Assembly: GCA_965205485.1 (NCBI GenBank)
Contig: OZ242180.1
Coordinates: 2,688,001 to 2,752,000 of the forward strand
From: Candidatus Latescibacterota bacterium
Lineage (GTDB): Bacteria; Latescibacterota; UBA2968; GCA-2709665
DNA: 64,000 nucleotides
Direction: 5' to 3'
In this document: one piece after another, positions 1 through 64,000 of the stretch
Layout of the letters: each line of letters starts with the position of its first letter
Numbering within the stretch: the first letter of the stretch is position 1
Made by a program: the position numbers and the translations under genes
Notes under the pieces: model-generated
Seen by the model: only the letters and a program-made list of their open reading frames with translations
The model's database searches: none
Told to the model about the DNA's origin: nothing

Positions 1-1
1 A

Positions 2-1357
2 GGCGTTGGCAAGACGACCGCCGAATTGCAATCGCCTACAGACTATACGGGTATCTACGCCAATTGGGATCTGGACCTGGACAACGCAGACGGAGATAAT
101 GATCCGACCACCGGCGGAGACGACCCCTGGGACTTCGGCACGTCCAGCCAGTACCCGTTGCTGAACCTGGCATCACTGCGAGTACTTTCTGAGATCAGAT
201 TCATCACGTTGATTTGCGACCGCACCCAGCAGGTGCGTGACGAGATCGTGGCCAAGGTACCGGCGGTAAGCACTTGTGGCGATGTGACGACGGCGCATCT
301 CGCCGCGATTACGAGCCTTGATCTGCAACGGAAGTCAATATCCTTACTGAAAACCGGTGATTTCGCCGGACTGACGTCACTACGGTCTCTTGATCTCGTA
401 TCCAACCAATTGACCACATTGCCTGATGGTATTTTTAGCGAACTCGCCGCACTTACATACCTCGGACTGTCTGTCAATCGCATGACGACACTACCAGCGG
501 GTTTATTTGACGAACTGACAACACTGACAAAGCTCTCTCTGGCAGACAACAATTTGACTTCGTTGCCGACAGGTGTATTTGACAAAATCACCGCGTTGAC
601 AGACCTGCGTCTCCAAGGAAACGGTTTGGCTTCGCTGCCAGCAGGTATATTTGACAAACTGACGAATCTGTCCGTGCTCTACCTGGCAGATAACGATCTG
701 ACTTCGCTGCCAAGCGGGCTCTTCAACGAAGTCACCGGTTTGACAGAGCTCTATCTGCATCGCAACGAATTGACCGCACTCCCCGATGGTGTCTTTGACG
801 GACTGACCGGTTTGGCGGAACTCTGGCTTGGTGAAAACTCGGTTGATCCGTTGCCTATTATCGTATCGCTTGAAAAAGACAGGGATGGGCAACTTAAGGC
901 CACGGCGCCCACAGGCGCACCTTTTGATATTGTGCTTCCGATAATCATCACTAACGGCAGCATCAGGGGTGGCGCAACCACGATTGTGGTACCTACCGGC
1001 AGCACTGAAAGCGGACCCCTAACCCTGATTCGCACACCCGGCACGTCGGATGCCGTCACGGTGGATTTAGGTACGTTACCGGGACTGCCCACCGACCTGG
1101 ATCACAATGGCTACCCAAATCATAAAGGCTACACCCTCGTCAAATCCACCGACCTGCCGCTGGAGATGTTCACCAGCGGCGAAACCGGTACCACGACGGC
1201 CACTACCGACTTCAACGGCGACGGAAGGGTTGATTTCGTCGATTTCTTCCTCTTCGCCGACGCGTACGGCAGCACAAACGCCAAGTTTGATCTGGATGGC
1301 AACGGCACGGTGGATTTCGCGGATTTCTTCAAGTTCGTCGACGCATTCGGTTCGTGA
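2..1357 (+). CDS. Secreted LRR protein with C-terminal dockerin-like double EF-hand (5' end outside window)
   Basis: Frame is open from base 2 (GVGKTTAELQSPTDYTGIYANW); 24-aa LRRs (LxxLxLxxNxLTxLPxGxF); tail TDFNGDGRVDFVDFFLFADAYGS...DLDGNGTVDFADFF. Confidence 0.85.
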   Translation, partial: GVGKTTAELQSPTDYTGIYANWDLDLDNADGDNDPTTGGDDPWDFGTSSQYPLLNLASLRVLSEIRFITLICDRTQQVRDEIVAKVPAVSTCGDVTTAHLAAITSLDLQRKSISLLKTGDFAGLTSLRSLDLVSNQLTTLPDGIFSELAALTYLGLSVNRMTTLPAGLFDELTTLTKLSLADNNLTSLPTGVFDKITALTDLRLQGNGLASLPAGIFDKLTNLSVLYLADNDLTSLPSGLFNEVTGLTELYLHRNELTALPDGVFDGLTGLAELWLGENSVDPLPIIVSLEKDRDGQLKATAPTGAPFDIVLPIIITNGSIRGGATTIVVPTGSTESGPLTLIRTPGTSDAVTVDLGTLPGLPTDLDHNGYPNHKGYTLVKSTDLPLEMFTSGETGTTTATTDFNGDGRVDFVDFFLFADAYGSTNAKFDLDGNGTVDFADFFKFVDAFGS

Positions 1358-1407
1358 GCGCTGGTGAAAAGGGTCGGGAAATAGATCATGCTTAATGGTA
1401 CTCAGCA

Positions 1408-2754
1408 ATGAACATTGTCTGCTTACGACGGCATATCGTATGGATTCTCGTGTTGATGCCGGCAATCGTCGGGTATTCGCGTACGGGAAGCGGCGGCGAG
1501 GACGGCGACGTGGGCGAGTCGCAGAATGTGACCCTGGCCGCGTGTTGTGACCGGGACTCCGCCAAAGACATCAATACGCTGGACGCAGCCGGAAACGACG
1601 AACCGGAGGGCATCTGGTCCGACGGTACGACGATGTGGGTGGCGGACGACCAGTTCGGGGGCGACGAGAAGATTTACGCGTACGTCTTGGCTTCCGGTGA
1701 TCGGGATCCCACCAAAGACTTCGATACGCTGGACGCAGCCGGAAACGGTGAGCCGGAGGGCATCTGGTCCGACGGTACGACGATGTGGGTGGCGGACGAT
1801 CCGTGGTTCGGAGAGAAGATCTTTGCATATACCCTGGCCACCAAAGCCAGGGATCCGGACAAGGACATCAATACACTGGAAGCTTCCGCGAACGACAATC
1901 CGGAGGGGATCTGGTCGGATGGGACGACGATGTGGGTGGCGGACATGTCTGACGAGAAAATCTATGCTTACGCGATGGCGACCGGAGCCCGGGAATCCGG
2001 AAAGGACATTAATACATTGGATGAGGCTGGAAACGACGATCCAACGGGCATCTGGTCGGACGGTATCACGATGTGGGTGGCGGACGGCTTTGACGCCCGA
2101 ATCTACGCCTACAGCCTGACATCTGGGGTTCGGGTTCCCGGCAAAGACATCGATACCCTGGACGACGCGGGAAACGACAGCCCGACGGGCATCTGGTCGG
2201 ACGGTACGACGATGTGGGTGGCGGACGACTTCGACCACAAGATATACGCCTACGATATGCCGCCCCGAGATACCGCCACGACGGCGCCCGCCATACATTC
2301 GCTGACGGCCGGCCGCGGCTCGTTCACCATAACCTGGGCCGCGCCATCCAGTACGGGCGCCCCTGCCGTCACCGCCTACGATCTGCGCTACATCCACAGC
2401 GACGCCCCCGATAAGGCCGACGCGAACTGGACCATTGTCGAAGACGTCTGGACGACCGGTTCAGGGGCGCTGAGCTACAGCGTTAGCGGCCTTGCCGGCG
2501 GCCAGAGGTACGACGTACAGGTGCGGGCGGTCAGCGGCCCCGACGAAGGCCCATGGTCGCGGGTGCATGCCGTAACGACCATGGTGCAAGCGCCGGCGAC
2601 GACGGATTTCAATGGCGATGGGCGGACCGACTTTATTGACTTCTTCCTCTTTGCCGATGCGTTCGGCAGCACGGACGCGCGGTTTGATCTCGATGGCAAT
2701 GGCAGGGTGGATTTCGCGGATTTCTTCAGGTTTGTCGACGCGTTCGGGTCGTGA
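1408..2754 (+). CDS. Secreted GIWSDGTTMWVAD-repeat (beta-propeller-like) protein + FN3 + dockerin-like tail
   Basis: Signal-like N-terminus; five repeats of about 48 aa; FN3 (ITWAAP...YDVQVRAV); same tail as neighbours. Confidence 0.85.
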   Translation: MNIVCLRRHIVWILVLMPAIVGYSRTGSGGEDGDVGESQNVTLAACCDRDSAKDINTLDAAGNDEPEGIWSDGTTMWVADDQFGGDEKIYAYVLASGDRDPTKDFDTLDAAGNGEPEGIWSDGTTMWVADDPWFGEKIFAYTLATKARDPDKDINTLEASANDNPEGIWSDGTTMWVADMSDEKIYAYAMATGARESGKDINTLDEAGNDDPTGIWSDGITMWVADGFDARIYAYSLTSGVRVPGKDIDTLDDAGNDSPTGIWSDGTTMWVADDFDHKIYAYDMPPRDTATTAPAIHSLTAGRGSFTITWAAPSSTGAPAVTAYDLRYIHSDAPDKADANWTIVEDVWTTGSGALSYSVSGLAGGQRYDVQVRAVSGPDEGPWSRVHAVTTMVQAPATTDFNGDGRTDFIDFFLFADAFGSTDARFDLDGNGRVDFADFFRFVDAFGS

Positions 2755-2805
2755 ACGCAGTTGGATGTGATAGAGGGAATGGATCGTGACTGGAGGAATG
2801 CTGCG

Positions 2806-3885
2806 ATGAAGAACTTCGTTTCCAGGCGAAGATGTGTCGTGTGGATTCTCGCTGTTGTGATGCTCGCGCCGTTCGTGTATTCCCGTGCGGGTAGCGGTGG
2901 CGACGACGGCGACATGGGCGAGTTACGGAAGATGGCCCTGGCGGCGTGTTGCGACAGGAACCCGGGCAAAGACTTCGATACGCTGGACGCCGCCGGAAAC
3001 GACGAGCCGACCGGTATCTGGTCGGACGGAACGACGATGTGGGTGGCGGACGACGCGGAGGGGTGGGTGGATGGTTTGGAGAACAACGACAGGATTTACG
3101 CGTACGTCCTGGCCACGATGGCGCGGGACCCGAGCAAAGACTTCAACACGTTGAACGCCGCGGGAAACGACGATCCGGAGGGCATCTGGTCCGATGGAAC
3201 GACGATGTGGGTGGCGGACCAATCTGAGGAGAAGCTGTATGCCTATGACATGACGACCAGGGAGCGTGTCGCGGCCAGGGACTTCAATACGCTGGATGCC
3301 GCCGGAAACGACGAGCCGAAAGGTATCTGGTCGGACGGAACGACGATGTGGGTGGCAGACGACGCGCAGGGGTTGTGGTTTGCGGAAGACAACGATAAGA
3401 TCTATGCGTACGTCCTGGCCACGACAGCCCGGGATCCGAGCAAAGACTTCAACACGTTGAACGCCGCGGGAAACGACGATCCGGAGGGCATCTGGTCGGA
3501 CGGAAAAACGATGTGGGTGGCGGACCAATCTGACGAAAAGGTGTATGCCTATGACATGACGACCAGGGAGCGTGTCCGGGCGAAGGACTTCAATACGCTG
3601 GATGCCGCCGGAAACGACGAGCCGACCGGCATCTGGTCGGATGGGAGGACCATGTGGGTCGCGGACGACGCTGATGAAACAATCTACGCCTACAATATGC
3701 CGCAACCGAACGCAGCCCCACCGGGCGTGTCCACGGACTTCAACGGCGATGGCAGGACGGATTTCGTCGATTTCTTCCTTTTTGCCGACGCGTACGGCAG
3801 TACGGACCCACGTTTTGACCTGGATGGAAACGGGGTCGTGGATTTCGCAGACTTCTTCAAGTTTGTGGATGCATTCGGCTCGTAA
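2806..3885 (+). CDS. Secreted GIWSDGTTMWVAD-repeat protein + dockerin-like tail
   Basis: GGAGG upstream of ATG 2806; five repeats; paralog of 1408..2754. Confidence 0.85.
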   Translation: MKNFVSRRRCVVWILAVVMLAPFVYSRAGSGGDDGDMGELRKMALAACCDRNPGKDFDTLDAAGNDEPTGIWSDGTTMWVADDAEGWVDGLENNDRIYAYVLATMARDPSKDFNTLNAAGNDDPEGIWSDGTTMWVADQSEEKLYAYDMTTRERVAARDFNTLDAAGNDEPKGIWSDGTTMWVADDAQGLWFAEDNDKIYAYVLATTARDPSKDFNTLNAAGNDDPEGIWSDGKTMWVADQSDEKVYAYDMTTRERVRAKDFNTLDAAGNDEPTGIWSDGRTMWVADDADETIYAYNMPQPNAAPPGVSTDFNGDGRTDFVDFFLFADAYGSTDPRFDLDGNGVVDFADFFKFVDAFGS

Positions 3886-3906
3886 TGCCTTACAGGAGCA
3901 TAATTC

Positions 3907-6261
3907 ATGCCTCCAAAACGGGTTCCATTGGCTTTCGCGGCGATTGTGTCGCTGGCGTTTGCCGGTCAGGCCATTGCCGGACCCAATGCGAATGCGGTAC
4001 TCTCACTTGATCTGATTGCCGATGGTGGGGCGGGCAACCGGGCGGACGACGGCGTCATCACCGGTACGGTTTCCGGTCACGGACAGACCATCGCCGTCGA
4101 GGTCTTCGCCACAGGCGTGAGTACGCCCCTGATCGGCATGATCCTCAGGTTTGACTTTGACGCTTCTGTGCTGTCCTTCGTCAAGGCCGAGAACAGCGCA
4201 TTTCCGTTAACGCTTCCAGAAGGATCGATCGGCGCCAACTTCGCGTCCGGTACGCCGATAACGCTGGCGCCGTCCGGATTTCTGGCGCGGGCTGAGTTTG
4301 AAACGGTTGCGGACGTCGCTGGCCGGGAGTTTTCCGTCGGCATCGACATGGTCACGCTTGCCGAGAGCACCACGTCCAGCGATGTACTTTCGACGACGAA
4401 TGTGATCACGTTCAATGCCACGCCTTCAGGGGCCGTTGGCAGCGACGCTCTGTCACTTGACCTCATATCGGACGGCGGGGCGGGCAACCGGATCGACGAT
4501 GGCGTCACGTCAGGTACTGTAACCGGAAGGGGAACAACCATCGCGATGGAGGTTTTCGCTGCGGATGTGAGAACACCGTTAATCGGAATGGTCCTCAAAT
4601 TCGATTTCGATGCTACGCTTCTTAGCTTCGTCGAGGCCGAGAACAGTGCGTTTCCCCTCACACTTCCCGAAGGGTCCGTGGGCGCCAATTTCGCGGCCAG
4701 TACGCCCGTCACGCTGGCGCCATCCGGATTTCTGGCGCGCGCCGAGTTTGAGACGATTTCTGACGTGACGGGCCGTGAGTTTTCAATCGGCATCGACATG
4801 GTCACACTTGCCGAGAGCACCACGTCTAGAGAGGTGCTTACGACAACAGACGCGATCGCGTTCAATGCGATTTCTTCTCCGGACTTCGACGGCGACGGGA
4901 CAGTCGGTTTTTCCGACTTTGTTCAATTCGCGTCGAGATTCGGTGAACAACAGGGCGACGCGGGGTTTGACGCTCGATTCGATCTCGACGGTAACGGCGA
5001 GATCGGCTTCTCCGATTTTCTGATCTTTGCGCGGAATTTCGGTAATGAGGTCCCGACTTTCGGGGTCGAAAGCCCGGATCTTGTACTCGATGCGCCCATG
5101 GTGAGCGGCAACGCCCCCACGCCAGGGCAATCCTTCACCCTCAATGTGACCGTGCGCAATCTTGGAAGTGGTCGGGCTCCCTCGACAACGCTACGCTATT
5201 ACCGCTCGCCGAATGCGACGATTTCAACGAACGATACGGAAGTTGGCACGGTTGTGTTGCGGGAGCTTGCGGCATCAGGAACCGTTGACGAGTCGATTGG
5301 TTTGACGGCGCCATCGTCCGCCGGCGTATACTACTACGGCGCCTGTGTGGATGCGGTCACGGGTGAATCCGACACCGGAAACAACTGCTCTCGTGGCGTG
5401 TCTGTTACCGTCGCACCGTCTCCTTTCCGAATCGAGGTCGTTTTCGTTGAAAGCGCCTCCCGCGGCGGATACAACACGTCCCAGAAGGCACTGTTCCACA
5501 AGGCTGCCGCACGATGGATGTCCATTATTACCGGAGACATTCCGGACAGCGATTTCTCGGACAGACCGATCGACCGATGGGACGATCTTCTGGAAGCACG
5601 GATATTCGTCGACGATACTGTGGATGATCTGCGGATTTTCGTTGGCATAGGGGATATCGACGGCGCCAGGGGCACGCTTGGAAGAGGCGGAACGCGCATT
5701 GTAAGAAGAAATCGTAATCAGGGTACCCTGGTTACGAAGATCGGTGCGATAGCAATCGATAAGGACGATCTGGAGTGGATGTCTGAGACCCTTCTGTTGG
5801 GCGTAATAATGCATGAGATGGGGCACGTGCTCGGGTTTGGGACGTTATGGGAAACACTGGACCTTGTTCGCGGAGAGCGCGATGTGTATTTCACCGGCCC
5901 ACGGGCGATTCGAGCGTTCGACGACGCGGGAGGCCTGAACTACAGCGGCCCAAAGGTACCTGCAGAGAGCGATAGCAGTCATTGGAGAGGGTCGGTGTTC
6001 GGCGAAGAACTGATGACAGCAAGCTTCAGGACGGACCTCGCAGGGTCCGTTGCCTTGAGCAGGATCACGATTCAGTCGCTGGCCGACCACGGCTACCAGG
6101 TCGACGTCGGCCAGGCCGACGAATACAGGCTGCCCGCCCCCGTAAGCGCTAAGCCCGTCGCGGAGCATCTGATGCACTGGGGGGATTGCATTGCGGAGGG
6201 CCCGATCTATGTGGTCGATGAGAAGGGGCGCATCGTCGACGTCCTGGGAAGACATGAATGA
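3907..6261 (+). CDS. Two cohesin-like domains + dockerin-like EF-hand pair + CARDB + M8/leishmanolysin-like metallopeptidase
   Basis: Duplicated ~145-aa beta-rich domain (IAVEVFA..LRFDFDASVLSFV); DFDGDGTVGFSDF pair; CARDB-like (PDLV...YYYGACVD); HEMGHVLG and SHW...ELMT. Confidence 0.7.
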   Translation: MPPKRVPLAFAAIVSLAFAGQAIAGPNANAVLSLDLIADGGAGNRADDGVITGTVSGHGQTIAVEVFATGVSTPLIGMILRFDFDASVLSFVKAENSAFPLTLPEGSIGANFASGTPITLAPSGFLARAEFETVADVAGREFSVGIDMVTLAESTTSSDVLSTTNVITFNATPSGAVGSDALSLDLISDGGAGNRIDDGVTSGTVTGRGTTIAMEVFAADVRTPLIGMVLKFDFDATLLSFVEAENSAFPLTLPEGSVGANFAASTPVTLAPSGFLARAEFETISDVTGREFSIGIDMVTLAESTTSREVLTTTDAIAFNAISSPDFDGDGTVGFSDFVQFASRFGEQQGDAGFDARFDLDGNGEIGFSDFLIFARNFGNEVPTFGVESPDLVLDAPMVSGNAPTPGQSFTLNVTVRNLGSGRAPSTTLRYYRSPNATISTNDTEVGTVVLRELAASGTVDESIGLTAPSSAGVYYYGACVDAVTGESDTGNNCSRGVSVTVAPSPFRIEVVFVESASRGGYNTSQKALFHKAAARWMSIITGDIPDSDFSDRPIDRWDDLLEARIFVDDTVDDLRIFVGIGDIDGARGTLGRGGTRIVRRNRNQGTLVTKIGAIAIDKDDLEWMSETLLLGVIMHEMGHVLGFGTLWETLDLVRGERDVYFTGPRAIRAFDDAGGLNYSGPKVPAESDSSHWRGSVFGEELMTASFRTDLAGSVALSRITIQSLADHGYQVDVGQADEYRLPAPVSAKPVAEHLMHWGDCIAEGPIYVVDEKGRIVDVLGRHE

Positions 6262-6332
6262 CCGCATTGAGAAATGCGCCTTCGGCGCGTGGATTCAACC
6301 GGGAGCGGACGTCACCAGCGGAGGCTCCTGAC

Positions 6333-9300
6333 GTGAAGACAATCTTGTATATCGCAATTCTGCCAGTTCTGGCTGTCCTTCTCCCGCCGCCGTCAGAGGG
6401 CTATGCATCTTCGGTGCCTGCCGACAGCGTACATTTCTGCCTGCCTGTCGATCCCGAACAGAGGAAGAACGATGCGCCCCAACCGGCGGGTAAGTGGGCG
6501 TCCAACCTGAACGTCGGCGAGCCACGCACCGTGCGGCTCTTCTACTTCCTGCCTAACGACCGGCCGTATCGCACCGAAGTCGTGGATTCGATGAAAGCGG
6601 GGATCCTCGATCTTCAGACTTTCTTTGCCGGGCAGATGGAAGCCCATGGACACGGGAACACAACATTCCGGATTGAAACCGATGATCAGGGCGTTCCGAT
6701 TGTCCACAGCGTGGACGGCGACCACGCTGACAGCCACTACAGCCGCCGGGGATATACAGAAGGAGAGATTGGACGTGCATTCGACAACTCGAAGAACATC
6801 GCACTGATTGTCATGGACGTCAGCGCGAGTTCAGCCCACGGGCGTGGAACAGGCGCGAAGGACAGCGGATGGGCGATAATTTACGGCGACTGGAACTGGT
6901 TTGCCGCCGCCCATGAACTGGGCCATTCGTTCGGCATGCACCACGACTTCCGCGACAACGAGTACGTAATGTCGTATGGGCGCGCGGACCGATCGTCCGC
7001 CAGACTGTCTGCGTGCGCCGCCGAATTTCTGTCCGTTCATCCGTACTTCATCGCCGACGTCCCGCTCGAAAACGTATCGCCGCCCGCCGTTGAACTCGTT
7101 TCATCTGAATATCCGTTCGGGTCAGTAAGTACACCCGTCCGGCTGAGAGTCCGGGATGATGATGGACTTCACCAGGTCATCCTGTTCGTTCGCCCCAAGA
7201 ATCCCTTTCTGGGTGGCACGCCTGAAGTGAAAGCATGTGACGGATTGTCGGGTGAAACCGATACTGTCGTTGAGTTCAATTTCGACGGCAGGCTTCCATC
7301 GGACAACGTGGGCACCGCACCGGAGGCGCATACGACGCTCTCCAATACGGTCCTGCATCCGATCTATGTCATAGCAGTCGATACAGCCGGGAATCGAACC
7401 AGCACGGTGAGTCTTAAGGCATTTACGCTCGAGGCGGGACACTCGCCACAACACATCGCCACACTCGAAAGGCCGAATTTCTACGATATCGGCGACTTCG
7501 CGTTTTCCCCAGATGGCGCATTTCTGGCAATAGGCGAATCAGGGCGAGTGGAGTTGCTTGACGCTGCGAAAAGGGAGACGATAGCCACCTTTCACCATTC
7601 GGCCAACACGATCCCGGCGGTAGCCTTCTCACCCGACGGTACACTGCTCGCCGCGGGATCGAAGGAAGGCACGATCAAAGTGTGGAACGTGACCAGTGAA
7701 ACAGAGGTCGCGACGCTGGCAGGACACGCTGATCAGGTGGCGTCTCTGGATTTCTCCTCGGATGGTTCGATGCTCGCTTCGGGATCATTCGACCGTACGG
7801 TAAAGTTGTGGAACGTCGCGACCTGGACAAATGGCGCTACCCTTGAAGGACACACGGAAAGAGTAGGCAAGATCGCCTTTGTGCGCGAAGGGAAGCTTGC
7901 TTCCGCATCCGTAACCGGTACTGTCAGGCTTTGGAACGTGTCCACAAGAACCCAGATTTCGACCATTGAGACTGGAGCAAAAGGAGCCGTAGCGGTTTCA
8001 AAGAACGGGACACTCGTCGCATCACCCATTTCATGGGCAGTGAAGCTCTGGGATCTGGCAACAGGAGCACAGACCGGCGCCGTGAACGATATGCGAGACT
8101 ACAATCGTGCCTATCCGGTGATTTCGCCGGATGGCGCCACTCTCGCAGTGACGGCTTTCGGTCTGATTGAATTGTGGGACATATCGAAGAGTGAACTCCT
8201 GGCGTCGATCTCAGGTGGGCCGGGCGGCGTGCGGCGCATGACGTTTTCTCCGGACGGAAGAATGCTCATCGGCAACGATGCGAGGCCGAATAGCAGGCAG
8301 ATCAAATTCTGGGACGTGTCAGAGTGGACGGCGTCCATTGCTCCGGTCGGCCAGCGCACGTCGCAGGTGCGAGATGCGATTCTCGGCGTTGTCCGTTTGA
8401 ACGATCCCAATGTTTCGAGCTTTGCGCAAATCACGGCGACACACCTTGATGGCATAACCGCACTTTATCTAAACGGTACAGGCATCGCATCTTTGAAATC
8501 CGGGGACTTCGATGGGCTCACTAGTCTGGAGGAACTCTTGCTGTATGGCAACCAACTCACGAGTCTGCCGGGGGACATTTTCTCCGGGCTTACGTCTCTG
8601 GAAACGCTGCGTTTCGGCCTTAATCAATTGCCAACGTTGCCGTCGGGCCTCCTTGACGGACTGACCGCACTAACGGACCTGCGCATGATCGGCAACCGGC
8701 TGACGGCGCTGCCCGATAGCATCTTCGCAGGACTGACCGGGCTGACCAGGCTTTCCCTGGGAAGCAATTCGGTCGATCCCTTGCCGCTCAACGTGTCTCT
8801 GGAAAAAACCGGAGAAGGACAGTTCAAGGCCGTGGCGCCCACTGGCGCGCCGTTCGAAATCGTCCTGTCGCTGATCGTTGCAAACGGCACCATAACCGGC
8901 GGCGCGACGACAATCACTGTTCCCGCTGGCAGCCTCGAAAGCGATACGCTCTCCGTAAGGCGTACACCCGGCACTACGTTCGCCGCTACCGTGGATATAG
9001 GTACACTGCCGGCGTTGCCCGCGAATCATTCCGGATATGCTCTCGTCAAGTCCGCCGACCTGCCGCTCGCGGTCACTGCCGGGGCTGTCGTAACTGAAGT
9101 TTGGTCCGGAACTATCACAGTTGGGTCATGGGGGAATGCATTCGGAAATGGCAATGCCACTGGTTTTGGTTACAGTCGTCGTGATAATGCCGGTGCAGTT
9201 TCAAACCCAACGTTTACTTATAGAGGCATTGGTTATACAATCAACGGTTTCGGATTTGCCAAAATTGGCAACAATCCAGCGCATCGATATGTGCTGACCA

Positions 9301-10541
9301 TAAGTCCTGGGTTTTCACCATGCGACAAGAAGCTCCTGACTCTTGGAAGTTTACGGTTAGCTGATGCGTTAGATGGTTCAGCTTACGGTTCGCACGCCTA
9401 TCATTGGCAAGGACGATGGGCAGTTTGGGCACCGATTGGGCAGCGATGGTCTCTTTCAATTACCCTGCACCCGGCTGTCCCGGATTCCCCCATCGCAACC
9501 GCCATCGTCGAGGGGAACCAGGTGACGCTGCATTGGACCACGCCGTGCGATGGCGGCATCGCTATCACGCGCCACGAGTACCGGGAAAAGGTGGGAACCG
9601 GATCGTTCGGTTCATGGATGCCTGTTCCCAACAGTGGCGCCGGTGGAGTAAACGAGGCAAGCTACACCGTTACCGGTCTGAGCAACCCTTCACGATACAT
9701 ATTCGAGGTTCGCGCGGTGAACACCGTGGGCGAGGGGGAGACGTCCGCTGAAGCCATGGTAAGCAGTCTGCCCGCCGTGCCGCTCGCCGAACGAACGGCA
9801 CAGGTGCGCGATGGAATTGTTGCCGCTGTGCCGGACATCAGCGACTCCAGCATTGTGACCGAGGCCCATCTCGCCGCGATTACCCGGCTTCGCCTCGGCT
9901 ACCAGAACATCTCAGCGTTGAAATCGGGTGATTTTTCCGGATTGACCGGTCTTACCCGCCTCTACCTGCCTGGCAATCAGCTCAGCAGCCTGCCTGATGG
10001 CCTATTTGAAGGACTGACCTCGCTGACAGAACTCCGCCTCGGCGGCAACCCCGTCGACCCCTTGCCGCTCAACGTGTCCCTGGAGAAGGTTGGCACGAAT
10101 CAGTTCAAGGCAGTGGCCCCTGCCGGCGCTCCGTTTGATGTCGTCCTGCCGCTCTCCGTCACCAATGGCAGCATCAGTGGCGCCGCCACGACGATCACGA
10201 TACCCAGGGGTAGCGTCGAAAGCCAGCCGCTCACCGTGACCCGCACTTCCGGCACAACCGCGGCAGTTACCGTCAATATCGGCACGTTACCGGGGCTGCC
10301 CAATGGCCATTTCGGATACGCGCTCGTCAAGTCCTCCGATCTGCCTCTCGAAATATTCGGCGGTGGCGTGACCGGAGCGCAAGCCTCAACCGATTTCAAC
10401 GGCGACGGACGGACTGATTTCGTAGATTTCTTCCTCTTTGCAGATGCGTACGGCAGCACAAACGCCAGATTCGACCTGGACGGCAACGGCACGGTCGACT
10501 TCGCCGATTTCTTCAGATTCGTCGATGCATTTGGCGCGTAG
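6333..10541 (+). CDS. Metzincin peptidase + WD40 + LRR + FN3 + LRR + dockerin-like tail
   Basis: HELGHSFGMHH with Met-turn (VMSY); WD40 repeats (GH...AFSPDG..LASGS.D.TVKLW); two LRR blocks; GTG start after GGAGG. Confidence 0.85.
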   Translation: MKTILYIAILPVLAVLLPPPSEGYASSVPADSVHFCLPVDPEQRKNDAPQPAGKWASNLNVGEPRTVRLFYFLPNDRPYRTEVVDSMKAGILDLQTFFAGQMEAHGHGNTTFRIETDDQGVPIVHSVDGDHADSHYSRRGYTEGEIGRAFDNSKNIALIVMDVSASSAHGRGTGAKDSGWAIIYGDWNWFAAAHELGHSFGMHHDFRDNEYVMSYGRADRSSARLSACAAEFLSVHPYFIADVPLENVSPPAVELVSSEYPFGSVSTPVRLRVRDDDGLHQVILFVRPKNPFLGGTPEVKACDGLSGETDTVVEFNFDGRLPSDNVGTAPEAHTTLSNTVLHPIYVIAVDTAGNRTSTVSLKAFTLEAGHSPQHIATLERPNFYDIGDFAFSPDGAFLAIGESGRVELLDAAKRETIATFHHSANTIPAVAFSPDGTLLAAGSKEGTIKVWNVTSETEVATLAGHADQVASLDFSSDGSMLASGSFDRTVKLWNVATWTNGATLEGHTERVGKIAFVREGKLASASVTGTVRLWNVSTRTQISTIETGAKGAVAVSKNGTLVASPISWAVKLWDLATGAQTGAVNDMRDYNRAYPVISPDGATLAVTAFGLIELWDISKSELLASISGGPGGVRRMTFSPDGRMLIGNDARPNSRQIKFWDVSEWTASIAPVGQRTSQVRDAILGVVRLNDPNVSSFAQITATHLDGITALYLNGTGIASLKSGDFDGLTSLEELLLYGNQLTSLPGDIFSGLTSLETLRFGLNQLPTLPSGLLDGLTALTDLRMIGNRLTALPDSIFAGLTGLTRLSLGSNSVDPLPLNVSLEKTGEGQFKAVAPTGAPFEIVLSLIVANGTITGGATTITVPAGSLESDTLSVRRTPGTTFAATVDIGTLPALPANHSGYALVKSADLPLAVTAGAVVTEVWSGTITVGSWGNAFGNGNATGFGYSRRDNAGAVSNPTFTYRGIGYTINGFGFAKIGNNPAHRYVLTISPGFSPCDKKLLTLGSLRLADALDGSAYGSHAYHWQGRWAVWAPIGQRWSLSITLHPAVPDSPIATAIVEGNQVTLHWTTPCDGGIAITRHEYREKVGTGSFGSWMPVPNSGAGGVNEASYTVTGLSNPSRYIFEVRAVNTVGEGETSAEAMVSSLPAVPLAERTAQVRDGIVAAVPDISDSSIVTEAHLAAITRLRLGYQNISALKSGDFSGLTGLTRLYLPGNQLSSLPDGLFEGLTSLTELRLGGNPVDPLPLNVSLEKVGTNQFKAVAPAGAPFDVVLPLSVTNGSISGAATTITIPRGSVESQPLTVTRTSGTTAAVTVNIGTLPGLPNGHFGYALVKSSDLPLEIFGGGVTGAQASTDFNGDGRTDFVDFFLFADAYGSTNARFDLDGNGTVDFADFFRFVDAFGA

Positions 10542-10682
10542 GCCACTCTGGCGACGACGTCGATGGACACTGTCCGGTTCGAAGCCCATCGAATCCGTTC
10601 GAAAGTGGAGCAACCGGTAAACTCGAGCGTGAACCGGAAACGGCTAAGGTGGTCACGGTCTGTATTGCCGGAAACCCGAAGA

Positions 10683-12047
10683 ATGCCATTTGTGAGACGC
10701 GGAAAACCAAGTATTGGGCTCTTCGCCTCGGTTCTTGTGGTCTTGTCAGCGTCGCGGATCTATCCGGAAACGGGCAACGACCTGCCGGCGGGCGGCCAGG
10801 ATGAGGTGAAGTTTCGTTCGATACAGGAAATCTTCGGAGGGGAGTGCTGCGCCCGGGACGCCGTTAAGGATATCGACGGGTTGGCGGCCGCCGGAAACAA
10901 CGACCCTGAGGGCATCTGGTCCGACGGCACGACAATGTGGGTGGCAGACAAAGATGACGAGAAGCTGTATGCCTATGACCTGGCTTCCGGCGCGCGCGCA
11001 GCCAACAAGGACTTCGATACGCTGGCGGCCGCCGGAAACCGAAACCCCGAGGGCATCTGGTCCGACGGAGCGACGATGTGGGTGGCAGACGACCCGTGGT
11101 TCGGAGAGAAAGTCTATGCCTACGACATGTCGACAGGAGCCCGGAACGCAGACAAGGACATCAACTTGCTGGAGCGTAACGGAAACGACAACCCGGAGGG
11201 TATCTGGTCGAACGACACGACAATGTGGGTGGCAGATTACACGGACGCCAGGTTGTATGCCTATGACATGGAACTCGAGGTCGCAGATATCGGCAAGGAC
11301 GTCAGTGCCCTCGATGGCGCAGGGAATAACCACCCACGGGGTATCTGGTCCGACGGCACGACGATGTGGGTGGCGGACTACGCCGATGCGAAGATCTACG
11401 CGTACAATCTGACGCACTATGGCCGGAACCCCTTTCAGGACGTCAATTCGCTGAATGCCGCGGGGAACAGCCACCCCGTCGGGATCTGGTCCAACGGCAC
11501 GACGATGTGGGTGGCCGACGACGTGGACAAGAAGCTGTATGCCTATGACCTCACGCTCCGCACGGACGCGCCGGCCATCCTCTCGGTGACAGCCGGTACC
11601 GGCTCGCTCACTTTGTCGTGGCGCGTACCTCCGATCGAAACCGGCACAGTGGTCATTACCGGCTACGACGTTCGCTACATTCGCAGCGACGCCCCGGACA
11701 AGGCCGAAGCCAACTGGACCGTATTGAGGTATGTCCGGACAACCGGTTCCGGCACGCTGACGTACGAGGTGACCGGGTTGGCAAGCGGCGCCCGGTACGA
11801 CCTGCAGTTGCGTGCGGTCACCAACAGGGGACCCGGTTCGTGGTCGGCCGCACGTAACGGAACACCGCTGGTACAAGGTCAAGGTCAGGCCTCAACCGAC
11901 TTCAACGGCGACGGCCGGATCGATTTCGTGGATTTCTTCCTCTTTGCCGATGCATATGGCAGCACCAACGCCAAATTCGACCTGGATGGCAACGGCACGG
12001 TGGATTTCGCGGATTTCTTCAAGTTTGTGGATGCGTTTGGCTCGTAG
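10683..12047 (+). CDS. Secreted GIWSDGTTMWVAD-repeat protein + FN3 + dockerin-like tail
   Basis: Same architecture as 1408..2754; start uncertain (10563-10692). Confidence 0.8.
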   Translation: MPFVRRGKPSIGLFASVLVVLSASRIYPETGNDLPAGGQDEVKFRSIQEIFGGECCARDAVKDIDGLAAAGNNDPEGIWSDGTTMWVADKDDEKLYAYDLASGARAANKDFDTLAAAGNRNPEGIWSDGATMWVADDPWFGEKVYAYDMSTGARNADKDINLLERNGNDNPEGIWSNDTTMWVADYTDARLYAYDMELEVADIGKDVSALDGAGNNHPRGIWSDGTTMWVADYADAKIYAYNLTHYGRNPFQDVNSLNAAGNSHPVGIWSNGTTMWVADDVDKKLYAYDLTLRTDAPAILSVTAGTGSLTLSWRVPPIETGTVVITGYDVRYIRSDAPDKAEANWTVLRYVRTTGSGTLTYEVTGLASGARYDLQLRAVTNRGPGSWSAARNGTPLVQGQGQASTDFNGDGRIDFVDFFLFADAYGSTNAKFDLDGNGTVDFADFFKFVDAFGS

Positions 12048-12066
12048 GATAAGGTGCGCCTCCGAG

Positions 12067-12141
12067 TTGGCGCCATCGGATTTTCTGGCGCGGGCCGGGT
12101 TTGAAACCGTAACGAACGTCACCGGGCGGAAATTCGCCATA
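12067..12141 (+). pseudogene. Remnant of a cohesin-like domain
   Basis: Translates as LAPSDFLARAGFETVTNVTGRKFAI versus LAPSGFLARAEFETISDVTGREFSI in 3907..6261; no start codon. Confidence 0.75.
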
Positions 12142-12154
12142 CAGGGAGGAGTGC

Positions 12155-13132
12155 ATGGAATACGTCAATTTCGGCCATTCCGGCCTGAAGGTGTCGCGCC
12201 TGGCATACGGATTGGGCCTGCGCGGGCAGGGCGACGTCGACGAGGCGGAACGCGTCATCGAACGGGGCATCGAGCTTGGCATCAACTTCATCGACTGCGC
12301 CAACGTCTACGGCCTCGGGGACGCCTACGAGACCCGCGGCACGTCGGAGCAGCTACTCGCGCGCGTTCTCACGCGGCACCGCGACGACCTTGTGGTTACC
12401 TCGAAGGTCGCCAGCCGCATCGGCGAGGGGCCGAACGACGCCGGTCTGTCGCGCTATCACATCATGCGGGAGATCGACCGCACCCTTGCCCGCCTCCAGA
12501 CCGATCACATTGATATCTACATCCTGCACGTGTACGACGAGGAGACGCCCCTCGAGGAGACCCTGCGCGCCCTCGACGACGTGGTGCGCGCAGGCAAGAC
12601 GCGCTACGTGGGCGTTTCCAACTTCCAGGCCTGGCAGGTACTCAAGGCGTTGTGGACGCAGGACCGCCTCGGGCTCGATCCCCTTATATGCATCCAGAAC
12701 CCCTACAACCTCCTCAACCGCGAGCTCGAGCTTGAGATGTGGCCGGCACAGCGCGACCAGAGGTTCGGGGTCATGACCTACAGTCCCTTGGGGGTGGGCC
12801 TCCTTTCCGGCGTGTACACCCCCGGAAAGCCGCCGCCCGAAGGCACCCTTTACGCAAGGGGCCGCGCCCAAGCCCTGGAGAAAGATCTCAACGCGGCGGC
12901 GGGCCGGACCCTGGAAATCCTGCGGAGGATCGCCGGCGCCCACGGCCGCACCGTGGCGCAGACGGCGATCAACTGGGTGCTCTCCCACCCGGAGGTGACG
13001 GCCGCGATCACCGGCGGCGACACGGTGGCTCACATGGAAGAGAACGCAGGCGCCGTAGGCTGGTCGATCACGCAGGAGGACCGGGCCCTTCTCGACGAGG
13101 CGTCGGCCGGCCAGGACCGCGTCCTGGACTAA
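12155..13132 (+). CDS. Aldo/keto reductase
   Basis: GLKVS, GINFIDCANVY, SK, IDIYILH, YVGVSN, YSPLG motifs. Confidence 0.95.
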   Translation: MEYVNFGHSGLKVSRLAYGLGLRGQGDVDEAERVIERGIELGINFIDCANVYGLGDAYETRGTSEQLLARVLTRHRDDLVVTSKVASRIGEGPNDAGLSRYHIMREIDRTLARLQTDHIDIYILHVYDEETPLEETLRALDDVVRAGKTRYVGVSNFQAWQVLKALWTQDRLGLDPLICIQNPYNLLNRELELEMWPAQRDQRFGVMTYSPLGVGLLSGVYTPGKPPPEGTLYARGRAQALEKDLNAAAGRTLEILRRIAGAHGRTVAQTAINWVLSHPEVTAAITGGDTVAHMEENAGAVGWSITQEDRALLDEASAGQDRVLD

Positions 13133-13310
13133 CCGTATTTCGCCCGGCGTCCGCCCTCCGGCCGATTTGACTGGACCGCCCCTCCCGTGTCGGGAGGTGG
13201 CGCCGTTAACGCGGATCCTCGAACAAACATGTATCCATTTTACGTAGAAGTCACATTGTGAGAATCTAACGTTGCTAATTCTCCACAACATCGTAGAAAG
13301 GAGTCCGGCA

Positions 13311-14978
13311 ATGGTCAATTTCACCCGTTTACTGTGTGTCGCTCTGTGTCTTTGCGCGAGCGGCGACGTGTTTGGTAACAAGGTCTCGGGGCGTCTGGGA
13401 AAGGAGTTGGAGAAGACATTGAAGGGCCGAAACCTGATTCTCCGGGGCAGCATCCATCAGAATCCCATGACGTACTACGAGTACGGCGGCAATGTCTACT
13501 ATTTCCAGCATTCCCGGAAGTATCCGGTCCTGTTTCGCATTGAAAGGGACGAACCGGTGGTAATCAGGTCTGTCAAAGTGCGTGACGATGAGCTCAGAAT
13601 CGAGCTCAGGAGTGCGCGGCTTGGGAAGGGGTTGGTGACGTTTTCAGCGCCACTGCATTCGCCGCCCCTGAATCGGGCGGCCTTTGACGCGGGATTCGCG
13701 CTGTGTTTCAGCACAGGCGAGGAGACCGAGGCCCTCCCGAATCTGATCGGCAACACGAGCAGTAAGGTGTATCACGTGGCTTCGTCCAATCATCTGCCCG
13801 ATGCGGACAAACGACAGGCCTATCACACACACGCCGAAGCGGAAGGCGCGGGCATGCGGGCGTGCAAGCTGTGTTTCCTGCGTATGCCCCTTGTAAGTGA
13901 CTATGCGACCGAGCGAACGTTGGCGCTCTATGCGTCGCAGCAGATTCAAAGCATGGGACAGTTGGCGACGGATGACGCCGTTCAACTGCGCGCGCGGGAG
14001 ATCGGCCAGCGGGTGCTGGACAACTGGCCGGTTCCCCTGCAGGGGTACAAGTACCGGTTTTCGGTGATGGAGGACGACGAGGTCAATGCCTATGCCCTGC
14101 CCACCGGATTCGTGTTCGTCAACCGAGGCCTCCTGGAGGCGGCGGAAAGCGATCTGGAAATCGAGGGCGTGATCGCCCACGAAATCGCGCACGTCGAACG
14201 CCGGCACAGCTACAGGATCTATCGAAACGAGAAGAAGAAGCAGATGATTTCGGCGGCCGCGGGCGTTCTTGTGGGCGTGCTGACCGGGAAAAAATCAAAG
14301 GAAGACAAAGTGGAAAAAGCGGTGATCTTCGGTGGATTGGCATACAACCTGGTCAAGGCGGCGACAGACGTATTCTACGAAGGATATCCGCGGTCGATGG
14401 AGGAAGAGGCCGACGCCATGGCGGCCTTATACCTCGAAAGGCAATACGGCGGCGAGGGGCTCGCCGAAATGACGCGTGTTTTGAAGAAATTGCGGTATTA
14501 CACGGATTACGTCGGGGTCGATCAGAAGAATATGCGGGCGTTTCGATCGCACCCGCTGCTGGACGATCGCATCGCGGCCTTTACCGGATCCAGGGTCGAG
14601 GTGTTCGACAATCCGGTGCGCGTGGTTGGCCGCAACAAGCGCGGGGATGAAGTCGTAACCCTTGAAATGTCGTGCCAGCGGTGGACGACGTCGGCTGTCG
14701 CCAGCCGTTACGCTCTGGACCCGACACAGATTCTGGGCAAGGCATACGCCACCGCCGACATCGGCAAACCCCGCAAGTTCAAGGACATTGTCTTTACGAC
14801 ATTAGCAGGACGAAAGATCAAGCTGGACAACAAGGAAGATTCGCTCATCGGTCCGTATGAAGATCAGGGTTTTCTTCTGCGCGGGAATCTGCCGGTCAAG
14901 CTGGATGAACTGGATGTGAAAGACGTACGGGTCAACCTCGACGGCGCGAAACTGAAATGGCATCTGGAAACAGAGTGA
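13311..14978 (+). CDS. M48-family metallopeptidase with Ada-like metal-binding insert
   Basis: NAYALPTG, HEIAH, EEEAD, SHP motifs; GNTSSKVYH...AEAEGAGMRACKLC. Confidence 0.85.
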   Translation: MVNFTRLLCVALCLCASGDVFGNKVSGRLGKELEKTLKGRNLILRGSIHQNPMTYYEYGGNVYYFQHSRKYPVLFRIERDEPVVIRSVKVRDDELRIELRSARLGKGLVTFSAPLHSPPLNRAAFDAGFALCFSTGEETEALPNLIGNTSSKVYHVASSNHLPDADKRQAYHTHAEAEGAGMRACKLCFLRMPLVSDYATERTLALYASQQIQSMGQLATDDAVQLRAREIGQRVLDNWPVPLQGYKYRFSVMEDDEVNAYALPTGFVFVNRGLLEAAESDLEIEGVIAHEIAHVERRHSYRIYRNEKKKQMISAAAGVLVGVLTGKKSKEDKVEKAVIFGGLAYNLVKAATDVFYEGYPRSMEEEADAMAALYLERQYGGEGLAEMTRVLKKLRYYTDYVGVDQKNMRAFRSHPLLDDRIAAFTGSRVEVFDNPVRVVGRNKRGDEVVTLEMSCQRWTTSAVASRYALDPTQILGKAYATADIGKPRKFKDIVFTTLAGRKIKLDNKEDSLIGPYEDQGFLLRGNLPVKLDELDVKDVRVNLDGAKLKWHLETE

Positions 14979-15161
14979 GCGGGATTCGAACTGCATTTCG
15001 GCTGGAGTCACCGTCAAGCGACGGTACCGCAGATTGGCACGTGCGCTGCAGGATCATGCGTTGCCACAGATAGGCATCGGGCCACATGCAGCCGTGGTGA
15101 CCCTCCATAACTTTTCGCGGGGCGGGGACACCCGGTCTTTCACGGATCAAGATCGATATCC

Positions 15162-17663
15162 ATGAAACCTCTTGTTTTTCATTCCGCTCTGTTTGTGATC
15201 ATCGGTTGTCTCCTTTCGGCGATGCAGGTTGCCAATGCGTCGCCGGTTCTTCCCGACAGTGTTCATTTCTGCGCCTTCTACGAATACGAGCAGTCGCGGG
15301 GTGATCATCCCCATCCTGCGGCCAAGCTGCCGGCGAATCTGGACGTTGGCGAACCCCGCACGGTGCGATTGATCCTCTTTATGCCTAGCGATCGTCCGTA
15401 TCGCGTCGGGTTGGTCGATTCGATAAAGACGGCCATCGTGCAGAGTCAAGCGTTCTTTGGCGAGCAGATGCAAGCGCACGGTTACGGATACATGACCTTC
15501 CAATACGAAACTGATACGCAGGGCGAACCTCTCGTGCATCTCGTCAATGGACAACACCCTGAGAGCCACTATTTCGAAAAGACCCCAGGCGTCCAGCATG
15601 CCTTGTGGGAGAGAGAAATCGAGCAAGTCTTCGATGTTGAAGAGAACGTCTACGTCTACTTTAGAGATATCACCAGGCACACCGGATCTGCCACAGGATA
15701 CAGGTGGACGAAAAAGCGAGGGCGCGCGAACTTGCCTGCGCGGGCAGCGGAATGGGGCGTCTTGTCCCACGAATTGTCTCACGCCTTCGGCCTCGGACAC
15801 GACTATCGCGACGGTGCGTATATCCTGTCCTACGGTGGCCCGAGCAATTATCCGGGCGGGAGCACTTGGAATCGCATCTCCGCGTGTGCTGCCGAATTCT
15901 ATTCCGTAAATCCATACTTCAATTCGGCGGTCCCGATAGACGAGTTTTCCCTTCCGAACATCAATCTCATTTCGCCAACCGAATACCCGGGCGGCTCAAA
16001 AAGCGTCTCTATCAGGCTCGAAGTCAGCGATGCGGAGGGACTTCATCAGGTGTTGCTGTCCGGACACCCTGGTTGGGGATACGGAGGGATAAGGGAGTGT
16101 CAAACGCTCTCGGGACAAAGGAAAGTCCTAGTCGAATTCGAGTATGACGGATCGTCGATGTTCGCAGATCCACAACGCGCGATAACCAGCCTTTCTGACT
16201 CTCTCCATCGTGTGGAAGTCCAGGCGGTTGACACGGACGGAAACATGAGTGAGCTAAAGTTCGACCTCGTACCTGATCGGGTTCCCGATGCCCTCAAAGG
16301 GCATACCGACTCTGTCAACGCGGTCGCGTTTTCCTCAGATGGGGCGACCCTGGCATCCGGATCGTCGGATGGAACCGTCAGGTTGTGGGATGTGGCGCGA
16401 CGTGAGCTGCTTGGGATCCTCAGAGGGCATTCATTTCCGGTCATGGCGGTTGCCTTTTCCAACGACGGGACCCTCGTCTCCGGCTCATCATATGATATCA
16501 AGCTGTGGGACATGACCACGAGAAACGAGATCGCCACCCTGGTTGGGATAGCGCCGGTGGCGTTTTCCCCCGATGGGACTCTGCTTGCATCCGGGTCCGG
16601 GAACAACATGATAGCGCTTTGGGACGCAAGGTCCCGGAAAAAGATCGCAACTCTTGAAGGTCATGCGGGACAGATCAACACGGTCGCGTTTTCCCCCGAT
16701 GGATCGATGCTTGCCTCGGGGTCGGGGCACAATGGCTCAGGTGAACAGACGGTCCGGTTGTGGGACGTGGCAAGCCGGAATGAGATCGCCTCGATAGAAC
16801 ATGCCGGCACGGTCCGGACGGTGGTGTTTTCCCCGATTGGCCGCATTCTCGCGTCCGCAGCAGGACCGCCGGCAAATGCGGTTCGATTGTGGGATGTTCG
16901 GTCACGCAGAGAGGTCGCCAGGCTCTGGCCCCGGGGACCGTTCCTGTCGCTGGCATATTCTCCCGGAGGGGAACTCTTGGCATCCGGATCCGGCGATGGG
17001 AAGATAAGGCTATGGGATGCTTTGTCCCGAGAGCTGATCGGCACCTTCCTGGCGGTTCAGCCCAGACGACCATTCGATGGCGGCGTTCGCTCGTTGGCGT
17101 ATTCCCCAGATGGTACAGTTCTCGCGGCCGGCTTGCGTGATCATACCATAAAGCTGCGGGACGTGTCGGAGTGGACGGGGCCCCGTCCCGCCGCCCTTGA
17201 GATCATCTCCGGCAACGGCCAGCAGGGGGCGCCTGGCGACACCTTGATCCAGCCCATGATGATTGAAGTACGGGATCAGTTCGGCGCTCCGCTGACCAAT
17301 GCGGAGGTCACCTTCACTGTCACGACCGGGGACGGAACGCTGTCAGTTTCCAGAGCTACCACAGACGAGGCCGGCCGTGCCGCCACAACCCTGACGCTGG
17401 GACGCCAGCCAGGGACCAACACCGTAGTCGCAACGGTTTCAGATATCGATCCGGTGACCTTCACCGCCATTGGCAGGGCTCACGCCGACTTCGATGGCGA
17501 CGGGACGGTCGGTTTCGGCGACTTTCTGCTGTTCGCCGCCGCCTTCGGGCGAAGCCAAGGCGATGCCGGATACAATGCGCAATTCGACCTGGACGGGAAC
17601 GGCGCCATCGGGTTCAGCGATTTTCTCATCTTTGCCGTCGCGTTTGGCACGAGCACCGCGTGA
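15162..17663 (+). CDS. Metzincin peptidase + WD40 + Big_1 Ig-like + dockerin-like tail
   Basis: HELSHAFGLGH; WD40 repeats; SGNGQQG...VRDQFG Ig domain; N-terminal half paralogous to 6333..10541. Confidence 0.85.
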   Translation: MKPLVFHSALFVIIGCLLSAMQVANASPVLPDSVHFCAFYEYEQSRGDHPHPAAKLPANLDVGEPRTVRLILFMPSDRPYRVGLVDSIKTAIVQSQAFFGEQMQAHGYGYMTFQYETDTQGEPLVHLVNGQHPESHYFEKTPGVQHALWEREIEQVFDVEENVYVYFRDITRHTGSATGYRWTKKRGRANLPARAAEWGVLSHELSHAFGLGHDYRDGAYILSYGGPSNYPGGSTWNRISACAAEFYSVNPYFNSAVPIDEFSLPNINLISPTEYPGGSKSVSIRLEVSDAEGLHQVLLSGHPGWGYGGIRECQTLSGQRKVLVEFEYDGSSMFADPQRAITSLSDSLHRVEVQAVDTDGNMSELKFDLVPDRVPDALKGHTDSVNAVAFSSDGATLASGSSDGTVRLWDVARRELLGILRGHSFPVMAVAFSNDGTLVSGSSYDIKLWDMTTRNEIATLVGIAPVAFSPDGTLLASGSGNNMIALWDARSRKKIATLEGHAGQINTVAFSPDGSMLASGSGHNGSGEQTVRLWDVASRNEIASIEHAGTVRTVVFSPIGRILASAAGPPANAVRLWDVRSRREVARLWPRGPFLSLAYSPGGELLASGSGDGKIRLWDALSRELIGTFLAVQPRRPFDGGVRSLAYSPDGTVLAAGLRDHTIKLRDVSEWTGPRPAALEIISGNGQQGAPGDTLIQPMMIEVRDQFGAPLTNAEVTFTVTTGDGTLSVSRATTDEAGRAATTLTLGRQPGTNTVVATVSDIDPVTFTAIGRAHADFDGDGTVGFGDFLLFAAAFGRSQGDAGYNAQFDLDGNGAIGFSDFLIFAVAFGTSTA

Positions 17664-17787
17664 ACCGAAAGATCCTTATTTGGAGAAAGGAGGACCAAAA
17701 AGAGAGATTGCGACACCAGACGTGGAGGGAATAATCATCCGCCGGGGTTCGTCTCAATGAAACCATCATTAAAATGGAGTCGTATCC

Positions 17788-18450
17788 ATGAAACAGCTGT
17801 GGAGAAATATCCTCATAAGCGCACTGACGTTGGCAGCCATCAACCTCCCCTCCGACATACCGGCCCAGACCACGCTTGCCATTCGAGGCGGCTTGAGCCG
17901 GGCGACTTTGAGTGGTGTGCCAACGGAAGGCGTGCCCGAATCGGCATTGAAAGCCCGCACCGGCCTTGCTTTGGGTGCTTCAGCGACATTCCCGGTTCAG
18001 CACAATTTCGGCCTTCGACTCGACGGCGGCTACGTGCAGAAAGGGTACCGTGCCGAAGCACAGGGATTGGAAGGGAATCTCTATATTGACTACATCGAGT
18101 TGTCGGGCCTTGGGTCCGTCAATCTCACGCCGTCCGGAAGTTCGGCTACAGCGAACCTGCTCGTCGGCCCGTCGTTCGCGTTCAAGACCGGGTGTGAAAC
18201 GTCTGCTACGGTCAGCCTGGGCGGCGAAACCCGCAATGTCTCTGAGTCATGCGGAGAAGATGTCAAGGGTATCGATCTGGGACTTACGGGAGGGATCGGC
18301 GCGGAAATTGCCGTATCCGAGCAGATGACGTTGGCCGTGGATTTGCGCTACACGCTGGGGCTTCTGTCGATTGACGAGACGGGCGAGGATGACGTCAAGA
18401 ACCGTAACCTCACGCTTCAGGTCGGCGTCGGCTTTCCCATCGGAGAATAG
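17788..18450 (+). CDS. Outer-membrane beta-barrel (porin/PorT-like family)
   Basis: Signal peptide; alternating beta strands; YVQKG, GPSFAF, LRYTLGL; terminal GFPI. Confidence 0.85.
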   Translation: MKQLWRNILISALTLAAINLPSDIPAQTTLAIRGGLSRATLSGVPTEGVPESALKARTGLALGASATFPVQHNFGLRLDGGYVQKGYRAEAQGLEGNLYIDYIELSGLGSVNLTPSGSSATANLLVGPSFAFKTGCETSATVSLGGETRNVSESCGEDVKGIDLGLTGGIGAEIAVSEQMTLAVDLRYTLGLLSIDETGEDDVKNRNLTLQVGVGFPIGE

Positions 18451-18563
18451 GGAATAACCGTTCGAAGCTGGCAATGTCCATGAACAGATCGTGCGACCGA
18501 AACATCCGGTCGCACGATTTTTTTTCCTGTGCGAATGTCGGTGTTCGCAGGGATGCAGTGCGA

Positions 18564-19835
18564 CTACCCGCCAAGAATCGGGCCGAGGGTGGCGAGGATT
18601 TTCTTCCCTCCGGTATATCCGAAGAACACGAGGGTGGCAACGAGGACGGCGTTGATGACGGGATGGCTCTTGAAGCCCGGTCCCACCCAGTCCGTTCTGT
18701 TGTTCATCAGCAGCAGGGTGAGCGCGACCAGGGGCAGGAAGAACGAACCCAGAACGGCATAGGTGAGCTGGACTTCGGCCACCGAGCCCCACAACAGCAC
18801 GAGGGGTACAATCGCGAGGCCGACCAGGTACGCACGGTAGGGAGCAGATCTCCGGATGTCCGATTTCTGAAAGGCTTCGGGAGAGACCCCTTTACGCAGC
18901 GCAAGGAAATTCGCGAACATGTACGGATCGCTCTGCCAGACGCCGAGCAGGCTGGAAAAGACCGCGCCCCAGAAGCCCAGCAGGAAAGCCCACTTACCCG
19001 GCGCACCGAGCGCCAGCTCGAGCTGGCTTGAGAGGATGAGGGCCAGCGACGCCCCCTTCCCGTCCAGCGCGACCCGCGAACCGATGATGATCATCGCAAC
19101 GCCGAACAGCGCGGTGACGGTGTACCCGACCGCCAGGTCGATACGGCAGGATGTCACGCCCTCCCGGCCCTGCCTGCCGGTCTCTCGGATCCAGTACCCG
19201 TAGGACAGGAGGGTAACCGTACCGCCGACGCCTCCCAGGACGCCGAGGGTCCAGCCCACGCCGCCGGTCGGGATGGCGGGAAAGAACAGGCCTCTGGCGA
19301 GAGCGTTCCAGTCCGGTCCGAGCAGCAGGGCCGTCAAGAGGACCGTAACGAACATCAATCCGATGCAGGCCGACATCAGAACTTCAAATACGCGGAACCC
19401 GCCGATCCAGACCAGGGACAGGCCGACCAGGGAGTGGATGATGCCCCATGCAATCTTGGACGTGGCCGGATCGCCGATGGGAAGCAAGCCGGTGCCCGCC
19501 ACGCCGCAGGCGGTGACCAGCGCGCCGCCCACCGAGAAGCTCCAGATGATGAGGTAGACAATGAATACCCATTGTACCCAGGCGCCGAGCCGGTGGACCC
19601 AGCCTTCCAGCATCGTGGTACCGGTTGCCATCTGCCAGCGGGCGATACCCTCGTTCAGGGTCCATTTGAGCAGCGCGCCGATCACGGCTGCCCACGCAAG
19701 GCCAACGCCGATCTTCGATCCGGCGAGGCTGGCTGTGAGCAGGTCTCCCGCACCGACGCCGGTGGCGGCCATCAGAATGCCGGGAAGAATGAGAGCGGGT
19801 CTGAAACGCACGAGAAATCCGAGTTTCGGGTTCAA
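18564..19835 (-). CDS. Nramp-family divalent metal transporter
   Basis: PGILMAATGVGAGD motif; about 11 TM helices. Confidence 0.85.
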   Translation of the reverse strand: MNPKLGFLVRFRPALILPGILMAATGVGAGDLLTASLAGSKIGVGLAWAAVIGALLKWTLNEGIARWQMATGTTMLEGWVHRLGAWVQWVFIVYLIIWSFSVGGALVTACGVAGTGLLPIGDPATSKIAWGIIHSLVGLSLVWIGGFRVFEVLMSACIGLMFVTVLLTALLLGPDWNALARGLFFPAIPTGGVGWTLGVLGGVGGTVTLLSYGYWIRETGRQGREGVTSCRIDLAVGYTVTALFGVAMIIIGSRVALDGKGASLALILSSQLELALGAPGKWAFLLGFWGAVFSSLLGVWQSDPYMFANFLALRKGVSPEAFQKSDIRRSAPYRAYLVGLAIVPLVLLWGSVAEVQLTYAVLGSFFLPLVALTLLLMNNRTDWVGPGFKSHPVINAVLVATLVFFGYTGGKKILATLGPILGG

Positions 19836-19934
19836 AAGAAACGGCGAACAGTTGGCGGTCTTATAACAGCATCTAAATAAGGTGGCGCAGGGAACCCGTC
19901 AAGGAAAAAACGCGGGCTTTCAGCGAATTGGCGC

Positions 19935-19963
19935 TTGACACACTGCCGGCGGATTTCTATAAT
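19935..19963 (+). promoter_or_regulatory. Consensus sigma70 promoter for the TPR-eno-YkgJ operon
   Basis: TTGACA-17 nt-TATAAT. Confidence 0.85.
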
Positions 19964-20030
19964 TCATCCTCTTCCCGGAGACAATGTCGTGATGGTCATC
20001 AAAGAATCGATAATACGGGGGCGCACGGCA

Positions 20031-22357
<2,327 letters not shown>

Positions 22358-22368
22358 GGTCATCAATT

Positions 22369-23103
22369 TTGAAAACGCCGTTTTTACAGATTGAGCCATC
22401 GCGTGAGCCACGGAGGCTCCCGGAACCGGAACGCCGGCGACTCCAGGCGGTCTACGACCAGGTTCCGGCCGTTTCGTGCCACTGCGACCGGTTGGGACAG
22501 TGCTGTGAACTCACCAATGAGGAAATGGAAGCGGATTTTGCGACCATGTATCCGTTGTATTCAGTCGAGTACTTCAACATCGTCGACTACGTGCAGGACC
22601 ACTTCGAGGTCGGACGACGCGATGCCGTACTGGCTTTGACGGAAGAACGGCCTGCGCGATGCCCGTTTCTGACCGATTCCGGCGGGTGTTCGATTTATCC
22701 GGTTCGGCCGCTGGTCTGCCGCACCTACGGGGTGTTGAGCCGGGAAGCCGTCGAGGAGACGGCGCGCGACGCCCGCGGGGAGGTTTCCCCGCAGTGGGTC
22801 TCTTCCTTTCTGTTTACGGAACGCCATACGGTCTGTCCCCACACCCGCATCGTGGCTCCTGAAGCGCTGGCCGCGCATGCACAGAATATGGTTCGATTCA
22901 ACTACGAGCGGGAATTGCTGAAACTGGGCGAAGATACAGAGCGGCCGGAGAAAGCCCGTGCAGCCCTATTGACGTCCGTGGCCGGACTGAAGCGGGTTAC
23001 ACGATGGACCTGGGGAGGATACAACGTTCTGATGAGGTCGCCATTGGCGTGGCTCAAGCGAAACTTCGCAGGATATTGGCGCCGGTGTGCGCTTGCGGAG
23101 TAG
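22369..23103 (+). CDS. YkgJ-family cysteine-cluster protein
   Basis: CHC..GQCC; CPFL..GCSIYPVRPLVCR. Confidence 0.85.
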   Translation: MKTPFLQIEPSREPRRLPEPERRRLQAVYDQVPAVSCHCDRLGQCCELTNEEMEADFATMYPLYSVEYFNIVDYVQDHFEVGRRDAVLALTEERPARCPFLTDSGGCSIYPVRPLVCRTYGVLSREAVEETARDARGEVSPQWVSSFLFTERHTVCPHTRIVAPEALAAHAQNMVRFNYERELLKLGEDTERPEKARAALLTSVAGLKRVTRWTWGGYNVLMRSPLAWLKRNFAGYWRRCALAE

Positions 23104-23145
23104 CGTGAGGCTTATCCGGGACGGGGTGAATTGCGGGTTTGCCGC

Positions 23146-24732
23146 TCACGGCGACATGCCGAAATTCCGCGCGAATAAAATGAAGTCTGAGAATGACACG
23201 GTGCGGTCTCCATCCAGATCGAACGAGGGATCGAATCCCGGCCGGCCCGCTGATTTGCCGAATCCCGCGGCGAATGCGATGAAATCCGAAAACCCCACCG
23301 TGCCGCTGGCGTCGAAGTCCGCCGCCGCCGGAACGTGGCCGTCGCGCCTTGCGAGAGAAAATGAGTAGGTCTGCGGACCCGCGGACGTGCGCGTGAAGGC
23401 CAATACGGTTGGCGACTCGCTGTACAGACCGATGCGGCGGCGCGCGCCGTGCGGGACCGGGACGGCAGCGACGTCGTGCGTGTCTTCCCGTTCGGAAACC
23501 AGCGTCACAAGCAGATCGCTGTCGCTCCTGACGTCCAGCGAGAGGCCGGGTGGTCCCGACGTACGCGGCACGACATAGTCGATGCCCCAGAGCTGGAGGG
23601 CGCCGCCAAGGTCGTCGGCGGGAACCGTGACGGTATCCCTGCTGATCGGACCCAGGGAGAGCCCGTGGTATCCCAGGCCGCCGTCGTCGTTCACGAACAC
23701 GGCGGCCGTCCAATCCGCCCAGAATTTTTCGAACCGCTCCTCGGCGCCGATATCTTCAAGAGTTCGATTGTAGCCGTCAATGCTGTTTGCCGGTTCGGCG
23801 ACCAGACGCGCTACGGCCGCATCGCCGTAACGCTGGGCGAAGTAGGTCGTCAGCAGAAAGGTCTGGTCGAACAGGAACGGCAGGCAGGCGCCCTTGGACC
23901 AGCTGGAAGCATCCGTCAGGCCGGTATTGGGCGGTACAGGCAGGTTCGAGACGGGCGATTTCAGCAGATTGGGAACGACCAGGAATTTCTGCGCAACCTC
24001 GACGGTTGCATTCTTGTAGCCGCAGGCCAGTTCGGCGTACTCAGAACAGCCCTCATCCACCCATCTGTCTTCGTCGGGATCCCCGTTCCAGTGCAGCATG
24101 TGCTGGAACTCGTGGGCAAGTGTGGCGCGCGCCAGATCGCTGTTCAGGTCCAGGGGATCGCTGTCGATATAGAGGATTTCCCTGCCGACCGGCGCCGCCT
24201 GATTGGCGGTATCGTAATAACCCACGATCGTGCCGCTCAGGATATTGTCCAGAATATCCAGCAGCACGATCACGATCCGAGGGTCGCCGTCCGCGTCGGG
24301 TGGAGGACCGAAGATTTCGGTACCGACGGAGTAAATCCCGCGGTCGGGATACCGGGGGGTTGACCGGTCGAAAGCGCGGATAAGGGACGTGAGGGCGGCC
24401 GGCGTTACGCGCGAACCGTCCCAGATAACGTCCTCCACGAAGATATAGCAGTGTTCGCCTTTCAGGCGGCAGGTCGTCGTGGTGAGGTAATACGGATCGG
24501 TACCTGGAACCGCGCCGAAATTAAAGACACGAACGGTCAGAGGGTCGCCGACGTCAAACGTCTCGGCGGCCGTTTTTTTTACCGCCGCCCCTGGCATTGG
24601 ACGCGAGGGCAGATAGGGGGTGCCGCAATGGGCATCGGGGCCGGCGAAGGCCGAGGTCTTGAGGAGCAGGCAGAACACGATCCCTGCAGAGGCAGAACAC
24701 CAAGACACCCGACTCGATACGGAAGAAGCCAA
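23146..24732 (-). CDS. Secreted M30-like metallopeptidase with dockerin-like tail
   Basis: CGT propeptide motif; HEFQHM; WVDEGCSEYA; DFDASGTVGFSDF / DLDGDRTVSFSDF. Confidence 0.8.
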   Translation of the reverse strand: MASSVSSRVSWCSASAGIVFCLLLKTSAFAGPDAHCGTPYLPSRPMPGAAVKKTAAETFDVGDPLTVRVFNFGAVPGTDPYYLTTTTCRLKGEHCYIFVEDVIWDGSRVTPAALTSLIRAFDRSTPRYPDRGIYSVGTEIFGPPPDADGDPRIVIVLLDILDNILSGTIVGYYDTANQAAPVGREILYIDSDPLDLNSDLARATLAHEFQHMLHWNGDPDEDRWVDEGCSEYAELACGYKNATVEVAQKFLVVPNLLKSPVSNLPVPPNTGLTDASSWSKGACLPFLFDQTFLLTTYFAQRYGDAAVARLVAEPANSIDGYNRTLEDIGAEERFEKFWADWTAAVFVNDDGGLGYHGLSLGPISRDTVTVPADDLGGALQLWGIDYVVPRTSGPPGLSLDVRSDSDLLVTLVSEREDTHDVAAVPVPHGARRRIGLYSESPTVLAFTRTSAGPQTYSFSLARRDGHVPAAADFDASGTVGFSDFIAFAAGFGKSAGRPGFDPSFDLDGDRTVSFSDFILFARNFGMSP

Positions 24733-24792
24733 GCTGTTTCCGCCCTTTCATGACGATCGGGGAAACTCCCAGCGCGGTTTGAGGCTCGGGTC

Positions 24793-25440
24793 TCAGAAAC
24801 CGCGCCGGATGCTCGCGTACAGACCGCCTCGAGGGTCAATCAGGAGCTTGACGCCCGTGTTCTGCGTGCGGCTTTTCCTTGCGATGGAAGCCGCGTTTAG
24901 AGCGCTGGCGAAGCGGTTGAGAATCAGGCCGCCGATGAACAGGAAAGCCTTCTGTTCAGCGGAAGTGGCCTTGCTGCGCAGATCCAGAAATTCGATCCGG
25001 GAGGCTTCCGTATCCCACTCCCAGATCCTGTCAACGGTTTCAGCCCGTAGATTGGCATGTTCACCGGCGAGAAAGCGTTCTCGCCGGTTTCGTTCGTAGA
25101 TGCTTTCGAAGTCTCCCACTTCCTTGATGAAGGACTCGGGCAAATTCCTCAGCCGAATGCCCGCGTGGGCTGCGGCATGGGCGTGGTACGCATCGACGCG
25201 ATAGGACTCGAGGAATCTGAACGTGGCCATGCCGGACCAGAGTAACCCTTCCGTAACCAGAAAGAAGCGCGCGGACCGTCGTCCGCCGGCGTAGAATTCG
25301 CCCAGTCCAGGCAGTACGAGCGATAACACTGCTGCGCCGGCCGGCGACTTGCTCCGCGCGTTTCCCGCCGACGGTACGCCGATCAGAATCAGGGACGATA
25401 CAGTGAGATTGACGAGGATCCTGGTGAATGGGTTTGCCAT
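24793..25440 (-). CDS. DUF5683-like membrane/outer-membrane protein
   Basis: KSPAGAAVLSLVLPGLGEFYAG motif. Confidence 0.65.
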   Translation of the reverse strand: MANPFTRILVNLTVSSLILIGVPSAGNARSKSPAGAAVLSLVLPGLGEFYAGGRRSARFFLVTEGLLWSGMATFRFLESYRVDAYHAHAAAHAGIRLRNLPESFIKEVGDFESIYERNRRERFLAGEHANLRAETVDRIWEWDTEASRIEFLDLRSKATSAEQKAFLFIGGLILNRFASALNAASIARKSRTQNTGVKLLIDPRGGLYASIRRGF

Positions 25441-25474
25441 AGTTTCAGTTTCGAGAAAACCCGTTTCCCGGCGT

Positions 25475-26215
25475 TCAGAACCGAACGTGGATTGCGAATC
25501 CGGTCTCGTCCGGTCGGGGCGAAATTGACAGTTGCGCGGACCGCACGCGAAGCGCGGCATGAATGGAACTCGCGATGCGATTGACAACGGTCAGGCCGAT
25601 GATTACAGAGGCGCGTTTGAGGAGTCTGTTGCTTTCGTTGCGCTGGTCTTCGTAGTCGATACGCTGATTGGAGTCGACGTCGCCGTTTCCGAACTGGAAG
25701 CCCACGTCACTCACGTCCCTCCAGCCGAATACGAACTGGTCGTACTTGCCGATCATCTCGTAGTATTGCTGGGTGTCCACCCGGTGACACCCGTCCAGGG
25801 CGCGTTTGCATGGCAGGGTCTCGGTCTCAATATATGGCGAGCCCCTGGCCCGGTTGTATTCCTGCCATTCCCGATACCGGTTTTCGTCCCAGTTCCGATC
25901 GGCAAAAGCCCGAAATTCCGCCTTGAGATCGTTGCCCTTGTTCCGCCAGCGCAGATAGTTGAACCACGTGAGCGCTTCAATCCCCAGGAAGACAGCAGCC
26001 CGCTTCGGTTCGCCCGCGTAGAGTTCGCCCAGACCGGGAACCAATAGAGACATCGTAAAGGCCAGTTTGGGCGATTTCCCGCGGGTCGGCAGTGGGTCGT
26101 CATCCAGAAGCCACGGATTCCCGATGCCGTCATCGAGACGGTCCGCGGCATGGATCGGCAGGACGGTCAGCAGGACCAGCACTGTGATCGTGAGGCGCAC
26201 GTGGAACTCCCGCAA
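25475..26215 (-). CDS. DUF5683-like protein (paralog)
   Basis: KSPKLAFTMSLLVPGLGELYAG; QQYYEMIGKYDQF. Confidence 0.65.
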   Translation of the reverse strand: MREFHVRLTITVLVLLTVLPIHAADRLDDGIGNPWLLDDDPLPTRGKSPKLAFTMSLLVPGLGELYAGEPKRAAVFLGIEALTWFNYLRWRNKGNDLKAEFRAFADRNWDENRYREWQEYNRARGSPYIETETLPCKRALDGCHRVDTQQYYEMIGKYDQFVFGWRDVSDVGFQFGNGDVDSNQRIDYEDQRNESNRLLKRASVIIGLTVVNRIASSIHAALRVRSAQLSISPRPDETGFAIHVRF

Positions 26216-26284
26216 AAAAAGCTGTCAGCGATCAGCATTCAGCCGTCAGCCAAAAGCAAAAACCAAAAAACCGTCTCCCTCGAT

Positions 26285-29200
26285 CTATCTTCCCCCGACG
26301 CTTTGAAGGTATCCGAAAAGCAGGGCGAAGTAGAATTTAAAGCCGCTTCTTTCCAATTCCTCGCCGGGGACCACGCGCGGCATTGTATCCATGCCGTAGG
26401 CGATGTCAAGGCTGGCGCGCGTCGGAAACGTGTAGAAGGAAGTCGCGTCGTAACGGATCTGGATCCCCACGTCGCGTTTCCAGCCGCGGTTCAGTACGTT
26501 GTCCATGTCGTCTCCGTCCCAGGCGCGGCCGATGCCGGCGAAGACGGACCCGAAGAGTTGGTCGGAGTATATGGGGCCGGTCTGCCGATCCATCCGCGTC
26601 CGGATGGGGAAGCGGTACGCAGCGCGAAACATGGCTGCCCTGCGCCCTTCAAGGCTATAGAAGGTATATCCTTTCATGTAGGGCAGGCCGCCCAGGAAAT
26701 AATCGAAGTAGTCATCCACTTCGCTGTCGATCAGCCCTCCATAGAATCGCAGGCCCAGGGAAGCGCGTCCGGGCCCCACCGGCAGGTATTCGCTCCAGCT
26801 CAGTGTAAACCGGTTGTAGAAGTAGCGGTCGAACGTCTCGATCAGAAGGGACGTGTCTTCTTTGAACCCGCTGATGAAAAAGTTGAACTGGCGGTCGTAG
26901 CGGATCCACATCTCCCGTCCGGCCCGGGGGTTGATTTCCCGGTCTCTGGTTCGGCTGATGTTGCGCAGGGAATACCTGAACGCGAAGTCGAATCCATGGT
27001 GCGTGGTGGCGCCCAGGCTGACTTCCCCCATGCCGTTGAAACGGGCGACGTCCTGGTCGGTGGATGACAGATTATAGATGAATCTGGCGTCCAGGCGGCT
27101 GCCCGTGCCCAGCCTGTGCCTGGCGCCGAATTCAACACCGGTGATTGTGAATGTCTGGCTGAAGATGCGGAAGTTTTCGTCACGGTTGAGAACGTCGTCT
27201 TCTTCGTGGCGCACGGCTCGATAGGCTTCCAGAAAGACCGTTGGGCGCCAGCGGCGGTATTCGTAGACCGCGAAGAGGTCCAGGTCCCTGTCACGGGCGG
27301 CCATTGCGCCCACGAGGAGGGACTGTTTGTTGAGGACGTCGTTGGATCCCGCGAAGATGCCCAGTTTCACCTTTCCCGCGTCCACGGCAACGCGCGGATA
27401 GAACGAGGTCGTTGAGAATTCGCCGCCGTAGGTCCGGCTGCCCGGGAAGGGGTCGTCCCCGACGGCGTCGGCGGTCGACCGGCCGGTCTCAGGTTGAAAG
27501 ACTCCGGTTGCGACCGGCTCCCATGCGCCTTTTCCCGACAGGGTCCGGATCTCATAGCCGTCGGCGCCGTAATGGGAGAAGGCTATACGACGGTCCATGG
27601 GATTGACATGGGGTTGCAGGGCACCGCCCAGAACGCGCGTGATGCGGTGTACGGACCCGTCTGCCAGGCTGAAATGGTAGAGATTGAAAATGCCGTCCTG
27701 ATCCGAGGAAAACACGAGGCCCGCCCCGTCGGGAGTCCAGCACGGGTCCCGGTCTGTGCCCGCGGAGGAGATGACGGTATTCAAACGCCCGCCGCCCGCG
27801 GGGACGACGGCAATATTCCGGGTGCCGTCCGGATCGAAGACCGAGCAGGCGAGCTGCGATCCGTCGGGCGACCAGCGGGGTGTATAGACCTGAGAGCCGT
27901 CGTCGAACGACGTGAGCCGGCGGACACTGCCATCCTCAACGTCCATCACAGCCAGATTTGTCGAACCGCGGCCGTTCACGACGAACGCGATCTGTCTTCC
28001 ATCGGGCGAATATGCAGGGTGGCTGGCTCGGAGACCATGGGTCAGACGACTCTGGCTGGGTGGCAGTTTCTGTGACAGGCCAAGCGTCGCTCCGGTCTTC
28101 CGGATCAGCCCGTGCCCACGCGTCACGGTAGGGTCCACCGTGTAAAGATCCCAGAACCGCGAGCCGTGCCTGTCCGGTGGACTGCGTCGCGCGAAAATCA
28201 GGCGGGGGCCGTCGGGCGACCAGTCCGGAGCGGTATCGGCGCCGCCGGCAAGCGTCTCCGAAGAACTGTCGGAGAGGGTATGTACAACCAGGGCGGTGCG
28301 CCCGAAATCGCCGCCCCGATTGGACAGGTAGGCCAGCTGCCGACCGTCAGGCGACCAGCGGGGGTGGAGGTTGAAATACCCCTTGCCGTGCAGGATTTCG
28401 CCGTCCACCAGGCGTCCCGCGAGTGCGGACCTCTGTGCCTCGTACCTTTCTTCGAGGGCGGCGACCCAACGTTGATGGAGCTCGCGTCCCGAAATGCCGA
28501 TCGCCCCCCGGACGGCTGATTCGAAGTCTGTCCGCCAGAGCGTCGCCATATTGTTATAGATCTCCGGCAATTTGCCCTCGCCGAAGGTGTTGACGATAAA
28601 CAGGGTCAGGGCATAGCCGTGGTCGTAGACTTTTTCGAGTCCCAGACCGGTTTTGGAGCCGAACACGCCCATTTCGTCGTACGTGAGGAGCCGGTTTTTC
28701 AACGTGGCCATGCGCAGAATCATGTCGCGATGGGAGTCCCAGCGGTCGAAACGGACGCCCGGCGCCATGTATTGCGCGGTGCCTTCCGCAAACCAGGGGG
28801 GTACGATTGTAAGGGGAATGGCGTAAGATGCAAAAACGTCAGGGTAACCCGTGAGAATGTCGTCACGGCGCTCTTCATTCTGGTACCCCAGATAGTGGAA
28901 GTAAACGGCAGGGAGGCGCCGCGGACCCTTGCGCGCTGTCTGCAGTGCGACGATATGTGTGAATTCGTGCGCGATCACATTCTGAAGCCAGTTCGTGTCG
29001 CCGCGCAGTTCGAACTCCAGGTTGGATGCCCAGATTTCCATGGTGTTGTGATAATAGAAGGCCACACCATTGGCGTAGTCGTCTGTGTCTTTCAGTATCA
29101 GCCGTATTTTTTCGTCGGGCGTGAAACTGTAGAACGTCGTGACCGGACCGTACACGGTTTCAGCGACCTTAGCGGCGCGGCGGGCAAAGTCCGCGAGGCC

Positions 29201-29539
29201 CTGATGGTAATATATCTTGAAATGGGAGGTCTCCAACACCTCCCAGCGCAGTTCCGGATGGTTGGCGTCGAACTGGGCGACGGCCGGCAGGGACGCCGAC
29301 AGCAGCAGGGCGAGGGAGATCCTGAGAAGCTGTTTTAAAATTACCGGTGAGTTCCCGAGCGCGAGCGAAAAAGCGGCGGTTATGAGGCGCGAGGGGCGCG
29401 CAGCGCCGACGGGAAAATCCGCCCATATTTGTCTATACGGGTGGGTTTGACCAACGCCGACCGGCGCTTTTGCAGCCGCGCAAAGACCGGTGGGAATTTT
29501 AAGACAGCTTCTTAAGATCCTTCCCGATGAGCGAACCAT
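26285..29539 (-). CDS. Peptidase-MA-like + TolB/PD40 propeller + Omp85-like beta-barrel protein
   Basis: HEFTH...WFAEG; P.WSPDG repeats; C-terminal LGG.PYMKGY barrel; in-frame MITE in the signal peptide; start 29539 (or 29581). Confidence 0.8.
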   Translation of the reverse strand: MVRSSGRILRSCLKIPTGLCAAAKAPVGVGQTHPYRQIWADFPVGAARPSRLITAAFSLALGNSPVILKQLLRISLALLLSASLPAVAQFDANHPELRWEVLETSHFKIYYHQGLADFARRAAKVAETVYGPVTTFYSFTPDEKIRLILKDTDDYANGVAFYYHNTMEIWASNLEFELRGDTNWLQNVIAHEFTHIVALQTARKGPRRLPAVYFHYLGYQNEERRDDILTGYPDVFASYAIPLTIVPPWFAEGTAQYMAPGVRFDRWDSHRDMILRMATLKNRLLTYDEMGVFGSKTGLGLEKVYDHGYALTLFIVNTFGEGKLPEIYNNMATLWRTDFESAVRGAIGISGRELHQRWVAALEERYEAQRSALAGRLVDGEILHGKGYFNLHPRWSPDGRQLAYLSNRGGDFGRTALVVHTLSDSSSETLAGGADTAPDWSPDGPRLIFARRSPPDRHGSRFWDLYTVDPTVTRGHGLIRKTGATLGLSQKLPPSQSRLTHGLRASHPAYSPDGRQIAFVVNGRGSTNLAVMDVEDGSVRRLTSFDDGSQVYTPRWSPDGSQLACSVFDPDGTRNIAVVPAGGGRLNTVISSAGTDRDPCWTPDGAGLVFSSDQDGIFNLYHFSLADGSVHRITRVLGGALQPHVNPMDRRIAFSHYGADGYEIRTLSGKGAWEPVATGVFQPETGRSTADAVGDDPFPGSRTYGGEFSTTSFYPRVAVDAGKVKLGIFAGSNDVLNKQSLLVGAMAARDRDLDLFAVYEYRRWRPTVFLEAYRAVRHEEDDVLNRDENFRIFSQTFTITGVEFGARHRLGTGSRLDARFIYNLSSTDQDVARFNGMGEVSLGATTHHGFDFAFRYSLRNISRTRDREINPRAGREMWIRYDRQFNFFISGFKEDTSLLIETFDRYFYNRFTLSWSEYLPVGPGRASLGLRFYGGLIDSEVDDYFDYFLGGLPYMKGYTFYSLEGRRAAMFRAAYRFPIRTRMDRQTGPIYSDQLFGSVFAGIGRAWDGDDMDNVLNRGWKRDVGIQIRYDATSFYTFPTRASLDIAYGMDTMPRVVPGEELERSGFKFYFALLFGYLQSVGGR
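29326..29511. mobile_element. MITE family A, full-length copy
   Basis: Terminal inverted repeats GAAGCTGTTTTAAAATT / AATTTTAAGACAGCTTC; flanked by TGA and TTA; related copies at 34127 and 40275. Confidence 0.8.
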
Positions 29540-29597
29540 CAGTCCGCTACCGCGCGCGTTCCTCCGACGTTGTATTTCCATCGCCTCCATCACAGGT

Positions 29598-32500
29598 CTA
29601 TTTGATGATCGCGGTTTTGACGAAACGGACTTCAGATCGCTCTTCCGAGATGGCTTCCACGCGGCAAACGTAGAAACCGCTGGCATACTCGACCGTATTC
29701 CAGCGGAGTTCGTTGTCCGTTCGGGGCGTTGGATTCTCCATAGTCATGCGTTCGACGATTTCTCCAAGCGCGTTGAACACGGCAACCTGTATACGGGCGC
29801 TCCTTCCCAGGAAGAACCGGATCGTCGCCGACGTCCCACGTACGGGATTGGGGTAGCAATAGACCTGGTCGGGCGGCAGCAGCAGCGACGTGGTCTCAGG
29901 CGGCGGGTCACTGGGCAGCGTAAGCAGGCGACTCGCGTTGCCGGGCCCGCCCCCCGCCTGGCTCCATACGAGATGATTTCCCGTAAAGTGGGCGTCGAAG
30001 TTCTCGACGTGCCAGAGATGCGCCGCTCCTTCCGTCGTGAAGACAACCAGTTCGAGGGTGCCGTCGCCGTCCAGGTCGTCGGTCAGGGGCGAGGCGTGCA
30101 CCGGGCCCGATACGGGAAGGGGAAAAGACGGCAGGATTGAGCCGTCTGCGCCAAGGCCGTATACCAACCCGCCCCTCGTGGCCACGAATATGTCTGGAGC
30201 TCCATCCAGATTGATGTCGGCAAGCACCGGTGGCGCGGATATCAGCCCGGCCTCATCCTTGAGCGGAAACTCCAGAGGCGTATCGGCCTGGTGAACGCCG
30301 TTGAAGCGCACCACCCATAGGCGACCCTCCCCGCCGAACAGCACCTCGATGTAGCCGTCCTCGTCGAGGTCGCCCAGCACAGGCGCGGACCCCGCGCCCC
30401 CGGGCACCGGCACGCTCTGCGCAGTCAGGATCCCCCTGGAATAGATGGATACCACACCGTCCGCGTCAAGCGTGACGATCTCATCTCCGCCATCCCGGTC
30501 GAGGTCGCCCAGTACGGGGGCTCCCACAACGGGTCGGGAGAGATCGGCCACCTGTTCGACATGTCCATCGGCTTCGGCAATGAACAGCCCGCCCTGATCC
30601 GCCAGCGCGACGAGTTCGATTTCCGGATCGTCGTCCACGTTTCCCGCCGCCAGGCCGGCGACGGGCTCCGCTCCCACTCGCGCAATGCCCGAACTCGCTC
30701 CCGCCAGGTCGCCCCAGGTGACGTCGCCGTTGGACCAACCCCAGATATCCACGTGCGCGTTGCCGAAACGGGCGACGAGGGGTGGGCAGGTGATCTCGCG
30801 CGCCGGATCTGCCGGCGAAGCGGCAGCATTGCCGCGGCTCCACAGGACCGGCGTGTGACCCCGCGCGAAGATGAAGTCATCTTCGCCGTCTCCGTTGATG
30901 TCACCTACGGCGGGGGTGAAAGACGTGAAGAACGGGAACGTGGCGCCAGGCGGGGGTATGACCGGATTCCCGGAGAGAGACAGTGGCAGGCCGTTTCCGT
31001 CCGGTGACGCCTCGACAGTGCCGCCGCTGCGCAGTATCTCCTTGACGCCGTCGCCGTTCAGATCGATCGCACGTGGGGCCTGCAGCCCGATGTCCGGCAT
31101 CCCGGTTGCGGGCCAGGCATCCTGCTGGTAATCGAAGGTGATCACCACGTCCATGGTATCGGCCGGCCGGCTGAGAATCTGAATCGTAATGCCGGTGGGA
31201 TAGTCCAGGTTGCTGTTGGTCGAGGGAACGGTATCCGGCCCGAAACGTGTGGCGTTTCCAGCGTAAAACGGATCTCGTGGGCCGCCTTCTATGGCGTCCA
31301 GGCTGATGATGCCTGCCTGAACGATGCGGTCCGCGGCGTTGTTGCCGATATCCTCCAGGCCGTCCGCCTCCTCCAGCGAAATTCCGCGCCTGTACTGCCC
31401 CGGGCTGATGAGGTAGTCCGGATTGCTGTTGACGGCCGCGCCGTCGTCGCTGGCCTGGATGACGGCGTCGTCGACATGCCAGATCAGAATGCCCGAACCG
31501 GGAATGAAGGCATCGTAGTCGTCCACGGAGAGCCACACCCGTTGTCCCGTTGTAAACTCTATGTTCGGTTTCCGCCCGTATACCGCAAGTCGGGATATAC
31601 GGTTTTCCAGAAGAAAGTATTCGGTGGCGCTGAGGGGGACCTTGATCGCGCGCGCCAGGTCGGAAGCCTCAACATGCGGCGCAACCAGCCGCACCGTGTC
31701 GTTCCGCGTGACGACCGTCGGCTCCAGCCATCCGAGGCGGATGCGGGACCACGCCAGGAGTCGGCTTGGGACGAAACCTGTGAGCAGGCTGTCGGCAGGT
31801 TCTCCCGTCAGAGGCAGAAGGTCCAGGCGGGCCGCTGAGGCTACGGCGCCCGGACCACCCGTATCCAGCGGACTCCAGTCTCCTACGGCGGGGAGTTCAT
31901 CTTCAAAATTGGACAGACCCGGCAGCCCGAGCTGGTGGGCGAAGAAACGAACAAGCGTGCCGTTCAGGCCACCCCTCCCGTCCGTACTGACGGCTTCGGG
32001 AAGCAACATGCCGTTGCGAACGACCGTCGCGCCGCCGCCTACCGCGATCGGTCCGTCCACAAAACGATCGAGATCTCTTTCGGACACGAATGCGGAAGGT
32101 ATGTCGTTGATGGCCTGCCCGCCGGCCTCAGCGCCAAGACCGGCGTGAAAGACCACGTACGCCTGGAACGCGGAGAAGTCCAGGTTCGCTCCTTCAGCGG
32201 AGTCAGCGGCCGCGATGCCGTCGTGAAAGAGCTGGGTGATTCGCTGGGCGATTTCGGCCCGGGTCCGTCCGTTGCCGTATTCCTTGAGGGGACGGTCGAT
32301 GACGTAGCTTCCATCCGCTTCCTCCGGGAACACGGTGTAGTCGATTTCAAGTTGACCGTCGGATACTTCCAGATAGTAGTTGCGCAGGGCCCGGAGGTGG
32401 GCTTCAAAGTAGAATCTGTCGTGCGGGGGTGCGTCGAAGGGGAAGGTATAGTCGTCGCGGACCGCGTCGAACGTCCTGAGGTCGAAAGCGCCGTCTCCGC

Positions 32501-32696
32501 TGGTGGTCCCGTCGTCGGGATCTTCCACTGAGAATGAGACCCGGACAGCCAGGATGCGCCAGGTTTCCGTGGCGGCATGAACGGCAGGCGGAGAAAAAAC
32601 AAGACCAAAAAAGCAAATGGCGAGAAGCAACGACAATGTCGTCCGCTTCTGCGCGATTTGCAAAACATGCTCTGGTTCAACCCGCCGCAACCACAC
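29598..32696 (-). CDS. M6 (immune inhibitor A)-like domain + FG-GAP repeats + T9SS-type C-terminal sorting domain
   Basis: ILAVRVSF, HAG, EYFLLENR, GILIWHVD; GDLDxDG repeats; YCYPNP...ASGFYVCRV..KTAIIK. Confidence 0.8.
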   Translation of the reverse strand: MWLRRVEPEHVLQIAQKRTTLSLLLAICFFGLVFSPPAVHAATETWRILAVRVSFSVEDPDDGTTSGDGAFDLRTFDAVRDDYTFPFDAPPHDRFYFEAHLRALRNYYLEVSDGQLEIDYTVFPEEADGSYVIDRPLKEYGNGRTRAEIAQRITQLFHDGIAAADSAEGANLDFSAFQAYVVFHAGLGAEAGGQAINDIPSAFVSERDLDRFVDGPIAVGGGATVVRNGMLLPEAVSTDGRGGLNGTLVRFFAHQLGLPGLSNFEDELPAVGDWSPLDTGGPGAVASAARLDLLPLTGEPADSLLTGFVPSRLLAWSRIRLGWLEPTVVTRNDTVRLVAPHVEASDLARAIKVPLSATEYFLLENRISRLAVYGRKPNIEFTTGQRVWLSVDDYDAFIPGSGILIWHVDDAVIQASDDGAAVNSNPDYLISPGQYRRGISLEEADGLEDIGNNAADRIVQAGIISLDAIEGGPRDPFYAGNATRFGPDTVPSTNSNLDYPTGITIQILSRPADTMDVVITFDYQQDAWPATGMPDIGLQAPRAIDLNGDGVKEILRSGGTVEASPDGNGLPLSLSGNPVIPPPGATFPFFTSFTPAVGDINGDGEDDFIFARGHTPVLWSRGNAAASPADPAREITCPPLVARFGNAHVDIWGWSNGDVTWGDLAGASSGIARVGAEPVAGLAAGNVDDDPEIELVALADQGGLFIAEADGHVEQVADLSRPVVGAPVLGDLDRDGGDEIVTLDADGVVSIYSRGILTAQSVPVPGGAGSAPVLGDLDEDGYIEVLFGGEGRLWVVRFNGVHQADTPLEFPLKDEAGLISAPPVLADINLDGAPDIFVATRGGLVYGLGADGSILPSFPLPVSGPVHASPLTDDLDGDGTLELVVFTTEGAAHLWHVENFDAHFTGNHLVWSQAGGGPGNASRLLTLPSDPPPETTSLLLPPDQVYCYPNPVRGTSATIRFFLGRSARIQVAVFNALGEIVERMTMENPTPRTDNELRWNTVEYASGFYVCRVEAISEERSEVRFVKTAIIK

Positions 32697-32765
32697 GATG
32701 GTTATCGACCCTGTGAGATGTCACGCGAGAAATCGCAGAAGGAAACGCCGCCTCATTGATACAGC

Positions 32766-32797
32766 AGCCCGGATGGGCTTTTTCAACGGGCTGTTAG
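32766..32797. mobile_element. MITE family B end fragment
   Basis: GCCCGGATGGGCTTTTTCAACGG shared with the copy near 34903-34928; abuts the porV stop codon. Confidence 0.5.
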
Positions 32798-33840
32798 AAG
32801 GAGAATCCGCCAGTGAAGCGAAAGACGTTTCGGAGGGCGGAGTTGCTCCTGGCGAAGTACGAGAGATCGAACGACGCCCAGTTGTATTTGAGGCCCAGGC
32901 CGAAGGTCGGGCTCTTCCGGTCGCCGTCCTGATCGTGGAAATACCCCGTTCGGAGGGCGAAGGCGGATTCTTCGGAGAGGTTGTATTTCCACTCGACGCC
33001 GGTATGGTAGTCCATATCCTCGAGTTCCTCCCTGCCGTTGCGATCCTTCCAGCCCGTGACAAATGAAAAGAAGCCCCTGTCGGCAAGGGGTTTATAGATG
33101 TCGGCGGCGAAAAGCAGAGTTGAATTCCCGCGTTGCAGCGCTGTATAGGCAATTCCGATTGTGAAATTCTGTGGCAGCGGATCGGCCTGGTCCGCATCGA
33201 TAAACGTAATGTTCGGTCCGACGTTTCGCAACGCCCAGGCGATTGTGAACCGATCGGAGGTTTTCCACATGAATCCCAGGTCGCCTGCGAACGATGTACC
33301 TGCGCCTTTGCCCTTCTCGATGCCGGCGCCCTGACTGGCCAGTTTTTCATGAATGAACTTCATGGTTGCGCCCACAGAGACGTTGTTTACCACAAAGGTT
33401 CCGTACGAGACCGCCACGGCCAGGCCGAAACTCGTGAACTTGCCAAGGTCCTGCCCTTGCGAGTCGGTACGGTGCTGCGACCCGAGCGAGGTGTAGATCA
33501 GGCTGAAGCCCAGGTTGCCCACGCCTTCGACCGGTTGCGTGTAGGCGCCGAACGACGTGAAGATATCGCTGGCCAATGAGGGAACGGGCTTGTACATCGT
33601 CGTGCTCATGTGCCTGTTTGTGTCGTCCGCCAGGCCCGCCGGATTGTAATAGGTGGCATTGGCGCCGTCGGCAATTGCGATATAGGCTTCACCCATTCCG
33701 GCTGAACGCGCGCTGGGCTGGAACAGAAGGAATGGCGCCGCGGCCTGGCTCTCGGGCGTCGCCCACAACGCGCCCGGAAACGTGAATGCGACGGCCAGCA
33801 TGATGGCGATCAGGCACACGCACATCAGGTTGTTTTTCAT
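32794..33840 (-). CDS. PorV/PorQ-family outer-membrane protein
   Basis: APFLLFQPSARSAGMGEA..A.YYNPAGL; NVGPNITF..DPLP; ALRTGY; terminal F. Confidence 0.9.
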   Translation of the reverse strand: MKNNLMCVCLIAIMLAVAFTFPGALWATPESQAAAPFLLFQPSARSAGMGEAYIAIADGANATYYNPAGLADDTNRHMSTTMYKPVPSLASDIFTSFGAYTQPVEGVGNLGFSLIYTSLGSQHRTDSQGQDLGKFTSFGLAVAVSYGTFVVNNVSVGATMKFIHEKLASQGAGIEKGKGAGTSFAGDLGFMWKTSDRFTIAWALRNVGPNITFIDADQADPLPQNFTIGIAYTALQRGNSTLLFAADIYKPLADRGFFSFVTGWKDRNGREELEDMDYHTGVEWKYNLSEESAFALRTGYFHDQDGDRKSPTFGLGLKYNWASFDLSYFARSNSALRNVFRFTGGFSF

Positions 33841-34126
33841 GGGGTTCGGCTCCTTGAGGTGTGACGGTTTTCTTTCTTCGCGACTGAGCCAGGAGGGAAT
33901 AACCGAGGCGACGGGAAACAAAAAACCGGGTGCGGAGAGGGGCAGGACGGTCTGCGCCACTCTTTTGCCCGACGACCCGGGTAATTTCTGAAACGGCATG
34001 CGCATTCACTCCATTCGCCACAGGTTTTGACAACAAGCCCACAACGCGACGTACGCCCCGGGAGGCGAAGGCGGTAGTGACCACCATGTCGACGGTTTCA
34101 TTTGTGGAACGGAATTGTGGAACCAG

Positions 34127-34195
34127 GAAGCTGTTTTAAAATTACCGGCGCTTTTGCAGCCGTGCGAAGACCGCTGGGAATTTTAAGGCAGCTTC
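34127..34195. mobile_element. MITE family A, internally deleted copy
   Basis: Both TIRs kept; joined at ACCGG, which occurs near both ends of the full copy. Confidence 0.75.
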
Positions 34196-34348
34196 TCAGG
34201 GCAAAACACGTCAGCGAATGTTAGGAATAGGCGCTCCAGCCGGAAAAAACTTGTTCGACAACCGCTTGTTGACTATTTTCTCTGAAACCGAGTGCCGCAC
34301 AGAACGAACTCAGCGAATCCGGCGCTTGTATTTGAAAGGGGCTCAGGG

Positions 34349-34606
34349 GTGATCGACAGGGAACTTCTCGACATTCTGGCCTGTCCCGAAGACAAATCGC
34401 CAGTGCGTCCGGCAGGTCGGGAACTGATCGACAAAGTCAACGATCGTATCGAAAACGGCGAGTTGTGCAACCGGGGGGGAACCCCCGTTGAGAAACCCGT
34501 TGACGGAGGCCTTGTTCGCGAGGACGGCGCTTACATGTACCCGATTGATGACAACATTCCCATAATGCTGATCGAGGAGGCGATACCGCTTGCGACGATC
34601 CGGTGA
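34349..34606 (+). CDS. Trm112-family protein
   Basis: LLDILACPEDK...YPIDDNIPIML. Confidence 0.9.
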   Translation: MIDRELLDILACPEDKSPVRPAGRELIDKVNDRIENGELCNRGGTPVEKPVDGGLVREDGAYMYPIDDNIPIMLIEEAIPLATIR

Positions 34607-34860
34607 AGTCCCGAATACTGCCCCTGTCTCCAACTTGCCCCGCAAGCCTTTGTGCAACTTTGGATTCCGGTTGTACGGCCCGTTACCAACGGCGTGCGTA
34701 AAAAGGGCAGATCCGGTACTTGTCAAGCGCGAAAATTACGTTAATCGCCGTTGAAAAGTCAAGTCTTTTCGTCGATTTCAAGATATAAACGCATCTGGCG
34801 CACAGTGGTTCCCGACTTTTCCGTTCGGCCGTCACATTTTCCGGACCGGTGTCCCGGTTT

Positions 34861-34932
34861 GGCAGTCCGTTGACAGAGTCGCTCTGCGGGCGAGGCCGGC
34901 CGCGGCCCGGATGGGCTTTTTCAACGGTCCGT
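34861..34932. mobile_element. MITE family B copy
   Basis: Imperfect inverted ends GGCAGTCCGTTGA / TCAACGGTCCGTC; shares its core with 32766-32797. Confidence 0.5.
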
Positions 34933-35182
34933 CAGGGAAGAAAGGCGGCCATTCCCATTGGACAAGAATTCTCGACTCTCATTGAGTGTCCTGTCCTGAA
35001 AGTCCCTCACCATTCGACCGACGATTCATCCCGTCTCGCTGAAACGTGGTCATTGAGCTTGTCGGAGGGCATGTCGACGGATGCGAGCCGGGCGGCTCGG
35101 CGGTCGAAATCAGGCCACCTGTTTCCGGGACGGAACACTCGCTCTCGCTCGATGCGTCCGGCCATCGTCCAGGGGGTCCCTC

Positions 35183-36772
35183 GTGCCTCATGTGTCTCGC
35201 GCCTCGCGGGTCCATTTGCTTCCGGCCTGGGTGTTCCTGATGGCGATTGCCGGTTTTGCCGGTTGTGAACGGGTACCGGAAGCATCGGTGTTTTCCGAGC
35301 TGTCCGAGCCGCCACCCGGAAGGGTGAACTGGAGGGAATGGTCCAATCGGGATTCCGCGCGCGTTCTCAATCGTCCGCTGTTCGTCTTTCTTTTTTCCAG
35401 GAGGTCCTACTGGTGCCGGGACATGGTAAGTCGCAGTTTCGAAGCCCCGGTGTTGGTGCGGGCAATTGAAAGGGGCACCTGGCCGGTACGGGTTGACGTG
35501 GACCGGCGCCCCGATCTGGCGGAACGATTCGGACTGGGCGGCTGGCCATCAACCGCGATCCTGACGCCCGATGGCGACTGGATGACCGGATCCACGTACC
35601 TGGATCCGGGGGATCTGCGGGAGTTGCTGCGCAGGGTGTGGGTCTATTTCAATAACCCGAAACGATGGACTGATTTCGAACGCGAGCGCCGGAATCTGGC
35701 TCTGTGGACGGCAAGAGAAGCCCGGCCCCTACCCCGCGCTGCGGCGTCGTCCGGACTGCTGAAGGCATTTACGGACAGCACGGCGGCTGCGCTGAAACGA
35801 GGAGAATTACCGGGTCCGGAGTCGTTTATCGTACTCCTCGACGGCGACGACCCCGCGGCGCGGACCCTGGCGCTGGACCGGCTGAAGAAGGTCGGATCAA
35901 GTCCACTGCGCGATTCCGACGGTACTTTCTTCCAACGGCAGCTCACGCCGGATGGAGTGGTGCTCGACACTGAGAAGACGCTGGCGTCGAATGCGGGCTG
36001 GCTTGCGGTCCTGGCTCGGACGGACACGGCGGCAGCCATTGATCTGGGCGACGCGCTGGTTCGCGGGCTCTTCGCACCACGGAACGGCCTGTTTGCCGCG
36101 GGATTCGCGGGGTTTACCGAAGAATCCAGCGGCGCAGTTCTGCTGGAGGCGGGTCGCGCGGCCCCGAGAGATTCTGCAGTCTACACCTCGTGGAACGCCC
36201 TGGCTGTTACCGGGCTTGCGGCGCTTTATCAGGCGTCTTCAAGAACGGCCTACCTGGATCTGGCGCGCGACGTCCTGGCGTCCATCCGCGCGAGGCTCAC
36301 GCATCCTGAAGGTGGAATGCGACATGCGCTCGACCAACCGGTTCCGCCGGTTTTTCTGCTTGCAGACCAGGCCCTGGTCGCGAGGGCCGCGCTGGACCTG
36401 TACAGCGCGGGTGGCGACAGCGCCGCATCCCGGTTCGCATTGGAACTCACGGATGTGATCCTCGAGCGGTTTCTCGATAAAGAGGGCGCACTGCGAGACC
36501 GCTGGCCGGAGCCTGACACCCCCGTCATCCACGCCGTCGACCGTCTGGTCCCGTCAGGTAACGGGGTGGCTGTCCAGGTACTTGCGAGGCTATACGTCCT
36601 GACCGGGAATCGGCGTTATATGGAAACGGCCGGTGAGATACTCGCCGCGCTGGCGAATTCGCATCTGGCGCGCGCAGCCAGCGCGGGCGCGCTGTGCAGG
36701 GGTATGGCAATGTATCTGCGCCTGGAGACCGGGCCGGCAGCGTCCGTTCCGCCGGACCGCGGGGCCTTTTAG
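35183..36772 (+). CDS. DUF255/YyaL-like thioredoxin + alpha/alpha-barrel lipoprotein
   Basis: VRVDVDRRPDL, GGWPST, SWNAL, DQAL, PSGN; FAG-C lipobox. Confidence 0.8.
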   Translation: MPHVSRASRVHLLPAWVFLMAIAGFAGCERVPEASVFSELSEPPPGRVNWREWSNRDSARVLNRPLFVFLFSRRSYWCRDMVSRSFEAPVLVRAIERGTWPVRVDVDRRPDLAERFGLGGWPSTAILTPDGDWMTGSTYLDPGDLRELLRRVWVYFNNPKRWTDFERERRNLALWTAREARPLPRAAASSGLLKAFTDSTAAALKRGELPGPESFIVLLDGDDPAARTLALDRLKKVGSSPLRDSDGTFFQRQLTPDGVVLDTEKTLASNAGWLAVLARTDTAAAIDLGDALVRGLFAPRNGLFAAGFAGFTEESSGAVLLEAGRAAPRDSAVYTSWNALAVTGLAALYQASSRTAYLDLARDVLASIRARLTHPEGGMRHALDQPVPPVFLLADQALVARAALDLYSAGGDSAASRFALELTDVILERFLDKEGALRDRWPEPDTPVIHAVDRLVPSGNGVAVQVLARLYVLTGNRRYMETAGEILAALANSHLARAASAGALCRGMAMYLRLETGPAASVPPDRGAF

Positions 36773-36808
36773 CTGGTCCAGGTGGCACAAATGCGTGATG
36801 GGCCTATA

Positions 36809-37702
36809 ATGAAGGTATTGATCGTAGGGGCTTCCGGATTTCTGGGGAGGGCGTTGTGCGACGTGCCGTTTCAGGGCCTGGATCGGGTTCCCGCGGCGCG
36901 CAACCCCCGGCCGCCGTATCTGGGATCGGACGGTTTCCGGGTGGACGTCACGGACGCGGAGTCAGTCGTCCGTGTGGTATCGCAGGTTCGGCCGGACTGG
37001 GTTGTCAATGCGGCCGCGGAAGCGGGCGTGGACCGATGTGAGCGAAATCCGGACCTGGCGCGCCGCGTCAATGTGTGCGGAACCCGGAACCTGATTCGGG
37101 CGTGTGAAAACGCGGACGCCGGACTCGTTACCGTTTCCACGAACTATGTCTTCGACGGTCGGGCAGGGCCCTACGCCGAGACGGATTCCACCAATCCCGT
37201 AAACGTCTACGGACGGACCAAGTTGGATGCTGAGGAAATCGTACTGGCCTCGCCTTGTCATGGACTTGTGGTCCGGACGGCCGTGCTCTACGGTTATCGC
37301 GCGGGTTGCCGGCCCAATTTCGTCACGTGGGCGCTGGAATCCCTCGTTCGCGGCGAGACCATCCGCGTGGTTACCGACGAATGGGCGAATCCCACCTGCG
37401 TGGATGAACTCGCCGTGTTTCTCCTTGGATTGTGCCTCCGGGATTTCCGTGGCGTGATCCACTTTGCGGGGCCGGAATTCATGAGCCGGTATGAAATGGT
37501 CCGACGGATCTGCCTATGTTTCAATCTCGACGCCGATCTGGTGGTGCCGGTGACGTCCGAGGAGTTGGGACAGATCGCGCGCAGACCTCCCGGTGCTGGC
37601 CTGAAGCTCGACCTCGCGCGCGAAATGTTCAATCCGGTATTGGGATCTTACTCCGAGAACCTGAAGCGAACAGGCACGGAAATGCGTGTCGCAGCCGGGT
37701 AA
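36809..37702 (+). CDS. dTDP-4-dehydrorhamnose reductase-family SDR
   Basis: GASGFLG, STNYVFDG, YGRTK. Confidence 0.9.
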   Translation: MKVLIVGASGFLGRALCDVPFQGLDRVPAARNPRPPYLGSDGFRVDVTDAESVVRVVSQVRPDWVVNAAAEAGVDRCERNPDLARRVNVCGTRNLIRACENADAGLVTVSTNYVFDGRAGPYAETDSTNPVNVYGRTKLDAEEIVLASPCHGLVVRTAVLYGYRAGCRPNFVTWALESLVRGETIRVVTDEWANPTCVDELAVFLLGLCLRDFRGVIHFAGPEFMSRYEMVRRICLCFNLDADLVVPVTSEELGQIARRPPGAGLKLDLAREMFNPVLGSYSENLKRTGTEMRVAAG

Positions 37703-37800
37703 TTGACACATCTCGGACCGGTTACGGTTGATTTCCGTCTTTACCATGAGTGCCGTCGTCGCGTTCTACGCGCGCGCGCCCTTCTCAAGAGGTTATAGGC

Positions 37801-38514
37801 ATGGGCGAAACCCCTTTGCGGGTCTCTCTGATTACCCCCACCTACAACGAGCGACCGAACATATCACTTCTGGCGGACGAGATTTTCGCGGTGGTCGGAC
37901 AGTACACGGAGATCGACGTTGAATTAATCGTAGTGGACGATAACTCTCCCGACGGTACCGGCGAAGAAGCGGAGCGGCTTAAGGACCGGTATCCCGTTCA
38001 GGTCGTGCATCGGCCCGGCAAACTCGGGCTTGGCAGCGCTGTGATGGAGGGATTCCGGAAGTCGGACCGCGACTGCCTGGGTGTGATTGACGCGGACCTG
38101 AGCCACGATCCTTCGGTCTTGCCCCGATTGATTCTCGGGCTTCGGGAACACGATGTCGCGCTTGGAAGCCGCTATAATCCCGACAGCCGCGTGGAGAGGT
38201 GGCCCTGGTATCGAAAGTTGATCTCCCAGGCTGGCGTGCTGGCCGCGAGGCAGCTCACCGGCGTTCAGGATCCGCTCAGCGGATATTTTTTCCTGCATCG
38301 CCGTGTGCTTGATGGTGTGACACTGACCTCCCCCGGATATAAGATCCTGCTGGAGATTCTGGTCAAGGGAACCTGGTCGACGTTTGTCGAGGTGCCCTAC
38401 GTGTTCCGTAACCGGCAGTACAGCACCAGCAAACTGAATCTCAAGGAGTATTATCTCTTTTCCAAGCAGCTGCTCGTATTCTCTCTGACCCGGTCGAAAG
38501 GATCCGGCGACTGA
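37801..38514 (+). CDS. Polyprenol-phosphate mannose synthase-like GT2
   Basis: PTYNE, VDDNSPDGT, DADLSH, DPLSG. Confidence 0.9.
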   Translation: MGETPLRVSLITPTYNERPNISLLADEIFAVVGQYTEIDVELIVVDDNSPDGTGEEAERLKDRYPVQVVHRPGKLGLGSAVMEGFRKSDRDCLGVIDADLSHDPSVLPRLILGLREHDVALGSRYNPDSRVERWPWYRKLISQAGVLAARQLTGVQDPLSGYFFLHRRVLDGVTLTSPGYKILLEILVKGTWSTFVEVPYVFRNRQYSTSKLNLKEYYLFSKQLLVFSLTRSKGSGD

Positions 38515-38541
38515 TGGTGCCCCGGCGGATGCGGTTTCTCC

Positions 38542-38570
38542 TTGACATCTCAGGCCGACGTCGTTATGTT
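38542..38570 (+). promoter_or_regulatory. Sigma70-like promoter for the S41 peptidase
   Basis: TTGACA-17 nt-TATGTT. Confidence 0.6.
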
Positions 38571-38624
38571 GAGACGTTTTTTTGGTGGTCATAATCGACG
38601 TCGCCAGGTTCGCGAAAGGTCTGT

Positions 38625-40274
38625 ATGCCCGTCATTTATCGGATTGTTTCCTTACTGATCCTGGTCTGGACGGCGGGTCCTCCAATTGCAGTGGGGGCGG
38701 ACCCCCCGGCTCGCGTGAACACGGCGATGCAGGCGTACACTCTGGATCAGCTGGCCGACCTGGTGCGCCGCGAGTACTATGAATCGACCAATCCGGTTGA
38801 GTTGTATCATGGTGCGATTGAAGGCTATCTTTCCCGGCTGGACCCCCATTCAACCTACATCTCGCCGGACGAACTCCAGGACACCCAGGATAAGATGCAG
38901 GGCTCGTTTGAGGGTATCGGGATCTATTTCGAAATCATCGCGGGCCAGTTGACGGTACTTTCTCCAATTGTCGGATCTCCTGCGTACAAGGCCGGCCTTC
39001 AGGCCGGCGACCGCATCGTAAAGATCGACGGGGTGTCGGTTGTCGGGGTTTGGAAGACGGATGAGGTGAAGCGGCGGCTCAAGGGTCCCAAGGGCAGCAG
39101 GGTGATCGTTCTGGTTCAGCGGTCGGGATTGGCCGATCCCCTCACGATCGAGATAGTTCGGGACAAGATAGAAGTACCGAGCGTGCCGTACGCGTTTAAG
39201 CTGAATTCGGACGTGGGTTACGTGAAGATCGACCGGTTCTCGAGCCGCACGTCCCGCGAGTTGAGGGTTGCTCTCGAAGGATTGGTCGATGCGGGCGCAA
39301 GAAAACTGGTCCTGGATCTGCGCGGCAACAGTGGGGGTTATCTCGAGCAGGCGGTTGCAGTGGCGGATCAGTTTCTCGAAAGGGACCGCCTCCTGGTGTA
39401 CACCGAGGGCCGAAAGAGCGGCTCAAGAGAAGATCATTTCGCGGATCGCGATCCGGTCGTGCCGCTGGATCTGCCCTTGACGGTGCTTGTTGACAAATAC
39501 AGCGCCAGCGCGTCGGAAATCGTGGCCGGTGCGGTTCAGGACTACGATCGCGGGCTTATCGTTGGCCGGACCACATTCGGCAAGGGACTGGTTCAAAAGC
39601 AATATCCGCTGAAGAACGGCGGCGCGGTCCTGCTCACGGTGGCTCGCTATTTCACACCCAGCGAGCGGCCGATCCAGCGTCCTTATTCAAATGACAGGCG
39701 CGCTTATCTTCAGAAGGCGCACGACGGATACGATCCCAATGCCGATCCGGACAGTGTTCTCTCCCAACCGGTCTATTTCACGCAGATTCTGAACCGTAAG
39801 GTCTACGGCAGCGGCGGGATCACACCGGACGTTGAGCTGGAATCGCCTCGCCCGGGCGATTTCGAACGGCGGCTCTCCCCGAGGCACTTCTTTGAATTCG
39901 CCAATCAACACGGTTCGGAGTTTACCGCCTCGTACCCGGACTTCGATGCCTATCTTCGACTGTATACCCCTGATTCGCACGCGATAGCGGAATTCAAGAA
40001 ATTCCTCGAGGCGCGGGAAACCGACCTGACGTTTACGGATGCGGAATTCGAATCGGGAGTCGATTTAATCAAGCGGCAGATGAAACGGTATTTTGCGAAA
40101 TTCCGTTGGGGAGACCGGGAGGCGGGCAGGGTCGCAGTGAGCCAGGATCCGGAAGTCGTTCAGACGCTGGCATTGTTCGACCGGGCGAAAAAGCTGTTGG
40201 CGGATCGGGCGTATTATTCAACACGCCGGGGGCGCACCCACGTCCCGGCGATGCGTGGCGCGGAAGTCAGATAA
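38625..40274 (+). CDS. S41 carboxy-terminal processing protease (CtpA-like)
   Basis: LDPHS; PDZ domain; DLRGNSGG, SASASEI, TFGKG. Confidence 0.95.
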   Translation: MPVIYRIVSLLILVWTAGPPIAVGADPPARVNTAMQAYTLDQLADLVRREYYESTNPVELYHGAIEGYLSRLDPHSTYISPDELQDTQDKMQGSFEGIGIYFEIIAGQLTVLSPIVGSPAYKAGLQAGDRIVKIDGVSVVGVWKTDEVKRRLKGPKGSRVIVLVQRSGLADPLTIEIVRDKIEVPSVPYAFKLNSDVGYVKIDRFSSRTSRELRVALEGLVDAGARKLVLDLRGNSGGYLEQAVAVADQFLERDRLLVYTEGRKSGSREDHFADRDPVVPLDLPLTVLVDKYSASASEIVAGAVQDYDRGLIVGRTTFGKGLVQKQYPLKNGGAVLLTVARYFTPSERPIQRPYSNDRRAYLQKAHDGYDPNADPDSVLSQPVYFTQILNRKVYGSGGITPDVELESPRPGDFERRLSPRHFFEFANQHGSEFTASYPDFDAYLRLYTPDSHAIAEFKKFLEARETDLTFTDAEFESGVDLIKRQMKRYFAKFRWGDREAGRVAVSQDPEVVQTLALFDRAKKLLADRAYYSTRRGRTHVPAMRGAEVR

Positions 40275-40400
40275 GAAGCTGTTTTAAAAATCCTGGTGAG
40301 TCCCGAGCGCGCGTGAAAATGTGTCGGTTAAGAGGCACGAGGGGCGCGCAGTGCCGAGGCGCGAGGGGCGCGTCAGCACAGGTACAGGTGAAACAGCCGG
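40275..40400. mobile_element. MITE family A, diverged partial copy
   Basis: GAAGCTGTTTTAAAA directly after the TAA stop; internal GAGGGGCGCGCAG shared with the 29326 copy; right end unclear. Confidence 0.65.
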
Positions 40401-40461
40401 AAGATTCAGGCAACGAGAGGATCCTTTCGAACGTCGCGTCGTTCTGTTGTTGGAGGAGTTC

Positions 40462-41151
40462 ATGGCGGAGAGCTATTCGTCACCTGCCCGTCGGGAAATC
40501 GGCACACAGGTGAAACTGCCGGTCAGAAAGGCCGTCGAAATCAGTTTCAACAGCGTTAAGATCCGGTTCGGGCGGTCGTTGATTACGGTAAGCAGCATTA
40601 TTCTGGCCATCGCGTTTCTGATGTCCATCTGGACCACCAGTTCCATCGTCAACAGTCTTCGAGACGCCAACGATCCGAAGATGAACCTGATTCTCCAGCA
40701 GAAGGGAATCGACATCAGTCAGGAGAGTGAAGCCAATCGGCAGGAGGAGGCCAAGAACACCTGGCTGGTTGTGCTTTCGCTGCTGGTTTGCCTGGTGGGG
40801 ATTACAAACGCGATGCTGATGTCCGTCACCGAGCGCTTCCGCGAGATCGGCACCATGAAGTGCATGGGTGCGCTGGATGGGTTTATCGTCAAGCTGTTCA
40901 TACTTGAGTCCGCCTTTATGGGAATGGCCGGCACCGTGCTGGGCGCGGCGGTTGGATTTCTGCTGTCCATTCTAACGTCCTGGATCGGCTATGGCACCGG
41001 CGTCATGGGGCACGTGCCATGGCCCACCATTCTGGAGCGCGGGCTGATGGCGATCGTGCTGGGTTCCTCCCTCTCCCTGATGGGCGGAATTCTTCCCGCC
41101 TATCGCGCCGCCAAGATGGAGCCTGTCGACGCAATGCGCCTGGAAGTCTAA
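40462..41151 (+). CDS. FtsX-like ABC permease
   Basis: GITNAMLMSVTERFREIGTMKCMGA; PAYRAAKMEPVDAMR. Confidence 0.9.
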   Translation: MAESYSSPARREIGTQVKLPVRKAVEISFNSVKIRFGRSLITVSSIILAIAFLMSIWTTSSIVNSLRDANDPKMNLILQQKGIDISQESEANRQEEAKNTWLVVLSLLVCLVGITNAMLMSVTERFREIGTMKCMGALDGFIVKLFILESAFMGMAGTVLGAAVGFLLSILTSWIGYGTGVMGHVPWPTILERGLMAIVLGSSLSLMGGILPAYRAAKMEPVDAMRLEV

Positions 41152-41205
41152 CGCGCCTGATTCGGGCCGAACACCCGGTTTCCGTAATTCAAAAAGAGGT
41201 CGACC

Positions 41206-41934
41206 ATGGCCGTCGTACGAACGCAGGATGTGAAGAAAGTCTACGAGATGGGCGACGTGCAGGTGTCGGCGCTCAAAGGGGTGGATATCGAAATCGAGCA
41301 GGGCGAGTACATCTCCATTATGGGTCCGTCGGGATCCGGAAAAACAACCCTGTTCAATATGGTGGGCGGCCTGGACAAACCCAGCGACGGCAAGGTGTAT
41401 ATCGACGACGTCGACGTTGCGCAGCTCGACGCCTATGAACTGGCATGGTTGCGATGCCGGAAAATCGGTTATATTTTCCAGACGTTCAATCTGATTCCTG
41501 TGATGACGGCGCTGGAAAACGTGACGTTGCCCATGGTATTCGCGGGGCTGACCAGCGACGAGGCCAGGGACAAGGGAGTGGAGCTGTTGAACAAGGTGGG
41601 GTTGGGGGACCGGGTATCGCACAAGCCCTTCGAGCTGTCGGGCGGACAACAACAGCGTGTGGCGGTCGCGCGCGCGTTCGCCAACGATCCGGCCCTGATT
41701 CTGGCCGATGAACCCACTGGAAACCTGGATCTGCGCACCGGTACCGAGATCATCGAATTGCTGCGTCAGATGAACAAGGATTCGGGCGTCACCGTCGTTT
41801 CGGCCACGCACGACCACAAGATGCTGAGCGTTTCCGACAGGGTGGTGTGGGTGCGTGACGGGCGCGTCGACCGCGTCGTGAACCGGGATGAGCTGAAGAT
41901 CGAAGTGGGCACCATCGACGGAAGGACGGCTTAG
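41206..41934 (+). CDS. ABC transporter ATP-binding protein (LolD/MacB type)
   Basis: [25 protein letters not shown]. Confidence 0.95.
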
Positions 41935-42027
41935 TCGCGGACGGGAAAGTACACGTTCGGGCGATTCGGATCCCGCGTGCAGTAGGGGCGACCGGCCGGT
42001 CGCCCGTATTTGAAAGGATGGTTTCAA

Positions 42028-42059
42028 GAGGCCCGGGAATTTGGCTCCGGGCCTTTTTT
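42028..42059 (+). terminator. Rho-independent terminator
   Basis: AGGCCCGG...CCGGGCCT stem followed by a T run. Confidence 0.7.
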
Positions 42060-42374
42060 GATGAGGAAGGAAGAAGGCAGAAGGAAAAAGGAAGAGGATC
42101 CCGCGTTCCCGCACGGCTTCTGCAGGTTTCCGGTTATTTGCATTCGATTTTCTTCTCCGCAAGGTCGACGGTGCTTCGAATTGCGGCTCGTGCAAGGTGA
42201 GCTTGTAATTGAGAGTGTCTCGAGACGTGGTCATTGAGCTTGTCGAAATGCCCGTGTTACGCTACACTATCGCGATGTCTCTCGACACCCTTCGCCGACT
42301 CCACCACGGTTTCTCTTTTCTTCCTTCTTCCTTCTTCCTTTTTCCTTTCTCACCATTTGTGGAGGATCGTCGCT

Positions 42375-43238
42375 ATGTCCAGATGGTTACCCATACTCGT
42401 GACGCTGGCCGTCACCGGCACGTCATTCGCTCAGAGGGATTTTTCGGCGGTCGAGATCAGGTCCACCAGACTGACCGACAGCGTCTATATGCTTGAAGGC
42501 AGCGGAGGCAACATCGGCGTGTCCGTGGGCCCGGACGGCGTCCTGATTGTCGACGATCAGTTCGCGCCGCTGGCTGAAAAGATCCGCGCCGCCATCGGCG
42601 AGTTGGGTGGGGGAGCCCCGACCTTCGTCCTGAATACGCACTACCATGGCGATCATACCGGCGGGAACGCGTATTTTGGAGAGGAAGGCGTCATCGTCGC
42701 GCACCGGAACGTCCGCAAACGCCTGGCGGCCAGACGTGTCAACGACAGGCCGTTACCCGAAGCCGCCCTGCCGGAAATCACATTCGATGGCGGACTGTCG
42801 ATTCATTTCAACGGCGAAGAACTGCGCGTGGTCCACTTTCCGAACGCTCACACGGACGGCGACGGCGTGGTGTTCTTTACCGGATCCAACGTCGTCCACA
42901 CCGGAGACCTCTTCTTCAACGGCAGATTTCCGTACATCGACCTTCGCGGTGGCGGAGACGTTCAGGGTTACATCGAAGCCGTGCGGTCTCTCCTGAAACA
43001 AATCCCGCGGGATGCGCGTATAATCCCCGGTCACGGCCCGCTCGCCGTCCCGGACGATCTGAGGATTGCGCTTGAGATGCTGGAAACGTGCACGAACCTT
43101 GTCAAGACGTCCATCGCGGCCGGAAAGACGCTGGAGGAAATCCAGGCCGCCGGCGTGCCCGAGAGATGGCAGTCGTGGGGCCAGGGTTGGATGAGTACCG
43201 ACCGCTGGCTCTCGATCGTCTACAACAGCTACAAATAA
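42375..43238 (+). CDS. Secreted MBL-fold metallo-hydrolase (cyclase-like)
   Basis: THYHGDHTGGN, AHTDGD, HTGDL, PGHG. Confidence 0.9.
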   Translation: MSRWLPILVTLAVTGTSFAQRDFSAVEIRSTRLTDSVYMLEGSGGNIGVSVGPDGVLIVDDQFAPLAEKIRAAIGELGGGAPTFVLNTHYHGDHTGGNAYFGEEGVIVAHRNVRKRLAARRVNDRPLPEAALPEITFDGGLSIHFNGEELRVVHFPNAHTDGDGVVFFTGSNVVHTGDLFFNGRFPYIDLRGGGDVQGYIEAVRSLLKQIPRDARIIPGHGPLAVPDDLRIALEMLETCTNLVKTSIAAGKTLEEIQAAGVPERWQSWGQGWMSTDRWLSIVYNSYK

Positions 43239-43308
43239 CCAGGATTCATCAAAACGGCCGACGCGAGATACGGCCGCAAGGCGTCCATTTTTCTGAGGAG
43301 GCACACCG

Positions 43309-43647
43309 ATGATTATGACCACCACACCGGGTATCGAAGGCAACGATGTGACCACCACACCGGGTATCATCCGTGATTACAGGGGCATCGTCACCGGCGA
43401 GGCGATCCTCGGTGCGAACATCTTCAAGGACTTCTTCGCCGGCATTCGCGACATTGTTGGCGGGCGATCCGCGGCGTACGAAAAGGAACTGAAGCAAGCC
43501 CGCGAGATCGCATTTTCGGAGATGGAGGAAGCTGCCAGGCAGGAGGGCGCCAACGCCGTCGTGGGCATCGACCTGGACTATGAAGTCGTTGGGGATGGCA
43601 GCATGCTCATGGTCTCGGTCAGCGGCACGGCCGTGACAACCGACTGA
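43309..43647 (+). CDS. YbjQ/UPF0145 family protein
   Basis: [24 protein letters not shown]. Confidence 0.9.
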
Positions 43648-43913
43648 CCGGCGCCGCCGATGAGGAAGCCGGTGTGAGGGTGGGGCGGACATTCCTGTCT
43701 GCCCACGTATGCCAGGCCGAAACATCGGGGTCCTGTGTCCGGACATACGCCGGGTCCTGTGGAAACCGCGCAATTGATCGGACTGGCGCCTCAGGCCTGC
43801 TGGGGCGACCCTCCGGTCGCCCTTGAATTGTCATCGCTTCTTGCATCGGTTACGGAAATCCGCTATGATTTAATGAATTCATCGTTGAAACCTATTCACC
43901 TCGAGAACGGCCA

Positions 43914-44276
43914 ATGGGCGCGACTTACGTTGATGTAACCATCCGCAACCCCGCGGATCCGGAACGTTATTGGACCGGGAAATTTCTCGTCGATACAGGC
44001 GCATTCGACTCGCTTGTACCCAGGGCTCGGCTCGATGCGATCGGACTCACGCCAAGGGGCCGCCGCGAATATGTACTTGCGGATGGAAAGCCCATTGCCA
44101 TGGACATAACAATTGCGGAACTGGAGTTTGAAGGAGAAGTCGTCGGCGGGACAATCGTGTACGGGGACGAAGGCGCCGAACCGTTGCTCGGTGTGACCGC
44201 ACTGGAGTCCGGCGGATTCGAGGTCGACCCTCGCAATGAACAGCTCAAGCGGCTGCCGGCCGTTTTGTTGAAGTGA
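43914..44276 (+). CDS. Clan AA aspartic protease
   Basis: LVDTGA; LADG; PLLGVTALE. Confidence 0.85.
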   Translation: MGATYVDVTIRNPADPERYWTGKFLVDTGAFDSLVPRARLDAIGLTPRGRREYVLADGKPIAMDITIAELEFEGEVVGGTIVYGDEGAEPLLGVTALESGGFEVDPRNEQLKRLPAVLLK

Positions 44277-44423
44277 TGCAGTGTCTCCATGCGCTGCAAC
44301 ATGGCTGATGAATGGTAGTCGACGCAAAGTGGGCAACCACAAGGGTTGCCCCTACCAAATCATCCCGATGCGCAGTTTCCGAAGGGGCGACCAGCCGGTC
44401 GCCCCTTCGACTTTATTCTACGC

Positions 44424-44457
44424 TGTCGCAATACCTGCGACAATCCCTTCTTACGTT
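44424..44457 (+). promoter_or_regulatory. Palindromic operator + TAnnnT upstream of the WYL gene
   Basis: TGTCGCA-N5-TGCGACA-9 nt-TACGTT. Confidence 0.65.
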
Positions 44458-44474
44458 TATGTGGAGGGTTTCAG

Positions 44475-45446
44475 ATGGAACGCACAATGACCCGCGCCGA
44501 ACGTCTAAAGGCGATCGAGACTTATCTCTATCAATCGGCGGGCGGCAAGAAGGCCACGGACATCGCCTCGCGGTTCGCCGTACACCGAAGTACGGTGTAC
44601 CGGGACATTCAGTCGCTGGGCGAATCCGGGTCGCCGATATGGGAGGACAACGGGCAGTTCGGCGTGTTGAAGGAACGATATCTGACCACCGTCCGTGTCA
44701 ATCTGCACGAGGCCCTGGCGCTCTACCTGGCCGCTCGCCTGCTCTCTGCGCACAGCGACGAACACAATCCGCACGTCGTCTCTGCGCTCGAAAAGCTCGC
44801 AAGCGCAATGCCGGAGTCCATCGGCGAACACATCAACCGAACGGCCGCGGTTGCCGACAGGCGCAGGCCCGATCGCGATCACATCCGCATTCTGGAAACG
44901 CTCACGCGCGCCTGGTCCGAACGCAGGCAGGCGCGTATCGTCTACCACAACCCACAGACCGGCGAAACCACCGATCGTACCGTAGATCCCTACTTCATCG
45001 AGCCTTCGCCCGTGGGATACGCCTGCTACGTCATCGGTTACGACCATTTGCGGCAGGACATCCGAGAGTTCAAAGTGGAGCGAATTGAACGGGCGACGCT
45101 GCTGGAGACAAGATTCAAGACGCGGGTTGGCTTCGATCCGTACGAATTCCTCGAGCACTCGTGGGGCATCATGGGCGGTAACGAGGTCGTGGACGTCGTA
45201 CTCCGGTTTTCGGAGAAGGTCGCGTACCGCGTTCGGGAATCGGACTGGCCGGGGGTGGTGGACGTGACGGACGAGCCCGACGGCGGCTGCCGGCTGCGGC
45301 TCAGGGTGAAGCACACGCTCGAGATGAAGCCGTGGATCCGAGGCTGGGGGCCGGAGTGCGAGGTGCTGGCGCCGGAGGAGCTGAGAAACGAGATCGCCGA
45401 GGATATGATCAAGGCGGGGAGTGTGTATGAATCAGGATCCGTCTGA
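44475..45446 (+). CDS. WYL-domain transcriptional regulator (HTH-WYL-WCX)
   Basis: HTH (VHRSTVYRDI); VDPYFI..CYVIG..REFKVERI; WIRGWG.ECEVLAPEELR. Confidence 0.95.
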   Translation: MERTMTRAERLKAIETYLYQSAGGKKATDIASRFAVHRSTVYRDIQSLGESGSPIWEDNGQFGVLKERYLTTVRVNLHEALALYLAARLLSAHSDEHNPHVVSALEKLASAMPESIGEHINRTAAVADRRRPDRDHIRILETLTRAWSERRQARIVYHNPQTGETTDRTVDPYFIEPSPVGYACYVIGYDHLRQDIREFKVERIERATLLETRFKTRVGFDPYEFLEHSWGIMGGNEVVDVVLRFSEKVAYRVRESDWPGVVDVTDEPDGGCRLRLRVKHTLEMKPWIRGWGPECEVLAPEELRNEIAEDMIKAGSVYESGSV

Positions 45447-45747
45447 GATCAGAGACAGTAGGGGCGACCGGCCGGTCGCCCGCACAAAAACAACGCCAGC
45501 GCGAGGTTTCGGTTGTGGGCGGCCCTCCTATCTCTTCCGTCTTCGCCTCTTGCTGGCGGCCGGGGATTTGTTGGGTGCTACGATCCGTACTTCCCCATGC
45601 GCCGCCGGTTGACTTCCCTCTGATTGTCTGACCCGCATTTCGATAAACGGCTGTGAATTCCAACTTCTGTTGCACAGCCGCAACCTCTGTGACGCAAAAT
45701 GCGACATTTTTCACCATAAAATCAACAAATAGGACGAAGAATTCATC

Positions 45748-46443
45748 ATGAGTTCAACAATATATCCGTATATTGTACTCTCACGAACAACGGCACTGAA
45801 TGGCAGAACACCAAACTGGTTTGGGAACAATCAAGTTAAGGATGCCCGCATTGGCGACATCAATAGTGTGGGAATGGAGGACAGTTTGACGAGAGCCGAA
45901 ATCATCGCGCGTCGCCGCGAGTTCGAGATCCCAGGATACAAACACAAGTACAAGACGCTTGCAGACGTCGGGTTTGACGGCGAGTGGGTTACGCCATACC
46001 AGATCGTGTCGAGTTCCGAGACGGGTCCGGTACTGGTCGCACACTACTGGCTGGATGCCCCACAAGTCAATAGACATCGCCAGGTGCTGAAGGAGCACGG
46101 CTGGCTGCCGGGTATTCCCTTCAACAAAGTACTGACGCTGGCCCTTGAGCGGGCGAACCTGACCCGCGAGGACATCTATGTCACGCAAGCGTTTCATCTG
46201 TTGCCGTACAAGCAGTGGCCGCCGTTCCGTATACGACACATCGATGAATCGTTTGACAGAATCACACGGCACGAGTGCGCGGGTCGGACGGTCATCGCAC
46301 TCGGTACGGTCGCGCAACGCGCCTGTCGCCGCGCCGGCGTCGAGGCCATCGAATGTATCAGCCCAAGCGCTCGCCTGAGTTGGGAGTACAAGGTGGAAGA
46401 ACTCGCTAAGGCGCTGAAGACCGCGTTGGTGCGGATCGGATGA
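45748..46443 (+). CDS. Uracil-DNA glycosylase-superfamily protein
   Basis: LTREDIYVTQAF, VIALGTVA and SPSAR resemble UDG motifs; real start may be 45874. Confidence 0.55.
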   Translation: MSSTIYPYIVLSRTTALNGRTPNWFGNNQVKDARIGDINSVGMEDSLTRAEIIARRREFEIPGYKHKYKTLADVGFDGEWVTPYQIVSSSETGPVLVAHYWLDAPQVNRHRQVLKEHGWLPGIPFNKVLTLALERANLTREDIYVTQAFHLLPYKQWPPFRIRHIDESFDRITRHECAGRTVIALGTVAQRACRRAGVEAIECISPSARLSWEYKVEELAKALKTALVRIG

Positions 46444-46691
46444 GACGCCGGATGACACAGACAATCGTGACGACAGTTACGAACCGGTCGAGCAGCCTAA
46501 GGGTTGTGATGGCGCCGGCGACTGTTCTGATGCCCTGACGAGATCCTTGTAGATGGCCGAGAAGTTGCACATCGGACGGCATTCAAAAGCTCAAGCCGTA
46601 AACCGATGCCTGTCACATCTCCTGCTTTTCTGTTTTTCGGACGTCTTCGATGCCTGTCAACATCGTTTTTGCTTTTGGCTGTTCGCGGATC

Positions 46692-46802
46692 GCTTCCGTT
46701 CACTTCGGTGGGGGAGCGGATTGAAACGTAGGATCGGTCGGCTCGAAGGTCGTCACCGGCCCCAAAATCTCCCCGCACTTCGGTGGGGGGCGTGGATTGA
46801 AC
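46692..46802 (+). CRISPR. Orphan mini-array: two 36-nt type I-C-like repeats, one 39-nt spacer
   Basis: Both repeats end CACTTCGGTGGGGG(A/C)G(C/T)GGATTGAAAC (25/27 identical); spacer 46728-46766. Confidence 0.75.
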
Positions 46803-46914
46803 TTCGCGGCGGGACCCAGGTAGTACTGCGCGCCAATTCAACCTATACATTCGGGTCCAGCCTGTGATGTTCGGACCGGGTATTGATCCAATTTCATGAT
46901 GAAATGAGGCGACT

Positions 46915-47541
46915 ATGGATATGACCGAAATCTCCAGTCTGCTGGCACTGACGCTCGGGGTCGGCTGGGCTAGCGGGATCAATCTGTATGCAACCGTGTT
47001 TACTTTGGGGCTCGCCGGTTTAACAGGATACGTGGAATTACCTGATCAGCTCGATGCGATCCAGAATCCCTGGGTACTTGTCGCCGCAGGTTTGATGTAC
47101 CTTGTGGAGTTCGTCGCCGACAAGATCCCTGGATTCGACACGGTTTGGGATGTCATCCACACCTTCATTCGCGTTCCGGCGGGTGCTCTGATGGCTTTGG
47201 GGGCAACGGGTGATCACGGCTTGGCCCTGGATATGACTGGTGGACTGGCCGGCGGTATCATGGCCCTGAATAGCCACGCGACCAAGATGGGTTCGCGCGC
47301 GGCCATCAATACGAGCCCTGAGCCGTTTTCCAACTGGGCTGCATCAATCACAGAGGACATATCCGTCGTGGGCGGCTTGTGGCTGGCACTGAACCACCCC
47401 TGGACGTTTCTCGGTTTGCTGGTGTTGTTCGTCGTGCTCTCCGTTTTTTTGTTGCGGATAATCTGGTCAACTCTTAAAGCGGCGATTCGGAAAGTACGAT
47501 CCCGATGGCGTTCCGATCTCGCCCATAGTAGGGGAGAATGA
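46915..47541 (+). CDS. DUF4126-family membrane protein
   Basis: GWASGINLYA, EFVADKIPG.D..WD, SPEPFSN..S..ED. Confidence 0.9.
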   Translation: MDMTEISSLLALTLGVGWASGINLYATVFTLGLAGLTGYVELPDQLDAIQNPWVLVAAGLMYLVEFVADKIPGFDTVWDVIHTFIRVPAGALMALGATGDHGLALDMTGGLAGGIMALNSHATKMGSRAAINTSPEPFSNWAASITEDISVVGGLWLALNHPWTFLGLLVLFVVLSVFLLRIIWSTLKAAIRKVRSRWRSDLAHSRGE

Positions 47542-47635
47542 GCTTGCCGTTCCAATACGTGATTTGTCCCCCCGAGAATTCTCGACCTACCGCTGAGCAT
47601 CAACTGGCCCGCCCGCCGGCCCGGCCATAGGGACG

Positions 47636-47672
47636 CTTACTGGGAATCTTCCATCAGAACAAGGATTGAGAC
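47636..47672 (+). CRISPR. Type III-like CRISPR repeat R1, leader of small ORF A
   Basis: CTTACTGGGAATCTTCCATCAGAACAAGGATTGAGAC (37 nt). Confidence 0.75.
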
Positions 47673-47676
47673 GATT

Positions 47677-47853
47677 ATGCGAAATAGACAAGACACCGCT
47701 GGTATGCTGGTCTGGCATCCCGACGGCAAGCCCTACTCGCCGGCCGACTACGAAAAGGCGGGCATGCCGGTGCCCACGCCCGAGCAGCTCGCCCACTGGG
47801 CCGAGACCGACCGGTGGATCGCCGAACTCAAAGCCAAGTACGACACCGATTAG
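47677..47853 (+). CDS. Small ORF A, 58 aa, unknown function (absent from ORF track)
   Basis: MRNRQDTAGMLVWHPDGKPYSPADYEKAGMPVPTPEQLAHWAETDRWIAELKAKYDTD; 39/58 identical to ORF B. Confidence 0.8.
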   Translation: MRNRQDTAGMLVWHPDGKPYSPADYEKAGMPVPTPEQLAHWAETDRWIAELKAKYDTD

Positions 47854-47893
47854 CCCCCCTCCGTCGTCAACTCAACCACGTAGTAGTATTCCA

Positions 47894-47986
47894 CTCGCTC
47901 AGAATCTTCCATCAGAAAAGGGATAGAAATGCATGCCGGCAATGGCCGGTGCCTCGTGAGAGTCTTCCACCAGAACAAGTGGAGAC
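47894..47986 (+). CRISPR. Degenerate mini-array R2-21 nt-R3
   Basis: R2 CTCGCTCAGAATCTTCCATCAGAAAAGGGATAGAAAT; R3 CCTCGTGAGAGTCTTCCACCAGAACAAGTGGAGAC. Confidence 0.7.
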
Positions 47987-48101
47987 GTTGTTACACCGGC
48001 GGCAATAATTACCGACATGCGTGTCGGGGGACCTGGTCTATGAGGATCCCAACGACAGTCCATTCTATTGCAGTGAGCCTCGATCGAAGTGAAGGAATTG
48101 A

Positions 48102-49433
48102 ATGACCGCAGCCGGCAGGGAGAACGACCTAGCGCCCGTTGAGCGATGTCTTTCCATCGGCACCTGGAACATGGATCACTGGAAACGGACCACGCAGCAG
48201 CGCCGGGACGCATGGGATTACCTCAAAACAAACCGCAATGCTGACGTGATGCTGCTTCAGGAAAGCGTCGCGCCGGCTGGTATCCCCCGTACCAGTTTCG
48301 TGCACCGAGAGATCGCTGGCCGGCGGCCATGGGGATCATCGGTTGTGGCGTTCGCGGATGACGTGGAAATCGAGGAGGTCGATGCCGTACGCACCCGCTA
48401 CGGCGCCACGAGATACAGCTTGCTGGGAAGCCTTCCGGGTTCCTTAATCGTCGCTCGAATCCACGTGCCTGAAATCGGCCCTATTACGTGTGTGAGCGTC
48501 TATGGTACGATAGATGGCGTCTATGCGCAGACAACGATGTTTCGTGTTATTGCCGACCTGGTTCCGCTGTTTGACTCGGGCGACGGCAGGCGGGTCATTC
48601 TGGGCGGCGACTTCAATATTACAACAGCGGCGTCTCCCGAAACGCCCGAACGGCCTCGATACCGCGCCATCTTGTCTGGCATCGAATCACTCGGACTCGT
48701 CAATCTCGCCGAGACGGCAAAGTGTCGCCCGGACTCCATGCCTGGTTGTCCGTGCAGTGCCGATGATTGCCGCCACATCCGAACGTTCGGCGACAATCCT
48801 GGCACGCAGCTCGATTGGCTGTACGCCACGGAGGAACTCGCACGCAGGTGCACACGCCTGTCCGTCGATCACACCGTTATGGGTACAATGAGCGACCACG
48901 CGCCGCTCGTTGCCGAGTTTCGAGTCCCCCCGCTCGAGGGCAGCGGGGTTGTCGATCCGGATTCATTCGTCCGGGAACTTGCGGTCCGCACTGGTTCCGA
49001 GTGTGCTCGAATCGCGGAAGAACTGATCGCGTGGGCGCACTGGAAGCACGCGGAGCTGGATCGATGGGACCGGAAGGCCGTGTCCTTTGACCGATTGCCG
49101 ACGCGTGATAGCGATCCGCCGGAAATCTGGTTCCAGCTCGATAAAGGACGTCCGGGTCGAGAGAGGAATCTGTTGCAATGGACCTTCAGCATCAAGGCAC
49201 ACGGGCGCGTCGTCGTGCAATTTCGATGGTTGACCGGCCCGTTCAAACAGATGAGTGCGCGGGAAGAACTCTGGTCAGATTTGTGCCGGATTGAAGGCGT
49301 GTCTCTGGACAAGAATCTGAATAGCAAACCGAGCTTTTCCTTAAAGGCCCTGGCGCAGCCTGATCGCCTCGAGCAGTTTCAGCAGGTGTTTTCCAATATG
49401 ATTGACAAAACGCTGCAGGGAAACGCGGATTGA
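48102..49433 (+). CDS. Endonuclease/exonuclease/phosphatase (EEP) protein with extra C-terminal domain
   Basis: TWN, LLQE, GGDFN, QLDW, SDHAP; about 170-aa C-terminal extension. Confidence 0.85.
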   Translation: MTAAGRENDLAPVERCLSIGTWNMDHWKRTTQQRRDAWDYLKTNRNADVMLLQESVAPAGIPRTSFVHREIAGRRPWGSSVVAFADDVEIEEVDAVRTRYGATRYSLLGSLPGSLIVARIHVPEIGPITCVSVYGTIDGVYAQTTMFRVIADLVPLFDSGDGRRVILGGDFNITTAASPETPERPRYRAILSGIESLGLVNLAETAKCRPDSMPGCPCSADDCRHIRTFGDNPGTQLDWLYATEELARRCTRLSVDHTVMGTMSDHAPLVAEFRVPPLEGSGVVDPDSFVRELAVRTGSECARIAEELIAWAHWKHAELDRWDRKAVSFDRLPTRDSDPPEIWFQLDKGRPGRERNLLQWTFSIKAHGRVVVQFRWLTGPFKQMSAREELWSDLCRIEGVSLDKNLNSKPSFSLKALAQPDRLEQFQQVFSNMIDKTLQGNAD

Positions 49434-49502
49434 GACTGAACAGGACCCTTGAATCGTCGTCGTGAATGATCCGAGGAATACAAACTATGTGAAGGAGGTT
49501 CC

Positions 49503-50093
49503 GTGGACACGAGTGGTTTATCCGAATTCAGCCGTGATCTGGAGTCCTTGATCGGCAAGCCGACCGATCTGCGCCCGTTCGTTTGTGAAGGTTCTCCACT
49601 TGAATGCGAAGTGTTCCTCGTAGGTTTCAATCCTGCGAGCCCCATGTCCGTAGACTTTTGGGATTTCTGGAAGGACAGCTATGGATTCAACAAATGCGCC
49701 TGGTTCGAGAAGTACAAGTACGAGCGACGGAACCGCCCGCTGAAGCGTGGAAGGACGAGAAGGAATGAAGTAAGCAACACGCGTAGAACCATAGATGTCG
49801 TCGTCGAAAGTGCCAGACCCGTCAAATGCCTCGAAACGAACATCTACGCGAATGCGACTGAGCAGAAATCGGACCTGAAAGCAAAAGACAGAGTCACGGC
49901 GCCCTTCGACTATCTCCTGCACGAGGTCGCACCTAAGCTGGTGATTGCCCACGGCAGGGATGCCGCGAGTTACTTGCAAGGGCAGGACCTACCGTGCGAG
50001 CTTAAGTGTGTTCCACATTTCGCACTCGGTTGGTACGAGCAAAGCGCGCGAGATCTGGGTGTGTGTATTCGCAGGTATTGCGAAGGAAAGTAA
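49503..50093 (+). CDS. UDG-superfamily protein
   Basis: VFLVGFNP, ETNIY, PKLVIAHG, PHF motifs. Confidence 0.6.
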   Translation: MDTSGLSEFSRDLESLIGKPTDLRPFVCEGSPLECEVFLVGFNPASPMSVDFWDFWKDSYGFNKCAWFEKYKYERRNRPLKRGRTRRNEVSNTRRTIDVVVESARPVKCLETNIYANATEQKSDLKAKDRVTAPFDYLLHEVAPKLVIAHGRDAASYLQGQDLPCELKCVPHFALGWYEQSARDLGVCIRRYCEGK

Positions 50094-50167
50094 CCGCACC
50101 TCGCCGCGCAGACGTCAACTGATTGGATTTTTGGTTCAGGCTGATAGCCAATAGCTTGCTTCTCTGT

Positions 50168-50201
50168 TGTCGCAATTCCTGCGACAGATCCGGTTTATCT
50201 T
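50168..50201 (+). promoter_or_regulatory. Second palindromic operator + TAnnnT
   Basis: TGTCGCA-N5-TGCGACA-9 nt-TATCTT; palindrome 18/19 identical to 44424-44442. Confidence 0.65.
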
Positions 50202-50357
50202 GATATGGGTTGAGCAATATTGGTGAAACATCCGATGAGATGTACGGCTCTGTTCTTGGCGGGCAGGAACAGGACGGGAACGATTTGATGCCGCACGCTT
50301 CCGCATGACCGTTTTCGGGTACAGTCTCGAAGGTACAACCGGGTGGAGGGCTGAGCG

Positions 50358-50906
50358 ATGCCAAATGGAGGATCCGACTGTTGCGGGACCTGCTGGTTCA
50401 ATCGAAGGAATCAGGGCGAGCGCGACTGGTTGGCGCACGCAGACGAGAGTATACCGCCCTTTTGCGAGATCAGGGACATCGAGGTGGAGGATCCGTTCTA
50501 CACCTATTGCGCGAACCATCCTCATCGCCGGCCCGATCGCGACACCATTCCCATCGGGCCGGTGATGCGCCACGGCGGATGGAAAGAGGAACGGCGCGTC
50601 GAGGACGGTCAAACCATTTTATCCAGTTGCGAGAATCCTCGTTACGTCTGGAAACCCTCGCCGGATTCGGAAGAGATTCGCCAACACCTGCTGAATCTGC
50701 TGAATAGCATTTTCGAGCACATGTCAAGGGACCGGTATCCGATAGGCGCCGGTCTGGGAGAGACGATTATCCGGCAACTTGGCGAGTTTCGGGAGGAACG
50801 GTCGGTGAAGTATCTCGAATGGATACGCGAGAATCTCGAAGATTCGCTGGATTTCATGGCAGTCGCTGCCAACGAGGCGCTGGGCAAGATCCAGGAAAAT
50901 GAATAA
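50358..50906 (+). CDS. Cys-rich hypothetical protein with HEAT-like C-terminus
   Basis: CCGTCWFN...C...CANH; LGEFRE...AANEALGKI; GGAGG RBS. Confidence 0.75.
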   Translation: MPNGGSDCCGTCWFNRRNQGERDWLAHADESIPPFCEIRDIEVEDPFYTYCANHPHRRPDRDTIPIGPVMRHGGWKEERRVEDGQTILSSCENPRYVWKPSPDSEEIRQHLLNLLNSIFEHMSRDRYPIGAGLGETIIRQLGEFREERSVKYLEWIRENLEDSLDFMAVAANEALGKIQENE

Positions 50907-50961
50907 GCAGTGTACCCGGACGACAACACAGACCTTTTCGGAGAGATCGTCGACGGCTCGT

Positions 50962-50998
50962 TCCGCTGAGAATCTTCCTTCAGAACAAGGATCGAAAC
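50962..50998 (+). CRISPR. Type III-like CRISPR repeat R4, leader of small ORF B
   Basis: TCCGCTGAGAATCTTCCTTCAGAACAAGGATCGAAAC; 29/37 identical to R1. Confidence 0.75.
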
Positions 50999-51002
50999 AG
51001 CT

Positions 51003-51179
51003 ATGCGAAACAGACAAGATAGCGCAGGCATGCAGTGCTGGCACCCTGACGGCACGCCCTTCTCTGACGCCGACTACCGCCGGGCAAACCTCCCTGTGCC
51101 CACACCTGCGCAGTTGGCACACTGGGCCGAAATGAAACGGCTCATCGATGAGATGAAAGCACGCCACGACACCGAGTAA
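51003..51179 (+). CDS. Small ORF B, 58 aa, paralog of ORF A (absent from ORF track)
   Basis: MRNRQDSAGMQCWHPDGTPFSDADYRRANLPVPTPAQLAHWAEMKRLIDEMKARHDTE. Confidence 0.8.
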   Translation: MRNRQDSAGMQCWHPDGTPFSDADYRRANLPVPTPAQLAHWAEMKRLIDEMKARHDTE

Positions 51180-51180
51180 G

Positions 51181-51217
51181 CCCGGCGAGAATCTTCCGTT
51201 AGAACAAGAGAGGACAC
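51181..51217 (+). CRISPR. Degenerate repeat R5, leader of the DUF6361 gene
   Basis: CCCGGCGAGAATCTTCCGTTAGAACAAGAGAGGACAC; fills nearly the whole intergenic gap. Confidence 0.7.
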
Positions 51218-51218
51218 A

Positions 51219-52430
51219 ATGCAGGCGACGTTGACCTGGCTCGATCTGACGGCAAGCGACCGGGACAAGATGCGGCGGGTGCTGGACCTGTTCAATGAGC
51301 AGGGCACCCTCGATGAGATGGGACTCGGAAACCTTCGAGACGCGATTTCTGACGCGCTGTTTCCCGGGACCTCTTATATCCAGACGCGGCTGCGCTATGT
51401 ACTCTTCATTCCCTGGATCTACCAGAGGCTGGAGGCGCGGCGCGTCAGGAGCGTGGATGTAGCACAGGCCGCGCGCAAGGCGGAAGTCGATCTAATCGGG
51501 CGGCTTGAGCAGGGCCAAGACAAGAAAGGCATCATCGGCGTACTCGCTGGCCATTCGCTAGTACGGTTGCCGAGTTCCATATACTGGAGTGCACTCACTC
51601 GATGGGACGTCTTCAGGCCTCAACAGAGCCAGAGTTGGTATCACACGAACTTCGATACCCTGTTGGAAGGTCGCAGCGACGTGGGGCGGGCAGACGATCC
51701 GGGCGTGATCTGGAGCCGAGATGCACACTGGAATCCGCGTATGCCAGAGCCACCGGACGGCTTTCCTGAGGGAGCATCCTTTGCGTTGACCCGCGACGAG
51801 GCGGACTTTCTTTGTAGCCGCCTGGAGGAAACGTGTGCCGGCACGCTTCTGGCGTGGCTGGCCCGCACTGGAACCGATTCGCCCGCGAAAGATTCCTGGA
51901 AGGATCCGGACGCTCTCCGTGCACCTCAGGATATCCTTGATACCGTCGAACTGGCACGGCGTTTTTCACTACATGTCGAGGGCATGCCGCTGCTCTACAA
52001 TCTGGTTGTGGCGGAACACCGCCGCGAGATGCTTGACTCTGACGATGAGGGCGAATTGATCAGCTCGTACCGTACAGAGCTCACTGAGTGGGCGGACTCT
52101 GAGGCGGAAGAAGCTCAACCATTCGATCCGGATCCGCTGTGGGAATTGGTAGCCCGACGCGGTGGGCGCACTCCACATCATCAACGACTCTTCATTCAAG
52201 ATTGGTCTCGACAGATTGCCAAGTTGGATGCCGACATGATCGCCGACGACCCACGGCTGCGGGCGATGGTAACCGAACGCGAGTTAAACCTGAAGGGAGC
52301 GCGCGCACGACTTGGAAACCGTAGTCGCCTGATGGAATGGACGCCAGGGGTAGGTGTTGGTCGGATGGACTTTCGCTGGGTTCGCGTCCGGCAGTTTCTT
52401 ACGGACCTTCACAGGGGGTTGGCCGCCTGA
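51219..52430 (+). CDS. DUF6361-family protein (defence triad, gene 1)
   Basis: WLD...GTLDEMGLG..RDA.SD.LFPGTS.IQTRLRY.LFIP; C-terminal MDFRW. Confidence 0.8.
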   Translation: MQATLTWLDLTASDRDKMRRVLDLFNEQGTLDEMGLGNLRDAISDALFPGTSYIQTRLRYVLFIPWIYQRLEARRVRSVDVAQAARKAEVDLIGRLEQGQDKKGIIGVLAGHSLVRLPSSIYWSALTRWDVFRPQQSQSWYHTNFDTLLEGRSDVGRADDPGVIWSRDAHWNPRMPEPPDGFPEGASFALTRDEADFLCSRLEETCAGTLLAWLARTGTDSPAKDSWKDPDALRAPQDILDTVELARRFSLHVEGMPLLYNLVVAEHRREMLDSDDEGELISSYRTELTEWADSEAEEAQPFDPDPLWELVARRGGRTPHHQRLFIQDWSRQIAKLDADMIADDPRLRAMVTERELNLKGARARLGNRSRLMEWTPGVGVGRMDFRWVRVRQFLTDLHRGLAA

Positions 52431-54265
52431 TGTTATCGCCCGATACGCGATCCACCGCCTTCGAATTGCTACGCCCGCCCTGCGGGTACCAACTCGACCT
52501 CGCGGTGCTTTCCACTTACACGCTCGATCTTGAAACACTGCTCGTACTCCCCTTGTCGGTACTTGCACATTCCGATGGTGGACTGGATGAGTTATTGGCC
52601 GATCCGCTCTGTCTGCAACAGGCAATCCGGGATGCGGGTGACCGCATTCATGCTTTCGTGGACGAATCCGGAATCGCGATTCCACGCAACGCGCGATCGC
52701 TGTACTCGATGCTTGAGTCGAGCGTCCACGCCGTACGTGCCCCGAATGGCGGCGCATTCCACCCAAAGGTGTGGGTGGCTCGATTCGTTGCCTCTGATGA
52801 GGATGCTGAAGACCTATTGCGCGTTGCGATCCTGTCGCGAAACCTGACCTTTGACCGTTCCTGGGACATCGCACTGACGAGCGAGGCGTCCATCCGGGGC
52901 CGTCGACGTGTCGCCGTGAGCAGGCCGCTACGCGACTTTCTGCTGACATTGCCGCAACTCTCAACCAGCCCCGTACACGAGAACGTCGTAGCACGTCTCA
53001 AGGCATTAGCCGAACAGGTTTCGCGAACCGCTTTCCCTGCCCCTGACGGCTTCGCCGATCCGGTCGCGTTCCATTTACTCGGATTGCAGAAACGCCGCCG
53101 TCTGTGGCGCCCGCCGTCTACCGGGTATCGAACACTCGCAGTATCGCCGTTCATCAGCCGGACCGGACTGGAGGTGGTCGGGGAGTTGAGCGGTAACGAC
53201 CGGATGCTGGTGAGCCGACAGGAGGAACTCGACAGACTCGGTCAGGATGCGCTGGCTGAATGGAACGATGTATTCGTCCTTTCAGATGCCGCGCATGGGG
53301 AATCCGACGAAAGTCTGGCTGATGAAAACCAACCCGCAGCTGGTGGAATTGATCGCCCGTCGGGGTTGCATGCCAAGATGATCGCCGTGGAGCATGGTTG
53401 GGACGTTACCTGGTACGTGGGTTCCGCGAACCTGACCTCGTCTGCATTAAGCGGCAGCAACGTCGAAATGGTGGCGTCCGTCACCGGCAGGAAGGGACGC
53501 AAGGGGGGCCACAGCGGTCATGGTATCGATCGGTTCCTTGACGCCGGATTTCGGAAGCTGTGTGTGAAGTATGAGAGAGTCGAACCGGAGAAAGAAGACC
53601 CAGCCATCACCGATTCGCGAAATCGTCTTGAGGCGGCACGGGACGCCCTGTTGAGGACTGACCTGTGCGTGAATTGCGTTTCCGCAGGTGACGCCTGGAC
53701 CTTGACGATTGACGGAGACGGTATTCCGTGCGCCGACGATGTCGAGGTCGTAACTTGGCCCGTCTCCGTCGCCGAAGATCAAGCCTTGCTGCTGGAGAAG
53801 GCGGTCAGTTGGAGGTTGCCCGTTGCGCGTCTTACGGCATTCATCGCCTTTCGGCTGAGCGTCGACGTCGGTGGCGTGGACGACGTCAGAATGACCCTTA
53901 GTCTACCCGCTCAAGGAATCCCGGAGGATCGCATGCATCACGTGCTCCGGGGCCTGTTGGACAGTCCGGAGAAGTTCCTTCGATTCCTTCGGGCATTGCT
54001 CGGCGGGCTCGATTCCGTTTTTGGCTGGGCGCAGGAACCCAGGCAGGGAGACGCGGCCTTCGCCTGGGGAATCGGGGAGGGTGGCGAGACATTGCTCGAC
54101 GACCTTGTCCGCACTGCCTCAAGAGACCCCGATCGCCTGAAGCCGGTACGTCGCCTGATCGACGACCTTCGGAAGACGGAAGAAGGGCGCCGTATCGTAC
54201 CTGACGAACTATTCGGTATCTGGACGGCAGTCGAGGAGGCACTCGCACCGGAGCCACGACTATGA
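52430..54265 (+). CDS. Phospholipase D-superfamily nuclease (triad, gene 2)
   Basis: FHPK...SRNLT and LHAK...GSANLT; TGATG coupling to the upstream gene. Confidence 0.85.
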   Translation: MLSPDTRSTAFELLRPPCGYQLDLAVLSTYTLDLETLLVLPLSVLAHSDGGLDELLADPLCLQQAIRDAGDRIHAFVDESGIAIPRNARSLYSMLESSVHAVRAPNGGAFHPKVWVARFVASDEDAEDLLRVAILSRNLTFDRSWDIALTSEASIRGRRRVAVSRPLRDFLLTLPQLSTSPVHENVVARLKALAEQVSRTAFPAPDGFADPVAFHLLGLQKRRRLWRPPSTGYRTLAVSPFISRTGLEVVGELSGNDRMLVSRQEELDRLGQDALAEWNDVFVLSDAAHGESDESLADENQPAAGGIDRPSGLHAKMIAVEHGWDVTWYVGSANLTSSALSGSNVEMVASVTGRKGRKGGHSGHGIDRFLDAGFRKLCVKYERVEPEKEDPAITDSRNRLEAARDALLRTDLCVNCVSAGDAWTLTIDGDGIPCADDVEVVTWPVSVAEDQALLLEKAVSWRLPVARLTAFIAFRLSVDVGGVDDVRMTLSLPAQGIPEDRMHHVLRGLLDSPEKFLRFLRALLGGLDSVFGWAQEPRQGDAAFAWGIGEGGETLLDDLVRTASRDPDRLKPVRRLIDDLRKTEEGRRIVPDELFGIWTAVEEALAPEPRL

Positions 54266-57200
54266 AGCGTCCTTGCGTCAGCGCGAGTCTGAAACCGCTA
54301 AAGTCCTTTCAGCGTCGTACCGTGGAGCACGCCTTCCACCGCCTGTTCACTGCGGAAGACGGAACCGGGCGTTTTCTGGTGGCTGACGAGGTAGGCCTCG
54401 GGAAGACGCTGGTCGCCCGGGGTATCATTGCCCGTACCATCGATCACCTCTGGACCGACGTCGAACGGATCGACATTGTCTACATTTGCAGTAACGCCAG
54501 CATCGCGCGTGCCAATCTGCCAAAGCTCAGGATCGGAGGCGCCGAAGAACGGTCGTTCGCATTAGCGACCCGTCTCACGATGTTGGCCACGCAACTGGCG
54601 CGTAAGGAAGGTGAACCTGGTCTGATCGACAGCAAGCTGAACTTCGTCAGCTTCACGCCGGGCACGTCCTTTAACATGGGGCAATCCGCAGGGCAGCGCC
54701 AGGAGCGGGAGGTGCTGTTTCAACTGCTCGATCCGCTGACAGAGCGGCGCACGGCGCTTATGAACTTCCTGCAGGGATGGATTACGGACAGAGATGACTG
54801 GCGCTGGTACCTTAAGAACCGCCCCCGCCCTATCGAAGACATGATACGTCGAAGGTTTGAGAATGCATTTTGCAAGCGCCACGGTCTGGAGGACAGATTT
54901 CAAGGCATCCTTGGTGCGTTCCGCCGCTACCGGGTAAATTGGCCTGACGATGTGCGGTACCAGCGGGACCGGCTCATATCCGAGTTGCGCCGCCTGCTGG
55001 CCGGAGTGTGTGTCCGCGCCCTCGAGCCGGATCTCGTGATCATGGACGAGTTCCAGCGCTTCAAGTCACTGCTCGACACAAGTGGCGTAGAGCGAGACCC
55101 TGCAGCGCACCTGGCTCACGAGTTGTTCCAGGCCAAGGCGCATGACGGTAAGCGCGTGCGGACGCTCTTGCTCTCCGCGACTCCGTACAAGCTCTACACC
55201 GCAGATGCGGAGATTGAGCAGGAAGACCATTACGAAGACTTTCTGGCAACTACCGAATTCCTCCTCGGCGATGAAGACGGTCGCGTTGAAGAGCTTAAAC
55301 GCCAATTGTCGCGTTTCGGGTCCGCGTTGAAGGGCACGGCGGCCGGAGAACCGGATAAGGCCAAGAGAATCGAACGCGCGAAGCACGAGGTCGAGGTATC
55401 ACTTAAGAACGTGATGGCACGAACCGAGCGTGTCGCAGCCAGTGAAGAGCACGACGCGATGGTGGCGGAGGTGCCGAGCAACGTGACCGTGACCTCAACC
55501 GATGTGCGCCAGTACCTGGCCGCAGATGCCCTGTTTAGGGCTATCGGTGACCGCGATCCGATGCCGTTCTGGAAGTCGGCGCCGTACCTTGCTCATTTCA
55601 TGCACGGTTACAGGTTCAACGAACTACTCGCAGAGGCGATTAAGTCACCGAGAAAGATCGTCGAGGTCTTCCAGCAGCACGAGTCTGCGTTCTTGAAGGC
55701 TGCGACGATTCGCTCCTGGGAGAGCATTGACCCCGGAAACGCGAAGCTGCGTGAGATGGTTGGGGAACTGATCGACGAGGGAATGTGGCGACTTCTCTGG
55801 ATGCCGCCGACGCTTCCGTACTGGCCGCTTGAAGGACCGTTCAAGGGAACGGCACAGGCAACGAAACGCCTGTTGTTCTCTGCATGGAACGTCGTGCCCG
55901 ACGTTGTCAGCGCCGTTCTGAGCTACGAAGCGGAACGTCTGATGACACGTAGTCCACGCGGCCGGATTGAATCCTACGAAAGACTCGTCGAGCAGCAGAG
56001 GCCGCTCTTGAGACTTACGCAGTCGGTAGTCGGTCGACGGTCACGACATCGTCTACTGCTTTTGCTCTTGCCCTGCCTTCCGCTGGCAGATGGGGCCCAT
56101 CCTCTTGATGCGCCGCCCGGCCAGGATCGCCGGGCGTGGGTCCGGTCGCGAGTCGACGAAATTCTTTCTGACACAGAGCTTCCGAACCCAAAGCAAGGTA
56201 ATATCGACGACAGGTGGGAATGGATCGCGCCGCTCCTGATAGATCCTGAACTGCGCGGTTTCCTTCGGGCTTGGGTGAACGGCGGGCTTCCCGGGTTGTC
56301 AGCAAATGAGCGACTACCGCAGCCAAACCCGGAAGTCTTTGGCGCTTACGTAGATGATTTGCTTGACGTCGAATTGCGTACCCTAGGCCGGCGACCACCG
56401 CATCTTGCAGAATTGCTCACCGACGTCGCACTTGGCTCGCCCGCAATACTCGCAGCACGCAGTCTAAGAAATAGGACGAATATCGGCGACGGTACGCGAC
56501 GTCGGCTCGCCGTGATGATTTCACTTGCGTTCTGGAGCCTCTTCAATCAGCCGGCTGTAATCACACTGATGCGTCAACTGGCTTCAGATTCGGCCGAAGC
56601 CAGGAATGAATCAGCCTACTGGCGTCTTGTGCTCGGCTATTGCCGGCAAGGCAACCTGCAAGCAGTACTGGACGAACAATGGCACCTGCTTTGGGACCAG
56701 GAGTCGTGGTCCGGCGACGCCAGCGGCGACGAAACCGCCGAAGGGTGCGCCCGCAAACTCATCCAGGTTGTGCGTCCAATGCGTGCTCGTGTCCATGCAA
56801 GGTTTTTCGAGATTAAGGGTGCAGGAGGAAATGGATCGACGCTTGCAAGTGATGAAGTCCGCCTTCGTACGGCTTTCGCGCTGCGCTTCGGCCACATCAG
56901 CACGGATGAAGGCGTTCACATCAGCCAGGACGCCGTTAGAGACGCCTTCAATAGTCCGTTTCGTCCCTTTGTACTTACCAGTACATCGATTGGGCAGGAA
57001 GGGCTCGATTTTCATCCTTGGTGCCACCGCTTGGTCCACTGGAACCTGCCCGGCAATCCGGTCGATCTCGAACAACGCGAAGGCCGCATCCATCGATACA
57101 AGGGACACGCGATCCGTCGAAATGTCGCTGCCCGCCATGCGCATGACGCGCTGACGTCATGGAGGGCCGGAGACGACATTTGGATACGGATGTTCGAGTT

Positions 57201-57471
57201 AGCCGACCAGGCGGCGCGAGCTTCCGGGGAAAGTGATCTGGTACCTCACTGGATCGCCCCCGGAGATTGCTTGGTACAGCGCCATGTGCCACTCCTGCCA
57301 TACACGACGGAGATCGAGGCGTTCAAACGCCTCAAACGTCAACTCGCGGCCTACCGGGTTGTCTTTGGGCAACCCCGCCAGGAGGAACTCGTTGCGCTGC
57401 TCGACCGATCTGACGTCGACGTCACGAAATTCAAAGAATGGGCGATCGATCTCTCGCCACCAGAGATCTGA
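54262..57471 (+). CDS. SF2 (SNF2-like) helicase (triad, gene 3)
   Basis: ADEVGLGKT, DEFQ, SAT, GQEGLDF, QREGRIHR; ATGA overlap. Confidence 0.9.
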   Translation: MKRPCVSASLKPLKSFQRRTVEHAFHRLFTAEDGTGRFLVADEVGLGKTLVARGIIARTIDHLWTDVERIDIVYICSNASIARANLPKLRIGGAEERSFALATRLTMLATQLARKEGEPGLIDSKLNFVSFTPGTSFNMGQSAGQRQEREVLFQLLDPLTERRTALMNFLQGWITDRDDWRWYLKNRPRPIEDMIRRRFENAFCKRHGLEDRFQGILGAFRRYRVNWPDDVRYQRDRLISELRRLLAGVCVRALEPDLVIMDEFQRFKSLLDTSGVERDPAAHLAHELFQAKAHDGKRVRTLLLSATPYKLYTADAEIEQEDHYEDFLATTEFLLGDEDGRVEELKRQLSRFGSALKGTAAGEPDKAKRIERAKHEVEVSLKNVMARTERVAASEEHDAMVAEVPSNVTVTSTDVRQYLAADALFRAIGDRDPMPFWKSAPYLAHFMHGYRFNELLAEAIKSPRKIVEVFQQHESAFLKAATIRSWESIDPGNAKLREMVGELIDEGMWRLLWMPPTLPYWPLEGPFKGTAQATKRLLFSAWNVVPDVVSAVLSYEAERLMTRSPRGRIESYERLVEQQRPLLRLTQSVVGRRSRHRLLLLLLPCLPLADGAHPLDAPPGQDRRAWVRSRVDEILSDTELPNPKQGNIDDRWEWIAPLLIDPELRGFLRAWVNGGLPGLSANERLPQPNPEVFGAYVDDLLDVELRTLGRRPPHLAELLTDVALGSPAILAARSLRNRTNIGDGTRRRLAVMISLAFWSLFNQPAVITLMRQLASDSAEARNESAYWRLVLGYCRQGNLQAVLDEQWHLLWDQESWSGDASGDETAEGCARKLIQVVRPMRARVHARFFEIKGAGGNGSTLASDEVRLRTAFALRFGHISTDEGVHISQDAVRDAFNSPFRPFVLTSTSIGQEGLDFHPWCHRLVHWNLPGNPVDLEQREGRIHRYKGHAIRRNVAARHAHDALTSWRAGDDIWIRMFELADQAARASGESDLVPHWIAPGDCLVQRHVPLLPYTTEIEAFKRLKRQLAAYRVVFGQPRQEELVALLDRSDVDVTKFKEWAIDLSPPEI

Positions 57472-57578
57472 AACGATCAAAAGTAGCTGAGAAGTTTCGG
57501 AATTTGGGCGTTGTGCGGGATTCCATACACGCCATTTGAGACACTAAACGCCCGTCGCGAAGACAAACTCGCTGTTCG

Positions 57579-57615
57579 ATTTCTCCTCACTTCGGAGAGA
57601 GGAGCGAATTGAAAC
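57579..57615 (+). CRISPR. Solitary type I-C-like repeat abutting a GTG start
   Basis: ATTTCTCCTCACTTCGGAGAGAGGAGCGAATTGAAAC; shares CACTTCGG, ATTGAAAC and upstream GCTGTTCG with the 46.7-kb mini-array. Confidence 0.65.
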
Positions 57616-58140
57616 GTGAAGCGCACACGGACACGTGCGATCGTGGGGTCATTCGTCTTCTTCTGGGTCGCGCCGGCTGTCGTTGCCGGCGTCATCCCGT
57701 TCGCGCTGGTCGGCTGGACGATGCAGCCGCCGCTGCTCGGGCTGCCCGGCGAGCGGGTATTGGGAGCCGCGGCCGTCGCGGCGGGTCTGGCCTGCCTGCT
57801 GGACTGCTTCGCCCGTTTCGCCCTCGAGGGTCGTGGCACACCGGCGCCGGTGGCGCAGACCGAAATACTGGTCGCTTCCGGCCTCTATCGGTTCGTGCGA
57901 AACCCGATGTATATCTCCATGTTGATCATCATTTCAGGGCAGACGCTGCTCTTTGGCCAGGCACGGCTGTTGGTTTACGCCGGGGTGGTGTTTGCCGCGT
58001 TCCACCTGAACGTGCTGCTCTATGAGGAGCCGCAACTCCGTCGAAGATTCGGAGGGTCGTACGAGACCTACCGCCTGCACGTGGGTCGCTGGTGGCCACG
58101 CCTGACGCCGTGGCGCGGGTCAGGTACGCCAGGCTGCTGA
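57616..58140 (+). CDS. Isoprenylcysteine carboxylmethyltransferase/PEMT-family membrane protein
   Basis: GRGTPAP, GLYRFVRNPMY, EEP.L..FG..Y..Y. Confidence 0.9.
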   Translation: MKRTRTRAIVGSFVFFWVAPAVVAGVIPFALVGWTMQPPLLGLPGERVLGAAAVAAGLACLLDCFARFALEGRGTPAPVAQTEILVASGLYRFVRNPMYISMLIIISGQTLLFGQARLLVYAGVVFAAFHLNVLLYEEPQLRRRFGGSYETYRLHVGRWWPRLTPWRGSGTPGC

Positions 58141-58376
58141 CGACGCCGGCAAATCAGGTGTGACGCTGAACAATGGAAAGAGGCAGCATGTCGGATCGTC
58201 CGCTCGGAAATCAGGTGGCGGTCGTTGACGGTCCGGATCCTGTCCAGGGGGACGTTCTCGAATATGCCTCCAGGATCGTTGCGGCCCCCGTTGTCAGGCT
58301 CACGCCTCATTGGAAATTCGCGCTCCTTTCAGGTTAATACTTCGCAGGACAACGCAACTCATTTTCAAGGAGGAAT

Positions 58377-58808
58377 ATGATGCTCAGGAACATCCTCGCC
58401 GCCGTCGTCGGCTACATTGCCATGGCCGCCGTTCTCTTCGTTCTCTTCTCGCTTCTGTGGCTGACGCTAGGGCCCTCGCGCGCCTTCCAGCCGGGTTCGT
58501 GGGAGGTATCCGGCAGCTGGGCACTCGGCTCACTCGTGCTCGGGCTCGTGGGCGCGTACATCGGCGGACGAGTCTGTGCCAGTGTGGCGCACAATGCCAG
58601 GGCCGCCACGATTCTAATCGCCGTCGTTCTCGTGCTCGGGGTGGTGACGGCCCTGATGCCGGTGGATATGTCGGCCGGACCGCGCCCGGACGACGTGTCG
58701 ATGATGGAGGCGACCGCAGGCGCTCGCCAGCCGGCGTGGTTCAACTGGCTCAACCCACTGATCGGGGTCATGGGCGTCTGGTTCGGATCGCGGAAGTTGC
58801 GCGCGTAG
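58377..58808 (+). CDS. Hypothetical 4-TM membrane protein
   Basis: AGGAGG RBS; four hydrophobic segments. Confidence 0.75.
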   Translation: MMLRNILAAVVGYIAMAAVLFVLFSLLWLTLGPSRAFQPGSWEVSGSWALGSLVLGLVGAYIGGRVCASVAHNARAATILIAVVLVLGVVTALMPVDMSAGPRPDDVSMMEATAGARQPAWFNWLNPLIGVMGVWFGSRKLRA

Positions 58809-58920
58809 CCGTCCATTTCCGGGGCGGATGAAAGGAATGTGCCGCGTATCGATACGCTGTACGATACGGCGTCGCGAATACGTCTCACGCCGGCTTTGGC
58901 CTGGCTGGTGAGTGTGTCGT

Positions 58921-59402
58921 TCATGGGGATGCGTCCTGAAAGCTGCGGCCCTGGGTGGATGACCGCATGCAATCGGAATTCTCACAAGGGTCGGAAACAG
59001 CGAACCGTTCGAACCGGTGGCGATTCAGTTCGGCAGGCAATTCGATTAAGGCGCCCGCATCACGCGAGGCAATGGCCCAATCCAGGAGCAGGTCGTATTG
59101 CCACGTTTCCTGGAGGCCTCCAAACCACTGCATTTCCTCGGGCAAGATAACACAGACGACGTTGGATCCAGATCGCACGGGCCAAGGCATCCGGAGAACG
59201 TCAGTTGCACCGACCTGTTGAGTTTTTCAATTTTCCACCGATGCTTAATCCAGTCGCGGGGCACTGGCGGGAAGCCATTTTCTGTCCTGCCGCAGCAACA
59301 GCCTTCGCAGAACACGATCTGCCCAAGAACGCGGTCCCGGGCCGGAGCCAATGTTCCGTCTCTGGCGAGCGTTTCGCGGATGCGCTGAGTCTGAGCATTC
59401 AT
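58921..59402 (-). pseudogene. Frameshifted thioredoxin-like (2Fe-2S) ferredoxin/metal-binding protein
   Basis: CEGCCCG...SGCLGPCDL in one frame continues as SNVVCVILPEEMQWFGGL in another; shift near 59165-59172. Confidence 0.7.
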
Positions 59403-60448
59403 TACGTGTTGCTCACTCGCCAGGCCGTCACGCCGCCCTGTGCGTCGAGCGCGGCCAGCGCGCGGCCGTCCGGCCGCCAGTACAATTCGGCCACGGCGCC
59501 CGCCACAGCCGCGGTCCCCATCGGATCGCCTCTTCCATCTTTCCGAATCGACCACACGACCACGGCGCCATCACGGCCTCCCGATGCGAGGCGCATTGCG
59601 CGCGGAGCGAAGGCAAGCGTCGTGATGGGTTGAACATGAAACTCCAGGACGCCGGGCTCCGTGTCTTCGGGACCCCTTCCCGCGAAGTTCCAGACGGTCA
59701 CCGCCTCCCCTCCGCCGGTGGCCAGGAGGGTGCCGGTGTCATCGAAAGCCAGGGCCGACGGCTTGGCGGGATATCCTGACATCATGGAGTCCTCCTCCGT
59801 GGCACGACGCCAGAAGTGAACCGAATTGTCCTGGCTGCCGCAGACCACGATGCCCCCGTCCGGACTCAGTACCATCGAAACCAGGGATCCCTGCCATTCC
59901 AGTTTCTGGCGAATCTCGCCGCTGGACGCGTCGAAGAATGCCACGCGACCGTAACAGGCCGTCGCCAGTTCTCCCGCGCTCGACCAGGCGATTGCGCTGA
60001 CGGTGCTGGGATGATCGTCAGATCGCCAAATCTCCGCGCCGTCCGCATCATACGCGCGAACCTGTCGGGAGCAGGAGGCCGCCAACCATCGGCCGTCCGG
60101 CGACCACGCCACGTTTTCAACCCAACCGCTTCCAACGTCGATAGCCCTGCCTACCTGGCCTTCGGCGGCGCTCCAGATCAAGACCCGGCTGTCCTGGCCT
60201 GCCGTAGCGAACACGGTTCCGCCAGGGTGGATCGCCACCGCGAGTACACCGCCTTCGTGAACCCCGCGCCGTTCCCAGGCGGTCGCGCCGGACTTGCCGT
60301 CGAATGCGTAGACGCCGCCCGCGGCATCACCGACAATCAGCGCCTCACCGCGAAGGCACCAGCCCCCTGCGATGGCATAGTCGCCAACCGCCGCGGACCA
60401 GCCCCGGCGAAGCGCGCCACCCGAGCTTCCCACATTCAAACCAGACAT
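59402..60448 (-). CDS. WD40-repeat protein associated with COG0523
   Basis: WSPDG, GSQDNSVHFW, MSGYPAKP, ASGGRDG. Confidence 0.85.
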   Translation of the reverse strand: MSGLNVGSSGGALRRGWSAAVGDYAIAGGWCLRGEALIVGDAAGGVYAFDGKSGATAWERRGVHEGGVLAVAIHPGGTVFATAGQDSRVLIWSAAEGQVGRAIDVGSGWVENVAWSPDGRWLAASCSRQVRAYDADGAEIWRSDDHPSTVSAIAWSSAGELATACYGRVAFFDASSGEIRQKLEWQGSLVSMVLSPDGGIVVCGSQDNSVHFWRRATEEDSMMSGYPAKPSALAFDDTGTLLATGGGEAVTVWNFAGRGPEDTEPGVLEFHVQPITTLAFAPRAMRLASGGRDGAVVVWSIRKDGRGDPMGTAAVAGAVAELYWRPDGRALAALDAQGGVTAWRVSNT

Positions 60449-61875
60449 GCGTCGAATCCCTGCCGCATGCTTTGCTCGTCCAGGTTTCGGCCGATGAAGA
60501 CGAGCTGATTTCGCCGGAGCGCGTCGCCCCACGGCTGGTCCGGCTGGCCGTCAAAGAGCATGTGAACCCCCTGGAAGACGAAGCGACGCGACTCGCCGGC
60601 AAGGCTGATGAAGCCCTTCATTCGGAAGATGTCAACCCCACGTTCGGCGAGCAGCCTGCCAAGCCAGTCGTTGAGCCTTTCGAGATCGACGTCGCCGTTC
60701 CTCTCGATCGCGATCGAGCCCACCTCGTCGTCGTGTTCGTGCTGCGCGACCCAGGTCCGCTCGACCTCGATGGGAACCACCGCTCCGTTGACGCGGGGGA
60801 CGCCGTTCCCTGTGGCGGCAAGATTAGAGCGCGGACTGTCCTCCAGCCTGAGTGTCGCTCCATCCGCGTTCTTCAACTGGAGATCGAACTCCTCCGCGAT
60901 ATGCTGGGCGTAGAGGCCAACCCGCGCCCGCGTATCGACCTCGAGAAAGAACGACTTGCGCCCCGGAGCGTCGAGCCAAAGGGTCACATGCTTTCCAACC
61001 GGTATTTCTCCCCCCGGGTGAATGAGTTCCGCGGGTTGAGCGTACCGCCGCACGCACCACTCAGCACCCTCTCGGAGGGCGGCGTCATTGGTGCCCTGAT
61101 CGGGCGCGACGACGAGAGACATCGCCGGATCGGGTCCATCGGCGAGGCTGAGTTCGTAGCGGCCGATATCGAGCGAGTAGACGCCAGTCCATTCGAACGG
61201 GTACTCCGGCTCGAGGAAGGAGGGTCGACGCTCGAGCGCCTGGTCAAGGTCGAAGGCGTTGAGGTTGAGTACGGTATCGAGGGAGACGTTCGCCCGCTCG
61301 CAACGCACGACTCGCGCCATCTGATTCATGTCTCGCAGCCGGGCTTCGAGCGTGTCGAGCGCCTCGCCGTTCACGAGGTCCGTTTTGTTGAGAACGAGGA
61401 CGTCGGCGAACGCGACCTGCTCCGTACTCTCGTCGCTCCGGCCGAGCTGCTGCTCGATGTGGGCTGCATCGACGAGGGTGACGATCCCGTCGAGCGAGAA
61501 CTCCTCGCGAATCTCGTCGTCCATGAAGAAGGTCTGAGCGACCGGACCGGGGTCGGCAAGCCCGGTGGTTTCCACCAGAACATAGTCGAACTTGTCACGG
61601 CGCTTCATGAGATTGCCGAGTACGCGAATCAGGTCTCCGCGCACCGTGCAGCAGATGCAGCCGTTCGACATCTCGAAGATCTCCTCGTCAGCATTGATGA
61701 CAAGCGCCTGATCGATGCCGACCTCCCCGTACTCATTCTCGATCACGGCAATGCGCTTGCCGTGCTCCTCGCTCAAGATGCGGTTGAGCAGGGTCGTCTT
61801 GCCGGAGCCGAGGAAGCCGGTAAGGATTGTGACGGGTACTCTTCGAGGGGGAATCTCCAAATTCGGCGTGTTCAT
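60436..61875 (-). CDS. COG0523/CobW-family metallochaperone GTPase
   Basis: GFLGSGKTT, GCICC, ETTGLADP, NKTD; CobW_C (FQGVH, LVFIG). Confidence 0.95.
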   Translation of the reverse strand: MNTPNLEIPPRRVPVTILTGFLGSGKTTLLNRILSEEHGKRIAVIENEYGEVGIDQALVINADEEIFEMSNGCICCTVRGDLIRVLGNLMKRRDKFDYVLVETTGLADPGPVAQTFFMDDEIREEFSLDGIVTLVDAAHIEQQLGRSDESTEQVAFADVLVLNKTDLVNGEALDTLEARLRDMNQMARVVRCERANVSLDTVLNLNAFDLDQALERRPSFLEPEYPFEWTGVYSLDIGRYELSLADGPDPAMSLVVAPDQGTNDAALREGAEWCVRRYAQPAELIHPGGEIPVGKHVTLWLDAPGRKSFFLEVDTRARVGLYAQHIAEEFDLQLKNADGATLRLEDSPRSNLAATGNGVPRVNGAVVPIEVERTWVAQHEHDDEVGSIAIERNGDVDLERLNDWLGRLLAERGVDIFRMKGFISLAGESRRFVFQGVHMLFDGQPDQPWGDALRRNQLVFIGRNLDEQSMRQGFDACLV

Positions 61876-62049
61876 CTAGTCCTCCTTGTGTTCTGTCCCG
61901 GAAATAAGTTGCCTGAATTCGACCGCCGAGTCGCCCGGCTCGCAAGGCGCCAGAGCGCAGGCGACCTGCGTATGGTCGGCGAGCGAGGGGAACACAGCGA
62001 GACGGGATGAATCGCCGGTCGAATGGCGAGGAATTTTCGGGACAGGACA

Positions 62050-62349
62050 CTAAAGCAGCGGTTCGAGTTTTGGAAGTTGGACGTCGAATCCCCACGCCGT
62101 GCAGACCTGGACCAGGTCTTCGGCGTCAACGGCGTCCGTGGGTTTGTGAAGCTTGTGTTGTAACGGTTGGGCATCGCGCCGAAGCAGAGCGACCACGGTT
62201 TCAACAGGCGCGCAGCCTTCTTCAAGGCATGCCAATTCGGTGACCGAAATCGTCGTGTCATCGGAGAGGCTTAGCGCTTCGCGCAATGCGTTTTTAATCT
62301 GGCGAACCCGTTCGCGGTTGGGGCGGCGTGGAGATGTGTTGATCAACAT
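62050..62349 (-). CDS. Small hypothetical protein with CxxxxC motif
   Basis: TELACLEEGCAPVET; overlaps the zur stop. Confidence 0.7.
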   Translation of the reverse strand: MLINTSPRRPNRERVRQIKNALREALSLSDDTTISVTELACLEEGCAPVETVVALLRRDAQPLQHKLHKPTDAVDAEDLVQVCTAWGFDVQLPKLEPLL

Positions 62350-62807
62350 ATTCCCTCTTCTCCCTCTGAAATGCACTGCGCACAGGTTCCCAGCAGTTCG
62401 ACGACCGGACGCTTCGTACGGAATCCAATCTCCTTGCCTGCCGCTTTCAGGCTCCTGGCAACATTGGGGTCTTCAACCTCGTCCACTTCGCCGCAGTCAT
62501 CGCAGATCAGGAACTGGCTGGTGTGCGGATGATCCGGATGTGCACAGCCCACGTATGCGCTCAGGCTCTCGAGCTTGTGCGCCAGTCCCTGTTCGAGCAG
62601 GAAACTCAATGCCCGGTAGACCGTCGGCGGTGCGGGGTTCTTGACATAGCCGCGCATGCGCTCCAATAGCACGTAAGCGCTGAGCGGTTTTTCCGATACG
62701 CACAACAGCTCAAGAACGGTCTTGCGCTGTTTGCTCAGCCGCAGGCCGCGCTCACGGCACAGCGCCTCGGCTCGATCCAGTACATGGGAAAGCGCTTTGT
62801 TATTCAC
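62343..62807 (-). CDS. zur: Zur-like Fur-family regulator
   Basis: PPTVYRAL.FL, HKLES, CDDC, CAQC; next to zinc ABC genes. Confidence 0.85.
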   Translation of the reverse strand: MNNKALSHVLDRAEALCRERGLRLSKQRKTVLELLCVSEKPLSAYVLLERMRGYVKNPAPPTVYRALSFLLEQGLAHKLESLSAYVGCAHPDHPHTSQFLICDDCGEVDEVEDPNVARSLKAAGKEIGFRTKRPVVELLGTCAQCISEGEEGIC

Positions 62808-63820
62808 GGGCTTCTCCTCGCCACGCACCTCTCGTGGCAGCTGGTTGCGCACGGCGGCGATCGAGGACTTGCGTCAGCTCCTCGGACAAGACATACACCC
62901 CTGGTCACTGAACCCGATGAGTCGCACAGGGCGGCGACCAGCGTCAGGACGTTGTGCAGCATCATGTCAAGGTGGGTACCGGCCGGCCCGTCCGCCTTCG
63001 ACAGAGCGTCGGAATAGAGCGTGCCGCCGATCTGCGCTCCGGTTTCCCGGACGATCTGGTCGAGCAGGCGGCGGTCGGAGATGTTCTCGACGAAGACGGC
63101 CGGAATCTTTTCCCTGTTGATCTGACGAATCAGCCTGGCGACGTCACCCGCGGACGCCTCCGCTTCGGTGCTGAACCCGACCGGCGCGTGAAACTCGATA
63201 CCGTAGGCTGCCGACAGGTAGCCAAAGGCGTCATGGGACGTGACCACCTTGCGCCGTTCGACCGGCAGCGAATCAATTGCCTTGCGAACATGTGCCTCGA
63301 CCGCGTCGATCTCCTCCAGGTAGCGCGCCGCGCTGCCTCGATAGATTTCGGCCCCCGCAGGGTCGATCGCAGCCAATCCGTCGGCGATGTTGCGGACGTA
63401 GATCCGGGCATTGGCAAGACTCTGCCAGGCATGGGGATCGATCTCGCCGCCGTCGCGATCCGATAACATCCGGGGTTCGATGCCGCTTGTCGTTGTCACG
63501 ACCGGCCCCCTGTAGCCGGATGCCTCCGTGAGACGGTCTATCCAGCCCTCAAAGCCCAATCCATTGACGACCAACAGCCTGGCCCCGGCGACGGCCCGCG
63601 CGTCGGCCGGAGTCGGCCGATAGACGTGCGCGTCACTGTCGGGGCCTACGAGGGTGGTGACGCGCACCCGATCACCGCCTACCTGCCGGACCATATCACC
63701 CAGGATGCTGAACGATGCGACAACGTCGATGGGTGCATCGGCGCCGACGGTCCCCGAACCTGACACGGCGATCAAACAAGCGGCGAAGACGGAAAACAGG
63801 ATAGATCGCTTCGATGTCAT
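62804..63820 (-). CDS. Zinc/manganese ABC substrate-binding protein (ZnuA/AztC-like)
   Basis: DAHVY, NGLGFEGW, DPHAW, SHDAFGY, LYSDAL. Confidence 0.9.
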   Translation of the reverse strand: MTSKRSILFSVFAACLIAVSGSGTVGADAPIDVVASFSILGDMVRQVGGDRVRVTTLVGPDSDAHVYRPTPADARAVAGARLLVVNGLGFEGWIDRLTEASGYRGPVVTTTSGIEPRMLSDRDGGEIDPHAWQSLANARIYVRNIADGLAAIDPAGAEIYRGSAARYLEEIDAVEAHVRKAIDSLPVERRKVVTSHDAFGYLSAAYGIEFHAPVGFSTEAEASAGDVARLIRQINREKIPAVFVENISDRRLLDQIVRETGAQIGGTLYSDALSKADGPAGTHLDMMLHNVLTLVAALCDSSGSVTRGVCLVRGADASPRSPPCATSCHERCVARRSP

Positions 63821-63847
63821 AGGCTTACTCGTAGTTCTGTATTAAAA

Positions 63848-64000
63848 TCATGCTTCCAGATGACGGCGTGGCTTGAGACGCGTCATGATGACGCCGTCAG
63901 GCCCGAAGGACAGCGAGAACAGATAGAACGCTCCCGCCGTCAGGATGATGGCGGGGCCGGAAGGCAGACTGGCGTAATAGGACAACAACAGGCCCACGAA
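63848..64000 (-). CDS. Metal ABC permease (ZnuB/AztB-like), 3' end only
   Basis: My translation: FVGLLLSYYASLPSGPAIILTAGAFYLFSLSFGPDGVIMTRLKPRRHLEA*. Confidence 0.85.
   Translation of the reverse strand, partial: FVGLLLSYYASLPSGPAIILTAGAFYLFSLSFGPDGVIMTRLKPRRHLEA

Follow-up and report, generated by a model that had tools for sequence, protein, structure and literature searches.

We found that the region between 46.7 and 57.6 kb of the window, by which we mean the whole 64,000-nucleotide stretch of a Candidatus Latescibacterota genome that was analysed, is very probably the remnant of a CRISPR locus that lost its cas genes and has protein-coding genes as spacers. In the explanation we propose, the locus in congeners consists of arrays and a cas operon (type I-C, I-B or I-MYXAN), followed by a tail of solitary repeats of two types, F1 and F2, in array orientation and with protein-coding genes in spacer positions. 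The commonest of these "coding spacers" is a gene for a small protein of about 58 amino acids, its AUG 2–5 nt past an F1 repeat, and the AAGGA of that repeat would act as its Shine-Dalgarno (SD) sequence. Where a cognate Cas6b is present, a cut placed 8 nt before the end of the repeat would part the SD from the AUG and leave a 12-nt leader beginning with the crRNA tag, so that uncut transcript would be the main source of the small protein; the protein itself would be non-lethal and not a toxin. Taken as a whole (a cas-less locus remnant, a repeat-borne SD, Cas6b gating in relatives and a non-toxin product), we regard this explanation as evenly poised between right and wrong.

The anatomy of the locus can be described directly. 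Sequence reading and a repeat finder identified five degenerate same-strand copies of one 37-nt repeat, F1, between 47636 and 51217, and counts of its 20-nt core, GAATCTTCCNTCAGAACAAG, gave five matches in the window at no more than three mismatches against 0.04 expected from shuffles. These five copies, R1 to R5, are the only forward-strand matches of the core in the whole 5.1-Mb genome; the opposite strand has two 3-mismatch matches elsewhere. R1 (47636..47672, forward strand, as are all features given here; one mismatch in the 29-nt core; tag ATTGAGAC) is a solitary repeat holding an AAGGA positioned as the putative SD of ORF A (47677..47853), a 58-aa member of a genus-specific small-protein family. 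The degenerate repeat R2 (47894..47930) starts 40 nt past the ORF A stop and is separated from R3 (47952..47988, likewise degenerate) by a short pseudo-spacer (47931..47951) similar to a conserved pseudo-spacer, GCAGTGGCCGGTGACC, behind the repeats of relatives. From R3 to R4 runs a cargo block of three genes (48102..50906), namely an EEP-family nuclease/phosphatase-like gene (48102-49433) that begins 114 nt downstream of R3, a 196-aa ORF (49503-50093) and a 182-aa ORF (50358-50906). Solitary R4 (50962..50998; two mismatches; tag ATCGAAAC) contains the putative SD of ORF B (51003..51179), the 58-aa paralogue of ORF A. Since R4 ends at 50998 and R5 (51181..51217) starts at 51181, ORF B fills a 182-bp "spacer" position. 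A reading made earlier from the sequence alone had described this repeat, the layout of the twin ORFs, their 39/58 identity (67%) and the placing of ORF B as a spacer, and all of it holds.

The 3′ third of R5 has been remodelled to GAGAGGA, a normally spaced SD for zacA, and the ZacA, ZacB and ZacC defence genes (51219..57471) occupy the interval from R5 to a solitary F2 repeat (57579..57615), which forms the right-hand end of the island and abuts the GTG start (57616) of a PEMT-like gene. On the left, two solitary F2 repeats of the hairpin, type I-C-like kind end at 46727 and 46803 (46691..46803), and an HTH-WYL-WCX regulator gene (44346..45446) marks the left-hand end of the former locus; its PADLOC matches are identical to those of the WYL gene that heads a type I-C cas operon in congener G023. 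The island has a chromosomal setting that is partly syntenic with those of congeners, and a Pfam scan of neighbouring genes revealed neither an integrase nor a transposase.

Relatives show F1 to be a genuine CRISPR repeat. Congeners G013, G015, G019 and G023 have F1 arrays with 37, 38, 68 and 81 matches, respectively, and the 65 F1 copies in L013 recur with a period of about 74 nt, i.e., as a regularly spaced array. The G019 array adjoins a type I-B operon, cas6b-cas8b-cas7-cas5-cas3-cas1, with a Cas6b match at E 1e-58. F1 is unstructured and of I-B type, and its consensus 3′ end is ATTGAAAC, from which R1 and R4 depart at a single base each; Cas6b is described as yielding an 8-nt tag, AUUGAAAC, from 37-nt I-B repeats (PMC3479195). 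F2 arrays are present in four relatives and in G023 they come after WYL-cas5c-cas8c-cas7c-cas3-cas4-cas1. Repeat orientation is uniform, with 257 F1 and 113 F2 copies forward and none reverse in 15 fetched regions. G015 has a mini-array of four repeats whose first "spacer" is the small ORF. In eight genomes, one of them the host with the shortened form in the window, the conserved pseudo-spacer comes after a repeat that is solitary or terminal.

The small-protein family has 35 copies (39 HMM rows before merging) in 14 genomes and is nearly confined to one genus. Its linkage to the repeat, the lack of which in homologues would by its own terms have refuted the sequence-only reading, is tight in relatives: 27 copies are directly behind F1 and two behind an F2-type repeat, and five of the six that are directly behind neither meet F1 just downstream. 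Seven of the 35 have no F1 within 8 nt upstream, one of these having F2 20 nt upstream. Conversely, 23 of 73 solitary F1 copies have a family member directly after them, and in these 23 units the AUG follows the repeat by 4 nt (n = 13), 5 nt (n = 7), 3 nt (n = 2) or 2 nt (n = 1), that is, by 4 or 5 nt in 20; the stop of the small ORF often abuts the next repeat. The small ORFs are a real coding family under purifying selection. In 11 of 15 pairs, diverged but unsaturated, dN/dS is 0.06-0.25, whereas two near-identical pairs give about 0.5 and two saturated pairs allow no estimate; between ORF A and its G018 counterpart, dS is 1.57 and dN/dS 0.07. Within the genus the family occurs in all ten Cas1-bearing genomes versus three of five Cas1-less ones (the host genome included), and each of those three, the host with two copies, G011 and G018, has kept its copies intact.

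The repeats themselves are also conserved. Over 253 unit pairs, identity in the 29-nt core of the flanking repeat is 0.81 versus 0.47 at third codon positions. Upstream repeats have similar numbers of mismatches in Cas-less genomes (1, 2, 4 and 7) and Cas-bearing ones (mean about 3), and Cas6b of this type is present in only three of the 13 carrier genomes of the genus. Because the repeats are conserved although Cas6b is rare, and because mismatch counts are alike, something besides Cas6b gating may maintain them.

Can the repeat direct translation of the ORF behind it? Both ATGs lie 4 nt past the repeat end, with linkers GATT (ORF A) and AGCT (ORF B), and the sole SD-like motif before either is the AAGGA within the repeat, as had been noted previously. 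The AGGA begins at −15 relative to either ATG, and for 2788 long ORFs of the host, upstream SD-like 4-mers are most frequent from −13 to −10, the mode being −11, so the spacing from the repeat's SD is on the long side, AAGGA being 2–4 nt farther from the AUG than the genome's mode. SD usage in the genome stands at 40% of starts versus 16% in a control window. We consider it somewhat probable that the SD of F1 is used for translation of the small ORF. As F1 ends in a Cas6b-type 8-nt tag, a Cas6b cut would part AAGGA from the AUG, and the predicted sites in the window, at 47665 (between AAGG and ATTGAGAC) and 50991 (between AAGG and ATCGAAAC), are at the positions given in the sequence-only reading. 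Its proposal that this cut strips the SD fits the geometry in Cas6b-bearing relatives, where we judge that gating is operative only tentatively, the balance leaning somewhat against it.

For the host genome that proposal finds no support, as there is no Cas6. A cognate cas6b was located beside the G019 array, but searches of the host with PF01881, TIGR02807 and that cognate Cas6b itself gave no Cas6; nor were a CRISPR array or Cas1 found there, and tblastn of 12 Cas proteins from relatives gave no match in it. There is thus nothing in this genome to silence the ORFs: the Cas6-cut switch is without an operator, and ORFs A and B would simply be SD-bearing genes if transcribed.

The absence of cas genes also bears on what the small protein might do. 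The sequence-only reading had cast it as a candidate toxin or guard; in that model it would be a toxin or abortive-infection trigger whose translation is blocked by a Cas6 cut between SD and AUG and freed by loss or inhibition of Cas6, an addiction or anti-anti-CRISPR guarding system. We think this very unlikely. The geometry is right in Cas6b-bearing relatives, the whole repeat is conserved far beyond the SD, as expected if Cas6 must recognise it, and CRISPR-guarding toxins are on record, both as RNA (CreT; PMC8501985) and as protein (CreP; 10.1101/2024.01.05.574328). However, intact and selected ORFs in three Cas1-less genomes argue against a lethal toxin, as a de-repressed one would not survive; ORF A and its G018 counterpart, both from such genomes, diverged under the constraint given above, and the scarcity of Cas6b among carriers tells against the idea as well. 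Nothing in the searches made marks the protein as a toxin, with no toxin family, known fold or membrane segment recognised: Pfam gave nothing for 32 family members at E values up to 5, PADLOC had no match, Foldseek returned nothing at E 0.001 or better, the best Z in a VIA fold comparison was 3.2 and the protein atlas gave no usable match. The small protein is acidic.

A guide-based version of repression, in which R2, the pseudo-spacer and R3 encode a CreA-like guide with which Cascade represses the promoter of the small ORF, is in our opinion extremely improbable. The conservation of the pseudo-spacer in eight genomes is in its favour, but a comparison of its 9-mers with positions 44000-58500 revealed no target, the sole match near the ORFs being 9 nt inside the coding sequence of ORF A, and the host has no Cascade genes. 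If, alternatively, the protein were a CRISPR accessory factor or regulator that binds a Cas component or F1, the latter in RNA or DNA form, and perhaps tunes array transcription, processing or its own translation, the joint evolution of repeat and ORF as a single unit would be accounted for. Such a role would also be in keeping with the family's occurrence only beside F1 or F2 repeats, its presence in every Cas1-bearing genome of the genus versus three of the five Cas1-less ones, the conservation of the whole repeat where Cas6b was not found, an HTH-like domain in fused forms and a weak similarity, local to 22 residues (E 7e-4), with the N-terminal part of a bacterial type IB topoisomerase. 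Against it, the fold searches detected no recognisable nucleic-acid-binding fold, Pfam Top1B_N_bact does not match ORF A or ORF B and the protein's charge is acidic; we consider the role quite improbable.

A different question is whether the repeats act as DNA, i.e., as recombination sites through which genes, each accompanied by a repeat, entered the array tail, multiplied and were rearranged there, with the SD a convenient by-product. Integron cassettes are likewise genes in the same orientation with a short repeated site between them and with cargo that varies among close relatives, although here the scanned neighbours include no integrase and the repeated site is a CRISPR repeat. In favour of this explanation, the cargo between repeats differs among congeners (ZacABC, EEP, Nmad3, GmrSD, the PEMT-like gene), F1 and F2 are interleaved in one orientation, the repeat that adjoins the start of the same PEMT-like gene is F2 in three genomes but F1 in two others, near-identical zacA genes are preceded by different subfamilies of the small ORF, at least three cas types (I-C, I-B and I-MYXAN) occupy the locus across the genus, and copies without an upstream repeat still have a downstream one. 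Nevertheless, neither integrase nor transposase was seen among those neighbours, 37 bp is short for homologous recombination, and joints at repeat edges in metagenome contigs are unreliable, their sides being only 26-30 nt. Moreover, selection on expression is indicated by the fixed AUG offset of 4–5 nt and by the change of R5 to a better SD. Recombination with an incidental SD seems to us an unlikely account. Similarly unlikely, in our view, is the broadest form of our own proposal, that of a gene family living as CRISPR "spacers" with the repeat as ribosome-binding site, in which crRNA processing (the Cas6b cut, perhaps with Cascade loading on the tag) would gate translation and the repeats would bound an integron-like tail of expressed defence-gene cassettes.

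CRISPR repeats that stand alone or have degenerated are known to give rise to small regulatory RNAs, such as CreA, CreR and Racr (PMC8501985; 10.1101/2023.03.10.532045; PMC10651486), and each of these has something in common with the locus described here. CreTA and CrePA also have degenerate repeats beside a small gene in or near a CRISPR locus, and the idea of Cas-dependent expression is common to both cases, but as described there the CreA guide and Cascade repress the promoter of a toxin gene that is not flanked by repeats (PMC8501985; 10.1101/2024.01.05.574328). In our locus the gene itself is in spacer position and the repeat contains its putative SD, the search for a guide target at 44000-58500 found none, toxicity is not indicated and the host is without cas genes. 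CreR and other cas-regulating degenerate mini-CRISPRs are, likewise, old, non-evolving repeat-spacer-repeat units conserved between genomes, yet they are presented as non-coding guides with spacers of normal length (10.1101/2023.03.10.532045), unlike a 182-bp insert that codes for a selected protein. The Racr RNA anti-CRISPRs, or solitary repeat units, share the single repeats outside arrays but are reported as non-coding decoys borne by phages and plasmids (PMC10651486), whereas the repeats here are chromosomal, in an array tail, and flank ORFs, and the viral contigs encoded no relative of the small protein. Protein-coding DNA inside arrays is also found with Tn7-like transposons, which have Tns genes and a fixed insertion position within a spacer (PMC11837452); here the scanned neighbours include no transposition genes, and only a few bases are left over where the ORFs sit between repeats. 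Finally, Cas6/Csy4 sites have been engineered into mRNAs to control stability and translation (PMC4604432, PMC13478208); in these synthetic constructs a Cas6 recognition site in the 5′ UTR can act as a translational switch for the ORF behind it. In the literature searched we found no natural gene family wired with a Cas6 site as a translation switch, nor a protein gene described as exactly spacer-positioned with a ribosome-binding site borrowed from the repeat.

What would such an arrangement mean for these bacteria? In the host the element is a leftover that has lost its Cas partner. If processing gates translation in relatives, however, it would be a natural instance of Cas6 switching translation and would give cells a new means of monitoring their CRISPR machinery, by which they would read out unprocessed pre-crRNA, and hence a shortage or inhibition of Cas6, post-transcriptionally. 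If, on the other hand, the repeats are cassette boundaries, the tails of CRISPR arrays would be places that collect other defence genes, ZacABC among them.

Five copies of a 37-nt repeat of type I-B character, F1, lie on the same strand of the window at 47636-47672, 47894-47930, 47952-47988, 50962-50998 and 51181-51217 (R1 to R5); its 20-nt core has five matches in the window against 0.04 expected, and nowhere else on the forward strand of the 5.1-Mb genome does this core match. R1 and R4 are each followed, 4 nt past the repeat end, by a 58-aa open reading frame, ORF A (47677-47853) and ORF B (51003-51179), which are 67% identical, and ORF B fills the 182-bp gap between R4 and R5. The AAGGA within the repeat is the only SD-like motif upstream of either ATG, with AGGA beginning at -15, whereas across 2788 long ORFs in the same genome the SD-like motifs are most frequent between -13 and -10. 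In R5 the 5′ two-thirds are kept, but the 3′ end now reads GAGAGGA and stands at a normal SD distance before zacA. The sequence-only reading had described the repeats, the twin ORFs, their 4-nt offset, the SD position and ORF B as a 182-bp spacer accurately, and we confirm that observation and extend it to the whole genus. A further 58-aa ORF after R2 (47929-48105) overlaps R3 and falls outside the family, and we treat it as due to chance. At 49424-49436, overlapping the EEP stop codon, the sequence GCGGATTGAGAC resembles a decayed repeat 3′ end.

The small proteins form a family that is narrow in its distribution. A word-index search returned four members, and when 1.8 billion representatives were searched with a profile, 43 reached E 0.001, nine of which also reached E 1e-10; we set aside as spurious the long matches of that search, which were FG-GAP, tick-peptide or other repeat proteins, and the short ones share the core WHPDGTPFSxxDYRxAGLPVPTPEQLAxWA. 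In several metagenome members the stop is read through into translated F1, giving tails such as ...HLQNKD, ...VFHQNKD and ...ENLPSEQGLK. A metagenome scan gave three loci with a full relative at only one, and a viral scan gave no relative. Within the order the family is present in 14 of 53 genomes: that of the window, 12 of the 14 other members of its genus, one of two in a second genus and none of 36 in nine other genera. Among six 58-aa copies, 11 of 15 pairs were diverged but unsaturated (dS 0.6 to 2.8) and had dN/dS of 0.06-0.25; two near-identical pairs lay at about 0.5 and two had saturated dS, for which the ratio is not computable. An AlphaFold model (pLDDT 83) has a short beta bridge and two helices, one short and one long. 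Neither Foldseek against the PDB nor the VIA wide search gave a match to it. Nor did 32 members match Pfam, and the protein matched nothing in PADLOC or the protein atlas. The sole match of a PDB sequence profile was a local one between the family core and residues 15-37 of PDB 2f4q, a bacterial type IB topoisomerase, at its N-terminus (HPDGTPYTDAD, 22 residues, E 7e-4), a likeness that the Pfam model Top1B_N_bact did not confirm. The domain is found fused to larger proteins as well (L012:10338-11603; P0025 and P0028): a 421-aa ORF has it as the C-terminal part, and in 450-aa forms it is preceded by a zinc-finger-like CxxC pair and followed by an HTH-like domain.

How closely is this family tied to the repeat? 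We mapped repeats in loci fetched from 15 genomes, where all 257 matches to F1 and all 113 to a second repeat, F2, fell on one strand. A family member stands directly after 23 of 73 solitary F1 copies, at an offset of 4 nt in 13 cases, 5 nt in seven, 3 nt in two and 2 nt in one, and the ORF stop often comes 0-1 nt ahead of the next repeat. An HMM scan gave 39 rows; manual merging reduced these to 35 gene copies, several with frameshifts, and 27 of the copies stand directly after F1. The linkage that the sequence-only reading had proposed to check in homologues is thus borne out. Two more follow a repeat of F2 type, at 5 nt and 20 nt; six have no upstream repeat, and five of those six meet F1 just downstream. 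A degenerate mini-array of four repeats in the relative G015 has the ORF as its first "spacer". Over 253 unit pairs, identity was 0.81 in the 29-nt repeat core, 0.74 at codon positions 1 and 2 and 0.47 at position 3, so conservation of the repeat is as strict as that of the protein. We conclude that the ORFs form a genuine protein family linked to the repeat.

F1 is also a real CRISPR repeat, though one without an array in the window's genome. Relatives of the peptide turned up at eight loci, in MAGs that carry the label Latescibacterota or Gemmatimonadota. At one of these loci, L013, CTCAGAGAGAATCTTCCATCAGAACAAGGATTGAAAC recurs in 65 copies at regular spacing, downstream of genes for Cas6b (PADLOC E 1e-58), Cas8b, Cas7, Cas5, Cas3 and Cas1, that is, a type I-B system, and F1 arrays, of 37, 38, 68 and 81 matches, are present in four congeners among the 22 genomes of the family-level set; the "CRISPR repeat" part of the earlier interpretation was right. 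One published report (PMC3479195) has Cas6b of two other organisms cutting 37-nt I-B repeats and leaving the 8-nt tag AUUGAAAC, so that the predicted cut 8 nt from the repeat end is well founded for relatives with a I-B Cas6b. The genome of the window is a single contig, 97% complete. A k-mer and TRF scan found no CRISPR array in it, Cas1 was not found, and 12 Cas proteins of two relatives had no tblastn match there at E 1e-3 or better. The cognate cas6 was sought there too, and neither PF01881 nor the Cas6b sequence found it; TIGR02807 found none either, which shows little, as its control was also matchless.

These absences bear directly on the proposal that cleavage by Cas6 silences a toxin or guard by separating SD from AUG. 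Such a guard requires Cas6 for silencing, and small ORFs occur not only in all ten Cas1-bearing genomes of the genus but in three of the five Cas1-less ones (two copies each in the window's genome and G011, one in G018). ORF A and the G018 copy, both from Cas-less genomes, differ at dS 1.57 with dN/dS 0.07; a lethal toxin would not persist intact as these copies do. It also counts against the guard that the Cas6b type is present in only three of the 13 carrier genomes of the genus. A Cas6-silenced toxin is unsupported for the window's genome and unlikely in general. Mismatch counts in the upstream repeats are alike in genomes with and without Cas, so Cas6b alone does not explain the conservation of the repeat. 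A milder version, in which Cas6b processing gates translation in the relatives that bear it, we regard as a tentative proposal, somewhat less probable than its negation: processing would uncouple SD from AUG there, and the small protein would report unprocessed transcript. No hairpin conceals the SD, as F1 has no stable structure: the folding energy of its consensus is -3.3 kcal/mol and that of shuffles -4.2 +/- 2.1, RNAalifold gave no structure over 73 solitary copies, and a candidate stem had no compensatory changes. Across the window no Rfam model scored at or above its gathering threshold, and promoter-like sites between 44000 and 58500 numbered five against 5.0 expected, with none at the repeats. 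A look-up for RNA runs that cover 47500-51400 returned none.

Three other, less probable explanations of the repeat-ORF unit deserve mention. The repeats might be DNA boundaries in cassette shuffling. DNA contigs from four runs of one study (45400-58400) contain junctions where repeats begin or end, such as 47669 to 47903 and 47669 to 51203; their sides measure only 26-30 nt, and we do not count these as evidence of rearrangement. The small protein might instead be a regulator that binds the repeat or Cas. Alternatively the element may be a CreA-like module: after solitary or terminal repeats we find a pseudo-spacer or trailer, GCAGTGG(C/T)CGGTGA(C/T)C, likened to a CreA/CreR-type guide and conserved in eight genomes if the shortened form in the window is counted (window 47931-47951; L013 5460-5480 and 10215-10240; regions of G011, G015, G016, G020 and G022), although no target for it was found at 44000-58500 of the window.

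The surroundings of the units carry remains of more than F1. F2, which has a 10-bp hairpin (-19.1 kcal/mol), ends in GGATTGAAAC and is I-C-like, has solitary copies at 46691-46727, 46767-46803 and 57579-57615 and arrays in four relatives; in G023 these arrays come after WYL-cas5c-cas8c-cas7c-cas3-cas4-cas1 (type I-C). The gene at 44346-45446, for an HTH-WYL-WCX regulator of the WYL type associated with CRISPR, stands in the window without cas genes, and its G023 counterpart (L062:15181-16203), with the same PADLOC matches, heads the I-C operon. From there the order is a UDG-like gene, two F2, a DUF4126 gene, R1, ORF A, R2, R3, the EEP gene, two ORFs without assignment, R4, ORF B, R5, ZacABC, F2 and a PEMT-like gene, whose GTG start (57616) abuts F2 in the window and two relatives and F1 in two others. 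The ZacA/ZacB/ZacC defence operon (51219-57471; PADLOC E 1e-122, 3e-159 and 0) is complete and bounded by F1 upstream and F2 downstream, and a small ORF with a degenerate repeat precedes zacA in all four congeneric ZacABC loci seen. In G022 a third cas type, I-MYXAN (L014 3415-5369), occupies the locus with its own 36-nt repeat array of 27 copies, followed by degenerate F1-like repeats upstream of an Nmad3 gene, a GmrSD gene and a small ORF; the gene-bearing tail thus sits behind non-cognate systems too. The island holds two UDG-superfamily-like paralogues (45748-46443 and 49503-50093) and the EEP-family gene (48102-49433), and in relatives Nmad3, SRAP, GmrSD and MazF genes. Its cargo suggests an aim at modified or damaged DNA.

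Our reading of this island is that it forms the tail of a CRISPR locus from which the cas operon and arrays have been lost. The related systems found among open-access papers and bioRxiv were CreTA (PMC8501985), CreR (10.1101/2023.03.10.532045), CrePA (10.1101/2024.01.05.574328), Racr (PMC10651486), Tn7-like elements that insert into CRISPR arrays (PMC11837452) and engineered Cas6 switches; in none of them does a protein gene occupy a spacer position and take its SD from the repeat. We place the element among CRISPR-derived solitary-repeat elements.

Follow-up and report, generated by a model that had tools for sequence, protein, structure and literature searches.

A decayed type I-B CRISPR repeat as candidate ribosome-binding site of an Azaca defence operon in a Latescibacterota genome

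The locus and its repeats

Within the window, the whole stretch of 64,000 nucleotides analysed here, a decayed CRISPR repeat (R5) lies between a short open reading frame (ORF B) and a three-gene defence operon of a Candidatus Latescibacterota bacterium. Its genome, a single contig and 97% complete, is referred to as G000, and other G numbers denote the genomes compared with it. The island around R5 carries the following features:

44346..45446, + strand: HTH-WYL-WCX regulator gene, followed in relatives by the cas operon of this site, which is gone in G000
46469..46803, + strand: leader-like region with two repeats of a second family (I-C-like, hairpin) at 46691-46727 and 46767-46803, around one spacer
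46915..47541, + strand: DUF4126 gene, co-oriented island cargo with its own leader
47636..47672, + strand: R1, near-intact repeat leading ORF A
47677..47853, + strand: ORF A, 58 aa, paralogue of ORF B (67% identical)
47894..47930, + strand: R2, decayed repeat
47952..47988, + strand: R3, strongly decayed repeat; G29 lost, 2 of 8 handle nucleotides kept
48102..49433, + strand: EEP nuclease gene, co-oriented island cargo with its own leader
49503..50093, + strand: unnamed island gene, co-oriented cargo with its own leader
50358..50906, + strand: unnamed island gene, co-oriented cargo with its own leader
50962..50998, + strand: R4, near-intact repeat; G28-G29 and 7 of 8 handle nucleotides kept; its AAGGA, the likely Shine-Dalgarno sequence (SD) of ORF B, spans the predicted cut
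51003..51179, + strand: ORF B, 58 aa, of a repeat-led small-protein family with a WHPDGTP motif; its stop codon ends 1 nt before R5
51181..51217, + strand: R5, decayed 37-nt type I-B (Cas6b) CRISPR repeat and likely ribosome-binding site of zacA; GAGGA at 51210-51214
51219..52430, + strand: zacA (DUF6361), 403 aa; Pfam PF19888, PADLOC ZacA E 1.6e-122
52430..54265, + strand: zacB, PLD-like nuclease; PADLOC ZacB E 2.7e-159, matching from residue 32 of a longer ORF; start overlaps the zacA stop (TGATG)
54262..57471, + strand: zacC, SF2 helicase; PADLOC ZacC E 0; start overlaps the zacB stop (ATGA)
57579..57615, + strand: second-family repeat closing the Azaca slot, its end 0 nt from the GTG that opens a PEMT-family gene (57616-58140)

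The triad after R5, which a sequence-only reading had already called a defence operon, is identified by PADLOC and Pfam as Azaca (zacABC), with all three proteins encoded in one operon. ZacB carries the PLD motifs HxK(x4)R and HxK(x4)E, compared with the canonical HxK(x4)D, and Walker A and B are both present in ZacC. According to the accessible text of its description, Azaca needs all three proteins for T4 DNA degradation (10.1101/2025.07.10.664194), and the overlapping stop and start codons would pass translation from zacA on to zacB and zacC.

The core of R5 was found as that reading had given it, GAGAATCTTCC.T.AGAACAAG, at 51187-51208 of the window sequence without a mismatch, and its last eight nucleotides are indeed GAGGACAC (51210-51217), followed by a single A at 51218 and the DUF6361 ATG at 51219-51221. 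At up to three mismatches the window contains five copies of the repeat, compared with none in 100 shuffles, the whole 5.13-Mb genome contains the same five and no others, and these are also the five best-scoring matches in a profile scan of the genome. The attribution of R5 to a Cas6-processed CRISPR family is borne out by relatives, in which the 37-nt type I-B repeat, ending ATTGAAAC, lies beside cas6b. The repeat core is present in 12 of the 61 genomes searched, all inside the family, and arrays with a period of 72-77 nt adjoin cas6b-cas8-cas7-cas5-cas3-cas1-cas4 in G003, G006 and G009. Regular arrays beside cas genes occur in these three genomes and in G015 but not in G000, where a k-mer test found no intact array. 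R5 as a transcription-factor box, an early idea, was dropped after arrays of the same repeat had turned up in relatives. An Rfam scan of the window gave no match, and a promoter and terminator scan stayed at chance level with no promoter standing out.

Among 12 array repeats beside cas6b, positions 15-18, 21 and 23-37 are invariant, and G29 is kept in all 12 of them, in 288 of 291 array-type copies and in 87 of 100 solitary copies; it is missing from R5 of G000, G006 and G005. Compared with the array repeat of relatives, R5 is identical at 25 of its first 28 nucleotides, and identity falls steeply past position 28, to 4 of the last 9 nucleotides and 4 of the 8 in the handle. Position 18 has changed from A to G, and position 29 (51209), the base 5' of the predicted cut, is A instead of G, a point absent from the earlier account. 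The intact handle and conserved cut-flanking bases of type I-B Cas6b repeats are thus missing from R5, while R1 and R4 largely possess them. Joints between R1 and R5 and between R1 and R2 in contigs of four sequencing runs from one study had a short side of 26-30 letters at 90% likeness and were not used as evidence. At window position 48004, 3' of R3, four of four sequencing runs have one base fewer, possibly an assembly error or a strain variant. The window also contains four copies of a 27-nt palindromic, REP-like intergenic repeat (41980-42006, 43797-43823, 44379-44405 and 45456-45482).

Azaca orthologues and the exchange of cas genes

Six of the 22 family genomes searched carry zacA, and in all five close copies (74-100% identity) a repeat ends 1 nt before the ATG; the sixth, in G001 (34% identical), has no repeat before its start. 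Two collection scans yielded 51 zacA loci, of which four belong to genus relatives. None of the 47 from other taxa, among which are a few duplicates and a few uncertain starts, has a repeat, with 6-15 of 37 nucleotides matching in register. The upstream repeat that the sequence-only reading would have triad orthologues share is therefore present, within the genus only. In a zacA tree of 28 rows (the five genus copies and 23 of the 47 outside loci) the five R5-bearing genes form one clade with support 100/98, in which G005 is deepest.

The tails of these R5 copies differ, being AGAGGAC.. in G000 and G006, AGATGAC.. in G005 and GACTCAC.. in G010 and G014, the last two with an additional 3-nt deletion upstream, so that GAGGA occurs in only two of the five orthologues. 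The sequence upstream of R5 differs as well (ORF B in G000 and G006, another paralogue in G010 and G014, a 38-nt spacer in G005), and G010 and G014 share a near-identical zacA leader despite a zacA identity of just 82%. G005 has, in this order, a leader, a second-family repeat, a 38-nt spacer, R5 and zacA, and therefore Azaca occupies an array slot, which a further repeat closes 3' of zacC. The stretch 46469..46803 of the window is 86% identical to the sequence preceding this G005 unit. zacABC appears to have inserted a single time, at one of the repeat slots in the CRISPR locus of the genus, and this locus appears to have become an island whose co-oriented genes are punctuated by repeats.

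The chromosomal position of the locus is fixed, with the same flanks in relatives (S41 peptidase, FtsX, ABC, metallo-beta-lactamase fold, YbjQ and WYL genes), where the flanking genes are followed by the cas operon, the arrays and then a variable island. The kind of cas operon differs among relatives, being I-B with Cas6b, I-C, or a type with another Cas6, while at the same site G000 retains the WYL gene and the leader-like stretch and no cas gene was found there. Profile searches of G000 gave no match to Cas1, Cas6, Cas5 or RAMP proteins, the Cas6 search comprising five models with working controls and a sixth whose control gave no signal, and tblastn of 16 Cas proteins from relatives returned one weak match only (E 9e-4). 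R5 thus lacks a cognate Cas6b in its own genome, and among the five genomes with an R5-led Azaca operon Cas6b is detectable only in G006. Cas modules are swapped at this one site, leaving old arrays orphaned. In the window, 44346-46803 holds the WYL regulator, a UDG-family gene, the leader-like stretch and the two-repeat remnant where relatives carry at least three kinds of cas operon. A long first-family array lies beside I-C-like genes in G011, in which no Cas6b was found.

Predicted Cas6b cleavage and Shine-Dalgarno sequences

In the accessible text of Richter 2012 (PMC3479195), Cas6b cuts 37-nt repeats after nucleotide 29 and a single repeat suffices as substrate, and a review, likewise seen in part, has the enzyme impose an otherwise unfavoured stem-loop on the repeat (PMC6546412). 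Of the 12 invariant positions up to 29, R5 retains 10 in G000 (A18 and G29 lost), 9 in G006, 10 in G005, 12 in G010 and 11 in G014; TCC and ACAAG are retained in all five orthologues. From their conservation, we take C16-G29 and C17-G28 to be probable pairs of the imposed stem-loop. Since both G29 and A18 are invariant in 12 of 12 array repeats, cleavage of R5, and with it a 5' end at 51210, is doubtful; the retention of TCC, ACAAG and 10 of 12 invariant positions could nevertheless reflect continued recognition.

In the intact repeat, AAGGA would serve as an SD lying across the Cas6b cut (between GG and A), and Cas6b would therefore silence a gene using it. Pairing with the genome's own 16S tail, computed before and after a hypothetical cut at 29/30, changes for ORF B at R4 from -5.0 to -0.3 kcal/mol, and for zacA from -6.9 to -5.6 kcal/mol in G000 and G006, from -4.7 to -0.5 in G005, where no SD is left, and from -4.9 to 0 in G010 and G014, where the zacA SD is removed too. 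The allele of G000 and G006 lacks G29 and has GAGGA 3' of the cut position, and therefore its predicted zacA SD is kept cut or uncut, which is the robust part of the earlier idea. For the uncut RNA, modelling predicts weak pairing of GAGGA with TCTTCC of the same repeat, the unpaired probability of GAGGA being 0.37 intact versus 0.73 cut, and this modelled gain in accessibility suits a cut-activated site. The sequence-only reading had proposed that one cut gives opposite outcomes from one transcript. The arithmetic agrees with it, an SD being kept on zacA and stripped from ORF B, but no Cas6 was found in G000, and since no cas gene was found the proposed outcome cannot occur there now. Extended to the orthologues, this switch fits G000 and G006 and fails elsewhere, as GAGGA is confined to these two, the zacA SD is lost in G010 and G014 and none is left in G005.

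G006, the only genome with both an R5-led Azaca operon and Cas6b, carries the G29A/GAGGA allele, and G010 and G014 combine an intact AAGGA site with no detectable Cas6b. A block of Cas6b by G29A is suggested by conservation and by the presumed stem-loop, in a comparison that includes one Cas6b-positive Azaca genome (n=1). In G005, the deepest copy, which combines A29 with a weak SD and has no detectable Cas6b in 320 contigs, A29 may be an ancestral state that has nothing to do with escape.

Repeat cores also lie over other start codons. The motif TCC-N10-GG ending 3-11 nt before the start is found at 9 of 20 cas6b genes of the phylum, compared with 69 of 3723 long-ORF starts in G000 (1.9%), a crude control from this genome alone, and the nine motif-led genes fall in three Cas6b groups with a mutual identity of only 33-54%. 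Of 11 cas6b leaders chosen by eye from the 20 (L166-L185), 10 keep GG (28-29), the handle agrees at 3-6 of 8 nucleotides, and six have their start at +1, as R5 does in G010. An SD across the predicted cut over the cas6b start suggests, from its sequence, Cas6b self-repression. In several of these leaders another repeat lies some 80 nt further upstream, and the one over cas6b often looks like the distal repeat of a mini-array; the repeat core over cas6b may instead be kept for crlRNA processing, the loss of the SD being a by-product. The motif is absent from G006's own cas6b leader and from all 12 Spirochaetota cas6b loci whose start could be called (14 examined), which were scored without their own repeats, and no Cas6b was found among 401 genomes around G168. 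Among cas1 leaders in Cas6b loci, 1 of 12 is strictly repeat-like (G026, L192) and one partially (G024, L188), while three cas8 leaders match only 7-9 of 15 positions of the short motif. The cas5 start of G013 likewise lies at a repeat-like end.

Members of the ORF A/B family were found in 14 of the 168 genomes of the phylum, with 1-6 matches each; 13 of these 14 belong to the genus, which is represented by 15 genomes. The family's starts lie mostly 2-5 nt past a repeat of either family. Its pN/pS of about 0.35, from the 24 of 231 pairs passing the divergence filter, indicates purifying selection, with several copies frameshifted. The 75 profile matches include distant members, many of the 75 being unrelated repeat proteins. 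ORF B had no Pfam, PADLOC, Atlas or meaningful PHROG match, its structural model (pLDDT 81.6) no fold match in PDB or BFVD, and the only viral hit was one weak locus match (E 4e-4). Members fill repeat slots, with up to about 5 copies per island (L031, L037, L040, L110 and others).

In the islands of 15 genomes, a start codon that opens at least 50 codons lies within 6 nt of 37 of 129 non-array repeats (those with no spacer-length unit following) versus 20 of 427 array-type repeats, rows that are not independent and come mostly from the ORF A/B family. The PEMT gene starts 0 nt after a repeat in six of six genomes. In G013 (L050) and G016 (L159) the start of an Nmad3 gene lies 4 nt past a repeat core and GAGGAC junction, a second R5-type tail; most other island genes have ordinary leaders of their own. 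In G006 (L036) a repeat is joined inside the homologue of 49503-50093 at a 7-nt shared word (window 49831-49837), truncating the gene. The repeat before the PEMT gene changes family between genomes, being second-family here and first-family in G014 and G002.

Competing readings and known systems

On balance we consider it somewhat probable that R5 is a repeat-derived ribosome-binding site of the Azaca operon, predicted to be insensitive to Cas6b and standing uncut in G000. It is unlikely that the tail is instead the incoming operon's own leader, joined neutrally at a short shared word (CAAG/AGGA), with selection only for a usable SD and Cas6 irrelevant; the window finding would then be a modest annotation. 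The break in identity past position 28 (25/28 versus 4/9), its recurrence as core and then GAGGAC before the unrelated Nmad3 gene in G013 and G016, the joint at a 7-nt shared word in G006, the own leaders of most island genes and the 92 of 129 non-array repeats without a long ORF start within 6 nt all agree with such a junction. However, the R5 tail has no counterpart in register among the 47 outside zacA leaders, the +1 register recurs in 6 of 11 cas6b leaders, and repeat cores stand before cas6b far above background, which suggests that repeat-embedded ribosome-binding sites are not only accidents in this phylum. That R5 owes its retention chiefly to DNA recombination, as a site for cassette shuffling, its position over the ribosome-binding site being incidental, we regard as very improbable. 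It would account for the exchange upstream of R5 (ORF B, the other paralogue or the 38-nt spacer), for leaders near-identical between G010 and G014 at a zacA identity of 82% and for the family switch before PEMT, but it leaves the fixed start-codon distance of 0-5 nt and the cas6b leaders unexplained, and it is compatible with the ribosome-binding site we favour rather than exclusive of it.

A differential cut, in which Cas6b-positive kin such as G006 cut both R4 and R5, stripping the SD of ORF B and leaving or unmasking GAGGA on zacABC, G000 being a relic after cas loss, appears decidedly unlikely. Its arithmetic fits G000 and G006, the predicted accessibility of the SD rises from 0.37 to 0.73, Cas6b is present in G006, and the degenerate handle is in itself no argument against cutting, as the core persists in cas6b leaders that have 3-6 of 8 handle nucleotides. 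Against it stand the loss of G29, with just 9 of 12 invariant positions held by R5 of G006, whereas GG at 28-29 is kept in 10 of 11 hand-picked cas6b leaders; moreover GAGGA occurs in two of five orthologues, the opposite is predicted for G010 and G014, and no Cas6 was found in G000. Beyond the insensitive R5 that we prefer for G000, a wider reading is conceivable, and we put it forward tentatively, as something that may well not hold. Repeat cores over start codons would let Cas6b shut off its own synthesis and that of genes parked at the locus, to be released as a backup layer upon titration or loss of Cas6b; the R5 allele of G000 would have left this control, and the locus would be a repeat-led cassette island with a post-transcriptional switch. 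The genes concerned are cas6b in three clades, a cas1, the ORF A/B family, PEMT, and Azaca in G010 and G014.

Neither Azaca nor Cas6b repeats nor stand-alone repeats with a regulatory role are new. The relatives' repeats agree with the 37-nt Cas6b repeats of M. maripaludis and C. thermocellum in length and in the 8-nt ATTGAAAC tag, as far as the accessible text of Richter 2012 (PMC3479195) describes these, and their neighbours are alike too (cas6b-cas8b-7-5-3-1-4). R5 departs from those repeats in standing alone, in keeping 4 of 8 tag nucleotides and lacking G29, in having a 6.3-kb operon where a spacer would follow, and in belonging to a genome with no detectable Cas6b. The protein order DUF6361, PLD and SF2 helicase is that of Azaca in the available part of its description (10.1101/2025.07.10.664194), and only this genus has the repeat-derived leader. 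In the sections accessible of two preprints, stand-alone repeats near I-B loci are enriched upstream of cas6, have a degraded distal repeat and are viewed as regulatory exaptations (10.1101/2023.03.03.530964; 10.1101/2024.10.29.618823), and the pairs of repeats about 80 nt apart before cas6b in this phylum resemble the mini-arrays upstream of I-B cas6 described there (Shmakov 2023, 10.1101/2023.03.03.530964), in whose main text the words 'start codon', 'mRNA' and 'ribosome' are absent. The crlRNA mini-array, defined by two repeats around a spacer of 20-60 bp, is matched in form by the G005 unit with its 38-nt spacer but not by R4-R5, which are separated by 182 nt holding a gene under purifying selection. 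Looking up exact seeds of 10-12 nt in G000, for the hypothesis of a guide, gave no local target, and there is no Cascade in G000. The array of G023 (L198/L199) mixes many short units (47-67 nt) with normal ones.

CreR, CreTA and crlRNAs are known cases in which CRISPR controls other genes, at the level of DNA. For the crlRNAs (CreR, CreA), as partly accessible accounts describe them, the target is DNA, reached through Cascade with a short spacer directed at a promoter, while here the repeat overlaps the ribosome-binding site, a gene takes the place of the spacer and the mRNA would be cut. With CreTA, an RNA toxin that the same kind of partial source reports as repressed by Cascade, the predicted logic for ORF A/B would be shared, a gene being held down by the CRISPR machinery and freed on its failure; unlike CreTA, ORF A/B is protein-coding, and its control would be post-transcriptional and exerted by Cas6 alone. 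A lethal addiction toxin is unlikely, because the ORFs are intact in G000, where no cas gene was found. R5 also differs from the solitary repeat units of viruses (Racr) in lying at a fixed chromosomal site with the same flanking genes in relatives, and viral contigs contained no exact match of the 25-nt repeat pattern. A literature search, with subscription journals and supplements largely outside it, returned no description of a repeat cut site overlapping the SD of a natural gene, nor of genes in repeat slots.

If true, the coincidence of cut site and SD would let Cas6 alone switch translation off directly, would place crRNA processing under feedback and would provide a simple means of sensing RNA anti-CRISPRs that titrate Cas6, and natural allele pairs such as the G010 and G000 leaders make such gating by Cas6b testable. 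It would also offer a route from a CRISPR array to a defence island, the repeat supplying both junction and ribosome-binding site. Integron cassette arrays consist of co-oriented short cassettes split by repeats, are reshuffled between strains and are rich in defence genes; by this description the island may be regarded as analogous, its separators being CRISPR repeats.
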